From the IMG/VR virus record IMGVR_UViG_3300032335_001233, positions 51,490 through 115,489 of that record: 64,000 nucleotides of DNA, one strand, 5' to 3'. Below, one piece after another: positions 1-64,000 of the stretch. Within the stretch, counting starts at the first letter, position 1. Each line of letters starts with the position of its first letter. The notes below the pieces were generated by a model. It was not told the DNA's origin. It saw only the letters and a list, made by a program, of their open reading frames with translations, and did no database searches. Origin of the DNA: a virus. Lineage: Duplodnaviria > Caudoviricetes. A program made the position numbers and the translations under genes.

Positions 1-204
1 CCATTGATTAGGGAACCTGGAAATTTTTTTCATGAACTGAGCAACATCGTAATCAACCAGCACAGAGTCTGAATCGCCCATTTTTCCAAGATTATGGTGC
101 GGGCTTGCAACTCCACCGTTATAGCCCAATGGACTTTGTGTGTTATTTAAAATATCACACAATAGCCCGCCACAAGTATAGTGTGGAAAACAAACCAAGT
201 TCAT
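1..204 (-). CDS. Hypothetical protein, 5' part only (runs off the window start); possible P-loop/sulfotransferase-like N-terminus
   Basis: Not in the ORF track. Read manually from ATG at 204: MNLVCFPHYTCGGLLCDILNNTQSPLGYNGG..., with no stop before position 1. Starts just after the stop of the 217..1239 gene. Confidence 0.6.
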   Translation of the reverse strand, partial: MNLVCFPHYTCGGLLCDILNNTQSPLGYNGGVASPHHNLGKMGDSDSVLVDYDVAQFMKKISRFPNQW

Positions 205-216
205 GCTTGATAACTG

Positions 217-1239
217 TCAGTACTTATATATTGCGTTGGGGCCACGTCCAGGCCAGTAATCCACGCAAGGTCCATCCCTTGAAATGTCCACAGTCAAACA
301 GTGCAAGCCGCCGTCCCAGAACCCTCGGCATCTAAAATCAATCACATGTACTGTGAAACCTAGATTTTCTAGTTGTCTACATACGTCGTCGTCCTCAACA
401 ATACAACAGATGTTACGTTCATCAATGACCAACATGTTGACTTCAAACACTGTTTCGGCGCTGTTACCAATCCAATGTTCAGCATAATCAACTATACTGT
501 CATTAAAAATTTGAAGATCTACTCCCGGAACCCACCATCGACCGTTGTATCCGTTGTGTTTTCGTTTAACGGTGGAATTGTTGAGTGTCCAAGTTGACCA
601 GCCTGGAAATGTACGACTGTAGTCACTGCAATAATGCGAAGTAAAAATTTTCTGGGGCGCCACAGGGCAAAAAACCCCATCACTGTGGTCTCCAGTGTGG
701 GTCACATGCACTCTATAAGATTTGGCCAGTTCCTGACAGGCTTGATTTGCAAAGGAGGCACCTGAAGACCGAAAATCATAATCTATAAACAGGTCTCTTC
801 CAACTCTTACTGTGCTGGGGAAGTTTAGATAGCACATAGGATCAGGCCTACTTCTGTCAAGAATTTTACAATCTAATCCAGCAGATCTATATGTGTTAAC
901 AATGTTGTCAAAACCAGTTACTTGATTTTCATATTGTGGAATCACATACAAAGTGTCATTCAAGGTCATGGCCCAGTCTCTAGGAGTTATAGGCGGTTTG
1001 ACTAAATTACCTTGATAATCTCGAAATTTATCTTCTAGATCAAATTTTGGTCTTTGTACGTTGATTCCTAGACTTTGCAATTTGTGTTGAAACTTGTCAA
1101 GATCATGCTTGGTCATCTCTGTAATTTTGCAAAATAGATCTTCTACCCTATTAGGGAATGTTGAATACCAGGATGCTGGATAACAATCGCCTAACCAAAC
1201 TTCGCGCAAAGTTTGAAAACCAGTATGACTTTTAATCAT
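217..1239 (-). CDS. Amidinotransferase (pentein superfamily, glycine/inosamine-phosphate amidinotransferase-like)
   Basis: N-terminal LREVWLG, PRD motif (PITPRD), H-x-D (DHSDG) and C-terminal catalytic Cys motif WDGGLHCLT. Confidence 0.75.
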   Translation of the reverse strand: MIKSHTGFQTLREVWLGDCYPASWYSTFPNRVEDLFCKITEMTKHDLDKFQHKLQSLGINVQRPKFDLEDKFRDYQGNLVKPPITPRDWAMTLNDTLYVIPQYENQVTGFDNIVNTYRSAGLDCKILDRSRPDPMCYLNFPSTVRVGRDLFIDYDFRSSGASFANQACQELAKSYRVHVTHTGDHSDGVFCPVAPQKIFTSHYCSDYSRTFPGWSTWTLNNSTVKRKHNGYNGRWWVPGVDLQIFNDSIVDYAEHWIGNSAETVFEVNMLVIDERNICCIVEDDDVCRQLENLGFTVHVIDFRCRGFWDGGLHCLTVDISRDGPCVDYWPGRGPNAIYKY

Positions 1240-2687
1240 GATGTTTTGATCTTGCCCAGCAGTTGTTTTAGCTTGTTGCTTTGAACGTCAGCTGACACTT
1301 TGTTTGTGTCAGCTGCGGGTTTTTCCCAAGCTGGAGTTCCTGTGGCACGTTCCCATTTTGGTGTAGCATCGTCAGTGTCATTGGATGAGTTAACCGAGCT
1401 TTTTGCCTTGATTGAGTCATAGATACTGGGTTTCTTGAATGCAGAGTTTTCGCCTTCGTCGCCGCCGGCATCAGTAATACGCATGGTTTCAATGTTGTAC
1501 TCCAAATCAATTTTTTGACCAACGCCGGTCGAGCTTCGAGATTTCATACACTGTATTTGATACTTGCCACGTTCTTTCATGGCGCGACTAGTAAAGATAC
1601 CAAACACATTGTCAGCAGTGTTGATTTTAGAGATACCACCCGAAATGTGGCTGTGATCAAACTCAATCTCTTCTACTGCTGATCTATTCAACTGTGAAGC
1701 AGTGACCATGAGCATGCCCAGTTCCTTGGCCAAGTTGCGCAGTTCTTCACTCACATACTTGTCTTTCACAAACAAGTCATTGGGTGAAACCTTGGCTGAT
1801 ACTGGCATCAAGAGGTCAAGATAGTCCACCATGATAAAATCCACTCTGTGCCCGGTCTGTATTTGGTACTCTTTCAAAAACGCACGAATGTCATTGATGT
1901 TTGACTGTGCTGGCAACGCCTTGACGCGATAGCTGCCGGCCTTTTTGCCCACCAGTTTGATCTTGAGAGCTGCGGTTTCTTTGTCGCGACGTATGTCCTT
2001 GGTACTCATCTGTGTGAGCATGGCTGCTGTACGAAGACCTGTGAGTTCTTCGCTGAGTTCTAGAGTGATGTACACACCATGTAGCCCTTGTTGTACCCAG
2101 TTCAAGGCAATGTTCATCATCACAAGGCTTTTGCCTGAGCCAGACCCGCCTGCAAAAATGTTGAGTTCGCCTCGACTGAATCCACCATACAACAATCGAT
2201 CCAGTTGCGACCAACCCGTTGAGACTTGTCCGCCTGCATCAAAGTATTTGGCAAACATGCCTTCAGGATCCAGCCAAAAATCTGTACCAAGGTCCTTGGT
2301 CAAACTGATCTGCACAGCATCCTTGATCAGTTTTTCCACAGGCTCAAACTCACCTTTCTCCAGCAGGTCTGCAGATTTAAGAATGGCTCGCTCCAGCTCT
2401 TGACGACGGGTAAATGCTTCAAACTCTTGCATGAACCAGTCATAGTGACCAGAGTTTAGATCTGGAACTGATTGCAAAACAACACCAGTGGCGGCTTTTA
2501 TCTGTTGCAGGTCAGGCAAGGTTTTGAATTTGTCTGAGTGTTCCTGGAGGAATTTAGCAGCAGGTCTAAGACTGCGGTCAAAGTTCTCAGGATTGTAAAT
2601 GTTCTGAACACGCACATAGCTCTGTGCATCCTCCAACATCATTTCCAAGAACAAACGCTGCACATCAATGCTGTAGTCTTTTAACAA
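1236..2687 (-). CDS. gp41: Replicative DNA helicase (DnaB/T4 gp41-like)
   Basis: Walker A GGSGSGKS, ITLELSE, Walker B MVDYLD, TASQLNR, MKSR arginine finger; adjacent to primase. Confidence 0.92.
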   Translation of the reverse strand: MLKDYSIDVQRLFLEMMLEDAQSYVRVQNIYNPENFDRSLRPAAKFLQEHSDKFKTLPDLQQIKAATGVVLQSVPDLNSGHYDWFMQEFEAFTRRQELERAILKSADLLEKGEFEPVEKLIKDAVQISLTKDLGTDFWLDPEGMFAKYFDAGGQVSTGWSQLDRLLYGGFSRGELNIFAGGSGSGKSLVMMNIALNWVQQGLHGVYITLELSEELTGLRTAAMLTQMSTKDIRRDKETAALKIKLVGKKAGSYRVKALPAQSNINDIRAFLKEYQIQTGHRVDFIMVDYLDLLMPVSAKVSPNDLFVKDKYVSEELRNLAKELGMLMVTASQLNRSAVEEIEFDHSHISGGISKINTADNVFGIFTSRAMKERGKYQIQCMKSRSSTGVGQKIDLEYNIETMRITDAGGDEGENSAFKKPSIYDSIKAKSSVNSSNDTDDATPKWERATGTPAWEKPAADTNKVSADVQSNKLKQLLGKIKTS

Positions 2688-3651
2688 TTTGCTTCTTCCT
2701 CAATTCAATCTTGACTCGGCTGGTTTCTCGAGCCTGGTGAATAGTTAGCACGGTTCCCACCACGCCATATTTCTTCACAGCATCGTTGACATCTTTGATG
2801 TCAGCACCCCAGTCGGGCATGCTCACTGCCCAGCCCAGGGCCACAGCACGATCTACTAGACTCATGCCAGCTGTGTCTTGATCCGGGACCACAGTGATTT
2901 CTCGATCCAGGCTGCGAATCATGCGTGCCTGTGCATCTGAGATGTCGTTGTGCATCACAGCCACTCCATTGATCGATAGTGCATCAAAAATGCCTTCCAT
3001 GACCAAGACTCGTGTCCAGTCTGGCTGTTGCAGATCTATACCAAACACATACCCCGGGGGGCTGTGTGAAATATAACGTGGTTGACGATGGTCCAAAAAC
3101 CTTGCAGTCCAGCCCACAATGTGGTTGTCATGTGTGAACGGGATGATCACATGTGGCCTGACCCAATGGACGCCGTCATTCTGAATCTGTGTCATGGCCG
3201 GAAAGTCTTCCGGAACTCCGCGACTGCGAAGATAATTCCAGTAATGTTCATGTTCTGGGTGCACCAGTTCAGCACAGGGCGGAAGTTCGGCCTCTTCAAA
3301 CGCAATGTTCAACAACTGCTGTTCTACCCGTCGACGATCATCCAAGATGCCTATGACGCTGCGCTGACGCAGGCTTTCAAGATTGATGCGCTCAATTTCC
3401 AAATTGTCCAAGCCCAACCAACCCAACAATCTGCGAGCTCGAAAACTGAGGTTTCGCCCCAGCTGAAACGATGCTGTATATCCACAATTGAAGCAATGAT
3501 AGCTCCAACCACCATCCCAGCTTTTGACACCACCACGTTGACGACGATCTGGCTTGTCACCATTGTGCTCACAACACACAGCATTGAAACTGAGCCAGCC
3601 CGACGGTGTAGTTCTACGTCGGGCTGGCAAATAGTCAAGGATGTCAAGCAT
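2665..3651 (-). CDS. gp61: DNA primase (T4 gp61-like)
   Basis: N-terminal Zn-binding Cys/His (CCEH...YHCFNC), TOPRIM motifs MEGIFDA and PDQD, KDVND. Confidence 0.88.
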   Translation of the reverse strand: MLDILDYLPARRRTTPSGWLSFNAVCCEHNGDKPDRRQRGGVKSWDGGWSYHCFNCGYTASFQLGRNLSFRARRLLGWLGLDNLEIERINLESLRQRSVIGILDDRRRVEQQLLNIAFEEAELPPCAELVHPEHEHYWNYLRSRGVPEDFPAMTQIQNDGVHWVRPHVIIPFTHDNHIVGWTARFLDHRQPRYISHSPPGYVFGIDLQQPDWTRVLVMEGIFDALSINGVAVMHNDISDAQARMIRSLDREITVVPDQDTAGMSLVDRAVALGWAVSMPDWGADIKDVNDAVKKYGVVGTVLTIHQARETSRVKIELRKKQIVKRLQH

Positions 3652-3657
3652 TGCTAT

Positions 3658-3686
3658 AGTTTAGCACCTTTGGCCAAGCAATGCAA
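3658..3686 (-). promoter_or_regulatory. sigma70-like promoter for primase (TTGCAT-17-TAAACT), probably leaderless
   Basis: Hexamers read directly, 17-bp spacer; -10 ends 6 nt before the ATG at 3651. Confidence 0.5.
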
Positions 3687-3689
3687 CTG

Positions 3690-4760
3690 TTATCGGTACA
3701 GTATGTTTTCAATCTTGCCGTTTGAAAACACTACAGTGGCCGCGGTTGAACCTTGAAACTGCAAGGGCACATATCCCGAACCACCGTTTGTGACAGTGAC
3801 CAAACTCACTGTGCCACCAGGGTTTACAGTGGCCACAGCTTCGGCACCAGCACCGTTGCCCAAGATTTGAACATAGGGTGCAGCCACATAGTATTGGCCT
3901 AGATTGTTCAAGGTAATGCCAGTGACCACACCATTAGTGACCTGCACATTGCCTGTGGCTCCATAGCCCACGCTGTTGTTTAGTGCCAATCTCAACAAGG
4001 GATGGTAGCCCAACACGGTAAAATAATCAGTCATGGTGTCATCAAAATACTCGCGACATTCTGAAACATCATACCAAACTGACTCGTAGTTTTCAGCAGC
4101 TTGTATTTTGACTGTACCAGTGTAGTGCACTAGATCAAACTTTATGGTTGTGACAGACCCACCACGAGTGGGCATGTAGCTGCTGTAGAATTCAGTTTCC
4201 TGAATGGAGTTGATGGGCTGTGGATTCAAGGCCCAGTCTGGCCAGCCTGTGGGCGCTGTGCCCACATACTGATTTTTGCCGTACATGTCAGGCACTGTGC
4301 ATTCAGCACTGGGCACAAAAGCCGGAAACACCGAATCCACAATGTTGACATCAGCTCGTGCACCCGAGTTGTCGTCCACAAACGCTGCCTGCACATAGTT
4401 ACCGGCTGTGCGCTGAATACTGTAGCTGGCAGGCTGACCCTGAATGTCTATGGTGTCAGCTGAGTTCAGCACCACCTTGACTCGTCCAGTGCTGGCGCTG
4501 AGTATGTCCATGTCTTTTTCCAGCAGCAGTCGGTCTCCGTTTTGTGTGATCACACGGAAACGAAACGTGCTGCCAGTGATGTTCACAGGCTTTTGGTCTT
4601 GATTGACAAATTCAAACAGCAGGACATTGTCCACGCCTTTGTTGATGGTTAAAGTTTTTGCATACACAGGGTCGTACCTCGCGGTGAAATAGCCACCACT
4701 GGTGTCAATCAATAAAATTCTGGTCAGCTGTTGATATAAGTACGCAGTGGTAGAATACAT
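3690..4760 (-). CDS. Probable virion structural protein (baseplate/upper-baseplate Ig-like N-terminus, Gly-rich C-terminal repeat)
   Basis: beta-rich sequence, NQDQKPVNITG motif, V-T-N-G-G-S-G-Y type repeat; upstream CATAAATA late-promoter motif at 4776-4783. Confidence 0.5.
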   Translation of the reverse strand: MYSTTAYLYQQLTRILLIDTSGGYFTARYDPVYAKTLTINKGVDNVLLFEFVNQDQKPVNITGSTFRFRVITQNGDRLLLEKDMDILSASTGRVKVVLNSADTIDIQGQPASYSIQRTAGNYVQAAFVDDNSGARADVNIVDSVFPAFVPSAECTVPDMYGKNQYVGTAPTGWPDWALNPQPINSIQETEFYSSYMPTRGGSVTTIKFDLVHYTGTVKIQAAENYESVWYDVSECREYFDDTMTDYFTVLGYHPLLRLALNNSVGYGATGNVQVTNGVVTGITLNNLGQYYVAAPYVQILGNGAGAEAVATVNPGGTVSLVTVTNGGSGYVPLQFQGSTAATVVFSNGKIENILYR

Positions 4761-4780
4761 GGCATCCTCAACTGGTATTT

Positions 4781-5158
4781 ATGGGCAACACACTATTTGA
4801 AAAACTGACAGAAAAATATCCCTTCATCACGCTGTGCGTGTACGCCAACCAAGAATACGTGGGCATTGTACAGAATCGTGACGACATGGTGACCACCATC
4901 TACGATTTTGGTGCCATAGTGGATCACCAAGAAAAAATTGTGTATCTTGATCTTGCAGCACAGTGGTGGTGGGAAAGCAATCGATCAATACCCATAAACA
5001 TCTTTCTCAAGCAAGACTGGGAACAATTCCGCCATACTCTACGCACTTTTAACAACCGTGATCTTGAAATCTTGCATGGTCCTACCTGTAGTTTGCTGGA
5101 TCTTGTGCGCAAAAAAGGCAAGCGTCGCAGTATTACTCTTGTGCGCCGGATTGATTGA
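4781..5158 (+). CDS. Hypothetical phage protein
   Basis: 125-aa ORF filling the gap between minus-strand genes; WWWESNRSIPINIFL motif. Confidence 0.7.
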   Translation: MGNTLFEKLTEKYPFITLCVYANQEYVGIVQNRDDMVTTIYDFGAIVDHQEKIVYLDLAAQWWWESNRSIPINIFLKQDWEQFRHTLRTFNNRDLEILHGPTCSLLDLVRKKGKRRSITLVRRID

Positions 5159-5702
5159 GTAAATTCATGTGTAAAGCCACCAATGCAGCATAAGAAATTG
5201 CATGTGCTTTTTTGAACGTATAGCCTCGACTGGTGTCACCATCCCATACTGATGCAAACACTTCGGGCCAAGGCCGTCGCTGTAGGTGTGCTTTTCCTGG
5301 ACGAATAATCGATATAAAAGCTGCCAGACGCGGTATGTTGTCTGGCTTCATTTCTTTCAGCAAATCATAATAGTTGCCCACGTGTGCCAACTGGCTGACC
5401 CATTGAGCGTCGGTCCACAGTCGACTCCAGGGCGGCGTTGCTGCCAGCATGTCTTCATAGTGTTCAGGTGTTTGAATCAGGCTGTACACACTCATGTTCA
5501 AAAAATCCAGTTTGAAATAGCCACGAGTTTCTGCTGTTTCATAGTCTAGGGCTGCACACTGATTCACAGGATCCCACGGAATGTCTGTGACATACACACC
5601 TGTCAAATGTCGCCGGCCATCGCTTAGTCGTGCAGGGGTATGCTGTATCAAATTCAACACAGCACTACGATCAGCAAAGTCCAAGTCAATATCTGCGCTC
5701 AT
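5133..5702 (-). CDS. Miniature DNA polymerase III alpha (DnaE/C-family) palm-finger fragment
   Basis: ADIDLDF (cf. PDIDID), HLTGVYV, GYFKLDFL (cf. KFDFLG), IIRPG and YTFKKAHAISYA (cf. YGFNKSHS) in 189 aa. Confidence 0.8.
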   Translation of the reverse strand: MSADIDLDFADRSAVLNLIQHTPARLSDGRRHLTGVYVTDIPWDPVNQCAALDYETAETRGYFKLDFLNMSVYSLIQTPEHYEDMLAATPPWSRLWTDAQWVSQLAHVGNYYDLLKEMKPDNIPRLAAFISIIRPGKAHLQRRPWPEVFASVWDGDTSRGYTFKKAHAISYAALVALHMNLLNQSGAQE

Positions 5703-6046
5703 TGAGTTTCCGCCAAAGACACCACAATTTTAACTTGTTCTTCGGCTCGATGCAAGGCCAACAAGGCATCTGCCACAGTGGGATGTTTGGCAGCCAAGGC
5801 TTTTATACGTTCATCCTCTACCATTCGGTTCTGTGCCCATTGTATAATTTCTCTAGTCTCGTTGTCTAGTTCAATTTGCGGATAGCTGGATGTCATAGGC
5901 AGCCAGGATGCTCCATCATACACTTCAATATTGTTGCCGTTGTACCGCACCATACCAGCACTGGGTCGACTCATGTCTACGTAAGGTGAATTGTACACAT
6001 TGCCTATGATGTGTATACCTGCACCACCTGTGATATTTCTAATCAT
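5699..6046 (-). CDS. Hypothetical protein
   Basis: 115-aa ORF with a 4-bp overlap into the downstream gene. Confidence 0.65.
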   Translation of the reverse strand: MIRNITGGAGIHIIGNVYNSPYVDMSRPSAGMVRYNGNNIEVYDGASWLPMTSSYPQIELDNETREIIQWAQNRMVEDERIKALAAKHPTVADALLALHRAEEQVKIVVSLAETQ

Positions 6047-6047
6047 G

Positions 6048-6722
6048 TTACCATCCTGCTTGTTTTAAAATTTCTTTGGCATACTCTTGGTCTGCAGAAT
6101 AATCTGCAAATCTCTTTTGCCAAACATCAGAATCAATGTAGGGCCAGATCATGGCCAATTGCTCACTGTTGATATCGCTCAAAAACTTTTGTCCTGATTC
6201 ACTGTTGTAAATTACCCAAGGAGAAATTCTTCCGGCAGTGATGTCATAACACACAGCATTGTGGTTGCCGTAGCGCAACATGTCATGAGCCGGGTGACCA
6301 GTGCGTTCCTGCCAAGTCATGCTGTGCTCTACTGCTCGTGCCAGGGCATCTTGCACAGCTTCTAAACGCAGATACTCCATAAGATAGTCAGTATAGAACT
6401 GGTCCGAACTCCAACGATCAATCTTTTTTTGATTGCGCAACAACCAGGTCATAAACTGTGTGGGGTTGATCACTCGGGTGTTTACACAGTACCGCCCCCA
6501 CTTCACAAATGCACGATAGTATGGCGACTCAGCAAAGTCCTCAAAAGTCTTGAGCCGGGCCGAACCTTGCATGGTTTCGTAAAATTTGAGATAGGCCTGC
6601 AAGCCCAACTGTACACCACGCTCACTTTGTTCCAGTCGTCTACGCTTGGGTTCACACATGTGAACTGCCGCAGACGACTCTTTCATAAAGGTCTTTTTGC
6701 AAAATTCACAAGTGTAGCTCAT
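6048..6722 (-). CDS. Hypothetical protein with N-terminal C2HC/C2H2-like zinc finger
   Basis: YTCEFCKKTF...HMC pattern; located in the replication operon. Confidence 0.7.
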   Translation of the reverse strand: MSYTCEFCKKTFMKESSAAVHMCEPKRRRLEQSERGVQLGLQAYLKFYETMQGSARLKTFEDFAESPYYRAFVKWGRYCVNTRVINPTQFMTWLLRNQKKIDRWSSDQFYTDYLMEYLRLEAVQDALARAVEHSMTWQERTGHPAHDMLRYGNHNAVCYDITAGRISPWVIYNSESGQKFLSDINSEQLAMIWPYIDSDVWQKRFADYSADQEYAKEILKQAGW

Positions 6723-7429
6723 CTTAATAGGTTACGATGTTTGATGTAGTCTGTTAAAAATTCATTTAGCTTTTCATGGTGCCCGGGCATGCGATGTCGA
6801 TATTGTAGCGGCGGAGGATAGTCATTCATGATCACACTTTCTGGCACCTGTTGTTCCATTTGCCAGGGTATGCTGGCCCAGCGATAACGATTCACAAACA
6901 CCATGTCATCACCAAACAAATCCAGTCGAGCATGGTCCAGAAGTTCACCAACGTCATCGTTGACTTGACGAAATACCAGCAGTCGATGCCCGCGACTCTC
7001 TAACCAGTATCGCAAGGATACCAATCGATACATCAGGTCCTCCAGCAGGTCCACACTTCCGCATGCATGACCAGCAAAATTGAGATCAGCCCACTGTCGA
7101 GTTTTTTCTAAATCCCATGGCCCAAGATATTTTTCTGTCAACTGTGATTGCGGATTACGCCAAGCACCTTCAAATTCAGGATTGTTCAAGGCCACTGGCA
7201 GTTCCCAGCGATTGATAAACGTCATGCCCAGTACATACAATGTGGGATGAGTGTTGTTGGTGGCTGCATGCTTGGCTGTGGTACGAATAATTCTTGAATT
7301 TGAGCTGCCGCCCAGTGCAAGACTTTCACAGCTGGGCAGCCCTAACCGTTGGCAAAGATCATGGTGTCCGCTGCCCACAGCATATACTTCCATATAACTG
7401 CATCCATTGACCACAAGATGTGCTATCAT
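6719..7429 (-). CDS. SGNH/GDSL-hydrolase-like protein
   Basis: LVVNGCSY (block I), LALGGSSNSRI (block II), C-terminal H-x-x-P-G-H-H. Confidence 0.55.
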   Translation of the reverse strand: MIAHLVVNGCSYMEVYAVGSGHHDLCQRLGLPSCESLALGGSSNSRIIRTTAKHAATNNTHPTLYVLGMTFINRWELPVALNNPEFEGAWRNPQSQLTEKYLGPWDLEKTRQWADLNFAGHACGSVDLLEDLMYRLVSLRYWLESRGHRLLVFRQVNDDVGELLDHARLDLFGDDMVFVNRYRWASIPWQMEQQVPESVIMNDYPPPLQYRHRMPGHHEKLNEFLTDYIKHRNLLR

Positions 7430-7875
7430 TTTTTATTGTCTCGACCCATTTGCCGATCGTGTTCGTCCAAGTCAGCGTCTGACACCACAGTCATCATGAC
7501 ATCAATCTCATCATCGCGATAGTGTGGAAATATTTCCAACAATCGCCGACGTCGTGCTGATGCACCTGACTCTTTTTTCTTGGGCGCAATCCACACATGT
7601 CGTGGTGTGCCCATGCCCGGACTTGCTGCTGTGGCCATGAGCCATTGCAGTTTGGGATGTCGACTCATGGCAAAAAAGTGTCGATTCAAATAGTGATTGG
7701 TGCTCTGCACATAATATTCTTGTAGTTCTTGACTGCCTTCAATGGCCGAGCCCCAACGCAACATCAAGAATGTGGAAAATTTCTTGCGTTCTTCCACAGT
7801 GAGTTCGTCATAGAATCCACGATTCTTGCGATCCAACTGTCGCATTTCGTTGGCAATGTTTAGTTTGTCACTCAT
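7426..7875 (-). CDS. Clamp-loader small subunit (T4 gp62-like)
   Basis: Size, FSTFLMLRW, HPKLQW, HVWIAPKKK and a C-terminal helix pattern resembling gp62; replication context. Confidence 0.55.
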   Translation of the reverse strand: MSDKLNIANEMRQLDRKNRGFYDELTVEERKKFSTFLMLRWGSAIEGSQELQEYYVQSTNHYLNRHFFAMSRHPKLQWLMATAASPGMGTPRHVWIAPKKKESGASARRRRLLEIFPHYRDDEIDVMMTVVSDADLDEHDRQMGRDNKK

Positions 7876-8110
7876 GAGTTTTCTTTAGATTATACAACAC
7901 AAACAACTGATCCAGCAACTCACGCATGGCCGGATCCGTTTCGCACATGGCCAACACTTGATTTATTTCACTACGATATTCTCTCATGGCAATGCCTTCA
8001 CTTTTTGTCCAACCCACCAACTGCCGCTTGGTTTGACCCATTTTGCGAGCGTAGATACGATCGTCCACACGTTCGTAAACGTAGGTGGCACCTGGCTCAA
8101 GACTGCCCAT
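7868..8110 (-). CDS. Hypothetical protein
   Basis: 80-aa ORF overlapping neighbours in the operon. Confidence 0.65.
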   Translation of the reverse strand: MGSLEPGATYVYERVDDRIYARKMGQTKRQLVGWTKSEGIAMREYRSEINQVLAMCETDPAMRELLDQLFVLYNLKKTHE

Positions 8111-8454
8111 TAGTGATTCCTCATGCCACCAAACACACAGTTGAATAGCATGTTTGAATCGCCATCGTTGATCACACGGTGAAATGCCCCATCTGGAATC
8201 AACACCACTGACCCTGGGCCAACATTGAAGGGCTTGCTGTCTTCATTACCCACAATCATCTTGCCAAAGCCTTGCACAAATACATAAACTTCTTCTTGTC
8301 CCGGATGCCTGTGTCCTCGAGTCTGCTTGCCACGATACAATCGTGTGCTACTGACCACTAGATTGTTTAGTGCACGATTGTCTTTGACCAAATAAGTGTC
8401 ATCATCCTTGATGGTTTCTCCACCAATGTCGGTATTTGAATAATGTAGTTGCAT
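8110..8454 (-). CDS. Cupin-domain protein
   Basis: H-x-H-x4-E (GHRHPGQEE) and IPDGAFHRVIN cupin motifs. Confidence 0.85.
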   Translation of the reverse strand: MQLHYSNTDIGGETIKDDDTYLVKDNRALNNLVVSSTRLYRGKQTRGHRHPGQEEVYVFVQGFGKMIVGNEDSKPFNVGPGSVVLIPDGAFHRVINDGDSNMLFNCVFGGMRNH

Positions 8455-8455
8455 A

Positions 8456-8956
8456 TTACCAAGCCTTGTTGTAGTCCACTAGCTCGCAGTTGCGACTAAC
8501 GTCTTTGACAAAGTACACACAGTCAGGTTTGTCATCATCGGTCAAGGGCACTGCCAACATTTGTCCGTTCTTGAGTTTGGGTGTATACCATGTAATATCA
8601 TGGTATACATCTATGATCTCGATGTCAGGGAAACTGGGCCTAAAACTGCTCAAGGGATTGAATTGAAAAACTTTGAATCCTCGATCATTGATCGATGTCA
8701 AGGGCAGCATTTCAAGGTCACCAATGTCGGGTTCGCCTATCAGCACTTGCCAATCCATGGGCATGCGTATGACGTTGGTGCCTATACGCAACACCAGAGC
8801 CGGGGCTGAAAAACTTTCCAAGAAGATCAAAGGAATGTAGTAGTAGTCAGGGTTGCTGGGATCTGAATTGTCCAGTATGGCAAAGCGCATATCGTCAATT
8901 TCATCTGGCAAGTGGTCCAAATCAAAACAGCAGTTATCTAGTGTTAATATTCTCAT
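8456..8956 (-). CDS. Hypothetical protein (possibly degenerate Hint-like fold)
   Basis: Likely start MRILTLDN at 8956, 6 nt after a TTGACC-18-TATCAT promoter. Confidence 0.7.
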   Translation of the reverse strand: MRILTLDNCCFDLDHLPDEIDDMRFAILDNSDPSNPDYYYIPLIFLESFSAPALVLRIGTNVIRMPMDWQVLIGEPDIGDLEMLPLTSINDRGFKVFQFNPLSSFRPSFPDIEIIDVYHDITWYTPKLKNGQMLAVPLTDDDKPDCVYFVKDVSRNCELVDYNKAW

Positions 8957-8962
8957 AGTGTT

Positions 8963-8992
8963 ATGATAGCACAAAAACACTGGCGTGGTCAA
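8963..8992 (-). promoter_or_regulatory. sigma70-like promoter TTGACC-18-TATCAT
   Basis: Read directly; same TTGACC -35 as the promoters at 13243-13357 and 51054-51082. Confidence 0.55.
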
Positions 8993-9654
8993 TGATTATT
9001 GACCAATTGCTCTAACTTGCTGGCCACACACTGTAAAACCCAGTTGCGATCAGCCAATGGCAGTTGGTGTTGCAGCCAAGATTGGTGGTACTGTCGACAC
9101 TGTTCCGCTGTTGATTGCAATTGTGGCATTTGATCTATTAAAGAATCTATACCCCTAGGTTTGAGCAACATGCTTACGTCAATTTTGTTTGTGGGCTGCA
9201 CTAAACGCATCTGCATCAAGGTCCAATTATAATCGTTCAACCATTCTAGATAAAGCTCGGCTGCTTGTTGTAATTTTACTTGTTGTACCAGATACTGTAT
9301 TTGTTCGTACACTGTTCCGTGGCGACCCATGAGATTTTCAACAGTGGGCCTTGTCAATGCATCTCTTGCTGCCCAGGTCCACATTTGATCACGAACCGGT
9401 ATTACCAGCCATAATGGGGCCAAGGGCATGCGCAGTAGTCTGTCAATGCTGTGACTGCCTATGTATTCGAATGGCATATTGTTGATGGCTTCTATTAGAT
9501 CATGATCATTTAGTCTACGTTCAAGACTTTTGATTGATGCTGACGGAGTAACTGAACCATTGGCAATGTTATGCGGCAACCCCCAGGTCTGGTTGCTACA
9601 ATTGACCACAAAGTCACCGCCAGTGCCACTCACATAGCTGATCACAGTTTTCAT
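8989..9654 (-). CDS. Hypothetical protein (possible P-loop/sulfotransferase-like)
   Basis: Start placed at 9654 (ATGA overlap with the UvsW stop); N-terminal ISYVSGTGGDF. Confidence 0.6.
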   Translation of the reverse strand: MKTVISYVSGTGGDFVVNCSNQTWGLPHNIANGSVTPSASIKSLERRLNDHDLIEAINNMPFEYIGSHSIDRLLRMPLAPLWLVIPVRDQMWTWAARDALTRPTVENLMGRHGTVYEQIQYLVQQVKLQQAAELYLEWLNDYNWTLMQMRLVQPTNKIDVSMLLKPRGIDSLIDQMPQLQSTAEQCRQYHQSWLQHQLPLADRNWVLQCVASKLEQLVNNH

Positions 9655-11111
9655 TGCCATTCCAGTTTTTCTTGTGTGAATGGATAGTTGGCTTCTCGGT
9701 AGTAGGCCTTGCGTTTGGTTAGATGGCGTTTGGCAAACTTGCAGGTACTGGTAATGTCCCAAATCTGCACATGGTCTTTGTCTTCGGCTCGTCTAATACC
9801 TCGACCAATACTCTGTATCACTCGTGTAAAACTTTTGCCAGACTCTACCATCACAAGGTTAAAGATTCGAGGTATATTGATGCCCACAGCAGCCACACCA
9901 TAGGTGGCCACAATGATCTTGTCTGTGGCTGTGGCCACAGCATCATATTCAGCCTGTCGGTCAGTGCCCTTGGTGGCTCCCGACACAAACACAGCACCTT
10001 CGCCCAGTCTTTCCACAAGAGCTTGGCCGGCTGCCACACGATCCACCAGCACCAAGGTGTTACCAGTTTCATTGACTTCGCGTATCAAGTTGGCCATGGC
10101 ATCCAAGCGTCCTGACTCTTCCAGTAGATACTTGAGTTCGCTTTGATAGTTGTTGAATTCCACATGATCCACCAACTGCACCACATTGACATGACACTGT
10201 GCTAGCACGCCTTGCAGTTGCAGTTCATTGGCACTGAGTCTGCCCACTACTGGTCCCAGACTCACCAACAAGCTCACACTTTCAAATTTTTCCTTGGGCA
10301 CAGTGCCAGTGAGACCCCAGCGAATAGGAATATGGGCCATGGGTCCTGTGAGCAGAGTTTTTAGTGCATCGGCCTTGGCCATGTGCACCTCGTCCACGAT
10401 CACACATACCACATCTTCAATAAAGTCTTGTATGGTAATGTCGGCAGTGCCTGATCGAGTGTTTTTCATCAAGACATTGAGACTTTGCCAGGTACAGATG
10501 GTGTGAGTGCGGCCGTGTTCTTTTCTGTCACCAAAATACACCCCTACATCCAGCCCCACGTTCACAAAGTCACGTTCGGTCTGTCGCACAAGGTCTTTGT
10601 TGGGCACAATGACTATGCTACGTCCATGTGCTTGCACTGCCGAACTCAAAGTTGCAGTCATAATAGTCTTGCCAGCACCTGTGGCCACTTCTTGTATACA
10701 CTGTGGGTTGGCCAAAAAGTTGTTGACAATTTCAACTTGATAGTCTCTCAGCATAATGGGCTGACCCTCGGCTGGGTGACCTGTGGGCCAGGTTCTGTGT
10801 GCCCATGAATGTTCTTCCACAGTGTTGAAATCAAAAGTGGTACAGTAGCTTCTACGATCGTCAATGTCAATGTCGTAGTTCATGCGCTCTAGCACAGGCA
10901 CAATTTCAGGCAACAGATTGGTATAGGTGCTGCCGCCCAATTGGAAATAGCTGACTTTGCCATCCCAGCGTCCCAGTCTCACTGCCGGCAAGTACCGAGC
11001 GTAGGGCACATCATACTTGAATAGGTTTACCAAAACTCGTCTAGCATCAAGATCTAGACCTTCAATCTTGATGTTGACTTCGTCTCGTATTACAATGGTT
11101 GCTTGTTTCAT
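9651..11111 (-). CDS. uvsW: SF2 DNA helicase UvsW
   Basis: LRDYQ, ATGAGKT, DEVH, GLTGT, QSIGRGIR; likely start MKQATI at 11111. Confidence 0.9.
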   Translation of the reverse strand: MKQATIVIRDEVNIKIEGLDLDARRVLVNLFKYDVPYARYLPAVRLGRWDGKVSYFQLGGSTYTNLLPEIVPVLERMNYDIDIDDRRSYCTTFDFNTVEEHSWAHRTWPTGHPAEGQPIMLRDYQVEIVNNFLANPQCIQEVATGAGKTIMTATLSSAVQAHGRSIVIVPNKDLVRQTERDFVNVGLDVGVYFGDRKEHGRTHTICTWQSLNVLMKNTRSGTADITIQDFIEDVVCVIVDEVHMAKADALKTLLTGPMAHIPIRWGLTGTVPKEKFESVSLLVSLGPVVGRLSANELQLQGVLAQCHVNVVQLVDHVEFNNYQSELKYLLEESGRLDAMANLIREVNETGNTLVLVDRVAAGQALVERLGEGAVFVSGATKGTDRQAEYDAVATATDKIIVATYGVAAVGINIPRIFNLVMVESGKSFTRVIQSIGRGIRRAEDKDHVQIWDITSTCKFAKRHLTKRKAYYREANYPFTQEKLEWQ

Positions 11112-11971
11112 TCTAGGATAACTTTTTTGACCCACTGTCGTTGAGCTATGTCATGCATCATGCGTTCGCGGTTGCCATCAAATTCAATGTCAGCCACAGG
11201 ATATCTCAAGGGTCTTGCTTGTGCATTATACACACTCTTGATGCCACGTGCAACAAAAAATTTTGGATGCTGGTCAATGTAATGTTGAATACGGCCATAC
11301 TGAGTGGCAAGATTGCGATCGTGAAATGCCACATAGAAATCCGCCGAGTAGTGATCAAATGGACAAAATGCATCATCTGAGATATACTGGTCATTGTCAC
11401 GTGCCAAGTCTTCTACTGTTTTTCCAATCTCACAGTAGTTGAGATACACTGTGCCCCAAGTCACTCGCCAGTCGCCATAGCATTGAGCTATGTCAGCAGG
11501 CAGCTGATGCGTCTTGGGCATGCCAAACCATGTGCACACCAATTTGGCGTGAGAGCCTGCTAGCACAGACTCACATTGGTGCACTGCCAAGTTTAATTCA
11601 CTCAGTGCACGGCGCACTATGTCTGGTGCTGACTGCCAAAATTCTGAGTGCTGTTGATCCAACAATCCGTGATGGCATTCAAACACATGGTGAAGGTAAT
11701 TGAGACAGTCTTGTGTCCACTCAAACTCACGCTCAATCACCGGCGCATGTGAATTGATGATGGCTATGCAGTGGCGTATCCAGTGCTCAGCAACTTTGCA
11801 CTGAGTTTGGGCAGTGCCAAATCCAGAGAATCTGTCAGGGTGGTCCATGGGCCATGCAGTGCGAGCCAGCATGCGCTCAGTCCATAGTTCAGCCAAGGGA
11901 GTTTGACGAATTCGAAAACGCAACTCTAGATCTCCACTGGGACCTAGATGAATACATAAGTGCTTGGGCAT
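11108..11971 (-). CDS. Hypothetical protein
   Basis: Long His/Trp-rich ORF (LNYLHHVFE); likely start MPKHLC at 11971. Confidence 0.7.
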   Translation of the reverse strand: MPKHLCIHLGPSGDLELRFRIRQTPLAELWTERMLARTAWPMDHPDRFSGFGTAQTQCKVAEHWIRHCIAIINSHAPVIEREFEWTQDCLNYLHHVFECHHGLLDQQHSEFWQSAPDIVRRALSELNLAVHQCESVLAGSHAKLVCTWFGMPKTHQLPADIAQCYGDWRVTWGTVYLNYCEIGKTVEDLARDNDQYISDDAFCPFDHYSADFYVAFHDRNLATQYGRIQHYIDQHPKFFVARGIKSVYNAQARPLRYPVADIEFDGNRERMMHDIAQRQWVKKVILE

Positions 11972-11999
11972 TGTGTATATAGCCACAGTCTACGCGGTC

Positions 12000-12025
12000 A
12001 AAAAAACAGGGACCGAAGTCCCTGT
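12000..12025 (-). terminator. Rho-independent terminator with UUCG tetraloop
   Basis: Minus strand ACAGGGAC-TTCG-GTCCCTGT followed by a T-run. Confidence 0.88.
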
Positions 12026-12031
12026 ATAAAG

Positions 12032-12061
12032 CCTGGGCCGGAGCCAACCGAAATGCCCAGG
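12032..12061 (-). promoter_or_regulatory. 3' UTR stem-loop with anti-RBS loop
   Basis: CCTGGGC-[ATTTCGGTTGGCTCCG]-GCCCAGG; loop GTTGGCTCC is the reverse complement of GGAGCCAAC directly before the ATG at 13203. Confidence 0.6.
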
Positions 12062-12068
12062 AAAACCA

Positions 12069-12182
12069 CTAACTCAGCATCAACCCCATCACAAAAATCA
12101 AAAACGCCCAGCCTGGGTAACCAAACAACAAAGCCAACATGGCCAATATGGTGCCAAAGAAGGCTTTGTCTGAGTTGGTCAT
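12069..12182 (-). CDS. 37-aa hydrophobic membrane peptide
   Basis: Below the ORF-track cutoff. MTNSDKAFFGTILAMLALLFGYPGWAFLIFVMGLMLS; starts 1 nt after the ATPase stop. Confidence 0.6.
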   Translation of the reverse strand: MTNSDKAFFGTILAMLALLFGYPGWAFLIFVMGLMLS

Positions 12183-12183
12183 G

Positions 12184-13203
12184 TCAAGCACTTTTCATAC
12201 AGGTAGTCTCTGCCAGACGCTTCCAGTTCAGCACTGACATCTTGCGCAAGTCTGCAATCTTCAGCGCCATGCGCAGGCTTACCTCACGCAGGCGATCCTT
12301 GTTGGTGTGCATGAAATCAATGATGTCGTCTTGCACAGCAGGCTCAAACTCATAATCTGCAAACAACACACCATCTTTGGCAATCTGTCGAATACGCAAC
12401 AGCTTGTCACGCATGGTGTCCAAGGTCAGGTCCAGGTAGTGACAGCGCGATTGCAGTGCGTCCAAGTGATCACGAAGCTTTTGCGACTTCATGGCATCAA
12501 ACTTGAGGTTGGTAATAAAGATCACTGAACCTTTGAACTCAAACTGGTCAGGAATGCCTTCGCGACGCAGAGTTGAGCTTTCTGACAACCAGGAGATCTT
12601 GCGCTTCTTGCCAGAGTCAAGTGCACCCTTGAGCAAGTTCAGCGAAACATCGTCCAGCAAAATGCTGTCACAGTCGTCAAACACCACAACACAGTTGGTG
12701 TCTGAGTATTTGTACAGAGTTTGGTACAGGCCGATAGGTGTAGCCGAGCCCTTGACAACTTCGGCACGAAGTCGCTTGCCAGCAATTTTGTCAAACATTG
12801 TGGCTTTTTCAATCTCTTGCTCCACGCCAAACGATTTGCCGACGCCGGGAGGGCCGCTCACAATCATGGCACGGATGTCGCCAGTCACAGCAGCCTTGGT
12901 CATTTCGGTAAGAATGTCAAATCGCTCACGGATACGATCCATGGCTTGTTCGTCAGTTTCAGTAACCACAGGCTTCTCAAAAGGTACGGTGTTGTTGGTA
13001 GTCATGCCGTTAGTATACTCAATGTCGCGAATGCTGTCAACCCGGACTCGGATCGTATCGCTAAATTTAGGAAAATGTCCGGCATTGCGAACAGTGACAT
13101 AGCCGCCGCGGGCACCAGTTTGAAAGCCGGAAATCAGCTCAAATTCAGTGTTAACAATGTTGTAACCGCGGTAGTTACCTTTTACAATTCGAATAGTACT
13201 CAT
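12184..13203 (-). CDS. AAA+ family ATPase
   Basis: Walker A GPPGVGKS, Walker B VVFDDCD, IFITN sensor, ALQSRC; start MSTIRI with GGAG RBS. Confidence 0.85.
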   Translation of the reverse strand: MSTIRIVKGNYRGYNIVNTEFELISGFQTGARGGYVTVRNAGHFPKFSDTIRVRVDSIRDIEYTNGMTTNNTVPFEKPVVTETDEQAMDRIRERFDILTEMTKAAVTGDIRAMIVSGPPGVGKSFGVEQEIEKATMFDKIAGKRLRAEVVKGSATPIGLYQTLYKYSDTNCVVVFDDCDSILLDDVSLNLLKGALDSGKKRKISWLSESSTLRREGIPDQFEFKGSVIFITNLKFDAMKSQKLRDHLDALQSRCHYLDLTLDTMRDKLLRIRQIAKDGVLFADYEFEPAVQDDIIDFMHTNKDRLREVSLRMALKIADLRKMSVLNWKRLAETTCMKSA

Positions 13204-13234
13204 GTTGGCTCCAGTGAGTTGTTGCAGTTTCAGT

Positions 13235-13384
13235 ATGTCATTATTATAGCAAATTGGGCTTTTTTGGTCAACCGTGTTGCGTATTTGCAACACTGTGTTT
13301 TCTGCCCCTTTTTGCTCATCATGTCATTATTGTAGCAAAATCAGCATTATTGGTCAACCGTATTTTTGTTGCAAAAAAGCAACA
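13235..13384 (-). promoter_or_regulatory. Tandem duplicated sigma70 promoters, each with an upstream TGTTGC-N6-GCAACA palindrome
   Basis: TTGACC-17-TATAAT (13271-13243) and TTGACC-17-TACAAT (13357-13329); palindromes at 13274-13293 and 13367-13384. Confidence 0.8.
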
Positions 13385-13387
13385 TTT

Positions 13388-13828
13388 TTATTGAAATTTC
13401 TTAATATTCCCAATAGCTCGACAGTAAAAAGAGACTCTGTCGCCGTGATAGATGGGCAAAGCACGAGGGTGTCCGTCAAAATCGTCTGGGGCATCGTATA
13501 GTTGACCGCTTTGCCATTCCGGAACGCTGGCGAAACGCCAAAGTCCTGGTTGTTGTGGCTGGTATCCTAAAATTAAAATATCATTGTGATTGCAAGCAAT
13601 ATTGATAAGATTGAAATTAAAAATTGGCAAGGTCACAATAATTTTATGACTATGATCTACGGTGGCATCTAGCTGCCAATCTATAGTTGGTGCTAGATCA
13701 TATATCTGTGTGATTGGCCGAGTACTATCAGTATCCACTGTGACTGTGACATGAGCATTTGGTCCCGGGCGAACATGCACTGATAGTTCAAAGTCAATTT
13801 TGGTATGTTCAAATAAAGACAATTTCAT
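13388..13828 (-). CDS. Hypothetical protein (AT-richer)
   Basis: 146-aa ORF in operon position. Confidence 0.55.
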   Translation of the reverse strand: MKLSLFEHTKIDFELSVHVRPGPNAHVTVTVDTDSTRPITQIYDLAPTIDWQLDATVDHSHKIIVTLPIFNFNLINIACNHNDILILGYQPQQPGLWRFASVPEWQSGQLYDAPDDFDGHPRALPIYHGDRVSFYCRAIGNIKKFQ

Positions 13829-13831
13829 ATT

Positions 13832-14578
13832 TTATATCCCCATCCAGGCCTGAGAGATTTGATCATTGCGAATTTCATGTGGTTTTGGGGTGCCGTGAAA
13901 CACCACAACTGATGTGGTACCAGCTGGTGCAAATCCTGCGCTGGGCTGACGGTATGTGCGTGTTTTGAAGTCATACCCACCGTTTATGCTCTGCCATCGA
14001 TAACTCTCAAACAAGGACTGATCAAAGTATCTTCGCTGATTGTGATCAATCACTCGCGTGATGTAGTCCTGATCTCCGGGTGTACGCCGCACTATTTCTT
14101 CAATGTTGTCACGTGCAAAGTCCCTCCATACCCAGCCAAACCTCCTGGTGTCCCAGTACATCACACTGCTGTTGACACTGTTGTGAGTACTGCGCTGAAG
14201 ATACCTAAAGTCACGTATGGCCCAAAAGTGTGTGAGATCAAGTTCACGTACCCAGTCTATGTCTCGCAACACAATCACGTCAAGATCAAAGTACAACAAC
14301 GGCCCGGCATGATGCTGGTCGTTAAACAACTGCATCTTGTACCACCAGGATTTTTTGGGTCCTGATATACCCGGCCATTCTTCTAAACAGTGCTTGACAA
14401 GATGTGGCGGAACCGACCGATCGTGTTCGGTATACACATGCAGTCGTATGCGATCACCATGGTGACGAGTGAGCTGGGCGTGCAAATTTTGCACATAGTC
14501 CCAGCTGTAGCCTGAGCCGTGGATCACACAGGCACAGTCAATCACATCATCAGTGCGGGTTCGATTCTTTTTAGCCAT
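13832..14578 (-). CDS. Glycosyltransferase, GT-A fold (GT8-like)
   Basis: WWYKMQLF, YFDLDV (DxD), NSSVMYW, GDQDYI, FHGTPKPH; start MAKKNR. Confidence 0.75.
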   Translation of the reverse strand: MAKKNRTRTDDVIDCACVIHGSGYSWDYVQNLHAQLTRHHGDRIRLHVYTEHDRSVPPHLVKHCLEEWPGISGPKKSWWYKMQLFNDQHHAGPLLYFDLDVIVLRDIDWVRELDLTHFWAIRDFRYLQRSTHNSVNSSVMYWDTRRFGWVWRDFARDNIEEIVRRTPGDQDYITRVIDHNQRRYFDQSLFESYRWQSINGGYDFKTRTYRQPSAGFAPAGTTSVVVFHGTPKPHEIRNDQISQAWMGI

Positions 14579-15390
14579 AAGCCTCTCTGCAATTCTTCTA
14601 GACGATATTCGGTGTGACAGATTTCTGTCAACCACTGTGCACGATCACAATCATAAGGTTGTTCAATGTTTTGATACGTGACTGACACCGGACGAGCCAA
14701 GCTAGAATCATGCACTATGGGACGCACACCAGCAATGGCTGCTTGTGTGCCAGGTCCTGAATTAATGTTGATCACAGCATGACAATTAAAATGCATGTCA
14801 AAACTGTCATAGGTGTTGGGCACCAAACGTGGTACTACTATTTCTGCGCCCAGTGGCACATAGGGCAATCGCAGGCGACAGCGTGGATGTGGGCGAATAT
14901 GTATGGCTCGGTCAGTGTGTTGGCGTATTGAACGAACAGCATCAAGTACCCATTGACTCATGTCTATGCCGGCCACCTGAAGACTGCGGTCATGTTGAGC
15001 TGCAATTACCACATGCGGCTCTGGGCTTGCAAGCTGAGCAACACTGATACCCAATTTTCTAGGACGATCCCAGTCAAGATTTTCCTGATGTCCGTAGTAT
15101 CCTTGATTTGTGACATGGTTTACCGACACTTTCCAAGTGTTGCCACGGTACAAAGCACCAATTTCTACCACAATCACTGGACGTCCTTGGTTGCGATAGT
15201 GCTGATATACTTGTTCATTGTTGGCCATGCGTCCGTGCCACAGCACTGACCAAATCACTGCGGCGTCAGCATCCCAGGCATTTTCACGGGTCTGAATACC
15301 TGATGCCTGTAAACTGTCCAACACTGCGGCCATGATGGGTCTGCTGTTGAGAGCACACTGAGAAGGAAAATAGGCTACAGAACCAATCAC
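14542..15390 (-). CDS. Capsule-polysaccharide-biosynthesis-like GT-B protein (paralogue 1)
   Basis: RPHP, HAVININSG..AAIAGV, DRAQWL..ICHTEY..EEL..G motifs shared with three neighbours. Confidence 0.55.
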   Translation of the reverse strand: MIGSVAYFPSQCALNSRPIMAAVLDSLQASGIQTRENAWDADAAVIWSVLWHGRMANNEQVYQHYRNQGRPVIVVEIGALYRGNTWKVSVNHVTNQGYYGHQENLDWDRPRKLGISVAQLASPEPHVVIAAQHDRSLQVAGIDMSQWVLDAVRSIRQHTDRAIHIRPHPRCRLRLPYVPLGAEIVVPRLVPNTYDSFDMHFNCHAVININSGPGTQAAIAGVRPIVHDSSLARPVSVTYQNIEQPYDCDRAQWLTEICHTEYRLEELQRGLWLKRIEPALMM

Positions 15391-15401
15391 TAAATATCCC
15401 T

Positions 15402-16202
15402 ATGAAATACACTGTATGTACCACTTTCAATGCTGAAGGTTATGAGAAATACGGACGTAGAATGATCCAAACATTCATTCAAAACTGGCCTGCCGCTGTG
15501 CAATTAACAGTGTATGCTGAAGGGTGCAGAGTAAATGAAACAGCACCCAATCTTGAAGTCCGCGATATTGCGATAGTCACCGAACTCACTGCATTCAAAC
15601 AATGTTGGCAGGGGGTTCCTCGAGCCAACGGAGATGTCAGTGCTGATCCAGTTAGATCGCAACGTAAAGATGCTGGCAAAGGATTCAAATGGGACGCTGT
15701 GAGATTTGCTCACAAAGTGTACAGCATTTTCCATTGTGCAAAAAATACACCAACTGACTGGTTGATCTGGATGGATGCAGACACTGTGTGTCACAGTCCC
15801 ATTACCACAACTGATTTAGACCGACTGTGCCCCAGCGACCGAGATCTTTGTTTTCTTGGGCGCCGGGGCAAGTTCAGTGAGTGTGGACTGTATGCAATGA
15901 ACCTCCGCAGACCTTGCATAAGAGATTTTTTAACTAAATTTCAAAAGTATTACGACGACGCCGAGCAAGGAATTTTTACTCTAGACGAATGGCATGACAG
16001 TTTTGTTTTTGATGCTGTTCGTCGGCAGACTAGTTTATACGAACTAGACTGGAGCAGTCATTTGATCACCGGAGAAGGTCATCCCTTGATCAATTCAGAC
16101 TGGGGTGCATATCTAGATCATCTCAAAGGCAAGCGCAAGACCACAGGACGCAGTCCTGCCACAGACTTAAAAGTTCAACGAACCGAGGCATACTGGCAAT
16201 GA
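15402..16202 (+). CDS. Glycosyltransferase-like protein, GT-A fold
   Basis: RFAHKV, WLIWMDADT (DxD), EWHDSFVFD, HLKG; TAAATA motif 5 nt upstream. Confidence 0.65.
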   Translation: MKYTVCTTFNAEGYEKYGRRMIQTFIQNWPAAVQLTVYAEGCRVNETAPNLEVRDIAIVTELTAFKQCWQGVPRANGDVSADPVRSQRKDAGKGFKWDAVRFAHKVYSIFHCAKNTPTDWLIWMDADTVCHSPITTTDLDRLCPSDRDLCFLGRRGKFSECGLYAMNLRRPCIRDFLTKFQKYYDDAEQGIFTLDEWHDSFVFDAVRRQTSLYELDWSSHLITGEGHPLINSDWGAYLDHLKGKRKTTGRSPATDLKVQRTEAYWQ

Positions 16203-16999
16203 CCTGGATATTTCTCAACAAGAAAAACAGTGACGAGTACATAGAAATGTTTGCTCGTGGATGCAGTGCAGTGCCCACTGAGTTAGAAACCTGGCAGTAC
16301 CAAGACAGTGATGCGCCCTTGGTGATCCGAGGCATCATGAAGCACAAGATTATCAAACAGTGCTGGGCAGACAACCGACCATTCTGGTACATGGATTCTG
16401 GCTATGTTGGCAACCGACACAGTGCGCTGAATCCACGCGGTAACAAAGTATGGCACAGAGTGGTGCCCAACAACCTGCAACATGGTGCAGTGATCCCAAG
16501 GCCTGCTGATCGTTGGCAGCGGCATGACATTGCCATGCCTCGACGTCGGCATGGCAGCAAAATATTACTAGCAGCACCAGACGAAAAACCCTGTGTGTTT
16601 TATGACATCACTCTGTCTGACTGGATTGCACAAACCGTTGCCACAATCAAACAATACACTGACCGAGAAATTATCATACGTGAACGCAATCCCAATCGAC
16701 AGGCACGTGTGACCAGCGACTTGCAGTCAGCACTGACTGATGTGCATGCCGTGGTGACCTTTAACTCAATTGCAGCCACTGAGAGTGTGCTGGCTGGAGT
16801 GCCGGCATTTGCTCTGGCACCGTCAAATGCTGCCATCCCAGTGTCCAACACTGACTTATCCAAAATCAACAACCCATGGTACCCTGATCGAGATCAAATT
16901 CATGATTGGGCGTGCCATTTGGCCTATGGGCAGTTTCACAATTCAGAACTGCGCAACGGCACAGCGCACCGAATACTACAGGAGACTCTCAATGCGTGA
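16199..16999 (+). CDS. Capsule-polysaccharide-biosynthesis-like GT-B protein (paralogue 2)
   Basis: YMDSGY, HAVVTFNSIAATESVLAGVP, WACHLAYGQF..EL..G. Confidence 0.55.
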   Translation: MTWIFLNKKNSDEYIEMFARGCSAVPTELETWQYQDSDAPLVIRGIMKHKIIKQCWADNRPFWYMDSGYVGNRHSALNPRGNKVWHRVVPNNLQHGAVIPRPADRWQRHDIAMPRRRHGSKILLAAPDEKPCVFYDITLSDWIAQTVATIKQYTDREIIIRERNPNRQARVTSDLQSALTDVHAVVTFNSIAATESVLAGVPAFALAPSNAAIPVSNTDLSKINNPWYPDRDQIHDWACHLAYGQFHNSELRNGTAHRILQETLNA

Positions 17000-17645
17000 A
17001 CACTATGGCTGGTATTTCCCAGATGTCGACACACACTTTCCACAAATGCTAAAGAAAAGTGTTGATCGCGGTGGCCCCGCAGAATATCAATTACCTGTGC
17101 GCCGTCGCAGTATTGAATTGTGTGCCGGTCATGGCACTGCCTTGGACATTGGAGCCAATGTGGGCCTGTGGAGTCGTGACCTAGTGGATAACTTTTCTCA
17201 GGTGATTGCTTTTGAACCCGTGGCCATCTTTAGAGAATGTCTAGAACGCAATGTGTCTGGCCCTAACTTTTCTATCAGTCCCTTGGCTCTGGGAGATCAA
17301 GACACTCAGGCCACCATGATCATCACTCCAGGCAATACTGGACACAGTCACCTGGATCCTGACAGCATGGGCACCGGTGATGTGAAAGTGGTGACTCTTG
17401 ACAGCTTGAACATACCCAATGTTGACTATGTCAAGATTGACTGCGAAGGGTACGAGTATCGTGTGTTGCAAGGTGCAGAACAAACCATTAAAACCTGTCG
17501 TCCTGTTGTGGTAGTGGAACAAAAACCGCATGCAGCCTACAGTGATCAATACGCACAGCATGCAGCCGTCGAGTTGCTGAAATCCTGGGGCATGACCCGG
17601 CTGGACCAAGTCAAGGATGACTGGATCATGGGTTGGAACCGATAA
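16992..17645 (+). CDS. FkbM-family SAM-dependent methyltransferase
   Basis: LDIGANVG, AFEP, KIDCEGYE; start MREHYG after a GGAG RBS. Confidence 0.88.
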   Translation: MREHYGWYFPDVDTHFPQMLKKSVDRGGPAEYQLPVRRRSIELCAGHGTALDIGANVGLWSRDLVDNFSQVIAFEPVAIFRECLERNVSGPNFSISPLALGDQDTQATMIITPGNTGHSHLDPDSMGTGDVKVVTLDSLNIPNVDYVKIDCEGYEYRVLQGAEQTIKTCRPVVVVEQKPHAAYSDQYAQHAAVELLKSWGMTRLDQVKDDWIMGWNR

Positions 17646-17669
17646 TAAAATTTTAAAATAGGAAATAGC

Positions 17670-18200
17670 ATGCCATCAAGTAATAAAGAAGGTAAGTCAG
17701 TGATAAGAGAATGGGTTACAGAATTTGGTCCTGACGTAAAAACTGTACTAGATCTTGGAGTCGGGAACGGAACTTATCATAGGCTGTATACCAGGAAGTC
17801 GCCAGCTCTTAAAGAAGCATACTGGATTGGTGTCGAAGCATGGGAGCCCTATATTCGTGAATTTGATTTGTTAACAAGATATAATAAGATTATCAACGCA
17901 GATATTAGAACAGTAGATTTCAACACCTTGGGTCCAATAGATCTAGTGTTTGCCGGTGATGTATTGGAACATATAACCAAAGAAGAAGCAATTAAAGTAG
18001 TTAACGATCTATTAAAAGTTGCTAAGAGAATTATCGTTAGTATTCCTATTGTGCATTTTCCACAAGGCGAGGAGGAAGGAAATCCTTACGAAGCACATGT
18101 AAAGGACGATTGGTCACACACAGAAATGTTAGAAACTTTCCCTCAAATTAAACGATCATGGACCGGTAACATCATTGGAGTGTATCTATTAGAGCTATGA
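17670..18200 (+). CDS. Class I SAM-dependent methyltransferase
   Basis: VLDLGVGNG, GVEAW, GDVLEH; visibly AT-richer than its neighbours. Confidence 0.82.
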   Translation: MPSSNKEGKSVIREWVTEFGPDVKTVLDLGVGNGTYHRLYTRKSPALKEAYWIGVEAWEPYIREFDLLTRYNKIINADIRTVDFNTLGPIDLVFAGDVLEHITKEEAIKVVNDLLKVAKRIIVSIPIVHFPQGEEEGNPYEAHVKDDWSHTEMLETFPQIKRSWTGNIIGVYLLEL

Positions 18201-18898
18201 AAGCATACATAATTCGACTGAAAAACAACGCCATGTCTGAGAAATACGCAGACCTTGGTGTTGCCCAGGCACGCAAATTTGGCATAGATGTTGAGTATTT
18301 TGACGGCATCAACGGACTGGAATATCAACAGCATGTGGCACGATTAGGCATTGAACCAAGATACAAATTCAAAAAAGGTCGTGCCGGGGTGTTTGGTTGT
18401 TTTCTAAGTCATTACTACCTATGGCAACAGTGTGCCGCAGGCCGTCAGCCTTTTTTGATTCTCGAACACGATGGATATGTTGTCAGACCTTTGCCTGACA
18501 ACATACTTGACACATTTACGGATGTGCTCAAACTTGATGACCAGGATCCTTACTCAAAGCACTACGACACCACAATCACTGCTCAACTCAATCAACCCGT
18601 AGTTGTGAACAAATATCACAACCCGCAAGCAAAGACTGTGAATCACGGATCAGATTTTGTTGAAAAGATTGGCACAGGCAACTACCTTCGCGGCGCCTAC
18701 AGTTACATTATCAAACCACATGCAGCACAACGGCTAATTGACTGGATCAAACAAAATGGATTTGTTCCTGCTGATCAACAGATTGGAGATGCTGTGGTTG
18801 ATATACAAGTAACCGTGCCCACCATAGCAAGGCTGCACCCTGACTATCACAACCGAATCAAAGAAATGTCCTTGACCGGGAATCCTGATCTGTTGTGA
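18197..18898 (+). CDS. Glycosyltransferase family 25
   Basis: AYIIRL, FDGING, GCFLSHYYLW, ILEHD, YIIKP..A..L, PADQ. Confidence 0.82.
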   Translation: MKAYIIRLKNNAMSEKYADLGVAQARKFGIDVEYFDGINGLEYQQHVARLGIEPRYKFKKGRAGVFGCFLSHYYLWQQCAAGRQPFLILEHDGYVVRPLPDNILDTFTDVLKLDDQDPYSKHYDTTITAQLNQPVVVNKYHNPQAKTVNHGSDFVEKIGTGNYLRGAYSYIIKPHAAQRLIDWIKQNGFVPADQQIGDAVVDIQVTVPTIARLHPDYHNRIKEMSLTGNPDLL

Positions 18899-18899
18899 G

Positions 18900-19856
18900 T
18901 TATTTCAAATAGGGCAAAAAACGTTGATAAATGTCGCCCCGTTGGCCTTCTTGATCACTCCAGTGCGCCGCAGCTAGTTCATGAATCCACTGAGTGCGAT
19001 CAAACACCTGAGCTGACTCAATCTTGCTGATGTCATGATTGGACATTGCCCAACTCACACAGCTTTCATCATCGGCAAATATGGGTATGCCTTCGCAAAC
19101 CGCAGCAACTGATGCTGAACTGTTAAAGAACACCGCACTGTGCGCATGGGCAAGATCTTGCAATAAGGTAGTTCGCGTGGGATCAATCACTGTGACACGC
19201 AGACGTTTTTGAAAATGTGGATGTTGGAACTCGCCAAAGTCAGCATGCTTCCAGGCGCCAGGGTGAGGTCTCACCACTATGGGGCGTTGAGTATAGGCTC
19301 TGATGTGATTGATTTTTTCCCGCAACCACTGAATAGGGTCCAACGTCTTCATGGCAAAACCGCCATCACGCTGCATGCAGATCAAGATGTGTCCTTGATT
19401 TCTCTGCTGTGTGGGCTTGAGTACAATGCCCAGTTGTGAACTAATTTGCTGCCATTTGAGAGCCGAAGCACCACGGTTGGCGTATTGTGCTTTGTCGTAA
19501 AATGGACCGTCCAAGCTGTATCGTAGATAACTGCCGGTGTCATCAAGATACTTGAAACAGCTAGCATCAACACACATGGTCTGAAATCCCTGACGACGCT
19601 GCTCGGCAATGATCTGCTTGCGCAACACAATGTTACGGCCACCGGTGTTGGTGGTAGCCCATCCCAACATCACCGCAAGACGACTGGGGGTATAGCAATA
19701 GTCCCATTCCACATGCACAGTGTCGCCCAGGGCTTTTACACCTTGTGCAAAACTTTCAAGACACTGTATCTTTCGAGGATGCTTGCGTGGATTGGCCACT
19801 GAACTCACATATACCACAACATCAATCACCGTTGAGAATCCTCCATGCAGTTCCAT
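18900..19856 (-). CDS. Capsule-polysaccharide-biosynthesis-like GT-B protein (paralogue 3); true start may be GTG at 19829
   Basis: VRPHP, HSAVFFNSSASVAAVCEGIP, DRTQWIHELAAAHW. Confidence 0.55.
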   Translation of the reverse strand: MELHGGFSTVIDVVVYVSSVANPRKHPRKIQCLESFAQGVKALGDTVHVEWDYCYTPSRLAVMLGWATTNTGGRNIVLRKQIIAEQRRQGFQTMCVDASCFKYLDDTGSYLRYSLDGPFYDKAQYANRGASALKWQQISSQLGIVLKPTQQRNQGHILICMQRDGGFAMKTLDPIQWLREKINHIRAYTQRPIVVRPHPGAWKHADFGEFQHPHFQKRLRVTVIDPTRTTLLQDLAHAHSAVFFNSSASVAAVCEGIPIFADDESCVSWAMSNHDISKIESAQVFDRTQWIHELAAAHWSDQEGQRGDIYQRFLPYLK

Positions 19857-21480
19857 CGCGCATTTCGGCTTCGGTGAATTGGCAGTAGGCCAAATGTGCT
19901 GCCCAGGCTGCTACTTCGTCCAAGGTGGGAATTCGTGGATTTTCAATGTCTGCCAGACTTTGACTGCACAGTGGGGCAGCAGCATTGGGTCCTAGTGTAA
20001 TGGCTGGCTTGCCATTCAACAGTGCTTCGCCGGCAGCAATACTGCTAAAAGTCACCAAACAGTGTATGTCACGCTCCAGAGCCATGGCCATGGTGTCGGT
20101 GGTGACTCTCACACTGCGACTCTGTTTGGTACGCAGCACAATGGGACGATCTGTGTGCTTGCGAATTTCTTCTTGAGTTTGTTCCAACCACTCTTCAAGA
20201 TTGATGTTGTAGAGGTTTAACAACTTTTGACTGGGTGGTGCCAACAGTATGTTGCGTCCTGGATAGAATTTTTTTAATTGTACACCAGTTACAGACAATC
20301 GGTCATGTGGCCTTTCTATAATAGGACCAAACCATTGCACATCGTTTTTGGTGATTCTGTGATAGAGTTTTTTGCGAACATTGCCAAAGTAACCAGTGTC
20401 AATGTAGTAAAAGTCTCGTCCCGCAGCACGACAGGCAGTCATTTCTTTGCGTTTGGTGATGCCACGCAGTACCACTGGAGTGTCAGTGCTTTCTTCACGC
20501 TTCCATGTGCTTATTCTTCCGCCGGAACCTTGTATAAAACTTTGTAAGATAGGATCGTACACGTGACCTTTTTCCTTGTATTTTGTTTCCCCAGGCTCCA
20601 TATCAATAGCCGCCACGGTGCCTGAATCAAGACCACGTAACTGTTCAACAATGCTGTCAAAACTGACGTCGTAATACACACCTTGGGGGTCAACTCTGTA
20701 CTTTACAATGTCTTGAAACAGCTGAGCCATTGATTCAGGCACAAGGTCAAGTTGATGTCGTGGCGGTGGCGGCTCAGTTTGTGCCTCTTGGCCTCTTTGA
20801 ACTTCCTGATAGTCGCGCAACCATAATCCACCATACTCACAGCCCATGTATTCTGGAAACCATGGACCACCTTCGGTGTAGTGTATGGCACTGGGTTTGC
20901 CATCTTGGGGCTCATGGTACCAGTTTACCAGCCAGTTCCATGCTGTGGGCAAGCTACCCAGCCACTCAGTCTTGACCTGCGGTATCCAACCAAACTGATG
21001 CAGTTGGCTGGGAGTAGCACGGTCAACATATTCTGTGGTAACCTTGGCGTTAACTTGGTGTGCACAGTTCCACAATATCATGCTGCTCCAGTTTTTTCTT
21101 GGATATACATGCTGTTGCTTGCCGTCCATTTTGACAGAAGCACTGGGTTGGTAATTGTGTTGCACCACTTGCACAGCACAGTCAGGATCGGCCAATGCAA
21201 ACAGTTTGGCAATGTCGTCCACAAACAAAAAGTCGCAGTCCACAAACACTGCCCAGCCTTGGTATTGATTGAGATGTGGTACCAAGAAGCGTGTGAGACT
21301 GAATTCTGTGCTGGCCTTGACGTCTACTGCTCGAGTATAGATGCCTTGATCTCTAAGTTCTTGTTGTTTGAGAAACACAATTTCCACCGGTATAGAACTG
21401 TGCTTGAGTATGCTGTGAGCACATACGTCTGCTGCTTCGGGCTCACGACTGTCCCAACCAATGTATACTCTGTGGGTCAT
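19822..21480 (-). CDS. Bifunctional glycosyltransferase: N-terminal GT-A plus C-terminal capsule-biosynthesis-like GT-B domain (paralogue 4)
   Basis: IGWDSRE, STEFSLTRF, FVDCDFLF, YPRKNWSS, HYTEGGPW; then YIDTGYFG, LVTFSSIAAGEALLNGKP, HLAYCQF. Confidence 0.75.
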   Translation of the reverse strand: MTHRVYIGWDSREPEAADVCAHSILKHSSIPVEIVFLKQQELRDQGIYTRAVDVKASTEFSLTRFLVPHLNQYQGWAVFVDCDFLFVDDIAKLFALADPDCAVQVVQHNYQPSASVKMDGKQQHVYPRKNWSSMILWNCAHQVNAKVTTEYVDRATPSQLHQFGWIPQVKTEWLGSLPTAWNWLVNWYHEPQDGKPSAIHYTEGGPWFPEYMGCEYGGLWLRDYQEVQRGQEAQTEPPPPRHQLDLVPESMAQLFQDIVKYRVDPQGVYYDVSFDSIVEQLRGLDSGTVAAIDMEPGETKYKEKGHVYDPILQSFIQGSGGRISTWKREESTDTPVVLRGITKRKEMTACRAAGRDFYYIDTGYFGNVRKKLYHRITKNDVQWFGPIIERPHDRLSVTGVQLKKFYPGRNILLAPPSQKLLNLYNINLEEWLEQTQEEIRKHTDRPIVLRTKQSRSVRVTTDTMAMALERDIHCLVTFSSIAAGEALLNGKPAITLGPNAAAPLCSQSLADIENPRIPTLDEVAAWAAHLAYCQFTEAEMRDGTAWRILNGD

Positions 21481-22238
21481 TGTCTTTCAATGTCCTCTTC
21501 ACGACAGTTAGCGCCGTACTGGATTTCAATCAAGCGTAAAGGCACATCAGTTTCGTTGCACAGCATGTGCCAGTCACCGCAGGGAATATAAGTGCTTTCG
21601 TGTGCTTGCATCACACAACGCAAATCATGATCAGTACTACTGTCCAAGGTATACACTGCGGCTGTGCCTTGTGCCACAAACCAAAACTCAGCACGTTGCT
21701 GATGTCGTTGCATGCTGAGACAGGTCTTGGGGTTGACCGTGAGCTCTTTGAGTTTGACTTCAGGCCCTACTTCATGTAGCACACGATAATACCCCCAGCT
21801 TCGTTGAGTCTTGGGTGCTTTCCACTCCTCGAGAATCCAGCTAGAACTGTTTTTCTTGTCTTCACCGCCTACACCAAATTCAAAAGTTAGCTTGGAATCT
21901 ACAACATCCATTTCAGGGATGTTGGTGGCAGTGCGATCTCCACCGTTGGCAAAGATCAATTCTGCATCAGGATAGTGTGCTCGAACCTGGCGTATAAATT
22001 CACGGGCCGAACCGTCACTGTCGTCAAAGGTATAAACTTCGTCTACCATGCTGAGATTGTTGATCACACACAGGCGTTCATTCCAAGGCATAAATGCCCG
22101 ACCTTTTTTGCGTTCCAACCACTCATCACTGTTGATACCCACAATGAGCCTGTCGCCTAGGGTGCGAGCTGCTTTGAGATAGGCGATGTGTCCTGAATGT
22201 ATGGGGTCAAAGCCGCCAGTTACAAGTGCTATTTTCAT
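21477..22238 (-). CDS. Cytidylyl/adenylyltransferase (HIGH family) fused to a mannose-6-phosphate-isomerase-type cupin
   Basis: TGGFDPIHSGH, NSDEWL.RKKG, ANGGDR, KNSSS; then RSWGYYRVL, SMQRH..RAEFW. Confidence 0.85.
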   Translation of the reverse strand: MKIALVTGGFDPIHSGHIAYLKAARTLGDRLIVGINSDEWLERKKGRAFMPWNERLCVINNLSMVDEVYTFDDSDGSAREFIRQVRAHYPDAELIFANGGDRTATNIPEMDVVDSKLTFEFGVGGEDKKNSSSWILEEWKAPKTQRSWGYYRVLHEVGPEVKLKELTVNPKTCLSMQRHQQRAEFWFVAQGTAAVYTLDSSTDHDLRCVMQAHESTYIPCGDWHMLCNETDVPLRLIEIQYGANCREEDIERQ

Positions 22239-22250
22239 GTTATTATATAT

Positions 22251-22955
22251 TCATTGTGTGTTGCTTCGATACAACTTTTTGATTTTCTCAAAACTGCGCT
22301 GTTTGAGTGTAATTGCTAAGTCAGAAGAATGCGGAAAGGCTTCCGCGTGCACAATCCAAGCATTATCAAAGCAACGTTTAGTATCAAGATTATCTAAAGT
22401 GCCATATCGTTCAATTTCAATATAGTTCAAATGCTGTTGGCAATAGAATTTAACTTCTTCGTCAATGGTCCAATACAGTGATTTTTGTTGAAGTAGTTCC
22501 CAAGCAAACTGTTGAATTTGACCACATACTCTTTGGGAAAATACAATAGCACCTATTCCCCCTGTAGTATTATTGTGTTTTCGTCGCACAAGGTTTACAA
22601 CGTCGTGATATTGCAACATCTTATCTAGTTCAACAATATCAATATCACACACAGCCAAAGTATCGACGTCGCGAACCATGACATTGTGATCAGTCACTGG
22701 TAGCCGAACAAATCTGCTTAATGGGTAATAGCCTAGGGCCTGTTTGCTGTCAACGGTACCAAAGTTAGCTTTAATATCATCAAAACTTTGTTTGTCATGA
22801 TAGGTAATGTCCGCCTCAACTCCGTGCAGATCAAAATTGCTGTCAACTAATACCAAGCTGATCAAAGCGTCAGGCATGAATTGCCGAGTATTAGCCACAA
22901 ACGTGGGAACAAATGCTTTGCAATATTTTGCATCTACAGCAGTGTGCACAATCAT
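22251..22955 (-). CDS. Hypothetical glycosyltransferase-like protein
   Basis: TAVDAKY, SRFVRL, RDVD (DxD-like); cluster context; AT-richer. Confidence 0.5.
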   Translation of the reverse strand: MIVHTAVDAKYCKAFVPTFVANTRQFMPDALISLVLVDSNFDLHGVEADITYHDKQSFDDIKANFGTVDSKQALGYYPLSRFVRLPVTDHNVMVRDVDTLAVCDIDIVELDKMLQYHDVVNLVRRKHNNTTGGIGAIVFSQRVCGQIQQFAWELLQQKSLYWTIDEEVKFYCQQHLNYIEIERYGTLDNLDTKRCFDNAWIVHAEAFPHSSDLAITLKQRSFEKIKKLYRSNTQ

Positions 22956-23302
22956 GTTGCAGCTCGGCTACCCACAGTTTCACGTTTGATATCTTCATGG
23001 TCAAATTCAGCCCAGTACAGTTCAAATGCCACTGTGTTTTCGTGAGCAAAGAACTGATGATATTCGCCTGGCTGGACCTTGGTCCACTCACCGGGGCCCA
23101 GCACAGTAACATCAACGAGGTCATAGTTGTTTTTCCACACGCGAATTTCCAAACGGCCAGTTTCCACAAAGAAACCGTTCCATTTGTGTCGGTGCAAATG
23201 TTTGCTGCAAGTACCGCCAGCTTTGATGTCAATGCGGTGGAATTCCAATACACCATTGGCTTCCAACAGCCGCGTTTCTCCCCAAATTTTGCCTGCTTTC
23301 AT
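22952..23302 (-). CDS. Cupin-domain protein (sugar isomerase-like)
   Basis: KIWG, CSKHLH..KWNGF, PGEYHQF. Confidence 0.8.
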   Translation of the reverse strand: MKAGKIWGETRLLEANGVLEFHRIDIKAGGTCSKHLHRHKWNGFFVETGRLEIRVWKNNYDLVDVTVLGPGEWTKVQPGEYHQFFAHENTVAFELYWAEFDHEDIKRETVGSRAAT

Positions 23303-23341
23303 AGACTCTCCAGTAGATCTATTTAACAGGCAAAATTTTAG

Positions 23342-24442
23342 TTAGAACAAATCCACTCGTTCCCAGGGCAAGTCAGCACGGCCAAAATGTCCATAGTTGG
23401 TAGTAGTGCTGTAGATGGGTCGAAACAGATCAAATCTGTCAATAATGCCGCGTGGTGACAAGTCAACGTTATCTTGTACCCACTTGGTAAGTTCGCGCCC
23501 TTGGTTGGTGTCTGCTGTTTCAATATAGAAACTCATGGGCTGGGCCAGGCCAATTGCGTAACTGATCTGGCAAGTGGCCCATGGTGCGCGACCACTGGCC
23601 ACAATGTTCTTGGCAATGTATCGCATCATGTAGGCGGCACTGCGATCTACCTTAGTAGGATCCTTGCCGGAAAAAGCACCACCTCCATGAGGACTATAGC
23701 CGCCGTAAGTATCAACAATAATCTTACGACCTGTGAGACCTGTATCGCCATCAGGTCCGCCAATAACAAACCTACCAGTAGGATTAATAAAAAATTCAGT
23801 GTTGCTGTCAACATATTGCTCCGGTAAGATACTGCGAATTACACTTTCAACGGATTGTCTAACTTGCTCAATGCCCACAGACTCGTGGTGTTGTGTTGAA
23901 CAAACAACTTTGGCAATGCGTCGTGGAGTACCGTCATCGTTGTATTCAAATGTTACTTGGCTCTTGGCGTCGGGGCCCAACCAATTCAGTGCTAGACTCT
24001 TGCGTACCTGGGTCAATGTCTCCACAATGCGATGGCTCCAATAAATGGCACTGGGCATGTGGTTGTCGGTTTCATTGCAGGCATATCCAAACATGAGTCC
24101 TTGATCACCAGCACCAAACGTGTCTGTGCCCAGCGCAATATCAGCACTTTGCCCATGCAACAGATTGGTAACTTCCAACGTTTGCCAGTCAAAGCCTGCC
24201 TGCTGGTAACCAATGTTCTTGACTATCCGACGCACAGCAGATTCTACTTCCTCATGATGCAACACACCTTTGTATTCACCAGCCACAACCACGCGATTGG
24301 TAGTGACCAAGGTTTCGCAGGCACAGCGCAGCGTGGGGTCTTGATGTTGCATCACAAGATCCAACACAGCATCCGATATTGCATCGGCCACTTTGTCGGG
24401 GTGTCCCTCGCTCACGCTTTCACTAGTAAACAAATAACTCAT
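23342..24442 (-). CDS. metK: S-adenosylmethionine synthetase
   Basis: FTSESVSEGHPDK, GAGDQG, GGGAFSGKDPTKVDRS, YGHFGR. Confidence 0.97.
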   Translation of the reverse strand: MSYLFTSESVSEGHPDKVADAISDAVLDLVMQHQDPTLRCACETLVTTNRVVVAGEYKGVLHHEEVESAVRRIVKNIGYQQAGFDWQTLEVTNLLHGQSADIALGTDTFGAGDQGLMFGYACNETDNHMPSAIYWSHRIVETLTQVRKSLALNWLGPDAKSQVTFEYNDDGTPRRIAKVVCSTQHHESVGIEQVRQSVESVIRSILPEQYVDSNTEFFINPTGRFVIGGPDGDTGLTGRKIIVDTYGGYSPHGGGAFSGKDPTKVDRSAAYMMRYIAKNIVASGRAPWATCQISYAIGLAQPMSFYIETADTNQGRELTKWVQDNVDLSPRGIIDRFDLFRPIYSTTTNYGHFGRADLPWERVDLF

Positions 24443-24461
24443 ACATTCCTTTTAAAATTTA

Positions 24462-24914
24462 TCACAGTGTGACATCTTCCATGCCAGCTGTGCGCAGTTT
24501 GACCACGTGACCCATTTGCCACTGCTTGGTGTCAAGGCCTTTCATGATACCCAGCCAACGATTGCGCAACAATGCCACTTCGTTTATGATGGTTTCAAAG
24601 TCCACAACTTCATCCTCACCATCCACGTATTTTTCAGCGTCGCGACTGGTCAAGGCACGTGCGTAACCTTCAAGATACTTTTGAAAGTGGCGACGTCGCA
24701 ATTTGCGTAGCTGTATGTTGAGATAGTTCAGCACAGCTTCAATCTCTTGTAGTTGATTGAATCTGTGTTCGGTGATGCCGGGCAGTTCTTTGATGTTGCG
24801 TTCCAGCACACCAGATACTCGGCAGTCTGATTTGGCCTGTTCTAGTTCAACCTCATAATGTGCAATGAAGTCTGGTATGCAGCCTAGATCAGCAACAACT
24901 TGGCTGTACCACAT
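24462..24914 (-). CDS. uvsY: Recombination mediator UvsY-like
   Basis: Helical ~150 aa, AEKYVDGE, position near uvsX. Confidence 0.65.
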   Translation of the reverse strand: MWYSQVVADLGCIPDFIAHYEVELEQAKSDCRVSGVLERNIKELPGITEHRFNQLQEIEAVLNYLNIQLRKLRRRHFQKYLEGYARALTSRDAEKYVDGEDEVVDFETIINEVALLRNRWLGIMKGLDTKQWQMGHVVKLRTAGMEDVTL

Positions 24915-25174
24915 CAGTCATCCCAGTTTTCGTCGTCGTAGTCAGCTTCTTCTTCCTCGTACTCGGCTTCGCTTTCGTCGTGTCCTTGATCAAGATAGTC
25001 AGCCAAGGCACGTTTGACATCAGTGTCATGCGCAAAGCTCTCACGGATATCCTCGGGATCGCAATCATGTTCAATCATGATGGCAATCATGTTTTCGGCT
25101 GCTTCGTTACGATCCACGGTGTTGATGTAACGCTTGAGTTCGCCCCAAATTTCATTGATCATTCCCACTTGCAT
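24914..25174 (-). CDS. Small acidic hypothetical protein
   Basis: 86 aa with an Asp/Glu-rich tail; 1-bp overlaps with uvsX and uvsY. Confidence 0.7.
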   Translation of the reverse strand: MQVGMINEIWGELKRYINTVDRNEAAENMIAIMIEHDCDPEDIRESFAHDTDVKRALADYLDQGHDESEAEYEEEEADYDDENWDD

Positions 25175-26229
25175 TATTCGCTTTCCTCTTCAACTGTAGC
25201 AACGGTTTCTTTTTGATTCTTGAAGTCTCGCATGACTTTGTCTAGGCAGCCGTCTTCGTTAGATTCCCAACCCTTGCGAAAGTATTTTATGATCTCACCG
25301 TCAGAGGTCACAAACATCAGTCGGTTGCCATCTTTCTTGAGCAAGCCTTTTTTCTCAGCCAAGTCTGTGAGACCCGAGTAAGGGTTCATCCCAGTTTCAT
25401 ATGGAATCTTGACCTGCACGCCTTCAAAAGGTTTGGCATAACGTGTTTTCATGACCTTGCAGGCCGATCGAATACCCATGACGTCACTGACTTTGTTGCC
25501 ATCTTCGTCTTCTTTGAGCTTGAGTTTCTTCATAGCCACCACAATAGATGAGGCATAGATAAAGCCCTGACCACCCGAGATCTTGTCGTCAGGGTCAAAC
25601 ATGTCCTGACTGGCGTAGGTATGATTGGTACACACCAGGCCCACGTTGTAGCTACCAAACATGTTGACACAGTTACGAACCAAGGCTGTAAGTGCTTTGG
25701 GTTTACGCCCCAAGTCACCTTTCATTTCGCCTGCATCAAATTGGTTAACGTCTGTGGGTGTGAGCAACATGCCCAAGCTGTCAATCACAAACATGACCTT
25801 GGGACGTTCGCCTTCGGCCAAGGCCTTGTAGTCCGACATGAATGTGGAAATAGTCTTGGCCACGTCGTCAATCATGGCCATGCTGAGCTTGAGCAGTTTG
25901 CTTTCGGAAGTGTCCACGCCCAAGGCCTTGAGCCAGTCTTCATCTAGGGCGTTTTCTGAATCAATCAGCACCACAAAGATACCTTGCTCTTGTGCGTTCT
26001 TGATGATGTTGCCCGAGCAGATGTAACTCTTGCCAGCGCCTGATTCTCCAGCAAACACAGTGACTTTACCCAAGGGAATGCCACGGTTGAAATCACCCGA
26101 GATAAGATAGTTCAAGGCATAATTCCCGGTGCTGACCCAGTCAGTGGGATCATTGAAGCCAATAGAGAGGCCGTCAATGCTCTTGGTAATTTCCTTGCGG
26201 AACTTTGATACGTCAAATGGTTTGGCCAT
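25174..26229 (-). CDS. uvsX: RecA-like recombinase UvsX
   Basis: AGESGAGKS, IDSENALD, VIDSLG, TNHTY, SGGQG, KTRY. Confidence 0.92.
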   Translation of the reverse strand: MAKPFDVSKFRKEITKSIDGLSIGFNDPTDWVSTGNYALNYLISGDFNRGIPLGKVTVFAGESGAGKSYICSGNIIKNAQEQGIFVVLIDSENALDEDWLKALGVDTSESKLLKLSMAMIDDVAKTISTFMSDYKALAEGERPKVMFVIDSLGMLLTPTDVNQFDAGEMKGDLGRKPKALTALVRNCVNMFGSYNVGLVCTNHTYASQDMFDPDDKISGGQGFIYASSIVVAMKKLKLKEDEDGNKVSDVMGIRSACKVMKTRYAKPFEGVQVKIPYETGMNPYSGLTDLAEKKGLLKKDGNRLMFVTSDGEIIKYFRKGWESNEDGCLDKVMRDFKNQKETVATVEEESE

Positions 26230-26249
26230 GATATTTTTCCTTAATATGC

Positions 26250-26864
26250 TTATATTATACTATACTTTGTTGTCAAGATCATCTTGATATTGCCGTTTTC
26301 GACATCGGAGTTGACTGGCGTGATCTCTAAATACTCACACTCTATGCCAACTTTCTGTAGTTCTTTCAGTTGTATTGCAACTATGTCAACTACTGAATAT
26401 TTTAATCTATCGTAATAAATATGCCAGTCTGATACGCTTAGATAAATTTTACCCGTCTTTTTGAGCCATGTCAGCAGATTTGGTTTACTGAGCCCTGACC
26501 GATTTATACGTTGATTTACCAAAAAGTCCAATATACTACTGTTATACTTTTGCGACAGTGGGTTTATTAAAATTAGATTATCAAATTCTCTATCAAAGTC
26601 AATGCCTTGATTACTATATAGCATGCCATCTACTGATTTGATCGGACAAGGCAAAACTTCTACTACTGTTATGTCTGGCATAAAGTCTTTGAAAAACAAT
26701 CCTCCACTGTTGAACACTACGGATGAACCTTGACAACTTTCAATTATTTTTTGAGACCAAGGATCACAAATTTTTTCTGCTCTGTGCCGATTTCTAATGT
26801 AGGAATCCCATTTGTACAATGCGTTCTTCCACATCTTGTACCTTGCGACTCTTGTGGTTTTCAT
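26250..26864 (-). CDS. Hypothetical protein (AT-rich insert)
   Basis: 204-aa ORF in operon. Confidence 0.6.
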   Translation of the reverse strand: MKTTRVARYKMWKNALYKWDSYIRNRHRAEKICDPWSQKIIESCQGSSVVFNSGGLFFKDFMPDITVVEVLPCPIKSVDGMLYSNQGIDFDREFDNLILINPLSQKYNSSILDFLVNQRINRSGLSKPNLLTWLKKTGKIYLSVSDWHIYYDRLKYSVVDIVAIQLKELQKVGIECEYLEITPVNSDVENGNIKMILTTKYSII

Positions 26865-26865
26865 G

Positions 26866-27393
26866 TTACTCTTTCCATAAAAAATATTTTATGTTTGGGT
26901 GCACAAAAATATAATTACTTCCTTCTATCATGTAGCCTTGTTGGTGTGCCAATTGTAAAGGATTGTCAATTACTGTACTTAGATCCTCGATGCGGCCAGC
27001 AAACGAGCAGTTTTTCCTAAACACAGTGTTAATATTTTCACTGTAGGTTCCTGTTAATGTTTCATCAAAATGCATCGGTGCAAGGTAATAACTTAACGCT
27101 GCTATGTAAATACCACGTTTACTTTTGTTATAACAGTTTTGGTAGAGAGAAAATAGTTCTTCAAAACGAAGTTTACTCAATTCGATATCTGTAATAATGT
27201 AGAGATCTGGCTGTTGTCCTGGTGCGCATTCAAAAGTATTCAGTAGCTGTTTGATGCTATAATGACAATAATCAAAATTCAAAGATAAATCCATTGGTGC
27301 TATAATGTTGGCCAACACAGTATCTGGCGGAATATTATTCCACCCTTGTACGTCCTTTTGCATTTTATACCAATCGTGAAATCTCTTGCTCAT
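26866..27393 (-). CDS. Hypothetical protein (AT-rich insert)
   Basis: 175-aa ORF; C-terminal NYIFVHPN. Confidence 0.6.
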   Translation of the reverse strand: MSKRFHDWYKMQKDVQGWNNIPPDTVLANIIAPMDLSLNFDYCHYSIKQLLNTFECAPGQQPDLYIITDIELSKLRFEELFSLYQNCYNKSKRGIYIAALSYYLAPMHFDETLTGTYSENINTVFRKNCSFAGRIEDLSTVIDNPLQLAHQQGYMIEGSNYIFVHPNIKYFLWKE

Positions 27394-28130
27394 GACAATA
27401 TTTCTATTAGATGACTTGTGCTAGTTGGCGGAGCATGTAATAGAGTCAAGTCAATATGCGAAACGTTGTAATGCTTCAGCAGCATCGAATGACACATTGC
27501 AGTCTCGTAAAAACTCAAATCAATCTCGTGTATTTTTTTTAAAATAACATTGTCAACTATCTTTTGACATTTTGCTACACTATCGTAATACGTCTGATTT
27601 GAAGCTGATGCAAGTTTGCAAAACTCTTCTACTTGACTGTGTACAGGAGTAAGTCCTAACTGATCTAACCATGCAGAAATATGTGCTGGATTATTCCAAT
27701 AATCTACAATGTCCAATTTGTAATCACAATCTATATACCAATCCGAATCGGACGATATTTTATCCTTTAGTGTTACTGACAGTATTTCTAGCTGCTCACC
27801 GTATGTCTGTCCGTGCTGCTTGTATACCACAGGATCATTGTGATTTGGTATATCGCCTATCCACTTCTTTAGTCCCATTAGTAAAATTAAATAACGACCA
27901 AAAAAAGTTGTTGATGTAGAACAAGCCACTTTGTTGCCCAACGCTTGTTCTGCAAGTACATTACATTTAGGATGCTGTAGTCGAAACAACACACATTGAG
28001 GAATATAATGATGTAAGTTCTGTTGATTGATAAAAGAGGGGAACTCTTTGTTCCCCTCTTTTGTGCATGTCTCAATGAGAGCCATGGTTGTATGGCCCAT
28101 AGCCCCATTATGATAGCAAAAAACCAACAT
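27390..28130 (-). CDS. Hypothetical protein (AT-rich insert; possible sulfotransferase-like N-terminus)
   Basis: 246-aa ORF overlapping the gp32 stop; VFCYHNGAMGH. Confidence 0.6.
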   Translation of the reverse strand: MLVFCYHNGAMGHTTMALIETCTKEGNKEFPSFINQQNLHHYIPQCVLFRLQHPKCNVLAEQALGNKVACSTSTTFFGRYLILLMGLKKWIGDIPNHNDPVVYKQHGQTYGEQLEILSVTLKDKISSDSDWYIDCDYKLDIVDYWNNPAHISAWLDQLGLTPVHSQVEEFCKLASASNQTYYDSVAKCQKIVDNVILKKIHEIDLSFYETAMCHSMLLKHYNVSHIDLTLLHAPPTSTSHLIEILS

Positions 28131-29134
28131 TACTGTTTGTTTTGACGTGCGCGAATCATGGCCAAGATGTCCTGCGCATTGCTAGCAGACTTGGCCGCAG
28201 GGGCTTGCACTGGTGCCGACGCAGTGGCGCCATCGTCAGTGTCAAAAGGGGGATCGTCTTCACGAACAGCAGGCTTGGCAGCAGCCACTGGACGAGCCGC
28301 AGGCTTGGCTGCTTCGTCGGCTTCGTTTCCGGCTGCACCGCCTGGTGCTTGCACACCGGCTGGACGGAAGTATTGTCCCCAGCGTTCAGTGTCATAGGGC
28401 TGACCATCCACCGAAGCTTCAAACATTTCCTTGATCACTCGCAATTCCACGTCAGTGGGCTTCTTGGGCAAGAATGTGTTCAAGTCAAACAACTCGTGTT
28501 TGTTGATGGCTTCCAGTTCAGTTTCGGTCAAAGCCGACTCTTTTCTGGCCCATGAGCTGGTGTTGTAGTCAGCAAAGCCGCCTTTGGCAGTCTTGGTGAT
28601 ACGGAAGTCCAAGCCACGCAAGTAGTCAGTGGGGATTTCCTCAATTTCGGTATCCATCAAAGCAGCCTTGATGATGGTAAAGATCTGCGGTCCAATGATG
28701 AAACGTCGAATTGGGTTTTCTGGGGACTTGTCATCGCTGAGAGGATTCTGACGAACCAAGCCCTGCATGATGTAGCTGCGTTTTTTCCAATACTTGCGAC
28801 CCATTTCTTCAAGGCTCTTGTCCTTGAACCAGGTACGCACTTCGGCCAAGATAGGGCAAGCTTCGCCCCACATTTCCACACATGGCACTTGTACCATGAC
28901 TTGTTTGCTTTCCATTTCGCCCTTGATGCCGTTGAACGGCAAGCGAATCATGGCTCGCTCCACCCAGAAAAAGGTGTTCTTGTTGTTGCCATCGGGGAGG
29001 AAGCGCACAGTGGCCGATTGGCCTTCTTCCATGTTCCAGTGCGGGTAGATTGAATTATCACCGCCTGTTGATTGACCGCCTTGTTTGTTTTCAGCTGCCT
29101 GTAGTCGTGCTCGAATTTCTGCTAAAGATGCCAT
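28130..29134 (-). CDS. gp32: Single-stranded DNA-binding protein (T4 gp32-like)
   Basis: VRFLPD, CPI, YWKKRSY, GLDFRITK, ADYNTSSW; Ala-rich/acidic linker. Confidence 0.88.
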   Translation of the reverse strand: MASLAEIRARLQAAENKQGGQSTGGDNSIYPHWNMEEGQSATVRFLPDGNNKNTFFWVERAMIRLPFNGIKGEMESKQVMVQVPCVEMWGEACPILAEVRTWFKDKSLEEMGRKYWKKRSYIMQGLVRQNPLSDDKSPENPIRRFIIGPQIFTIIKAALMDTEIEEIPTDYLRGLDFRITKTAKGGFADYNTSSWARKESALTETELEAINKHELFDLNTFLPKKPTDVELRVIKEMFEASVDGQPYDTERWGQYFRPAGVQAPGGAAGNEADEAAKPAARPVAAAKPAVREDDPPFDTDDGATASAPVQAPAAKSASNAQDILAMIRARQNKQ

Positions 29135-29273
29135 AGTAATTTCTCCTGTAAGTTGCCTATGTTTATGTTGCCTATCTAATTGCTTAGATCAAAGTTGCCT
29201 GTGACACTAAGGAAAAAGCGCATACACCACAGTAGTATATGCGCCTTTGTACTCTGTGTCAAGAGTATTTATG
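29135..29273 (-). promoter_or_regulatory. gp32 promoter region and structured leader
   Basis: TTGACA-17-TATACT (29262-29234), CATAAATA (29273-29266), three AGGCAAC repeats, ATCTAA/TTAGAT hairpin, AGGAG RBS. Confidence 0.7.
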
Positions 29274-29275
29274 AA

Positions 29276-31012
29276 TTACTTTGCCAAAGCCAATTTTTTC
29301 AAGTGATTCAATTCGCTTTCGTAAAAGCTGTCGGTCACAGCACCACGATGGTCCATGGGATTGGTTGAGTCTTCGGCCACACCTTGATCCGTGCTATGGC
29401 CGTAATCTTGTTCTATGCGATCTACCACAATGTCAAGAATCTGTTCAAAATCATCATCAGGGTGTAACCTGTGGTCTCTGGCCACGTCGTCATACATATC
29501 CTGCAACACCATGGCCACATATTCTTGAGCTCCGCCTCGAGGATGATTCATGACATCATAGGCATCCACTTCGCCGTCAAGGATTTGATCAAAAACCTGT
29601 CGCTTGTAATCAGCTTGCATGCCTTCTTCCATGGGAGCCACAGCACCAGCCACAGTGCCGCCCATGCTTTCCATGTAGTTGCCACACTCTTTCAATCCAT
29701 GAACTGGGCAGCTCATGCCTTCGGCAGTCATGTTGCAGGTGCCTTCAGAAAGTGATTTGTCTGGTGAATTCTGATCTTGGTTGGGTCTAAGATTTTCCAG
29801 TCCCAGTTCAGATACACGTTTCCAAACCTGGTCGTTGTCCCAGATATTGGCGTCAGGATCTTCCTGAGCAATGGCACCAATGATATCAAACAACTGATCA
29901 TCACCAATCAAATCGTACAGTTGTTCTGTGGCATTGGTCCCGTCGGGGCCAGCCATCAAGGGTTGACTCATGAGTTCTTTCAACCTCTGTTGGTCTTCGT
30001 CGGTTTCGGGCAAAGCCCAAGTGCCTTCACCTAGATTGGCTATCCAGTTTTCAAAAATTTCTACTTCTTTCATGTTGGATCCTTGTTGTATACGTGCCAG
30101 CAGCGGCAAGGCAGCTTCAATTCTATCGTCAATGCGTTGTTCTACAAACAAAGCCTTGATATTTTCTACCAATGCTTCTTGTGGTTGTACCTGTGCTGGG
30201 TGCCAGGTTTCAAAATAAGCAGCATAGCCACGTGGGTTAGCCATGTGTTGTAAGTTGTGTCTCACATCAGCGTAATAGGCATCAACTTGTTCTACTAGAT
30301 CTTGTGTGACACCTTCGGTTACACGATTGTGTGCAGCACGACGGAATCGACTCAGTACCTTGAGTTCAGTGACCATTTCAGTGATGTGATTGCCGCGGAT
30401 GTCATAGGGCCTGCCGCCTTGACGCACATGTTCCAGCATGGCACGACCGGCCATGAGATTCACAAACGGTAACTTGAAACGTTCACCTTCTGCGGTCTCA
30501 ATAAACAAGCTGTCCACATGTCGATGTCTGGCATCAGTTTCACTGAGTCTACGACTGTGCTTGATCATGAGTCTGGCTTCGGTGGCCTGTCCATGATAGC
30601 TGACTTGGCGTGTGCCATAGTAGCCTTCAAACAGGCCTTCTTTGATGGCGGCCAACCCACTCTGCACATGTTTGAGTCGGCTAATGTCTGTGGGAGTCAC
30701 AGTCCAGCGACGTCGATGTGCAAAGTCTCTTAGGTGATGTTGAAAATCAAAAAACGCTTCACGATCTTCGGCATTGTCCATGGCACGACCAAGGTTGTCG
30801 CCGTACATGATTTGCATGTCGTTTTCGGCGCCCAGTACAATGACCATGGTGCCGTAGTTTTTGCCCGACGGGCTGCGGTAGTCAAAACTAAAGATCTTGG
30901 CTTCATCGGGCTCATTAACCGGTTGCCCATTGGCACCCAGCATTGAAGACTCAAAATTCTGTGTGACCAGGAGATCTTGCAGTTGACTGGCGATGTTGTT
31001 GTCTTTTGCCAT
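29276..31012 (-). CDS. Hypothetical acidic protein, probably head-associated and proteolytically processed
   Basis: TAAATA 7 nt upstream; repeated x-x-E-G/S motifs (IKEG, LFEG, VTEG, LGEG, LSEG, YMES, MEEG, FYES). Confidence 0.7.
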   Translation of the reverse strand: MAKDNNIASQLQDLLVTQNFESSMLGANGQPVNEPDEAKIFSFDYRSPSGKNYGTMVIVLGAENDMQIMYGDNLGRAMDNAEDREAFFDFQHHLRDFAHRRRWTVTPTDISRLKHVQSGLAAIKEGLFEGYYGTRQVSYHGQATEARLMIKHSRRLSETDARHRHVDSLFIETAEGERFKLPFVNLMAGRAMLEHVRQGGRPYDIRGNHITEMVTELKVLSRFRRAAHNRVTEGVTQDLVEQVDAYYADVRHNLQHMANPRGYAAYFETWHPAQVQPQEALVENIKALFVEQRIDDRIEAALPLLARIQQGSNMKEVEIFENWIANLGEGTWALPETDEDQQRLKELMSQPLMAGPDGTNATEQLYDLIGDDQLFDIIGAIAQEDPDANIWDNDQVWKRVSELGLENLRPNQDQNSPDKSLSEGTCNMTAEGMSCPVHGLKECGNYMESMGGTVAGAVAPMEEGMQADYKRQVFDQILDGEVDAYDVMNHPRGGAQEYVAMVLQDMYDDVARDHRLHPDDDFEQILDIVVDRIEQDYGHSTDQGVAEDSTNPMDHRGAVTDSFYESELNHLKKLALAK

Positions 31013-31022
31013 AGTGTAGTAT

Positions 31023-32609
31023 TTAGCGCATGATGCTGATGAACGGCATGGGTTCAATCACGTTGTCTGAGTGATCCTTGAGGTGTCGGTCAAGATCGGC
31101 GTGATAAGTCTGCAACAGCATCAACATGCGTGTGGCCAGCAGTCCTGACATCACTAGATCGTCAGTTTCGCCAGGTTTGGCAGCATAACTGGAGCCGTTG
31201 GCCACAAAGGTCTTGAGCTCGCTGAGAAATAAACGACTGTTGATGCGCATGCGACCAGATTCTACCAAGACTTTGAACTTGTTGCAGGCCGTGATCTTGG
31301 CTTTGTTGGTGGTGTTGAAACCTTTGCGGAATCTGCGGCCTGTAGTACCCGTCACCGAGTTGTCGCTGAGAAAATAGCCTTGTATACGGTCTTCTCCGTA
31401 TTCAGTGATTGAAATTAGGGCTGCTTCACCAATGGTATTGTTTTCCACACTGTAGTAAATGCTTTTTTCGTCTCGCACCACAGCATAGAGCTCATTCACA
31501 ATTTCAGCCATGATTTTGATTTGATTGGGAATGTCAGTTCGATTGTGACGCCACTCGGCCACTTGAATTGTGGTGTCAGCTTCAAATACCTGTATGGCAG
31601 CAGGATCACCGCCAGTGCCCAAGCTGGGATCAAGAGCCACAATGTAAATTTTGCCAGGTTCGGGCTCTTTGTACCAGCGCACTTGTCCGCTCTTGCGTAT
31701 GGGGTCACGTCCTTCCAGTTCCAAGAGCTTGACCGGACTGATCAGGGTCTCGTCGTTGATCACAAACTCACAGTCCATCTCGCGACGAAAACGTTCTTCG
31801 CCCAGCTGAGCACGCTGCTCCTCGGCCCAGGTTTCGTCACGATCAGGGTGCTCTCGCCAGTAGGCTCGATACGCACGGAATCCGTTGATGCCCAGGCCAT
31901 TGGGTCTGGGATTGCCATACTCGTCTTCTACTTTGTTGGCGCCTTTCCAGATGTAGGCAAATTGGTCTTCGTCTGAGTTGGGAGTTGAAGTGATAATGGC
32001 CTTACCGCCTGTGGCCAAGGTGGGCGAAATTGAAGTCCAAAATTCCTTGGCAATGGTAGGCCGCACAAACGCAAACTCGTCTGCGTACAGCAGCGAGATA
32101 GACATACCTCGGCCAGTGTTTTCAGTTGTGGTGGCCGACACAATTCTTGAGCCGTTGTCAAACTCCAAACTGCCTTTGTTGTAGCTCACGGCACCAGCAC
32201 GAATGTGATTAGGGCACAGTTCGTAGGCAAAGCGAATACGCTGCATGATTTCCTGAGCACCGGTGTACTTGTGCGCAGCAATTAGAATTGTACTGTCTGG
32301 AACAAACATAGCATACCACAGCAGGTAGCCCCCTGCCGATGTTGACTTGCCGGTTTGTCGAGGCATGAGACTGATGGAGTAACGATAGTTGTGATAGGTC
32401 TCGATCAGTCGGCGTTGGTACTCAAACGGATGATACACCATTTTGCCACGAGTGGGATGCTGGATCCAAAAGTAGTTGTCCATGAAGTACATGGGCCCCG
32501 TGACAGGATCAGCACACAACGAAAACTCCAAGAGCTCTTGGTCAGTGTATGTTTCTCTACGGTGCGGTGCTTTGACCAGCACTGTGTCTAGTGTACCTGG
32601 TTTGATCAT
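31023..32609 (-). CDS. gp17: Terminase large subunit (T4 gp17-like)
   Basis: PRQTGKS, YADEFAF, TSTPN, LDPSLG, VENN, DDLVM. Confidence 0.95.
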   Translation of the reverse strand: MIKPGTLDTVLVKAPHRRETYTDQELLEFSLCADPVTGPMYFMDNYFWIQHPTRGKMVYHPFEYQRRLIETYHNYRYSISLMPRQTGKSTSAGGYLLWYAMFVPDSTILIAAHKYTGAQEIMQRIRFAYELCPNHIRAGAVSYNKGSLEFDNGSRIVSATTTENTGRGMSISLLYADEFAFVRPTIAKEFWTSISPTLATGGKAIITSTPNSDEDQFAYIWKGANKVEDEYGNPRPNGLGINGFRAYRAYWREHPDRDETWAEEQRAQLGEERFRREMDCEFVINDETLISPVKLLELEGRDPIRKSGQVRWYKEPEPGKIYIVALDPSLGTGGDPAAIQVFEADTTIQVAEWRHNRTDIPNQIKIMAEIVNELYAVVRDEKSIYYSVENNTIGEAALISITEYGEDRIQGYFLSDNSVTGTTGRRFRKGFNTTNKAKITACNKFKVLVESGRMRINSRLFLSELKTFVANGSSYAAKPGETDDLVMSGLLATRMLMLLQTYHADLDRHLKDHSDNVIEPMPFISIMR

Positions 32610-33163
32610 AAAAAATTCAACAGTGTGTAACTGGTGACCCTAAATTCATTGTCAGCCACGGCCACAGGCATATCGTGCCACAGGCCTGGTTCATTCATAC
32701 TGCCTGTGGTGTTGACCATGACATAGCCGTTGTTGGGTTCAAACCTACTGACAAATCTTGTTTGTGTGCGGTGTTGATCTTGATAGAATTGTGTGCTGAG
32801 ATTTTTTCGACCGTGCCAAGCCAGCTGTATGGCTCCGGGCAATGTACCATCAGTGTGCAATCCGCATGTAAACCCTGGCATGTCTACCCAAAAATACGTA
32901 TAGGCTGGATTGTATTTCAACAAGGGTCTACGCAGCGCCATGCTGAGCCGAAACCAAAATTTTTGAGTCTGTTCGGTCCACAGCTTTTCCCAAGGCATTT
33001 GTGTTAGATCAATTCTGCGCCGAGCCCAAGTTTCTTGATTCAACTGCAATTGCCACGGTATGTCCAGCCAAGGTGTGGCAACAATCTGTTCCACTAGGTC
33101 CGGACTGTACACATCGCCAATGTCAAAGAGATTGGGCGTTTGATCTACTGCTGAAATTCGCAT
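32606..33163 (-). CDS. 2OG-Fe(II) oxygenase-like protein
   Basis: LHTD (HxD), distal WH, R-x-T (RVTSY), FEPNNGY. Confidence 0.7.
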   Translation of the reverse strand: MRISAVDQTPNLFDIGDVYSPDLVEQIVATPWLDIPWQLQLNQETWARRRIDLTQMPWEKLWTEQTQKFWFRLSMALRRPLLKYNPAYTYFWVDMPGFTCGLHTDGTLPGAIQLAWHGRKNLSTQFYQDQHRTQTRFVSRFEPNNGYVMVNTTGSMNEPGLWHDMPVAVADNEFRVTSYTLLNFL

Positions 33164-34284
33164 GCAGTATTTAATTCAGGCCATAGTTGAGCAAATTGCC
33201 CAGCACTGACAGTGTGATAGGTTTTTTCAATCTTGTCAGTGTGCTCACGCAGTTGTGTTCGCAAATCGTCGCGTGGTGCTGCAATGTTTGACTGCACAGT
33301 TTGAAAGAACTGCCGCTCGCTGTCCATGCAGATGTCCAGTGCCAACAAACGATCAATTTCTTGTTGTGCAAGTTGTTTGACTGAATCTCCCAGACGCTGT
33401 GGATCCAAGCACTCGGGTTGATACAAGCTCTGCCAGTGTATAGTCAAACCACGTTCACGAGCAAACTCAGTGAGTTCTACCAAGCGTGTGGCATTGTACA
33501 AGTTGTACACAGCATGAATGCCGCCCCAGTGTTGACCGCTCTGCATCAAGGGACGCAACACATCGAGATTGGCCAACAGTTGCTGCCAGTCAGCACCGTG
33601 ACGCACATATTCAAATCTTTTGCCCACGTTGTCAAAGCTGAGACTCCAGCCCACACGATTGCGTTTGAGCAGTTTTTGCACAATGCGATTTGAAGCAAAG
33701 TCCACAGCCACGTTGGTGATCAAGGTAACCACACAGTCTTCAGGTATGACATCCAGCAGCCGATCATTTTCTGGCAGTAGAAGTGGCTCGCCGCCCACCA
33801 GTGCAACTTCGCGAATGTTTTCACGATGCTGGTCAAGGTAGTCACACACCGCTTCGTAGTAGGGCCTGGCACCTGACTTTACGGGTATACCTTTGAGTGC
33901 TGCCCATTTGGAACTGCAGGCTTCAGCACAGTAGTTGCACGAGAGATTGCAGGTGGTGTTCCAGCGCACATCAATCAAGGTGGGTCTATGTTCGGTGTCT
34001 GATGCCTGTGTACAATCAAATTCAGGACTGACATTGTTGTGCCAGTCTCGTTCGCTGCGACCATAGCGCTCGGCCTGCACACAGTTGTAGCAGTATTTGT
34101 GTGGTTGCCCCTGGCGTATGCTCTGACGTATTTCCTGCATAACAGGGCCATGCAAGATTTCCTCAATGCTGTGAGTGTTGAGATTGCCCAACATGTTGGG
34201 ATCGCCAGCACAGCAGGTTTTTACATCGCCCCGGGGATTGATATGCAAGCCGCGCCAGGGTGCGGCACAATAAAATTCACTCAT
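33145..34284 (-). CDS. Radical SAM protein with N-terminal SPASM/twitch-like domain
   Basis: CNLSCNYC (CxxxCxxC), GGEP; N-terminal C..PW...GDVKTCC...CYNC. Confidence 0.88.
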   Translation of the reverse strand: MSEFYCAAPWRGLHINPRGDVKTCCAGDPNMLGNLNTHSIEEILHGPVMQEIRQSIRQGQPHKYCYNCVQAERYGRSERDWHNNVSPEFDCTQASDTEHRPTLIDVRWNTTCNLSCNYCAEACSSKWAALKGIPVKSGARPYYEAVCDYLDQHRENIREVALVGGEPLLLPENDRLLDVIPEDCVVTLITNVAVDFASNRIVQKLLKRNRVGWSLSFDNVGKRFEYVRHGADWQQLLANLDVLRPLMQSGQHWGGIHAVYNLYNATRLVELTEFARERGLTIHWQSLYQPECLDPQRLGDSVKQLAQQEIDRLLALDICMDSERQFFQTVQSNIAAPRDDLRTQLREHTDKIEKTYHTVSAGQFAQLWPELNTACEFQQ

Positions 34285-34301
34285 GCCAATATTTAACTGC
34301 G

Positions 34302-35036
34302 TTAGATTGGTGAGCAGTTAATTGGCAATGGTGGGACTGCTCCGTTTCTAAACGGATGGTCCAAAACATGCAACCCGTAGAAATTGTTAAGATTCCAGCA
34401 GCGGTGTTTTGATTCAAACTTTCTCAAATCATGTTGCTGATTGAATTCGTTGATGGCCAATTCAGCACCGCACCAGGGATTCATGGTAATGTGAGTGTTG
34501 GCATCATCAACATGCACCAGCACTGTGGGCAGATAGCGGTCAGCTGGCATTTTGAAAATTTGCAAAGCCGACACAGTGCTGGAGTAGAGATCAAGATCCA
34601 AACTCACAAAAGCCAATTTGGCATTGCTCCACTGACTGACAAACTCTGGCACCGTTTGTTTGACATCTCCAAATATCACTCTAGTGTCGTTGCAGCGACT
34701 GGCATATTCACCCGCTTGCCAAATTTCAGGATGATCACGATGATCCTGGGCCAGGGGTAGTCCAGATCCAGTGTCAAAGCCTGTGATTTCTACTGTGACT
34801 TGAAATCGCGGAGCAAATTCATTTGCATACTGATCTAGTGCTGTGATACCACGGCCTGATGCTACACCAAATTCAATCACAGAAATTTTTTCATAGCCGC
34901 ACAGTTTGGCCTGCCACAGCGCCTGCACCATCAATATGCCATAGTTGGCATGACTGTGTTGATAGAAATTTTGTCTTATGTCTTGAACACACTGTCTGGC
35001 CAAGGATTCAATTTCTTGACTGTGTGTGTTCATCAT
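34302..35036 (-). CDS. TylF/MycF-like O-methyltransferase
   Basis: IEFGVASG, GFDTGSGLP, LDLDLYSST, DD. Confidence 0.72.
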   Translation of the reverse strand: MMNTHSQEIESLARQCVQDIRQNFYQHSHANYGILMVQALWQAKLCGYEKISVIEFGVASGRGITALDQYANEFAPRFQVTVEITGFDTGSGLPLAQDHRDHPEIWQAGEYASRCNDTRVIFGDVKQTVPEFVSQWSNAKLAFVSLDLDLYSSTVSALQIFKMPADRYLPTVLVHVDDANTHITMNPWCGAELAINEFNQQHDLRKFESKHRCWNLNNFYGLHVLDHPFRNGAVPPLPINCSPI

Positions 35037-35467
35037 TGACACCAAGATGTTTTGGCTTCGCCAAAGTATTCACGGGCAAAACCATTGGCAATCAGGCCTT
35101 GACGTAGACTACGACCATCTAGAATGATGTCACCCAGCACACGACCACCAAATTTGTCCCAATTGTATAATGTGACCTGTCGTTTTTGGCTGGCTGCAAT
35201 TGCATTTTTGGTAAATTCAGTGGCTGCTAGCCCGCGAGCATTTTCCTGTGGGCACTGGGCACGGTGTCCTTTTTCTGGAGTGTCAACACCGTAGATTCTC
35301 ACAGCCAGTTCAGGCTTGAGTGGTGCAGGTAAGAATGGTGCTGAGATCACCACAGTGTCTCCGTCGTTGATGCGAACAATTTGTGCGTCATAGGTTGCAC
35401 CTTGTGGTGTTTTTTGTGCCATGACCAAACATGGAATCAGGAGCAGAGAGAGTAGTAGTTTTTTCAT
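35033..35467 (-). CDS. Thermonuclease (SNase) with signal peptide
   Basis: DGDT, RIYGVDTPE, DKFGGRVLG; N-terminal MKKLLLSLLLIPCLVMA. Confidence 0.88.
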   Translation of the reverse strand: MKKLLLSLLLIPCLVMAQKTPQGATYDAQIVRINDGDTVVISAPFLPAPLKPELAVRIYGVDTPEKGHRAQCPQENARGLAATEFTKNAIAASQKRQVTLYNWDKFGGRVLGDIILDGRSLRQGLIANGFAREYFGEAKTSWCQ

Positions 35468-35468
35468 A

Positions 35469-36077
35469 TTATGCTATTTGATATGTGCCCGAAAGATCAA
35501 AATGTGCGCCCGATTGCCAGGCGCCTGTGGCCGGAGTGTTGAATTTCCAAACTAGATCGGTAGTGCTACCAGAATAATACAGTTTCATAACTGTGGTGCT
35601 GTCAATGACATCTGTGATTCCGGCAATATGGTATAAGGCAGGAGAACCAGCACCGGCTGTTTGATGCAGGCTGCCTCCGGCCAGTCTAAATGTGTTTATT
35701 GCGGGGGTGGGCAGTGTAATCTGATATCCTGTGCTGCCAAAGTTGGTAACTCCTGTAAAATCCACATACACATGTATATACATCAGCGGACCCATACGCA
35801 CATAAGATGCTGTAGCAGTGCCGCCGGCAAATGTGCCCGATCCGTCAGTGAACTGTGGGTTGAATGTTGTGGTGCTGGTAACGCCAGATCCGTATGCTAC
35901 TAAATTTAAATTTCCGTTGACGTTGCCCACATAGATATCTTGTGTGAGTTGGTTGACTACTAATTCACTTGGGCGAGCAACACCATTGTAATCGCCAATG
36001 GTTTCTTGTGCGTTGTCTTTCATTACAGCACGGCTTATGCCCGTGATGTTGTCATATGGTGGTGGTGGATTGGCCAT
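35469..36077 (-). CDS. Hypothetical virion protein (fibre/receptor-binding-like C-terminus)
   Basis: Start MANPPPP; GSTGYQITLP and a terminal SGTY beta-strand. Confidence 0.6.
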   Translation of the reverse strand: MANPPPPYDNITGISRAVMKDNAQETIGDYNGVARPSELVVNQLTQDIYVGNVNGNLNLVAYGSGVTSTTTFNPQFTDGSGTFAGGTATASYVRMGPLMYIHVYVDFTGVTNFGSTGYQITLPTPAINTFRLAGGSLHQTAGAGSPALYHIAGITDVIDSTTVMKLYYSGSTTDLVWKFNTPATGAWQSGAHFDLSGTYQIA

Positions 36078-36081
36078 GATA

Positions 36082-36462
36082 TTAATATCCTTTAAACGGC
36101 TTGACTGGACTTTGAACATCTACAAATGCAGGTTCTTCGCTGGCAGCAGTGCTGACTAGTTTTTTCCCACCAGGTGTTTTTGTCATTTTTAATGCTGCAT
36201 CAATCACAGGATCAACGTTGTTGTTGAATCCCACAATCACAGCATGCTCGCCAAACGCCGTTTCGGCTGACCAGTCAGGCATAGAGCGGTTTACATCGTT
36301 GGCTACTGAATTACTCCTGGCACGGGCTATAGCAACACCAAAACGATAATTTTTATAAGGGTCGGCAGCACTCAGCCCTGGAAGCACAAAGGTGTTTTTC
36401 ATAGGGTCGCGAGTTTCCGGAGGCAAATCTTTTTGTTCGCAAATAAATTCACGTGCTCGCAT
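36082..36462 (-). CDS. Putative internal head protein (capsid-targeting-like N-terminus)
   Basis: MRAREFICE; paralogous to the adjacent gene. Confidence 0.65.
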   Translation of the reverse strand: MRAREFICEQKDLPPETRDPMKNTFVLPGLSAADPYKNYRFGVAIARARSNSVANDVNRSMPDWSAETAFGEHAVIVGFNNNVDPVIDAALKMTKTPGGKKLVSTAASEEPAFVDVQSPVKPFKGY

Positions 36463-36824
36463 CAGTAGCCCCCAAACGCTTTGATAGGACTTTGTAAGTG
36501 TACTGCTGGATGTTCTTCACTGTCCATGTCGCCCTTGTTAAGGTCTGTGTACACCGCACCAGCGGCTTTGTACGCCATCTTCAACATGTCTTGTTCTTGT
36601 TTGGTATAAGGGTGCGCAGTTTTGTTTTTACCAACCCATGATTTTTCGTCCACGTCAGGCACAAACGTGCCGTCAGTGCAGGCAACAGCCATCATCACAC
36701 GATTCAAGGTATAATCAGTACTCCAGCGTTCGCCATCTCTAAATGTATTGAGCCCACGAGTAGCGGCTTGACGTCGTTTGCCAAGCTGGCCATCTTGTTC
36801 AATCACAAACTCGCGTGCTCGCAT
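36462..36824 (-). CDS. Putative internal head protein (capsid-targeting-like N-terminus)
   Basis: MRAREFVIE; shares the SEE...QSP.K.F.GY ending with 36082..36462. Confidence 0.65.
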   Translation of the reverse strand: MRAREFVIEQDGQLGKRRQAATRGLNTFRDGERWSTDYTLNRVMMAVACTDGTFVPDVDEKSWVGKNKTAHPYTKQEQDMLKMAYKAAGAVYTDLNKGDMDSEEHPAVHLQSPIKAFGGY

Positions 36825-36826
36825 GA

Positions 36827-37132
36827 TCAGTTGCCTTCAGTGGCCGAGCTAGCTGTGCCAATTTCAGTAGCAGTAAAGTTTGCACCAGTCACTGTTAGTT
36901 TGTTGCCGGCTCCCACGTAAGTTTCGAACACAGCGTTGGCTGGAACAGCTACTGCATTGCTGTAGAGATTTCCCACAGCATTGGCTATGGTCACAGGATT
37001 GCCGGTGCCAGGATCAGTACCAGTCACAGCTACGCCATACACATTGAATGTAACAGCAGTGTTGCCAGTGCTGATACTGACCTTGTCAGTATACCAAGTG
37101 GCATTGGCTAAGGAAGTATAAACGTTGGCCAT
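36827..37132 (-). CDS. Small beta-rich hypothetical (virion?) protein
   Basis: 101-aa Thr/Ala/Asn-rich ORF. Confidence 0.65.
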   Translation of the reverse strand: MANVYTSLANATWYTDKVSISTGNTAVTFNVYGVAVTGTDPGTGNPVTIANAVGNLYSNAVAVPANAVFETYVGAGNKLTVTGANFTATEIGTASSATEGN

Positions 37133-37302
37133 TATTTGTTGTCCTTGTTGGGCTGGGTATTCACAGGCTGATACAGCTCACGTGATTGATACAGCACACC
37201 AGGAATATCAACTGGTTGCTGTTTTACCGATGCTGGTGCTGGACTGTGTGGGTTACGTGGCACTGAATTTGCAGGCCAGTTGTCATAGGGTCTGTATACC
37301 AT
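37132..37302 (-). CDS. Small hypothetical protein
   Basis: AAGGAG RBS before ATG 37302 (MVYRPYDNW). Confidence 0.55.
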   Translation of the reverse strand: MVYRPYDNWPANSVPRNPHSPAPASVKQQPVDIPGVLYQSRELYQPVNTQPNKDNK

Positions 37303-37313
37303 GTTGTGTCTCC

Positions 37314-38285
37314 TTACCAGGCGCGGCAGCTCCAGTACCGAGCTTTCCAACGCGGTCCGGGATTGTCGCAGTTGTGACGTGCACGAAAGTTCTTTCTACG
37401 TCCTGGAATACTTTTCTTGATCTTCATGCCTTTTTGGCCAAAGTTCACTTTGACCACATTGCCTTTGGGGCCGCGTACATAAACTTTTGATTTTTTAACA
37501 TCTCCTGCCATGGGCTTGCCCAAGGGAACTTCTCGACCTTGATATTTGGCTTCGTCCATGTCTTGCTCATCCAGTGATTTGTTGGGCTGCGCCGCCAGCA
37601 TGCGAATCACGTTCTGAGTCCAAGCTGATACATCGCTGGTACCAATTTCGTCAACGTCGCCTACATAATCAGCTAATTCATCCACAGCGTCCATGACCTT
37701 GGCTGGACCGTGAGCAGCTAGTACACCTGGGTGTTGCATCATGATACGATGTAACACCGCCCGAGCCACTGGGTTGGGCTCGTCATAGCTTTCTTCAATA
37801 CGTTCGTCTTGATTTGATTCAATATAGTCGGCTGCGGTGTCTACATAGTCAGCCGCTTTGTTGATCTTGCTCTGTACCCATTCAGGCATGTTTTCGTTGT
37901 CGTCCAACATGCCTGTGAGTCGTCGAGCAGCACGCACAATGGTTTCAAGATCGTCTTTGGCCATGTCGCCTTCGTAGTCATACTCGCCAGCTTCGGCATC
38001 TTGATCATCGTGATTGTGTGCTTCCATGCTGGCCACGGGTTTGACCGGTGCTGTGGCCACAGACTGTGCTAGTTGACCAAAATCACCTTCACTCAAAAAT
38101 CCATAGCTTTCCAGCAGGCCCATCATTTTTTCATCAGCGTGGAGCACAATACCGTCTGAGGTTTCATCACAGATGTATGTTTCCAGCAAGCATTCTTCGC
38201 GAATATTGATGGCAAAGTTGTCGCCACGAACTGGGCGACTGTAATGGTCTTCAGATTCATTAAGATATTCGCGTAATGACTTCAT
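37314..38285 (-). CDS. Modular putative internal head protein
   Basis: MKSLREYLNESE start; acidic middle; basic C-terminal module ending FRARHNC...ARYWSCRAW. Confidence 0.7.
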   Translation of the reverse strand: MKSLREYLNESEDHYSRPVRGDNFAINIREECLLETYICDETSDGIVLHADEKMMGLLESYGFLSEGDFGQLAQSVATAPVKPVASMEAHNHDDQDAEAGEYDYEGDMAKDDLETIVRAARRLTGMLDDNENMPEWVQSKINKAADYVDTAADYIESNQDERIEESYDEPNPVARAVLHRIMMQHPGVLAAHGPAKVMDAVDELADYVGDVDEIGTSDVSAWTQNVIRMLAAQPNKSLDEQDMDEAKYQGREVPLGKPMAGDVKKSKVYVRGPKGNVVKVNFGQKGMKIKKSIPGRRKNFRARHNCDNPGPRWKARYWSCRAW

Positions 38286-38287
38286 GA

Positions 38288-40132
38288 TTATCCTTTGTAG
38301 GCTCGCCACTGATTGGTAAGATCAAAAATACTTTCTTTGACTTTTTCCATGTCGCCGTCACCGTCTAGGTCAGCTTCTTTCTTGCCGTCGGCACGTGCTT
38401 TGGCTAGATTACCAGTGAACAAATTGCCTTCTTCTGTGCGCTCTTCCTGAGCAATGCCAGCCATTTCTCTCAAGCGAGCCAATGCATCTTCTTCGCCCAA
38501 GGTGATGTCATCACCAGTGCGTCCCATAGCATCGTCTTCATCAGTGACTTGACGATCAGTCTGACTGGCAATCACTGGCACAGTGGTTTGACCAGTGCTC
38601 TTGGGCTTGTTGATGCCGCCTGCGTACTGCATGACATCGTCATTGATTTCGGTGTTAGTAGGATAGTCTGGGGCGTTTTCTGTGGCCTCAGTATCGCCAT
38701 AGGCTTCTTCCATTTGGTCACAACTGCAGGGACTGGTTCCGCAACCACAGCCGCCCTCGCCGCCCATGCCAGCCATCTTCAACAGCTTGCCCAGATACAC
38801 AGCATCCTCGTCGGTGGCTGTGACTGTAAGGCTCTTGGTAGGGCCTCCTTGTGGGTCAGTGCTCATGTTCATGCTGACATTCATGCTTTCAGCAATCATT
38901 TGTTCCAGTTCACGGTTGAAGCTGTCATAGATGCCTTTGCCAAATTGCATGCCGCCTTTGCTGCCTGTGGCCTTGGGGGCTTCGTCTGTGCTTTCCTCAG
39001 TTTTCTTCTTGCCAACTTTTTCAGGCAGGCCTTTGTGCTTGGTTGAAGCAAATTTTTCAGCTTCTTTTTTGGGCATTGACTTGGCTACTTTGGCCACTTC
39101 TTTGCTGGGTGCTTTCTCGCCTTTTTGAGTAGCGTGTACCATGCCCATGAACTTTTGCTGAGACTTGCTTACAGCTTTTTCATCAATTTCTTCTTCTCTG
39201 ACTTGTGCACCGCCTGCTTGTTGATTTTTAATCAGGGTCATTGCTGCGTACAACACAGACTCTAAACGGCTAGCAAAACCTTGTGGGAATTCACCGCCGC
39301 GCTGTGCTTGTTTGGCTGTGGCACGAATTTCAGCAAGGTCGTCATAAATTTGTTGTGCTTGACCATAATCAGCACCTTCTTTGGTCATTAGTTTGCTCTT
39401 GCCACTTGGTCCTTTGGCACCAATACTTTTGCCAGTGCCCTTGGGACGGCCACGACCTTTCTTTTGTGGTTGGCCTTCTCCATCGCCTACATCAGTTTCA
39501 CCAGTCTTGTCATCGTATCTACGAGTGTGGCGAATGCCAGTGGTGGTACGTTCAATTTCGCCTTTGTGGCCTTGGATCTTTTCACCTGGCTTCATTTGTC
39601 CACGACGACGGTCCACGTCCTTGATCATGTCGTCCCATCCTTCGTCCACAGTGTCAGGATCAGCACCGCGCAATCGAGCCAGGCCCTTGCGGTCGCTGAT
39701 GTTGCGTTCACGGTCCTTGTCAAGGTCTTTCTGTGTGGTTTTCCAGTCACCGCCCTTGGCCTTGCGTTGAAACGCTGGAACATCTACTTTCTTGGCGCGA
39801 TTGTGTTCAGGTGCGACTTCGCCTTCATCCATTTTGTCATGCTTGTTGCGAATGGCGTCCATCTTTTGTTTGCTGACACCATCGCGCCCGGCCTTTTGCA
39901 AGGCCTTCATGCCTTGCTCACCGTACTTCTTTTTGCCAAGGTATGCTTGTAGAGCACTTTCGTCCATGTCAGACTTGCGTGCTGAACCAGCAGCTTTTTT
40001 CATGGGTTCGGTTTTGTTGCCGTCGCGATCAAGGTCCAAGAAGTCAGGCTTGGCGCCTTCATTGAGTTGTCGCTGAACTGGCTTGGCAGCAATAGAGTTC
40101 AGTCGTGCGTTCAGGTCGTAAAAAAATGTCAT
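38288..40132 (-). CDS. Large charged modular protein, putative head-core/internal polyprotein
   Basis: About 12 x-x-E motifs separating modules; AT-hook KKGRGRPKG; DUF3008-like KAVSKSQQ...FASTKHKGLPEKV; two DLD.DG motifs. Confidence 0.72.
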   Translation of the reverse strand: MTFFYDLNARLNSIAAKPVQRQLNEGAKPDFLDLDRDGNKTEPMKKAAGSARKSDMDESALQAYLGKKKYGEQGMKALQKAGRDGVSKQKMDAIRNKHDKMDEGEVAPEHNRAKKVDVPAFQRKAKGGDWKTTQKDLDKDRERNISDRKGLARLRGADPDTVDEGWDDMIKDVDRRRGQMKPGEKIQGHKGEIERTTTGIRHTRRYDDKTGETDVGDGEGQPQKKGRGRPKGTGKSIGAKGPSGKSKLMTKEGADYGQAQQIYDDLAEIRATAKQAQRGGEFPQGFASRLESVLYAAMTLIKNQQAGGAQVREEEIDEKAVSKSQQKFMGMVHATQKGEKAPSKEVAKVAKSMPKKEAEKFASTKHKGLPEKVGKKKTEESTDEAPKATGSKGGMQFGKGIYDSFNRELEQMIAESMNVSMNMSTDPQGGPTKSLTVTATDEDAVYLGKLLKMAGMGGEGGCGCGTSPCSCDQMEEAYGDTEATENAPDYPTNTEINDDVMQYAGGINKPKSTGQTTVPVIASQTDRQVTDEDDAMGRTGDDITLGEEDALARLREMAGIAQEERTEEGNLFTGNLAKARADGKKEADLDGDGDMEKVKESIFDLTNQWRAYKG

Positions 40133-40136
40133 GTTG

Positions 40137-40745
40137 TTATCCTCTTGGGTTTGCGCCAGTGGCTGGCTTTGCGGGACGCTTGATGTTTGTCATAGGGCTT
40201 TTCACACCCTGGGGCAAATCGTTTGTGGTCCGGGCTGGCGGTGTCTTGCCCCCGGCCACAGTGAAATCACTGCGATAGGCATTTTTCAACACTGCATGAT
40301 CATAAGGCCCAGTGGCATAGTCTTTTTTCAAAGCACGTTGCTCAGCAGTGTCTGTGGGGTAGTCAGTGTCTTTCAACAGATCTTTGTTGTCATCTTCAAT
40401 GGCATCGTTTTCACGAGTCATGCTTTCCTCGTAGTTGCGAGTGTTCATCACAATGCGATTGGGATCAAAGTTCATGAGCTGCGCCAACTGTTTGATCTGT
40501 GGCTCAATGGCTGGATAGCGAGTGTCTACATCGACAATGGTCACACGTTCGTTCTTGAATGCTGGAAAGTCAGGATTGACCTGACGCACTGGTGTCACTC
40601 TGGGTGTGCTCATTTTGATCACATCAAATTGACTCATTCGATCTCGAAGGCCTCGCTCAAAATCAGCAGGCACATCGCCGGCAATTTTGATGCGATATGT
40701 GTACACACGTTCACTTTCGGCTAGGTAATGTGCAAATGGTTTCAT
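40137..40745 (-). CDS. Hypothetical head-associated protein
   Basis: MKPFAHYLAESE start; TAAATA upstream (~40763-40768). Confidence 0.7.
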   Translation of the reverse strand: MKPFAHYLAESERVYTYRIKIAGDVPADFERGLRDRMSQFDVIKMSTPRVTPVRQVNPDFPAFKNERVTIVDVDTRYPAIEPQIKQLAQLMNFDPNRIVMNTRNYEESMTRENDAIEDDNKDLLKDTDYPTDTAEQRALKKDYATGPYDHAVLKNAYRSDFTVAGGKTPPARTTNDLPQGVKSPMTNIKRPAKPATGANPRG

Positions 40746-40765
40746 GTTGGTATCCTATTGAGTAT

Positions 40766-41251
40766 TTAGTCTGTTTTGGTGTTTTGCTCAGGGGCTCGTA
40801 TGCGAGCCAACAAGTCATTGCGACTCAACACCACCCCAGTTCCAGTTTGCGTGGGGGTAACGTCACCAGCAGCCTGCTGTTGTTGATCCAGTCGAGCTTT
40901 TTTCAGTTGCAGATCAATCATTTTGAGTTTTTTGTCCAGTTTGGCTGTTTTGGCTGTGATGGCATGTCCCAACATGTTTGATGCTACTGAGAATATATCG
41001 CTGGCAAAACGACTGTCCACTTGCATGCCAAGATCCATGAGTTCACGATAGCTGTTGGTGGCCATGTCAGCAAGACCATCCATTTCTTGGTCTGAACTTT
41101 CTAGTCCTCGCACACCAGGCAAGGCTTCGTCTATCTTGTCTATGGCTGTGTCTATGGCTGTGATGGTTTCACGGCTAATGGGCAGAGGTGACTGTTCGTT
41201 TTCTGCATCGCTGGAGGGGAGATCAAACAGTTCTTCTAATTTCTTGGTCAT
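40766..41251 (-). CDS. Probable terminase small subunit (T4 gp16-like)
   Basis: Two long helices (...FSVASNMLGHAI...KMIDLQLKK) and a C-terminal GVVLSRNDLL resembling gp16 architecture; late promoter. Confidence 0.45.
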   Translation of the reverse strand: MTKKLEELFDLPSSDAENEQSPLPISRETITAIDTAIDKIDEALPGVRGLESSDQEMDGLADMATNSYRELMDLGMQVDSRFASDIFSVASNMLGHAITAKTAKLDKKLKMIDLQLKKARLDQQQQAAGDVTPTQTGTGVVLSRNDLLARIRAPEQNTKTD

Positions 41252-41266
41252 GCCATATTTATGGGG

Positions 41267-41698
41267 TCAGGCACGACCGTTATGGAACATTTGATCTTCA
41301 GTTATGACTCTAAAAGTAATGCCTTGACGTTGGCACCATTTTTGTGCAGCAGCCCACTTGGCATAGTTGATGGCAACCACAGCACGATCTCGACTGCTCA
41401 TTTTGCTTTCAATCACGCTCTGCTTTTTGGGCTTGATTTCTACTAGTTCGGCTCGAACTGTGTTGTTGCGAGTGCGATAGGTAATAAAAAAATCTGGTAT
41501 GTAGATAGTTTGTTTGCCGGTCAAGGGATGCCGATAGGGTATCTGTATGGATTCTGATGCCCACTGCAAAATGTGATCGTTTTGATCACAAAATCTCATG
41601 AAGCTGTGTTCCCAGCCTGATCTAAATCGTGGTTTGCCCGTGCCCACATATTTGGCAGGATTTTGTACTTCATAAACCCCTTGGGCCCAGCGACTCAT
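41267..41698 (-). CDS. gp4: Head completion nuclease (T4 gp4-like, TnsA-like PD-(D/E)xK)
   Basis: NPAKYVG, RSGWE, WASE, YIPDF, EIKPKKQ, NYAKW.AA, FRVITE. Confidence 0.88.
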   Translation of the reverse strand: MSRWAQGVYEVQNPAKYVGTGKPRFRSGWEHSFMRFCDQNDHILQWASESIQIPYRHPLTGKQTIYIPDFFITYRTRNNTVRAELVEIKPKKQSVIESKMSSRDRAVVAINYAKWAAAQKWCQRQGITFRVITEDQMFHNGRA

Positions 41699-42069
41699 TG
41701 CACTACGTTTCTGGCAGCGTAAAAGTTGGGAGTTGAACGAGCATTCACACCCAACAACACAGCACCGTTACGAATGCTGTTGAGATAGTAGGCCAATGTA
41801 GCATTGAGATTTACACCGCCTTGACCTTGAAATTCTTGCAGCAGTGTCAAGGGCGGAATGCCAGTTTGTTCAGCCACTCTAAACAAGCTCACAGTGAAGT
41901 TGTTGGCAGCTTGACGACTAGTCATGGTGCTGAGGAAATAACTGCGTACCACGTCGTATTCGGCTGCTGGCACGTTGACATCATACTCGTAGAAAGCGTC
42001 AAACACTCTGGCAGTGAGATCAATGTTGGGGTTTTCGTAGTTGACTGAGGTATTGAGATTGATTGCCAT
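41695..42069 (-). CDS. Hypothetical protein
   Basis: 124-aa ORF in the tail operon. Confidence 0.7.
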   Translation of the reverse strand: MAINLNTSVNYENPNIDLTARVFDAFYEYDVNVPAAEYDVVRSYFLSTMTSRQAANNFTVSLFRVAEQTGIPPLTLLQEFQGQGGVNLNATLAYYLNSIRNGAVLLGVNARSTPNFYAARNVVQ

Positions 42070-42071
42070 GG

Positions 42072-43217
42072 TTAACCGCCTGTGCCTGGAGTATTAGGGT
42101 TGCCGGTACCAGGTTTGGGGAACACCCAGCCATCAACTTTGTTGGCCACTTGACGCACTGCGCCCGGAGACGTAGTGCCACGTATAACTTCAGTGCCCAA
42201 GCTGCGAGCTTCACTCGTCACAATGTTTCGAAGATTTTTGCCTTTGAAGGTATTGTAGGCTGTGCCAGCTTTTTGTGCTGCACCAATGAGTCCCAGTACT
42301 GAGCCTGATTGCAAATCTTCAAGAATGCCAGCACTGGTGTCCAACAATCCACCTTGACCAAACACTGTGGCATTTGATCCTGGTCGGCTAATAGGACTGA
42401 GTGTGGTGTCGTAGTGTGCAGGATCAGCAAAGCCTTTGACATTGACGTCGGGTCTGCTGCGACTCACAGCACCATTGTAGTATTTTACAGTTTCATAGGC
42501 TATGGTCATGGTGTTTTGCATTACACCATTGCCTTGGCTGTAGTCATATGTGTCGTGTTGCCAGTTTGTGATAATGGGATTGATCAGCACATACTCAGCA
42601 AACTTGTGCTGATCCATGCCGTAGATTCTAATATCCAAAAAGAACGGAGGTTTGCCTGACGCTGCACTGGTGCCGTCTTTGAAACTTTCGCCAATGAACC
42701 CCCAGTCGTTGACATTGGCAGTGCGATTTTGCTCGTAGATGTCACGTGCATTATAGCCAAAGCCGGCCTGACGTTGTGCACTGGCACCTAAACTGCCGTT
42801 TTGATTGTTGGGGCTGAGATACTGTTGTGTGGGATCTTTGTAGTAATAACTGTAGTAGTTGTACCACATGTTGCGCACCACATCACCTGAGTCATCGTGA
42901 AAAGTCACGTTGATGGGGTCATACTTGATGCCAGTTTGAATCACACGCTTGCGATTGTACTGATTCATGACGTCAGTGTTCACAGTGTACTTGGGCAAGT
43001 CAATGGTTTTGACCACTAGACTGATATTTTGATTGTCTTGTACGCTGAGGCTGGGTATGGCTTGACTGTTTATAGTGAAGCTAACATGATAAAGAAACTT
43101 GAAGCGTGGCTTGAGTTCGTACTGGTTGGTACGAAAGGTACGGCTTGCGTGAGTGTAATCACGCAAGCTCTCTACCTGGGTAAAGCCTTTAAGGAAGTCT
43201 TGTCCGAAGCCCATCAA
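42072..43217 (-). CDS. Tail-tube-fold protein (baseplate tube initiator gp48/gp54-like)
   Basis: VKTIDLPK, YDPINVTFHDD, TMTIAYE; follows the tail tube gene. Confidence 0.65.
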   Translation of the reverse strand: MMGFGQDFLKGFTQVESLRDYTHASRTFRTNQYELKPRFKFLYHVSFTINSQAIPSLSVQDNQNISLVVKTIDLPKYTVNTDVMNQYNRKRVIQTGIKYDPINVTFHDDSGDVVRNMWYNYYSYYYKDPTQQYLSPNNQNGSLGASAQRQAGFGYNARDIYEQNRTANVNDWGFIGESFKDGTSAASGKPPFFLDIRIYGMDQHKFAEYVLINPIITNWQHDTYDYSQGNGVMQNTMTIAYETVKYYNGAVSRSRPDVNVKGFADPAHYDTTLSPISRPGSNATVFGQGGLLDTSAGILEDLQSGSVLGLIGAAQKAGTAYNTFKGKNLRNIVTSEARSLGTEVIRGTTSPGAVRQVANKVDGWVFPKPGTGNPNTPGTGG

Positions 43218-43225
43218 GGCCCCTC

Positions 43226-43879
43226 TTAACCAGCGGCGCCGGCGCCTGTTACTGAACCAAATGCATCTCTTGTTACTGCACCAATCACACCACCAATGCT
43301 GGCAGCAGCAGCGTTGTCACCTTGGAACAGCGCAGCGTTGTCGTAAGCAATGGTCATGCTGATTGTGACCGGGGCACTTTCGCCATAGTTCATGGAACCA
43401 TAGTCAGCACCTTTGAGGTAACAACCATACAGTTCCCAAGTTTCAAGCACAACGGGCTCAACGTTGCCGTTGCCGCCGTCAAGAATTTCAAACTTGGTCT
43501 GGAACTTGTAATCAATGCCCGAAGCAGCCGACGCCATTTCCAAGAAGTCCAATTGTTTCTGGAACTGTTCGCCCACCAACTTGCTCACACTGTTGCTGGC
43601 ATCATCGCGAATTTCGCATGTGGTGTCAGCCCAGGTGTGCTTGCCAGCCAGCTTCAGTGTTGAGTTATAGACTGGCAGTGCAATTTCTTCAAACGTCAAG
43701 TTGGGACGGTTGAAGCTGATAACCTGCTTGGTAAGTTCTGTGGTTTCTTTGCTAACGCCAAAATTTATAAATGTCACTCGAAAGCGATATTTGAGTTTGG
43801 GCATCAACAGGCCTTGGGCACTAGCGCTCTGGTCACTGGCCAAAGGCACTGTCATTCTGTTTAGTGATGCAACTGCCAT
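43226..43879 (-). CDS. gp19: Tail tube protein (gp19-like)
   Basis: KYRFRV, LAGKHTW, WELYGCY, IAYDNA; directly after the sheath gene. Confidence 0.8.
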   Translation of the reverse strand: MAVASLNRMTVPLASDQSASAQGLLMPKLKYRFRVTFINFGVSKETTELTKQVISFNRPNLTFEEIALPVYNSTLKLAGKHTWADTTCEIRDDASNSVSKLVGEQFQKQLDFLEMASAASGIDYKFQTKFEILDGGNGNVEPVVLETWELYGCYLKGADYGSMNYGESAPVTISMTIAYDNAALFQGDNAAAASIGGVIGAVTRDAFGSVTGAGAAG

Positions 43880-43928
43880 TTTAGATATCTCCTATGTGTT
43901 TATTTATCTGCTTTCAAGGCCCAATTTC

Positions 43929-46900
43929 TTAGGCCGCAGCTCCTGATATCTCACCAGTGTTCTTGATACGCAGCGGAATGTAGATGAATTCCACAGCCTT
44001 GACTGGTTCAATAGCAATATCCACCCAAAGCTCGTTACGGTCAATACGTGCAGGTGTGTTGTTGCTCAAGTCACAAACAACTAGGTAATCGTAAATTGCT
44101 CGTTTAGCAATCAAGTCAATCATCAAGCTGTTGCACTGACCAGCAATCTCGTCACGTGTGATCTGATCATTGGGTTCAAACAAGTACAGTTTGCCAATCT
44201 CTTCCAGGCGTCCACGCAAGAATGCAACCAAACGTGCTACGTTGATGCGATCCAAGGCCGAAGTCACTGTGGTCGAAGTCTTGTTACCAAAGTTCACAAT
44301 ACCAATACCTGGGATGAACGTGATGGGGTTGATGTTGCGCTCGTACAGGATGTCACGTACCGCTTGGCTCACACCCACTTGTACAAACTCTCCGGTCTGT
44401 GCATCCACATAACCAATAGCCGCAGCGTTGTCAACCACACCACGACGTGTACCAGCTGGTGCCAACCATGGATAGCTCACAGCGTCTGAGCGCAGTATGG
44501 TGCGCATCATCATGTGGCTGGGCGGTTGTACCACAGGCTGTCCACCAAGATCTGATGTCAAGCAGCTGGGGTAGAACACACCAGCATAGTTGCTAGTAGC
44601 TGAATTACCGTCTTGTGTGATCAATCCTAGACCGTTGTTGTTGGTAGCCCAGCTCACTAGGCTGTTGCCGTCTATGGCCAAACGCAACGGAGTATCAGCC
44701 ACCACAAACAAGGTGTTGTTGCGCTCGTTGCTGAGTGCAATCATGTTGCCTGTAAGTTCAGGATAGCTAGGTGTGGCAATCAAGTTGAACTGATTTTGTT
44801 CTTCACGTGCAGCAGTGCTAGTGTCAATACCGGCTTTGAGTGCTTCCACAATCATTTGGCGCTGAGCCAAACGACCTGACCACATGCTACCATTTTGCTT
44901 GTTGCCACTGGCAGTGAGCCAGGTACTCTTTACCGTGGGCAATGTATCATCAGGAAAGCTGTTGGCGTTGAAGTAGTTGGCCTGGAAGCTCTTGACGTTG
45001 TAGCCTGAACGACGTGTGTTGAACAACAACATGCCTTGTGGATACAGGTTGGGATCAGGAGCATCAAGATCCAAGTAGTTGCTGGTCAGCAAGCTCACGA
45101 TTGTGGGGAACGGATCAGCCACAGGGTCTGTGGTGCCGTTGGGCGCCCAACGTGCGTCAGCGAACAAGATACCGTTTTCGGTGACTTGATCAGTGGTGTC
45201 AATCTCTACCCACTGATCCACAGTGTCGGCCACTTGCCAGCGATACAACTTGGGATAGTTTTCTAGGTCGCCGGTGTCAATCCAGAGATCGCCGTATTCC
45301 AGTGCAGTACCGTCGGTTTGCACAGTGGGCTCAGTGGCAGCAATGATTGGTCCTGATGCGTTGGTGAGGCTGAGATCAAAACCACGCACATCGTTGGTGA
45401 CATTTTGATAGCCAATCCAAGCACCGTTGTTCTGAATCATGATGTCAGCATCACTCACAGTGCTGTAGTACCACAAACGACCAGTAGCAGGATTCTGATC
45501 TGGCGCAGTGTCGCTTGAAGTGTATTCAAACAACGGCGCAGTCACAAAGTTACTGCCGATCAAAGTGGTCAGACCGACGCGGCTAGGACGAACCTTGGGA
45601 GTGTTGCTTGTGATACCAGCTGTGGCCAAGGGAGTGTTGGCTCCGTCAACCCAGTAAATGTTGCCACCTTCAGTGTGAGTAAACACAATGTTTCCTGCTG
45701 CGTTTACAGTACAAGTTACGTAAGTCACATTGGCTGCGCTCACAGCAGTCAAGAAGTCAGCTACAGTACCAGTGCCACCAATAGTGATAGTAGCTGGCGG
45801 GTTTGGACTTAGTAATGCCGAGCCCGGCTGCGTTGCTTGCATGGTAAATGTTGATCCCACTGTAAAGCTAGTGGGTGTTGTAAGGCCAGTGATTATAGTA
45901 TCACCTATAGCAATCTTTTCAAATATCTCAAAGCTAAAGCTGTCGTTTGGTGTAGTGTCTCGTTCAAGAGAATTAGCTATTGCATAGGTTGTGCCCACAG
46001 GAATCAGCGCACCACCGCCCACAGGATCAATATCGTACAGTGCAACACGGTCGCTCACGTACACTGCACAATTTTGGTTTACAAATTCAGCCAAGGCTGA
46101 ACTGTAACGTGACAGTTGCAGGTCAACACCGTTGTTGGCTGCACTGATGTTGTTCCAGACTGATCCAGTGGGGCGTGGATTGGTTTGTGTGCTGCCCCAA
46201 CGTGGAACTTGGTAGCTGTAACCATAGTTATATATGGGAGCCAGATACAGATTGGCAGTGATGCCCAGGGCTGTCAACAATGCAGCACCTTGGTTTGGTC
46301 CAACTTCAATGTTGGCAATGCCACCATCACCAGTTGAGCCGTCGCTTGTGGCATTGCTGTCAGCATAGATTGTGAGCTTGCCAGCAACGTTGGCTGCTGT
46401 GATACCAGGAATTAACAATGCGTTGATCACACTAACCAACCCACTCACAGTGTTGGTGCCACTCACAGTGACCAAGTTGCTGTTGATGTACATGTTGGCG
46501 CCCACAGTGAGGCTGCTGGGGCTGGCTGTGCCTTGCACAGTAGGCCATGAATTTTTCCAAGCATCATCGCCCAGCACCACCCAGGTGTTGTTGGCATTTT
46601 TGTAGAAGCCTTGGTTGTACACACTCACAGCGCTCACAGCATAGTCACCAATGTTGCCAATGCTTTGCAATGGAGTATAGTCTTCGTTGTCAACATCAAC
46701 CACTTCATCAGGATTGGTGATCACGATGGGAGTTTTCACTGTGAAGGTATTGGTGGTTGCATTCCACTCTTGAATACCCCAAACTGAAGTACCAGTGTTG
46801 AGCCAGAAAGTACCGTCAGCAGGCGCACCAGTGGGGCGAGTCAAGCTAGCAGTGAGTTCAGTGAGATCAACGTCCACACGCTGTACATAAGCGCGGTTGG

Positions 46901-47210
46901 TAACGCCCAGGGCTGAATAAGCAGCCAGCAAACCATACTCGTTGAGTTCGTAACCATTGATGGGAGTACCAGTTGTGGTCTGATAGAAGAATGGTACACC
47001 GAATGTGGCAGTGAGGTCGCGTTGGCTGGTCACTAAATAAGTCTTGTTGGCATTGGCAGCGGTTGTGCCAGCTGCTACTGTGATGCCGTCAGCTGAAACT
47101 TTGTTTTGCGCAGTGGCAATCAAAAAGTATGGGACTGTGTTAACCGCAGAAGGGATATACTGACTTTCGTCAATTACTGTTACTTCTACGCCGGGAGATA
47201 CTAGAGCCAT
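43929..47210 (-). CDS. gp18: Tail sheath protein (gp18-like) with large insertions
   Basis: MALVSPGVEVTVIDES, PWLAPAG.RRG, INPI, RINVARL, FEPND, EFIYIP. Confidence 0.93.
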   Translation of the reverse strand: MALVSPGVEVTVIDESQYIPSAVNTVPYFLIATAQNKVSADGITVAAGTTAANANKTYLVTSQRDLTATFGVPFFYQTTTGTPINGYELNEYGLLAAYSALGVTNRAYVQRVDVDLTELTASLTRPTGAPADGTFWLNTGTSVWGIQEWNATTNTFTVKTPIVITNPDEVVDVDNEDYTPLQSIGNIGDYAVSAVSVYNQGFYKNANNTWVVLGDDAWKNSWPTVQGTASPSSLTVGANMYINSNLVTVSGTNTVSGLVSVINALLIPGITAANVAGKLTIYADSNATSDGSTGDGGIANIEVGPNQGAALLTALGITANLYLAPIYNYGYSYQVPRWGSTQTNPRPTGSVWNNISAANNGVDLQLSRYSSALAEFVNQNCAVYVSDRVALYDIDPVGGGALIPVGTTYAIANSLERDTTPNDSFSFEIFEKIAIGDTIITGLTTPTSFTVGSTFTMQATQPGSALLSPNPPATITIGGTGTVADFLTAVSAANVTYVTCTVNAAGNIVFTHTEGGNIYWVDGANTPLATAGITSNTPKVRPSRVGLTTLIGSNFVTAPLFEYTSSDTAPDQNPATGRLWYYSTVSDADIMIQNNGAWIGYQNVTNDVRGFDLSLTNASGPIIAATEPTVQTDGTALEYGDLWIDTGDLENYPKLYRWQVADTVDQWVEIDTTDQVTENGILFADARWAPNGTTDPVADPFPTIVSLLTSNYLDLDAPDPNLYPQGMLLFNTRRSGYNVKSFQANYFNANSFPDDTLPTVKSTWLTASGNKQNGSMWSGRLAQRQMIVEALKAGIDTSTAAREEQNQFNLIATPSYPELTGNMIALSNERNNTLFVVADTPLRLAIDGNSLVSWATNNNGLGLITQDGNSATSNYAGVFYPSCLTSDLGGQPVVQPPSHMMMRTILRSDAVSYPWLAPAGTRRGVVDNAAAIGYVDAQTGEFVQVGVSQAVRDILYERNINPITFIPGIGIVNFGNKTSTTVTSALDRINVARLVAFLRGRLEEIGKLYLFEPNDQITRDEIAGQCNSLMIDLIAKRAIYDYLVVCDLSNNTPARIDRNELWVDIAIEPVKAVEFIYIPLRIKNTGEISGAAA

Positions 47211-47306
47211 TTTTTGGGTTCCTTTACTAGTTCCAATATTTATGGAACCAGACAGAAAAACCTGGTTTAGGCGTCCCTTTGGCAAAGGTCCATGTTAAAT
47301 ACTGAC

Positions 47307-47654
47307 ATGAAAAGACCCACTTGTCAGGCCTGCAACCAGCGCCCTTGTGCCATCAACTACTATCGTGACGAAACTCCACACTATCGATCACGATGCGAGA
47401 GTTGTCTTAGACGTAACCGTGGGTTAAAGCCTCGAGTACCACGTTGGCGCAGTCAGGGCTATGAAAAAAAATCGGTGTGCGATCGTTGTGGATTTAGATC
47501 GCAGTATGCAGCACAAATGATGGTGTATCACATTGATGGCAAGCTCACCAACACTGACCTCAAAAATTTACGCACCGTCTGTCTCAACTGCGAAACTGCT
47601 GTGGCTAGATCAGATCTACCATGGCGTCGTGGCGATCTAGAACCTGATGTTTGA
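47307..47654 (+). CDS. Zn-binding HNH-like protein
   Basis: CQAC, CESC, CDRC, HIDG..N...NL..VCLNC; TAAATA 5 nt upstream. Confidence 0.65.
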   Translation: MKRPTCQACNQRPCAINYYRDETPHYRSRCESCLRRNRGLKPRVPRWRSQGYEKKSVCDRCGFRSQYAAQMMVYHIDGKLTNTDLKNLRTVCLNCETAVARSDLPWRRGDLEPDV

Positions 47655-48264
47655 CTTGATTGTATAGTTCGTCCAAGGTGCTGTTGTTGTCTAGCACATG
47701 ATCAAAATCTGTACCTACCCAAGCAGTTTCGCTGGCATGGATGCCCAAATCAACAATGCGTTTTTTGCTAAGAGCCCAGCTCATGTTGGTGGGGCCAGTA
47801 TTGAGATTCACTGCATCTTGATACCATTCGGGTTCACTGCCTCGACGCACTCGGATCACTTTGCCGCCCAGTCTGCGTATGGCTGCAATTTCGTTGGGGA
47901 ATCTGCAATCAGAAATCACTACCTCGTCCTGAACTGTGCGCAGTTTGTTTTCCAAACTGGCTATCCAGATGTCGTCGTGAAACCCCATGCGGCACACTTC
48001 GGTGCCCCAATGCTGTAGCACCCAACGCGGTGTAAGATTGGGCATGTCAAGACGCTGACTCCACCATTCGTCACGTTGTTCACGCCATTCACGAGCCTGT
48101 CGTGTGCGACCTTCCAGCATCACTCGATCCCAACCAAACACTGCTGCCACTGAATCTTTGAGGCTGTTGGCAAAACTTTCACGACGGAAACCGTGTATGT
48201 TGACCAGGTAGTCAGCAATGGTATCTTTACCAGATCCAATAAATCCACAAACGCCAATGATCAT
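47605..48264 (-). CDS. Deoxynucleoside monophosphate kinase (T4 gp1-like)
   Basis: GFIGSGKDT, FANSLKD, PRWVLQHWGTE, DCRFPNE, HASE. Confidence 0.9.
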   Translation of the reverse strand: MIIGVCGFIGSGKDTIADYLVNIHGFRRESFANSLKDSVAAVFGWDRVMLEGRTRQAREWREQRDEWWSQRLDMPNLTPRWVLQHWGTEVCRMGFHDDIWIASLENKLRTVQDEVVISDCRFPNEIAAIRRLGGKVIRVRRGSEPEWYQDAVNLNTGPTNMSWALSKKRIVDLGIHASETAWVGTDFDHVLDNNSTLDELYNQVKHQVLDRHDAMVDLI

Positions 48265-48779
48265 GTCAACTCCTTGATTTTGAGAAATTCCAGAGCATCA
48301 TGCAAGAGATCAATCTGTCTACGACAGTCTTCTAGCGCATGATGGCTGGCAGGATATTTGTTGAGACTGGGCACTAGCCCATATACTGTGCGAGCATCAC
48401 GAATTTTGTAGTACTGCCAGGGCAGACCTAGATTGTAGCTCTTGTAGGCATGCTCTAGAATGTTGGCATCGTATGTGGGCCCGTTCATCCACACTCGATT
48501 ACACTTCCACACCAATCGATGTAATTCTTCTAGAGCTTGCTTGAGTGGGACGCGATTGTCAGGGTGAAATGCTTCTTCTTGAGCGGCTTTTTGTGTGGCC
48601 CACCACTCAATGGTACCTTGTTCAATTTTGCGATCTTCCTGGCTTTCCAAGGTAACTCGAGCATAGTATTTGTGCTCAAAATAACCGCGTGTGAGTGGAT
48701 CAAAGGTCTGTGCTGCTATAGTTAGAATAGTGGCGTCCGGTCCAGTGGCCAAGCCCTCAATATCGATCATAACATCCAT
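48261..48779 (-). CDS. DEDDh 3'-5' exonuclease (DexA/Rv2179c-like)
   Basis: MIDIEGL, WMNGPTYD, RDART, HHALEDC. Confidence 0.85.
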   Translation of the reverse strand: MDVMIDIEGLATGPDATILTIAAQTFDPLTRGYFEHKYYARVTLESQEDRKIEQGTIEWWATQKAAQEEAFHPDNRVPLKQALEELHRLVWKCNRVWMNGPTYDANILEHAYKSYNLGLPWQYYKIRDARTVYGLVPSLNKYPASHHALEDCRRQIDLLHDALEFLKIKELT

Positions 48780-48784
48780 GCTGT

Positions 48785-48813
48785 ATTCTAACATGCAATA
48801 TGTTAGAAAGCAA
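48785..48813 (-). promoter_or_regulatory. sigma70-like promoter TTGCTT-17-TAGAAT overlapped by a 9-bp inverted repeat
   Basis: TTCTAACAT-N5-ATGTTAGAA at 48786-48808. Confidence 0.5.
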
Positions 48814-48821
48814 GATCAATG

Positions 48822-49583
48822 TTAGCCAATTACCCAAGTCAAGGGCTGTGAACCGTCCACATACATTTTGAGTTGTTCGAGTAACGCATCCATTTGAGTC
48901 TGAGCTTCGGCTTTCATGGCAGCACCGTTGAGAGTGCCTCCGCCTTGCGGTCCAGCAATGGTACCAAACTTTTCACGGGCTTCACCAATGATCATTTTGC
49001 AAGAAGCTACCATGTAGTCTCGAATCCATTGTCCAATTTGATAGTCACTCAGCAACTGTATTTCAGGTTTCAACTGGTATACCCAAAGCAGTACATTTTC
49101 GCCTGTGCCTTTTGGATCGCGAATAAGCTGTATTTTTTTAGTCACTGGGTTCCAGGTGTAGTTCATGTACGCACCAAACATGCGACCGGCCAATTCCACA
49201 TACTGACTGTAAAAATCATATGTGGCTAGGCCACCAGATACGTTGAAGTTCATGAGATACACATTGAGAGATGCCTGTGCAAACGGGTCAAAGTTGCTGG
49301 CAAACGGTCCAGTGCTGTCACCAAATGTTCTACGAAAAACTTGGCGCACACTGGCTACTTCTTGTGGCAGTGTGTATATGTTTTGATCCCGTATCAGTTC
49401 CATGAAGATATAGGCTTCTTCATATGCGGCATTGGCTCGCTGTCTGTAGGTGCCTATGGTGCGCTGATAGGCCGCTTCGTAGTGTGCGGGATCTAACTCA
49501 AGATCAACAATTTGGTCACCCAGTGTGAGCTGACAATACTGTATGAGATTTTGCTTGAGTTCGGGCAAGGGGTTTTCGGTCAT
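48822..49583 (-). CDS. gp13: Neck protein (T4 gp13-like)
   Basis: LG..IVDLELD, WIRDY..A..K...GEAREKF..I.GPQGG.TLNG. Confidence 0.8.
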   Translation of the reverse strand: MTENPLPELKQNLIQYCQLTLGDQIVDLELDPAHYEAAYQRTIGTYRQRANAAYEEAYIFMELIRDQNIYTLPQEVASVRQVFRRTFGDSTGPFASNFDPFAQASLNVYLMNFNVSGGLATYDFYSQYVELAGRMFGAYMNYTWNPVTKKIQLIRDPKGTGENVLLWVYQLKPEIQLLSDYQIGQWIRDYMVASCKMIIGEAREKFGTIAGPQGGGTLNGAAMKAEAQTQMDALLEQLKMYVDGSQPLTWVIG

Positions 49584-49607
49584 ATGGGACTCCGTGTCCC
49601 ATATTTA
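49582..49607 (-). promoter_or_regulatory. Late promoter motif overlapping an RBS/start-occluding hairpin
   Basis: TAAATA (49607-49602); stem ATATGGGAC-ACGGA-GTCCCATAT covering GGAG and the AT of the ATG. Confidence 0.65.
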
Positions 49608-50738
49608 CCAGGCCTTGAGTATGATCAAGTTCTCAGTGCCACGAGCATTCCAGGTTGTCTCTGTGGTAGTGAGCTCTTTGAAGATCTTGCGAGCCGCAGG
49701 CTTGCCGGCCGCTGTGATCTGTCGTATAGTTTCTGCAGGCTTGCGCACAGTTTTTTGCTGTGTTTCTGCTGTGCTGAAACCAATTATGCTGTTGCTCTTG
49801 ACTGTAAACACCTTGGCGTACTCGTCGGCCACTACATGAATCAACTTGCGCTTTTTGGTGTCGTAAAGCCAGGCTTCGCTTTTGTCCACTAGACTGGCTG
49901 CTGGCAAACTCCGGAGTTTGAGCTCAGGAAATTCTGCCATGATCTTGAAACGAGCGGCTCGTTTTTCTGGCGCCACAGGCTTGACTTTGCGTGGCTTGCG
50001 TTCCACTTTCTTGATCTGCACATAGCTACCACAGTCTGTGACCACTAGTTCGCAAAACTTGATGCAGTTTTTGAGCTGAGTCTTGGTGAGATGACTGTAA
50101 CCTTGTACCAGTTGGGCGTCTTTGCCGGCCGCTGCCAGTTCCAGCTCGGTTTGGCGCTTGACCCAGATGTCTCGAATCAAAGAAATCATCTGCGGTGCAA
50201 TGTTCATGCCGCGAATCACTGTCACAGGCTTAAAGTCAGCACCGAGCTTGGCGCCAGCGGCAACAAAGTCATCGTACATGCCTTCCAGTTCTCCTGCGCA
50301 TTCTGTGACTTTTTCACGCAATCGATCTTGAATGGTCACGCGATTTGCAGTGTCGGGCTGTGCCACAGGTTCGGGCGCTGGCTCGTCGCGCTGATTCAAC
50401 AGTTCGGTCAACATGCTGTCTAGGGTGCCTTGTTCGCGTTCGGTCAGCACCAGGCCCATGTCCACCATGCGACAGGTCCAGCCTGCTGTGAGACGTACTT
50501 TGCTGTCGGGCAGAGCTCGCACTCGTTTGGCGTCACGAGCACGATCACGCCGATCCAAATAACCAGCAATCATGTCCTTGGCTTCTTTTTTGCCGTAGAA
50601 ATAACTGTACCAATTCAGTGCGCGACTGAGTTCGCTGATGCGACGGTCTGTGGGCTGAGTGGCCCACTGTGGTTCTGAACCCATGTATTTGGTGTCAGGG
50701 CTTCGGGGATTCAGTGTTTTTGGTGCAAGAGATTTCAT
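49605..50738 (-). CDS. Hypothetical early protein
   Basis: 377 aa, AAGGAG RBS, consensus sigma70 promoter upstream. Confidence 0.8.
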   Translation of the reverse strand: MKSLAPKTLNPRSPDTKYMGSEPQWATQPTDRRISELSRALNWYSYFYGKKEAKDMIAGYLDRRDRARDAKRVRALPDSKVRLTAGWTCRMVDMGLVLTEREQGTLDSMLTELLNQRDEPAPEPVAQPDTANRVTIQDRLREKVTECAGELEGMYDDFVAAGAKLGADFKPVTVIRGMNIAPQMISLIRDIWVKRQTELELAAAGKDAQLVQGYSHLTKTQLKNCIKFCELVVTDCGSYVQIKKVERKPRKVKPVAPEKRAARFKIMAEFPELKLRSLPAASLVDKSEAWLYDTKKRKLIHVVADEYAKVFTVKSNSIIGFSTAETQQKTVRKPAETIRQITAAGKPAARKIFKELTTTETTWNARGTENLIILKAW

Positions 50739-50757
50739 ACAGGCTCCTTTGACTGTA

Positions 50758-50786
50758 ATTATAACATAACCAAATTATTGAGTCAA
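50758..50786 (-). promoter_or_regulatory. sigma70 promoter TTGACT-17-TATAAT
   Basis: Read directly. Confidence 0.75.
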
Positions 50787-51047
50787 GTTGGCAGAAAGTA
50801 ACACTAAAGTTGCATCTGCTTCGCTACGAAACGTGATCCAGTAAGGGCGGGAGTCATGACGACTGTTTCTACTGCCAAAATAACTGTACCAGCCACGGTC
50901 AGGATTCCAGCCGCTGCCGCCCAGTTTTTTCTTGCACACGTTTTCACAAGTCTGTGATTTGATTCCATAGGTACTGAACCGCAAGGCCACAGTGTGCCCG
51001 TGCTCTTTGAACATTCGGAATCTACGGTTTAACTTGACTACTTTCAT
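50775..51047 (-). CDS. Small basic hypothetical protein
   Basis: 90 aa; promoter -10 ends 6 nt upstream. Confidence 0.65.
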   Translation of the reverse strand: MKVVKLNRRFRMFKEHGHTVALRFSTYGIKSQTCENVCKKKLGGSGWNPDRGWYSYFGSRNSRHDSRPYWITFRSEADATLVLLSANLTQ

Positions 51048-51053
51048 TGCTCA

Positions 51054-51096
51054 ATTATAGCATCTGACGAAATATTGGTCAACCTGCCCATAAATA
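51054..51096. promoter_or_regulatory. Back-to-back promoters: minus-strand TTGACC-17-TATAAT and plus-strand late CATAAATA
   Basis: 51082-51054 and 51089-51096. Confidence 0.7.
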
Positions 51097-51103
51097 CTGC
51101 ACT

Positions 51104-52477
51104 ATGCCCAGACTCAGTCTATACCGCCCCAATCGCACACGAGATTACCAGTTTTTGGACCGCACCATTCGTGAAATGTACACAGTGGGCGGCGTGGACA
51201 TCTACTGTCACAAGTATCTTGGTCCCCAGACTGGTGGCGAAGATTCAGCGTTTAGTGGCAATGCTGATGCTACACAACCAGTATATGATTCACTGAGTCC
51301 GCTCAACATTCAAGATTTGCTGTTGTTGGAAAATCGTGATCGAATTTACGATCCTGACATCTACATCATGCGCGGCGTGTACAACACTCAAGATGTGGAC
51401 TTTGATCTCACGCAGTTTGGCCTATTTCTCAACAACGACACCTTGTTCATGACGTTTCACTACAACAACATGATTGACACTTTTGGGCGCAAGCTCATGA
51501 GTGGTGATGTGCTAGAAGTGCCCAATCTCAAGGACTACTATCCGCTTGATGCGTCAATTCCGCAACCCATACCCAAATACTATGTGGTGCAAGATGCTGC
51601 TTTTGCGTCAGAAGGGTTCAGTCAAACTTGGTTGCCTCACCTTTGGCGTGTGAAGGCCACGCCACTGACCAATGCACAAGAATACAAAAACATTCTAGAC
51701 AAACCTGTGGTCACTGAACAGATCTGGGACAACGACAATTTCTATCCCTCAGGTGGGGTAGTAAACTACGGTGATGTGTACTATCGTGCCATTCGCAATG
51801 TGCCGCCAGGCACTGACATCACTGACACCACATACTGGACATTGTTCACACCGCCTACTCAAAGTGACGAATTCAGCACAAGGCCCAAGGATCAAGCCAT
51901 CAACGATGCCATTGTCACACAGGCCAACGTGGAAGTGCCAGCGTCGGGTTACGATGTCAAACAGTTCTATGTGGAGCCCACAACTTTGGACGGACAACCG
52001 GCCAATCCAGTCAGTCTCACCACACAAGATGGCGACACCGTGGATGGCACACAAGGCGGTATGAGTGTGAGTCCACGTGCTGACGGCTACACTGTGGGCT
52101 ATCTCACTGGTGACGGCGTACCACCCAATGGTTTACCAGTCACGCCTGGCGTGGCATTTCCACAGAATCCCAGCACTGGCGACTTCTGTCTGCGTCTGGA
52201 TTATTTTCCCAATCGACTGTTCCGCTATGACGGTCGCAAGTGGGCCAAGATTGAGCAGAGTGTGCGCAACAATCTTGACAACGGTGCCAACAACAATTCG
52301 TTGCGCAGCGGCTTTGTGAACAATACATACACTGTGCCCACCACAGACATGGGCAACATACCCAGTCGCCAAAGTCTCAGCGAAATACTCAAGCCGCGTG
52401 CTGACAACGGTGATCAAGGTGGTGATAAACCCAGCCGACCTTATCCTACTACACAACCTGGCCAGAGATCAAGCTAA
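51104..52477 (+). CDS. gp14: Neck/head-closure protein (T4 gp14-like) with C-terminal extension
   Basis: GVDIYCHKY, LTQFGLFL.ND, GDVLEVP; adjacent to the gp15-like gene. Confidence 0.7.
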   Translation: MPRLSLYRPNRTRDYQFLDRTIREMYTVGGVDIYCHKYLGPQTGGEDSAFSGNADATQPVYDSLSPLNIQDLLLLENRDRIYDPDIYIMRGVYNTQDVDFDLTQFGLFLNNDTLFMTFHYNNMIDTFGRKLMSGDVLEVPNLKDYYPLDASIPQPIPKYYVVQDAAFASEGFSQTWLPHLWRVKATPLTNAQEYKNILDKPVVTEQIWDNDNFYPSGGVVNYGDVYYRAIRNVPPGTDITDTTYWTLFTPPTQSDEFSTRPKDQAINDAIVTQANVEVPASGYDVKQFYVEPTTLDGQPANPVSLTTQDGDTVDGTQGGMSVSPRADGYTVGYLTGDGVPPNGLPVTPGVAFPQNPSTGDFCLRLDYFPNRLFRYDGRKWAKIEQSVRNNLDNGANNNSLRSGFVNNTYTVPTTDMGNIPSRQSLSEILKPRADNGDQGGDKPSRPYPTTQPGQRSS

Positions 52478-53892
52478 TGCAAAGTTTCTTTTACGACGAA
52501 CAGATACGCAGATTCCTACTGCAATTCACTAGAATCTTCACGGGGTTTCAAATAGAATATGGTCGCGACGCAACTGACCCCAATGCAGCCGCGCTGTTGC
52601 GGGTGCCGGTGCGCTATGGAGATGCCACTCGCAATGCACAGACCATCATACAAGAAAATTCAGCCAACTCACTGCCAGCTACTCCGCTCATGACTTTTTA
52701 CATTGCAGGCTTGGACTATGACCGCCCAAGAATGCAAGAGCCCTATCACGTCAGCAAGATGTCTGTGCGTCAAAGAACCTATGACACTGCTACTCAAACC
52801 TACGAAACCACCCAGGGCAATGCGTTTACTATTGAGCGACTGATGCCGGTTCCCTACAAACTCACACTTAACCTGGATATCTGGACATCAAACACCAACC
52901 AAAAATTACAGTTGCTGGAACAGATCCTTACCTTGTTTAATCCCAGCTTGGAAGTGCAGGCCACAGACAACTACATTGACTGGACCAGCTTGAGCGTGGT
53001 AGAGTTGGAAACTGTGCAGTGGAGCTCAAGAACTATTCCTCAAGGCACAGACAATCCCATTGACATCTGTACCTTGAGATTCAACCTTCCCATCTGGATT
53101 AGCTCGCCGGCCAAGGTCAAGAAACTGGGTGTTGTGGAACGCATTGTGGCTGGCATCTTTGACGCACAAGGCGATGCTGCTGAGGCCATCACCAACAATG
53201 ACTTGTTGTTGGGCACACGAATGGCATTCACACCTTGGAACTACAAACTGGTAGTGATTGACAACAAGATTCAGGTGCTGTATGACCCCACTATTGTGCC
53301 CAATGGCGGTTACGAAAATTTGAACCCCACAGCCATTGTGGCTGACTCTCCCTTGCTGTGGCCTGCTGTGATTGGTGCTTACGGTACCTTGCGTCCTGGC
53401 ATCAGTCAGATTAGACTGAACTATCCACCCGAAGCCAACAATCCTGACACGTTCATTGTGGGCACTATTGTGGTTGACCCCAATGACGATCGACTGGTGA
53501 TTTTTACTCCAGATCCAGACACTGTGCCGCAAAACACACTGCCACCCATTGACGCCATTGTAAATCCTTTGACCAGCTGCCCAGGCTCAGGATTACCAGC
53601 TGCCCAAACTGGTCAAAAGTATCTTTTGACCGAAGGCACCGGCGACAGCAACAATCAATTTCCAGCACAAGGTTGGATTGGGTCAGACGGTATTCCTTTG
53701 GTGGCGCAGGCCAACGACATCATTGAGTACTACAACAATCACTGGCGTGTGTTGTTTGACAGCAGTGACCAGCCTGACGGGCAGTTTGTTACCAACATCA
53801 CCACTGGTACACAGTACGGCTGGACCGGAGACATGTGGATCAAGAGCTATCAGGGCGTGTATCCTGGCGGAAGCTGGACTCTAGTTCTATGA
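52477..53892 (+). CDS. gp15: Tail sheath stabiliser/terminator (T4 gp15-like) with C-terminal extension
   Basis: FFYDEQIRR, VPVRYG, PVPYKL...L.IWT, QLLEQILTLFNPS. Confidence 0.8.
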   Translation: MQSFFYDEQIRRFLLQFTRIFTGFQIEYGRDATDPNAAALLRVPVRYGDATRNAQTIIQENSANSLPATPLMTFYIAGLDYDRPRMQEPYHVSKMSVRQRTYDTATQTYETTQGNAFTIERLMPVPYKLTLNLDIWTSNTNQKLQLLEQILTLFNPSLEVQATDNYIDWTSLSVVELETVQWSSRTIPQGTDNPIDICTLRFNLPIWISSPAKVKKLGVVERIVAGIFDAQGDAAEAITNNDLLLGTRMAFTPWNYKLVVIDNKIQVLYDPTIVPNGGYENLNPTAIVADSPLLWPAVIGAYGTLRPGISQIRLNYPPEANNPDTFIVGTIVVDPNDDRLVIFTPDPDTVPQNTLPPIDAIVNPLTSCPGSGLPAAQTGQKYLLTEGTGDSNNQFPAQGWIGSDGIPLVAQANDIIEYYNNHWRVLFDSSDQPDGQFVTNITTGTQYGWTGDMWIKSYQGVYPGGSWTLVL

Positions 53893-54296
53893 AAGCCGTG
53901 GGTGTTTGGTTTTTGAGTGTGGCCACACGCCGATATCTCTATCTCTTGAGAAATGATGCTAAAAACCCTGGAACATGGGGGTTGCCTGGTGGCAAGTTGG
54001 AATCTGGGGAAACCTTGCTGGGTGGCATGGAACGCGAGTGCACCGAAGAGCTGGGCAGCTTTCCTAAGTATCAACGTTTGATTCCCTTGGAAAAATTCAC
54101 AGCAGGCGACTTTGAATATCACACCTGGGTGTGTGTGATTGATCAAGAGTTTGTGCCTGTGCTCAATCACGAGCACCTGGGCTATGCCTGGGTAGATTCG
54201 GGTGCGTTCCCCCGGCCCATGCATCCAGGACTGTGGTCAACTGTGAACATTGAAGCTGTGCAACACAAGCTGTCAGCAGTGGAACAGAGTGTTTGA
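53889..54296 (+). CDS. Nudix hydrolase
   Basis: Nudix box GGKLESGETLLGGMERECTEELG. Confidence 0.9.
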   Translation: MKAVGVWFLSVATRRYLYLLRNDAKNPGTWGLPGGKLESGETLLGGMERECTEELGSFPKYQRLIPLEKFTAGDFEYHTWVCVIDQEFVPVLNHEHLGYAWVDSGAFPRPMHPGLWSTVNIEAVQHKLSAVEQSV

Positions 54297-54307
54297 CACT
54301 CTGTTCC
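54281..54307. terminator. Perfect 12-bp hairpin between convergent genes (probable terminator)
   Basis: GGAACAGAGTGT-TTG-ACACTCTGTTCC. Confidence 0.65.
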
Positions 54308-54319
54308 TGATTCTGTATT

Positions 54320-57300
54320 TTACAGTCTGCCCACTACAACTTCAATAACGCCAGATTCGCCATCAAAGTTTTCAAGAGCTTTACCAATCACCGAGCCAAT
54401 TGTGGGTGTGGCGCATGCCTGTGCCACACCGTTGCCAGCAGCAACCATCATGTCGCCTTTGCGCACTGTGCCTGTGACCTTGGTGGGTACTCGACCAGTC
54501 AGCGCAATTATCACAACATTGGGTGCATCAAGCCCAGCATTCATGACATGTGCAGGATTGGTAGAAACCACACCAGCAATGCGTGTGTCACTGGCCTGAG
54601 CAGCCACTGTGACTTCGGCTGTGCCACCAAACACCAACACAGTGCCTGGCGCATATTCAGCGTCAGCAGTGTAGGCTTCGGCCAAGTCAGCGTACTGTGC
54701 CGATGTTGCCTTAGCAAACACAGTGTTAAACCCTACAGTCGAGCTACCAATATTGCCCACACCGTTTGTGGCACCATTGGTAATTGCTGTTGCTCCGGCG
54801 GCTGAGTTAACTGTGATGCCTCCACTCACTGTCAGACTTGACAGTGTGCCCACTGATGTGATGTTAGGTTGTGCCGCAGTGGTCACAGTACCAGCCGTGG
54901 TAGCTGATGTAGCCGAGCCAGCCGACCCAGTTACGTTGATTGACCAAGTACCTGATGCGTTGGTACCAGTGGTGCTGGGGGCGCCCACAGTGTTGTAGCT
55001 TACAGTTAGAGCACCGCTGCCGTTGAATGTAGAACCAGACGCTCCACCGGCACCGCCATTGTTGAAAGTCAACGAGTTAGGCGTGTTGGCTGTAACTGTG
55101 CCTGAACTACCAAGGGCGATGCTGACTCCGTTCACAGTCAAACTGGCATTGGCCAAGCGTGCTTGTGCCAAAGTGCCACTTGAGATGTTTGACGCATTGA
55201 TTGCAGTAACGTTGGCTGCTGATCCGTTGAGAGTACCAATGAAGTTGCCTGATGTAGTGTTTCCAGTTACTGCCAGGCTAGATAATGTACCAACACTGGT
55301 AATGTTGGGTTGTGCTGCTGTGGTTACAGTGCCAGCTGTGGTGGCAGATGTAGCTGATGCCACAGTACCAGTGACATTACCACCTGGAATTGATGTTAGT
55401 CCAGCACCAGATCCGTTAAACTGGCTACCAGTGACTTGGCCAGTTGCTGAGATCAATCCGCCAGTGAGCAAGTTACCTGACGTAGTATTGGCTGTCACTG
55501 TCAAACTCGACAGTGTGCCCACTGAAGTAATGTTGGGCTGTGCATTTGTAGTCACAGTACCAGCTGTGGTTGCTGCACCAGTCAGGGCACCTACAAATGT
55601 AGTTGATGTTACACTAGTCAGTCCGGCCACTGTGGTCACAGTTGCACCTAGAGTAAGTGCTGTTGATCCCAGTGTTACTGCGGCATTGGCCAATCTGGCC
55701 TGGTCCAGGGTGCCTGAACTGATATTGGTAGCTGAGATTGAGGTAACATTAGCACCTGATCCGTTGAGCGTGCCAACAAAATTACCTGCTGTGATGTTGC
55801 CAGTCACTGCCAAGCTGCTCAGTGTACCAACTGATGTAATATTAGGCTGTGCAGCAGTTGTTACGGTGCCAGCAGTGGTAGCTGAAGTGGCGCTTGCTAC
55901 TGTACCTGTGACATTACCACCTGGGATTGATGTCAATCCAGCACCTGATCCGTTGAACTGGCTGCCAGTTACTTGACCAGTTGCTGAAATCAAGCCGCCA
56001 GTGAGCAAGTTACCTGATGTAGTATTGCCAGTCACTGTGAGTGATGTCAACGTGCCCACAGATGTAATATTGGGTTGTGCCGCTGTGGTCAATGTTCCAG
56101 TTAGATTAGTAGCACTAACCAATGCAGCACCAGTCAAGTTACCTGCTGTGATGTTGCCAGTCACTGCCAAACTTGTCAAGGTTCCTACAGACGTAATATT
56201 GGGCTGTGCGGCTGTTGTGACAGTACCAGCTGTGGTAGCCGAAGTTGCTGACGCCACAGCACCTGTGACGTTGCCACCTGGTATTGATGTTAGTCCTGCA
56301 CCTGATCCGTTGAACTGACTGCCAGTTATTTGACCAGTTGCTGATATCAAACCTGCTGTGGTAATGTTGCCGCCAGTGATATTGCCTGTGGCTGAAATTA
56401 AACCTGTTGTGTTGACGTTGCCCCCAACCACGTTGCCAGTGGCTGATACAAATGAACTGGCTACTACTCTAGCAGTGTTAACGTTGCCAGCTGCAATATT
56501 GCCAGTTGCTGATACTGTGCCAGCAGTGCTCAAGTTGCCAGTTATGATGTTGCCAACTACACTGAGACTGTTGAGGTTGCCCACAGTTTGCAGATTAGAG
56601 TTGACCACGTTGTTGGCCAAACTTGAACCAGTCAGTGTGCCAGCTGGTGCTACCACAGCAGCAGTAGATGCTGCTGTGAGTTGACCTTGCTGATTCACAG
56701 TGAATGTAGGTATAGCAGTTGAGTTACCATAGCTACCAGCTGTGACCACTGTGTTGCTGATGCTGAACTGAGTGCCCGACAGTGCGAGTCCAGTGCCAGC
56801 TGTGTAAGCGCCTGATCCAGAAAACTGGGTAAATGCGATGTTGTTGCCGGCAGTTCCAATCGCAGTTGGTGATGTGGTTTGTACCCAGCCGGTATTGCCA
56901 TACACAGTGCCACCGGTAACAAATATAAAATCACCGGCTTCAACTTCGGGTACGCTGTCGTAATCTGTGGCACGAGTTATTACAGTGGCATTGCTCCACA
57001 CATAAACACCGTTGGTCACTGCATTGGCTTCATTCAGCACAAGAATTCTACTACCAGCAGTTTGCACGTTCACAGTGTCAATTAGGTTGAACGCACCGGT
57101 TGTGGTCAATGTGGCACCCACACCGCTGGTGCCATTGTTGTAGGTAACTGTGCCGCCAGAAATTGTGGCCAGAGTGTTTGGAGTTGCTGCTATTGCAGCA
57201 TCATGCACGTTCAAGCCTTGGGCAAAATCATCAACATATTTCTTGGTGGCAGCATCTTGTGCTTGTACAGGGTCACTGACATTGTTGATATATGTCTGAG

Positions 57301-60300
57301 TACTCAACACAATGTTGCCAGTGGCCGACAAATTGATGTTGCCAGTGGACTTGATCGTGGTACCAGTACCGGTCACTGTGTTGGCAAACACCCCACCAGC
57401 AGTGAGCAAGTTGGCGCCTGTGATGTTGCCTGCCACGCTCATGGCCTGTGATTCAGTGATGGTAACTGCTATGGTAGGAGTGATGGCTCCGTTGGCAGTG
57501 GTTTGAATCACTGCATAGGTACCCCGAGCTGTGTCAGTTTGATTTTGTGCGGAGAAAAAGTCCAGTCTGCCAGTTGAGTTTGCACCAAATCCTTGTGATC
57601 CATTGCTGTAACCACGGGCGGTGTACTGGGCTAATAGATCGCCAGCAACAGTTTGTGTTGGTGATGCTGCTGTACCACGAGCATGTCGTCCAGTATAAGC
57701 AGTGTATACTCCTGTGCCATAGCTGTCTGTGGTGATTCGAGTAATATTAGCACTTTGGCCTGTGGCGTGAATTATGGTGCCCAGGGCATCAGCAATGCCT
57801 TGTGTGGCAGTTTGTGCAGACACCATGAGCAAGCTGTCAGGTGCAGTGGCTGGACCAATGTTGACATTGCCACCTGTGATGTTACCTGTTGCAGATACCA
57901 GACCAGTAGTTAGGATATTTCCACCAGTGACGTTGCCACTGGCACTTACAGTAACGCCTTGAACTAACGCAGCAGATATCAAGTTACCACCAGTGACATT
58001 GCCTGTTGAAGAAATCAATCCACCTGTGACAATGTTACCACCAGTTACATTACCGCCTGCGCTGATTAGGCCAGCAGTTAGAATGTTTGCACCAGTGATG
58101 TTGCCAGTGGCAGAGATTAATCCTGCTGTGGTAACATTACCACCAATTACATTGCCACTGGCACTTACAGTAACGCCTTGGACTAACGCAGCAGATATCA
58201 AGTTACCACCATTAACGTTGCCACTCAGCGATGCTGTTGTACCAGTATGCGTTGTGGCGTTAACATTAGCACCACCCATGATGTTGCCACCAGTGATGTT
58301 GCCAGTGGCAGAGATTAATCCTGCTGTGGTAACATTACCACCAATTACATTGCCACTGGCACTTACAGTAACACCTTGTACCAAAGCAGCAGATATCAAG
58401 TTACCACCAGTGACATTGCCAGTAGCTGAAATCAGGCCACCAGTTAGGATGTTACCACCAGTGATGTTACCTGCTGCACTGACAGTGGTACTCGATGACA
58501 CTGCACCAACCAAGGGACCATAGAATGCTGCGGCAGTAATATTGCCTGATGCACTCATGCGTCCAATGTTGACATTACCTGTACCATTGGGTGTGAGCAC
58601 AATGTTGGCATTACCTGCTGTGGTTTGAATATCCAGTTGTGCTGAGTCAAGTATAGCACCACTTAACAATAAATTACCAGCGGTGATGTTGCCTGTAGAA
58701 ACAGTTAAACTGGTACCGGTTATAGCAGCACCTGTTATGGCACCTGCTGCAGATATCAATCCCCCAGTTAAAACATTGCCGCCTGTGACGTTTCCAGCAA
58801 TTGTCACAGCGTTGCTCACTTTGTCAAAAGTAAATCCAGCTGTGGCAGCAATGACATCATTGTCATTGAATTGAACTTGTGTATTTGAGCCAGCAGCATC
58901 AATATTGCCAGTGACGTTGCCAATTACATTACCAATGAAGTTTGCCGCAGTGACATTGCCAGCTGCTGATATCAATCCACCAGTTAGTATGTTGCCACCG
59001 GTGACGTTGCCACTTGCACTCACAGTAACACCCTGTACCAAGGCAGCAGATATCAAATTGCCACCAGTGACGTTTCCTGTTGCTGAGACCAAACCTGCTG
59101 TAGCAATGTTGCCACCTGTGACGTTACCCGAAGCACTGACAGTGGTAGCTGACAACAATGTGGTAGATACGTTACCACCTGTAATGTTACCTGTGGCTGA
59201 TACAATGCCACCTGTGAGTAGATTACCGCCGGTGACGTTACCAATTGCGCTAGCAGTACCACCAGTGATATTGCCACTTGTGACCAAATTGCCACCTGTG
59301 ACGTTGCCGGCTGCTGATACCAATCCGTTTGAAAATATGTTGCTGCCAGTGATGTTGCCTGTGGCAACCACATTACCCGATGACAACAAATTGCCAGCAC
59401 TGACGTTGGCAGTTACTGACACTTGCCCATTTGTGGTCAAGTTGCCAACCACAGCGTTGGCTGTGATGGTAGCATTGTTGGCGTTGACATTGCCAGTTGC
59501 TGCAATGTTGCCAGTGGCGTTGACATTTCCAGCAGCAGTGATGTTACCTGTGGCAGTGATGTTACCTGTGGCACTTATTAGGCCACTTGTGAGTAGATTG
59601 CCGCCAGTGATGTTACCTGTGGCTGACACTTGACCAGCTGTGGTGACATTACCACCTGTGACGTTGCCCGATGCACTAACTGTGGTAGCTGACAACAATG
59701 TGGTAGATACATTACCGCCAGTGATATTGCCAGTAGCTGACACTTGCCCAGCTGTGGCAATGTTACCACCTGTAATATTGCCAGTGGCCAAAACTTGGCC
59801 AGCTGTGTTGATGTTGCCACCTGCCACATTGCCTGTCACGGCCAATGCGTTGCTGGTTTTATCAAAAGTAAATGCAGCGCTACCGTTTAGAACATCAGCA
59901 TCGTTGAATTGAACCTGTGTGTTAGATCCAGCTGCATCAACATTGCCAACAAACGTGCCAATAAAGTTAGCAGCAGTGATGTTGCCAGTACCGCTGACTT
60001 GGCCGCTGCCAAAAAGAATGTTGCCACCAGTGATATTGCCTGTGGTTGTTACTTGCCCAGTAGTGACAATGTTGCCACCAGTGATGTTGCCTGAAGCTGT
60101 AACTTGGCCGGCAGTGGCCACATTGCCACCAGTAATGTTACCCACTGCGCTAACAATAGAACCAGTCAATAGTGATCCACCAGTGATGTTGCCAGTAGCA
60201 CTAATAGTAGTGCTGGCACTCAAAGATCCAGTTTGTACTGCACCACTTGTGACGATGTTACCACCAGTGATATTGCCAGTAGCTGATACCAATCCGCTAG

Positions 60301-61375
60301 TTGTAACATTTCCAGCATTAACATTGCCAACAGCACTGACAAAACCAGGTGTACCAATGTTGCCACCTGAGACAGTGCCTGTTGCACTGACAATGCCCGT
60401 GTTGACATTGCCACTGTTTACATTGCCTGTGACTGAAGTTGTTGTGGCTTCAACTGTGCCTGCTACAAAAGTTCCGTAATTGGATACTGTGACCACTTCG
60501 TTGGCCACCACAACATCAACAGCCGCAAACATTTTGCCAGCACTGTTGTCGTAACCAAAAAATGCGCTTTTTTCTACGTTGCCCGGGGTATCAAAATACC
60601 ACAACTGTGTGCCACGATCTTTGCCATCATTTGATGTCAACGGTGTGCCATTGGGTCCGTGACCCATGCTGATCACAGGATCTTCCACAGCTAGAGTAGA
60701 AACGTTGATGTAGCTGATGTTGCCATTGACAAAAAGATCACCGTTAACTGTGGCATTGCCCACCACTGCTAGTGTACCAACAGTGCCCACGCCTGACACC
60801 AAGAGTCCGGCGCTGTTGACGTTGGCCACAGCATTGACATTGCCGCTAAAATTAGTTCCAACTGATGTAAACACAGCCACATTGGAGTTTCCAGCCACTG
60901 TGACATAAGCATTGCCGTTAACACCCGAGATACCAATCGTGGTTGTGCCTTGAGTGATCGAACTTACATCAATATTGCCAACATCAATATTGGCCTGTGT
61001 GGTGCCATCACTGGTATAAACTGCAAAGGTGTTGCCGCTGATTTCTTTCAGCTGCAAATTACCCAGATAAATGGTATTGCCAGCTACATACAAACTGCTC
61101 CAGGCCTGAGTGGCTGATCCCAAATTGTAAGTGAGATTGGCAGATGGTACTAGGTTGCCTATGATATTACCAGCAACTGTGACTCCGTTTAGTGTTTTGT
61201 TGGTTAGCGTTTGAACTTGTGTTAGTCCAACTGTGGTAAAGCCACCAGCTGTGACTCCGTCATGCACACGCAAGGTGTTGTTGGTGGTATCAACCGTGAT
61301 TTCGGCCAACGCACCGGTAAAAGCGTTGTTTTCTGATGTTGTACCGCGTCGGTATTGTACTTGTGTTGATGCCAT
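54320..61375 (-). CDS. Giant tail fibre/adhesin-like protein (2351 aa)
   Basis: Mtd-N-like start QVQYRRGT...GALAEITVDT...HDGVTAGG; dozens of GN(I/V)TGGN repeats; DAATKKYVD; C-terminal YADLAE...GRVP chaperone/autocleavage-like domain. Confidence 0.85.
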   Translation of the reverse strand: MASTQVQYRRGTTSENNAFTGALAEITVDTTNNTLRVHDGVTAGGFTTVGLTQVQTLTNKTLNGVTVAGNIIGNLVPSANLTYNLGSATQAWSSLYVAGNTIYLGNLQLKEISGNTFAVYTSDGTTQANIDVGNIDVSSITQGTTTIGISGVNGNAYVTVAGNSNVAVFTSVGTNFSGNVNAVANVNSAGLLVSGVGTVGTLAVVGNATVNGDLFVNGNISYINVSTLAVEDPVISMGHGPNGTPLTSNDGKDRGTQLWYFDTPGNVEKSAFFGYDNSAGKMFAAVDVVVANEVVTVSNYGTFVAGTVEATTTSVTGNVNSGNVNTGIVSATGTVSGGNIGTPGFVSAVGNVNAGNVTTSGLVSATGNITGGNIVTSGAVQTGSLSASTTISATGNITGGSLLTGSIVSAVGNITGGNVATAGQVTASGNITGGNIVTTGQVTTTGNITGGNILFGSGQVSGTGNITAANFIGTFVGNVDAAGSNTQVQFNDADVLNGSAAFTFDKTSNALAVTGNVAGGNINTAGQVLATGNITGGNIATAGQVSATGNITGGNVSTTLLSATTVSASGNVTGGNVTTAGQVSATGNITGGNLLTSGLISATGNITATGNITAAGNVNATGNIAATGNVNANNATITANAVVGNLTTNGQVSVTANVSAGNLLSSGNVVATGNITGSNIFSNGLVSAAGNVTGGNLVTSGNITGGTASAIGNVTGGNLLTGGIVSATGNITGGNVSTTLLSATTVSASGNVTGGNIATAGLVSATGNVTGGNLISAALVQGVTVSASGNVTGGNILTGGLISAAGNVTAANFIGNVIGNVTGNIDAAGSNTQVQFNDNDVIAATAGFTFDKVSNAVTIAGNVTGGNVLTGGLISAAGAITGAAITGTSLTVSTGNITAGNLLLSGAILDSAQLDIQTTAGNANIVLTPNGTGNVNIGRMSASGNITAAAFYGPLVGAVSSSTTVSAAGNITGGNILTGGLISATGNVTGGNLISAALVQGVTVSASGNVIGGNVTTAGLISATGNITGGNIMGGANVNATTHTGTTASLSGNVNGGNLISAALVQGVTVSASGNVIGGNVTTAGLISATGNITGANILTAGLISAGGNVTGGNIVTGGLISSTGNVTGGNLISAALVQGVTVSASGNVTGGNILTTGLVSATGNITGGNVNIGPATAPDSLLMVSAQTATQGIADALGTIIHATGQSANITRITTDSYGTGVYTAYTGRHARGTAASPTQTVAGDLLAQYTARGYSNGSQGFGANSTGRLDFFSAQNQTDTARGTYAVIQTTANGAITPTIAVTITESQAMSVAGNITGANLLTAGGVFANTVTGTGTTIKSTGNINLSATGNIVLSTQTYINNVSDPVQAQDAATKKYVDDFAQGLNVHDAAIAATPNTLATISGGTVTYNNGTSGVGATLTTTGAFNLIDTVNVQTAGSRILVLNEANAVTNGVYVWSNATVITRATDYDSVPEVEAGDFIFVTGGTVYGNTGWVQTTSPTAIGTAGNNIAFTQFSGSGAYTAGTGLALSGTQFSISNTVVTAGSYGNSTAIPTFTVNQQGQLTAASTAAVVAPAGTLTGSSLANNVVNSNLQTVGNLNSLSVVGNIITGNLSTAGTVSATGNIAAGNVNTARVVASSFVSATGNVVGGNVNTTGLISATGNITGGNITTAGLISATGQITGSQFNGSGAGLTSIPGGNVTGAVASATSATTAGTVTTAAQPNITSVGTLTSLAVTGNITAGNLTGAALVSATNLTGTLTTAAQPNITSVGTLTSLTVTGNTTSGNLLTGGLISATGQVTGSQFNGSGAGLTSIPGGNVTGTVASATSATTAGTVTTAAQPNITSVGTLSSLAVTGNITAGNFVGTLNGSGANVTSISATNISSGTLDQARLANAAVTLGSTALTLGATVTTVAGLTSVTSTTFVGALTGAATTAGTVTTNAQPNITSVGTLSSLTVTANTTSGNLLTGGLISATGQVTGSQFNGSGAGLTSIPGGNVTGTVASATSATTAGTVTTAAQPNITSVGTLSSLAVTGNTTSGNFIGTLNGSAANVTAINASNISSGTLAQARLANASLTVNGVSIALGSSGTVTANTPNSLTFNNGGAGGASGSTFNGSGALTVSYNTVGAPSTTGTNASGTWSINVTGSAGSATSATTAGTVTTAAQPNITSVGTLSSLTVSGGITVNSAAGATAITNGATNGVGNIGSSTVGFNTVFAKATSAQYADLAEAYTADAEYAPGTVLVFGGTAEVTVAAQASDTRIAGVVSTNPAHVMNAGLDAPNVVIIALTGRVPTKVTGTVRKGDMMVAAGNGVAQACATPTIGSVIGKALENFDGESGVIEVVVGRL
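58090..58372. repeat. Identical 85-bp direct repeat within the fibre gene
   Basis: 58090-58174 equals 58288-58372 (198-bp period). Confidence 0.8.
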
Positions 61376-61394
61376 GGTTTATCCTATGCCATAT

Positions 61395-62129
61395 TTATGT
61401 GCTGACAATTGCTCTGTCTGTAACCCTGCGCCAATTGACGCCATCACTGAATGCTGGCACTGGGCCTCCTGCTTCGTTGGTGACATACACAAACTGAGCT
61501 GCTGTGGCTGCGCTGGGCAAGCCAGCCACGGTATAACTGGGAAGAACCAACTGACCGGGATAAAAAACACCAGTAGTAACAATGGTGCCCAAATCATATA
61601 CGGTTGTGGCCGGAACTTCGGTGACTGATCCAAAATCATAAAAAGTGGCTGCTGCTTCCCACACATAGCCGAGACTGCCGCCTACTTCCCAAACAATAAT
61701 ACTGGCGCCAACAAAAGTGATAGTATCTGTGGCAGAGTTTGTTGTGATACTGATGCCAGTTCCAGCCACAAAATTCACTGTGGCGCCTGAAGAATTTGCT
61801 ACCACAGTGTTTGCGCCAGCCACTGCAATTGCGCCAAAGCTATTGCCGACGTTAAGACCAGTTAGCTGACTGCCGTTGCCCAGGATATAGTTGCCAGTGA
61901 CGTTGCCCACAGCTGACACATTGCCCAAACTCACAACATTGCCACCAGTGACATTGCCTGTGACGGACACAAATCTACTACTGGTCAGTAGCTCAACTTG
62001 ACTGTTGCCGTTCTTGAAAAACAAATTGCCATCAGCATAGTTGATGGCCAATTCGCCCAAGGCTAGATTACCTGCACTGGGAACAGAGTTAGCATTGCCA
62101 GATCTTTTGAGGAGTAGAGTATTACTCAT
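61395..62129 (-). CDS. Short tail-fibre-related protein
   Basis: LLLKRSG...LALGELAINYADG.LFFK N-terminus, GNVTGGN repeats, C-terminal AFSDGVNWRR. Confidence 0.75.
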   Translation of the reverse strand: MSNTLLLKRSGNANSVPSAGNLALGELAINYADGNLFFKNGNSQVELLTSSRFVSVTGNVTGGNVVSLGNVSAVGNVTGNYILGNGSQLTGLNVGNSFGAIAVAGANTVVANSSGATVNFVAGTGISITTNSATDTITFVGASIIVWEVGGSLGYVWEAAATFYDFGSVTEVPATTVYDLGTIVTTGVFYPGQLVLPSYTVAGLPSAATAAQFVYVTNEAGGPVPAFSDGVNWRRVTDRAIVST

Positions 62130-62138
62130 GGCTCACTG

Positions 62139-64000
62139 TCAATATGTACCACCGTCAATGGTGCTGTTTACAGTAAGCACTGCATCGCCTAGCACGTACA
62201 CACCGTCAGCGTAGACGTTGCCAGTCACGCCCACACCACCAGCCACACGCAGAGCACCAGTAACGTTGCTCACACTGATTGTGGCGGCCAAGACGTTGGC
62301 AAAGGTGTTTACCACCAAAGTGCCCACATTGGCTGTGTTGGGTGTTACAAGATTTCCACCTGTGATGTTGGACGTGGCGCTTACTATGCCTGCTGTGATG
62401 ATGTTGCCGCCCACAACATTGGCTGTGATTGTGGCATTGTTGGCATTGACATTGGCTGCTGCTGTTACGTTGCCAGACACACTGATGTTGCCTGAAGCAA
62501 TGTTGCCTGTGACAGTGAGCAAGCCAGTGCTGATCACATTGGCACCAGTGATGTTGCCAGTTACACTCAGGCTGGTACCAGTGGCAGCACCAATGTTGGG
62601 TGTGGTCAAATTGGCTGAGGCTTTGACCACAACATTGCCGCCCACAATGGCCGTGGTGTCGTTGTCAACGTTGACTGAGAATACTGTGCCTGATAGAGTC
62701 AGGCCGTTACCAGCACTGTAGACTTGGCTGGCACTGAACTGTGTGAATGTTAACGGATCATAACCCAGTATGATCTCGCCCACAGGCGCTGTGAGCACAT
62801 AGCTTTCACCAGCTGATATATTTCCTGCCTGTACATAAAAGTAATCACCAGCATCTACGCCGTTGATGCTGGCAGGAATATAGGCGTTCATGTCTGACGA
62901 ACGTGTCATGACCCAAGGTGCAGACACGTTACCAGTGTTGGTGACCACATACACACCGTTTTCATATGCAGTGGTTTGATCAGCCAACAGCACACGTTGG
63001 GACACTGTGAGTGTTTGCCCACCAATCACAAGAGCACCATTGACATTGGCAGTGAGTGTGGCCCCTACACCTGGATTGGCTCTGCCCACTTGGCTCAAAC
63101 CAGTGCCGTTGGTCAGGTTGGTTTTCTGTACGCCGCCATAGGTGTCACTCAGTGTGATCTGTGTGTTGGCTGGTACTGAATACACAAAGTAACTGGTGTT
63201 GGCAGTGATGCCGTTGAAGCTACTGGCCCAGTAAATCTGGTCATTGACATTTAGAGTATGTGTTGATGAGAATGTCAGTGTAGTGTTGGCTGTGATGGTG
63301 TTCACAGTGTGAGTAGTACCACCTTGTGCATAGGTACCAGCCTGATTGACATTGTGACTTTCCACATAAACTGGAGTGTGTATAGTGATACCAGTAGAAA
63401 CTGCATCGTCAACGTACTGTTTGGTGGCTGCATCAGTAGACTGTACCGGTGATGCTACTGAATTGATGTAGGTGTTGTTTAAAGTGACGTTGCCAGAAGT
63501 GGGCCACAGGTTAATGTCACCTGAGCCAGTGCTCACTGTGATGCCAGTGGTACCACGAATATTGGGGGTGGTTACAAGGCCTGCTGTGGCTATATTACCA
63601 CCAGTGATGTTGCCTGTCACAGTAATCAAACCAGCTGTGGCTATGTTACCGCCAGTGATGTTGCCAGTTACGCTGCTGGCACCAGTCACAGTAAGTATAC
63701 TGTTGGCGCTGTTAAATGCCAAATTAGCACTGGCTGCAAAATCATTGCCAAGGTTGAATTGAATTTGACCGTTGGCACCAGCAGCTTGTTGGAAGTCCAC
63801 TGGACTGCCGTTGGCATAGTAATAGTTGTTGGTCAAAATGCCACCAGCGGCCACATTGCCAACCGTGGCAATGTTGCCACCTGTGATGTTGCCGGTTACT
63901 GTGGCATAGCCTGAAGCAACTAAGTTTGCACCAGTTGCCACATTGCCAGTGGCCGAGACTCGACCTGCTGTGGCAATGTTGCCACCTGTGATGTTGCCAG
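62139..64000 (-). CDS. Tail-fibre-like repeat protein, 3' part (start lies beyond the window)
   Basis: Open frame with GNITGGN repeats, DAATKQYVD, ENGVYV, ending IDGGTY. Confidence 0.8.
   Translation of the reverse strand, partial: GNITGGNIATAGRVSATGNVATGANLVASGYATVTGNITGGNIATVGNVAAGGILTNNYYYANGSPVDFQQAAGANGQIQFNLGNDFAASANLAFNSANSILTVTGASSVTGNITGGNIATAGLITVTGNITGGNIATAGLVTTPNIRGTTGITVSTGSGDINLWPTSGNVTLNNTYINSVASPVQSTDAATKQYVDDAVSTGITIHTPVYVESHNVNQAGTYAQGGTTHTVNTITANTTLTFSSTHTLNVNDQIYWASSFNGITANTSYFVYSVPANTQITLSDTYGGVQKTNLTNGTGLSQVGRANPGVGATLTANVNGALVIGGQTLTVSQRVLLADQTTAYENGVYVVTNTGNVSAPWVMTRSSDMNAYIPASINGVDAGDYFYVQAGNISAGESYVLTAPVGEIILGYDPLTFTQFSASQVYSAGNGLTLSGTVFSVNVDNDTTAIVGGNVVVKASANLTTPNIGAATGTSLSVTGNITGANVISTGLLTVTGNIASGNISVSGNVTAAANVNANNATITANVVGGNIITAGIVSATSNITGGNLVTPNTANVGTLVVNTFANVLAATISVSNVTGALRVAGGVGVTGNVYADGVYVLGDAVLTVNSTIDGGTY

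Follow-up and report, generated by a model that had tools for sequence, protein, structure and literature searches.

A conserved 3'-terminal element that co-varies with the ribosome-binding site of an early ATPase operon in giant phages

Introduction

Can the 3' end of a phage transcript recognise, and perhaps close, the ribosome-binding site (RBS) of its own first gene? The question is raised by a minus-strand unit in the IMG/VR virus record IMGVR_UViG_3300032335_001233 (Caudoviricetes), of which a stretch of 64,000 nt, record positions 51,490-115,489, was analysed and is referred to here as the window. A first-pass annotation had described the unit as tandem promoters, an AAA+ ATPase gene, a 37-aa peptide, a stem-loop and a UUCG terminator, and had claimed that the 16-nt loop of the stem-loop contains the exact complement of the ATPase Shine-Dalgarno (SD) sequence and spacer. 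Only a few bacterial mRNAs have been studied whose 3' end pairs with their own RBS, for example icaR, OppZ/CarZ and hok, and no published example in a lytic phage was found in the literature.

Results

Organisation of the locus

On re-reading, all the described parts of the unit were present. They are listed below in the direction of transcription, with window coordinates.

13329-13357, minus strand: upstream early promoter P1 (TTGACC, 17 nt, TG-n-TACAAT), with 10/12 matches and an extended -10 in a consensus scan
13243-13271, minus strand: proximal early promoter P2 (TTGACC, 17 nt, TG-n-TATAAT), with 11/12 matches and an extended -10 in the same scan
13204-13236, minus strand: predicted 5' UTR of ~33 nt, A-rich and unstructured
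13204-13213, minus strand: target site, U + GGAGCCAAC, comprising the SD and the whole spacer and adjoining the AUG at 13203, recognised from sequence, conservation and covariation
12184-13203, minus strand: ATPase gene, 339 aa, P-loop/AAA-like, from phrog_1250 and weak Pfam hits
12069-12182, minus strand: 37-aa hydrophobic ORF, with its AUG 1 nt past the ATPase stop and no SD of its own
12032-12061, minus strand: hairpin 1, a 7-bp stem (12061-12055 with 12038-12032) and a 16-nt loop, with stem covariation
12039-12048, minus strand: anti-RBS, GUUGGCUCC + G, from complementarity to 13213-13204 and covariation in relatives
12026-12031, minus strand: U-rich linker from hairpin 1 to the terminator, with conserved TTT columns in the alignment
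11999-12025, minus strand: intrinsic terminator with an 8-bp stem, UUCG loop and U run, from structure and covariation

The two promoters are of sigma70 type, and P1 is a member of a family of ~30 such promoters in a near-complete relative (G012). A P2-type promoter lies 5' of the ATPase gene in many, not all, related loci, the remainder having a CATAGACAGTAA-like motif at this place. The transcription start site was inferred from the position of the -10 element. RNAalifold predicted no consensus structure in 77 distinct homologous 5' regions, within which conservation is much higher in the SD and spacer than elsewhere in the 5' UTR.

The encoded protein matches phrog_1250 (E = 8e-84) and has a Walker A motif, its Pfam matches to AAA and AAA_16 being weak. 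It is homologous to T4 NrdC.10, a protein of unknown function; tblastn with the ATPase gave matches in 1307 phage records, and the match in phage RB32 falls under a gene annotated nrdC.10. Peptides similar to the product of the 37-aa ORF occur in several related loci. The position of this ORF directly after the ATPase stop, together with the lack of an SD, suggests that it is probably translationally coupled to the ATPase gene. Many counterpart small ORFs in relatives likewise begin within a few nucleotides of the ATPase stop and have no SD of their own, an arrangement which suggests that the ATPase RBS is probably the ribosome entry site for the entire operon. The small-ORF cargo between the ATPase stop and the 3' element is variable, ranging from 3 to 2084 nt among 95 loci.

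The last stop codon (12071-12069) lies 8 nt 5' of hairpin 1, a distance of 1-22 nt in relatives, and leaves a 3' UTR of ~70 nt. The claimed complementarity is borne out: GUUGGCUCC at 12048-12040 pairs with GGAGCCAAC at 13212-13204, immediately 5' of the ATPase AUG, and a U13213-G12039 wobble permits the proposed extension to 10 bp, that is, nine Watson-Crick pairs and one G-U pair. The anti-RBS occupies the 3' side of the hairpin 1 loop and adjoins the stem. The further claim that it is exposed holds as far as its location in the loop is concerned, but three inner pairs (CGG with CCG) are added in the minimum free energy (MFE) fold, and the anti-RBS is therefore not fully exposed. The terminator hairpin with its UUCG tetraloop (12025-12006) is followed by the U run, which passes into the next promoter's -35. 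The linker arrangement resembles the U-rich stretch that precedes the terminator in Hfq-binding sRNAs. The element was without a match among 4227 Rfam families at E up to 1.

Strength of the match within one genome

By chance alone, a 9-nt stretch complementary to an RBS is often met within 6 kb, and a scan of the whole window gave a distribution like that obtained with the reversed sequence as control; on its own, the match in one genome therefore does not suffice for the claim. When only the 50 nt before terminators were considered, one match was found in 119 RBS-terminator pairs against an estimated expectation of roughly 0.17, so that in this genome alone the 9-nt match is only marginally significant. 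A second complement, 10 nt long, lies inside the small ORF at 12141-12132 and is conserved in no relative. Terminator-focused scans revealed no second operon of the same design in either this genome or G012; the design is not a genome-wide principle here. Because the single-genome match is weak, significance rests on comparative data and not on the window.

Covariation across related loci

The locus itself had no blastn match among 50,697 phage records; relatives were found only through the ATPase protein, and the comparison set comprised 95 non-redundant related IMG/VR loci. Pairing was scored as the contiguous Watson-Crick base pairs that the RBS 17-mer can form with the last 50 nt ahead of the operon terminator. 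Complementarity of at least 8 bp was observed in 89/95 loci (94%), where its length is 8-11 bp, and of at least 9 bp in 82/95, whereas only 6 of 1809 control windows within the ATPase gene (0.3%) reached at least 8 bp. The six other loci have a helix of only 5-7 bp, mostly with the SD. In 90/95 loci the end of the helix is -1 to +2 nt from the AUG; the match thus includes the gene-specific spacer and not the SD alone, as had been claimed for the window, and pairing from the SD up to the AUG fits translational repression. Despite the variable cargo, the anti-RBS keeps its place near the terminator, its end lying 11-36 nt 5' of the terminator stem in the 92 loci where the helix has at least 7 bp.

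The co-variation of loop and RBS spacer that the first-pass annotation had suggested looking for among homologous ATPase loci is present: variants of the RBS are matched by changes in the 3' element in at least eight compensatory classes. The classes include the following.

Compensatory class: RBS GGAGCCAAC(C), 3' element (U)(G)GUUGGCUCC
Compensatory class: RBS GGAGUUGGC, 3' element GCCAACUCC
Compensatory class: RBS GGGCUAGUAA, 3' element UUACUAGCCC
Compensatory class: RBS GGGCUAGAAA, 3' element UUUCUAGCCC
Compensatory class: RBS (CA)GGAGCUAA, 3' element UUAGCUCC(UG)
Compensatory class: RBS GGAGCGAAA, 3' element UUUCGCUCC
Compensatory class: RBS CGGAGCCA, 3' element UGGCUCCG
Compensatory class: RBS GGAGCAA, 3' element UUGCUCC

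Within a class the helix between RBS and 3' element measures 8-11 bp, against 4-7 bp between classes, and the observed pairing total was reached by none of 20000 permutations. On a tree of the ATPases, clades of the main class have the variant classes nested within them. The related loci have the hairpin, and their loops follow the changes of the spacer. Drawn from about a hundred uncultured giant phages, this covariation is unusually rich.

The hairpin itself is also maintained. RNAalifold on a MAFFT alignment recovered the terminator only, and the hairpin 1 stem was specified by hand and then counted: in 72 loci, all seven pairs have changes on both sides, and 0/500 shuffles reach the observed covariation. 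Its G-U wobbles are compatible with the sense strand only. In the terminator, 6/10 pairs co-vary. The 3' element is single-copy per genome, with a score of 73 bits for the window and of 79 bits for G012 (97% complete), and with the next match at E = 0.24.

A complement of 8 nt to its own RBS was also seen 20 nt past the stop codon of the homologue in phage PA5oct; this is a lead only.

Folding of predicted transcripts

In partition-function folds of whole predicted transcripts, a model that treats RNA apart from ribosomes and co-transcriptional folding, the RBS and the 3' element pair with P = 0.64 in this operon and with P = 0.77-1.0 in six relatives from five classes. Among ~1100 windows, the RBS was the top partner in 4/4 transcripts checked. 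The MFE fold of the whole transcript places the RBS in other pairs, whereas the ensemble favours the 3' element. RNAcofold of the 5' and 3' fragments, proposed earlier as a check, gives a net energy of only -2.8 kcal/mol in the window, and own-class pairs were not separated from cross-class pairs because the nested model must melt hairpin 1.

Discussion

Proposed mechanism

The loci themselves show the complementarity and its covariation, the hairpin, and a position fixed beside the terminator, and the pairing is almost certainly real and selected. That it represses translation is likely, judging from the geometry of the helix. The 3' end of this early ATPase operon carries a 9-11 nt anti-RBS in a hairpin loop before the terminator, and the anti-RBS would pair, as RNA, with the SD and the whole spacer of the first gene, occluding the RBS up to the AUG and blocking 30S binding. 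We favour a version in cis, in which the operon 3' end folds back onto the ATPase RBS: the RBS would be free during transcription of the operon and would close once the 3' element has been made, giving a limited burst of ATPase from each transcript. We put the probability that such cis repression is the main mode at about 0.5. There are precedents: in Bacillus subtilis, anti-SD-like 8-mers hundreds of nucleotides past an RBS pair with it and repress expression (PMC12697547), and icaR has a 3' UTR that pairs with the SD of its own message (PMC3868564). The fixed terminator-adjacent site is something that a purely cis element would not need, and it also fits a stable 3' fragment. The MFE fold of the whole transcript, the small cofold energy and the short helices of six loci also count against the proposal.

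A more speculative extension, which we regard as doubtful, is a translation timer: since the finished 3' hairpin would close the single entry site in cis, the ATPase and the coupled small ORFs might be translated only while the operon is being transcribed. If so, the length of the cargo would set the translation window and tune the dose in each phage lineage. Repression by this element would be a case of phages dosing an early gene through 3'-end riboregulation, and it points to tight control of a widespread, uncharacterised NrdC.10-family ATPase.

Comparison with known systems

The OppZ and CarZ RNAs of Vibrio cholerae (Hoyos et al. 2020, PMC7398697; reviewed in PMC9438474) resemble the phage element in that they lie at an operon 3' end with a common terminator, are complementary to the initiation region of a gene in their own operon transcript, where their base-pairing inhibits translation, and can begin feedback only after the operon has been transcribed to its end. 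For the phage element the first two features are read from sequence. However, OppZ targets the internal gene oppB and triggers Rho termination, whereas the target here is the RBS of the first gene; RNase E processing and Hfq dependence were demonstrated for OppZ/CarZ, whereas the phage element is known from sequence; and its pairing region, unlike theirs, lies in a hairpin loop. The context also differs, being a lytic giant phage rather than a bacterial chromosome.

As a cis analogue, icaR of Staphylococcus aureus is the closest. There, the 3' UTR has a UCCCCUG motif that base-pairs with the mRNA's own SD and so hinders the initiation complex (Ruiz de los Mozos et al. 2013, PMC3868564), and the phage operon shares an anti-SD in its own 3' UTR that is complementary to its own SD (ensemble P 0.64 to 1.0). 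The icaR mRNA is monocistronic with a long 3' UTR, which that study places in its group of over 100 nt, whereas the phage operon is polycistronic with variable cargo and a 3' UTR of only ~70 nt. The phage match, unlike that of icaR, continues through the gene-specific spacer, and the icaR case is supported by experiment where the phage element is supported by covariation. The icaR duplex is moreover an RNase III substrate, whereas the phage core helix has 9-11 bp. A helix of this length is short for RNase III.

In the fold-back inhibition (fbi/tac) of hok, of the hok/sok type I toxin-antitoxin system, the 3' end of full-length mRNA folds onto the 5' region and renders the message translationally inert. 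The pairing of hok involves the extreme 5' end and is relieved by 3' trimming, and the system comprises a toxin and the antisense Sok RNA. None of these features was seen at the phage locus, where the pairing involves the SD and not the extreme 5' end, the target is a 339-aa NrdC.10-family ATPase, and a promoter consensus scan predicted no antisense promoter opposite the RBS.

The long-range anti-SD-like sequences of Gill et al. (2025 preprint, PMC12697547) are pyrimidine-rich, pair with an RBS from hundreds of nucleotides downstream, lower translation and promote decay; they are depleted from native genes by selection, whereas the phage element is positively conserved, extended into the spacer and fixed in its site. 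RNA structure over the SD or AUG also restricts translation of certain transcripts of the T4 genes e, soc, 49 and I-TevI (reviewed in PMC3014915), but these are local hairpins with adjacent upstream sequence and are promoter-dependent, whereas the phage partner is 1.2-3.3 kb away at the 3' end.

Action in trans and other candidate targets

A plausible second account, which we hold tentatively, is that hairpin 1 and the terminator, about 65-70 nt together, accumulate as a stable sRNA derived from the 3' UTR, whether by processing or as a remnant of decay, and that this sRNA might repress new ATPase mRNAs as a delayed negative feedback like that of OppZ and CarZ. Whatever lies upstream, the element is always followed directly by a U-rich linker and a strong terminator whose U run is long, which is the anatomy of 3'-derived sRNAs (PMC9438474, PMC7398697), and each genome has one anti-RBS element. 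There is no conserved internal promoter ahead of the hairpin, as the upstream cargo varies.

An sRNA could have further targets, and in this lineage other early genes with a GGAGCCA(A) RBS may also be repressed. The early gene at 50738, proposed earlier as a second target, is a poor choice, as it shares just GGAGCC (6 nt), a hexamer at chance frequency in the window (17 found, 17.4 expected). Better candidates are the early genes at genome positions 31752 and 32060, outside the window, which have near-identical promoter cassettes and the RBS GGAGCCAAC or GGAGCCAAA. In G012, GGAGCCAA occurs in five early-promoter genes and ~10/25 early RBSs start with GGAGCC, which is likewise in keeping with action in trans. 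Against this, genomes of classes D and E have the class-specific RBS at no other early gene; this leaves the ATPase RBS as the only universal partner, and a regulon would be lineage-specific at best. A G012 regulon drawn from its nineteen copies of GGAGCCAAC was considered and rejected: 15 copies are in coding sequence, about half of these belonging to fibre-like genes of a repetitive kind (Gly-Ala-Asn codons), three are in RBS contexts, and the remaining one is the anti-RBS on the other strand. The natural orthogonal RBS/anti-RBS pairs of the compensatory classes provide a ready-made set for comparing cis with trans action.

Readings other than repression

The pairing might be real and yet mainly non-repressive, with the joined 5' and 3' ends stabilising the mRNA or the helix shielding the GGAG of the RBS from a nuclease. 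Precedents exist, since in B. subtilis the stability of hbs mRNA is affected by a 5'/3'-UTR interaction (PMC5737220), and T4 RegB cuts GGAG in early SD sequences, against which RNA structure protects (PMC3014915). We nevertheless judge this improbable: a helix spanning the SD through the AUG has the geometry of occlusion, nothing in the sequence requires a stabilising role, and no RegB homologue was found in this record and two near-complete relatives, in a search run without a positive control.

At the DNA level, any two complementary RNA sites necessarily form an inverted repeat, and two protein-binding or recombination sites flanking the operon would also change together if a common binding protein changed its specificity. 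Such a DNA-level explanation is highly improbable. One copy always lies on the SD and spacer and the other in or beside an RNA hairpin with a co-varying stem, whose wobbles are valid on the transcribed strand only, and for a protein, at least eight switches of specificity are implausible within a group of phages that share at least 77% ATPase identity. Inspection of related loci turned up no inverted form; the terminator-fused promoter lies 3' of the operon in the same orientation, with the same kind of downstream gene where visible. Chance complementarity without function draws on the marginal single-genome match and on the non-conserved complement at 12141-12132, which shows that such matches occur, but it is refuted for practical purposes by the covarying classes, the permutations and the excess over control windows.

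Organization of the ATPase operon

The source record is a 115-kb IMG/VR entry with an estimated completeness of 33 %, and the virus is therefore a giant phage. The operon layout proposed in the first-pass annotation (tandem promoters, ATPase, 37-aa ORF, stem-loop and UUCG terminator) was found in full, with all features on the minus strand. Here RBS denotes the SD plus spacer before the ATPase AUG, and anti-RBS or 3' element its complement near the operon terminator.

13357-13329 and 13271-13243, minus: two sigma70-type promoters with extended -10
between promoters and RBS, minus: short, A-rich leader
13212-13204, minus: RBS GGAGCCAAC, adjoining the AUG
AUG at 13203, minus: ATPase gene, 339 aa, with a Walker A motif and weak Pfam AAA matches
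12182-12069, minus: hydrophobic 37-aa ORF, starting 1 nt past the ATPase stop, without its own SD
12061-12055 and 12038-12032, minus: hairpin arms enclosing a 16-nt loop, 8 nt past the stop of the 37-aa ORF
12048-12040, minus: anti-RBS GUUGGCUCC inside the hairpin loop, exact complement of the RBS
between hairpin and terminator, minus: U-rich linker
12025-12006, minus: UUCG terminator

The same annotation had described the loop as containing an exact complement of the RBS that abuts the AUG, and this holds, including the U-G wobble that lengthens the helix to 10 bp.

The ATPase matches phrog_1250, a family of unknown function, over its full length, and tblastn located homologues in 1307 phage records, the RB32 match falling under the gene annotated nrdC.10. 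The ATPase shares 41 % identity with a protein found in PA5oct-like jumbo phages of Pseudomonas, and it is often mislabelled thioredoxin. In Pseudomonas phage PA5oct itself (MK797984.1), the distant, 41 %-identical homologue (2970-4190) has the RBS GGAGUAGCAU, and 20 nt past its stop lies a small hairpin, known from this single sequence; the 3' arm, AUGCUACU, is complementary to that RBS, and the 5' arm is a repeat of it.

Chance expectation within the genome

Taken in this genome alone, the match barely exceeds chance, as 9-nt complements to some RBS within 6 kb are common and distributed as in a reversed-sequence control. When only the 50 nt preceding an intrinsic terminator and RBSs no more than 4 kb upstream of it were compared, the ATPase operon gave the sole match of at least 9 bp among the 119 RBS-terminator pairs of this genome (controls at most 7 bp), against a chance expectation that we estimate at about 0.17. 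Chance matches do arise: CAUGUUGGCU within the 37-aa ORF (12141-12132, minus) complements AGCCAACAUG (13210-13201), 10 nt including the AUG, and is probably fortuitous since none of 108 relatives conserves it.

Covariation amongst relatives

IMG/VR was searched with the ATPase in three scans (best 80 each of 273, 459 and 420 related loci), giving 198 loci for analysis, 108 of them non-redundant, with ATPases 77-90 % identical to that of the window. In the 95 loci where a terminator could be recognised and the start was secure, the RBS 17-mer forms at least 8 contiguous Watson-Crick pairs with the 50 nt before the terminator in 89 and at least 9 in 82, while control windows inside the ATPase gene reach at least 8 pairs in only 6 of 1809. 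The pair of the window is the commonest, carried by most loci (the main class), and at least eight other RBS variants, by which the other classes are named, each have a corresponding change in the 3' element.

Variant RBSs and their 3' elements
RBS GGAGUUGGC; 3' element GCCAACUCC
RBS GGGCUAGUAA; 3' element UUACUAGCCC
RBS GGGCUAGAAA; 3' element UUUCUAGCCC
RBS (CA)GGAGCUAA; 3' element UUAGCUCC(UG)
RBS GGAGCGAAA; 3' element UUUCGCUCC
RBS CGGAGCCA; 3' element UGGCUCCG
RBS GGAGCAA; 3' element UUGCUCC
RBS GGGAGUA; 3' element UGCUCCC (one wobble)

The co-variation of loop and RBS spacer, on which the self-targeting claim of the first reading turned, is thus present in homologous loci. For 27 distinct RBS 13-mers, own-class helices measure 8-11 bp versus 4-7 bp across classes, and none of 20000 permutations reached the observed total. 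On the ATPase tree, variant classes are nested inside main-class clades and the GGAGCUAA type arises at three separate places. Where the RBS carries U at its last spacer position, the partner remains G (wobble).

Structure and placement of the 3' element

When 72 loop-type elements were aligned, changes on both sides were seen at each of the 7 hairpin-stem pairs and at 6 of 10 terminator pairs; none of 500 shuffles matched this covariation, and sliding the partner columns out of register lowered pairing from 93 % to 34-49 %. Several hairpin stems contain G-U pairs that are mismatches on the opposite strand, so the hairpin is a sense-strand RNA structure. The anti-RBS always occupies the 3' side of the loop, adjoining the stem, the 5' part being variable in length and sequence; in loci of the GGAGCUAA type, and in a few more, it is single-stranded, immediately 5' of a small hairpin, and sometimes overlaps the last stop codon. 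The element begins 3 to 2084 nt (median 304) past the ATPase stop, separated from it by anything from none to several unrelated small ORFs, and its end has a fixed position 11-36 nt before the terminator stem. A covariance model derived from this alignment detects exactly one copy each in the window (73 bits) and in a 97 %-complete, 349-kb relative, G012 (79 bits; next best E = 0.24). No consensus structure was found for the ATPase 5' region.

The predicted 1238-nt transcript of the window, from inferred start to terminator, was folded as a partition function. Under models which leave out ribosomes, co-transcriptional folding and pseudoknots and treat loop-versus-stem energetics imperfectly, 13212-13204 paired with 12040-12048 at P = 0.64, and at P = 0.77-1.0 for the equivalent pairing in six relatives of five classes; the minimum-free-energy structure of the window transcript gives the RBS another partner. 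When about 1100 nine-nt windows were ranked as partners for the 45 nt preceding the terminator, the RBS came first in each of the four transcripts checked. For one sub-lineage (L017, L018, L021 and loci like them), the whole-transcript fold also predicts pairing (P = 0.96) between the hairpin 3' arm plus linker, CGGGCUUUAU, and another 5'-UTR segment, GUAAACCCG, located at about -27 relative to the AUG; the 5'-3' duplex would then be bipartite.

Possible mechanism

Since in 90 of the 95 loci the helix runs from the SD through to the AUG, it would be expected to block 30S binding and thereby repress translation. The next ORF begins at, or a few nt from, the ATPase stop and lacks an SD in the window, as it does in many relatives, so translation of the whole operon probably hangs on the single ATPase RBS. 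Two modes of pairing fit the data. In cis, the transcript would fold back and shut the RBS once the operon had been fully transcribed, as favoured by the ensemble folds and the ATPase-specific covariation. In trans, a stable 3' fragment would act; this mode is favoured by the fixed position beside the terminator, by a linker rich in U and a long U tail, and by an early RBS common to several genes in this lineage. That the two sites form an inverted repeat acting at the DNA level is very unlikely, as the stem covariation is of RNA type and switches amongst close relatives are too many; nor is there support for the idea that pairing protects against a RegB-like nuclease.

Among known systems the nearest are OppZ and CarZ of Vibrio cholerae, sRNAs derived from 3' UTRs and pairing with the transcript of their own operon (PMC7398697, PMC9438474), and, in cis, icaR of S. 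aureus, whose own SD is paired by its 3' UTR (PMC3868564); the fold-back inhibition of hok is a more remote parallel. Far-downstream anti-SD-like sequences can pair with an RBS and repress expression (2025 preprint, PMC12697547). The RBS-sequestering hairpins known in T4 are local (PMC3014915), unlike the long-range pairing here, and a full-text literature search found no published lytic-phage example of a 3' end pairing with its own RBS.

Other possible targets

The early gene at 50738, suggested in the first-pass annotation as a second target, shares only the hexamer GGAGCC, which occurs at chance frequency in the window, and was rejected. In the whole record, two small early genes (31752 and 32060, minus; 91 and 76 aa), 19.4-19.7 kb before the window start, have near-identical promoter and leader cassettes with RBSs GGAGCCAAC and GGAGCCAAA, 8-9 nt complementary to the hairpin loop. 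G012 has about 30 early promoters (TTGACC, 15 nt, TG-n-TATAAT); of its 25 recognisable early RBSs, about 10 start with GGAGCC, far above expectation, and GGAGCCAA occurs in five early-promoter genes. The GGAGCC tag was not seen in GGAGCUAA-class relatives, and in the GGGCUAGAAA- and GGAGCUAA-class genomes (records 3-39 % complete) the class-specific RBS was on no other early gene; this leaves the ATPase RBS as the sole universal partner, and a wider early-gene regulon would be lineage-specific at most. Raw motif counts overstate RBS-type targets, since 15 of the 19 copies of GGAGCCAAC at 36-130 kb of G012 (about 2.7 expected) lie in coding sequence, about half as Gly-Ala-Asn codons of repetitive fibre-like genes. 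Nor is the main-class RBS confined to early genes: in a GGGCUAGAAA-class relative (L297, G001:31463), GGAGCCAAC precedes a late tail-sheath-like gene (501 aa) with a TAAATA-type motif before it.

Promoters around the operon

Palindromes (TGTTGC, 6 nt, GCAACA) lie directly upstream of each ATPase promoter (13274-13293 and 13367-13384), and comparable TGTTGT...ACAACA palindromes precede the early cassettes (about 31800-32160 in the genome); these palindromes may be operators. Some relatives (L003, L008, L017, L021, L049 and others) have no TATAAT promoter upstream of the ATPase; in its place, about 25 nt ahead of the SD, is a conserved motif resembling CATAGACAGTAA, which may represent a different, phage-specific promoter class. 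Downstream, the terminator U run is fused with the next promoter's -35, TTGACC (11965-12001, minus; likewise in L017, L018 and L025), and the AUG of the following 292-aa gene lies just 4-9 nt past a TATATA -10 element in these four loci, a gap which suggests a leaderless or near-leaderless mRNA.
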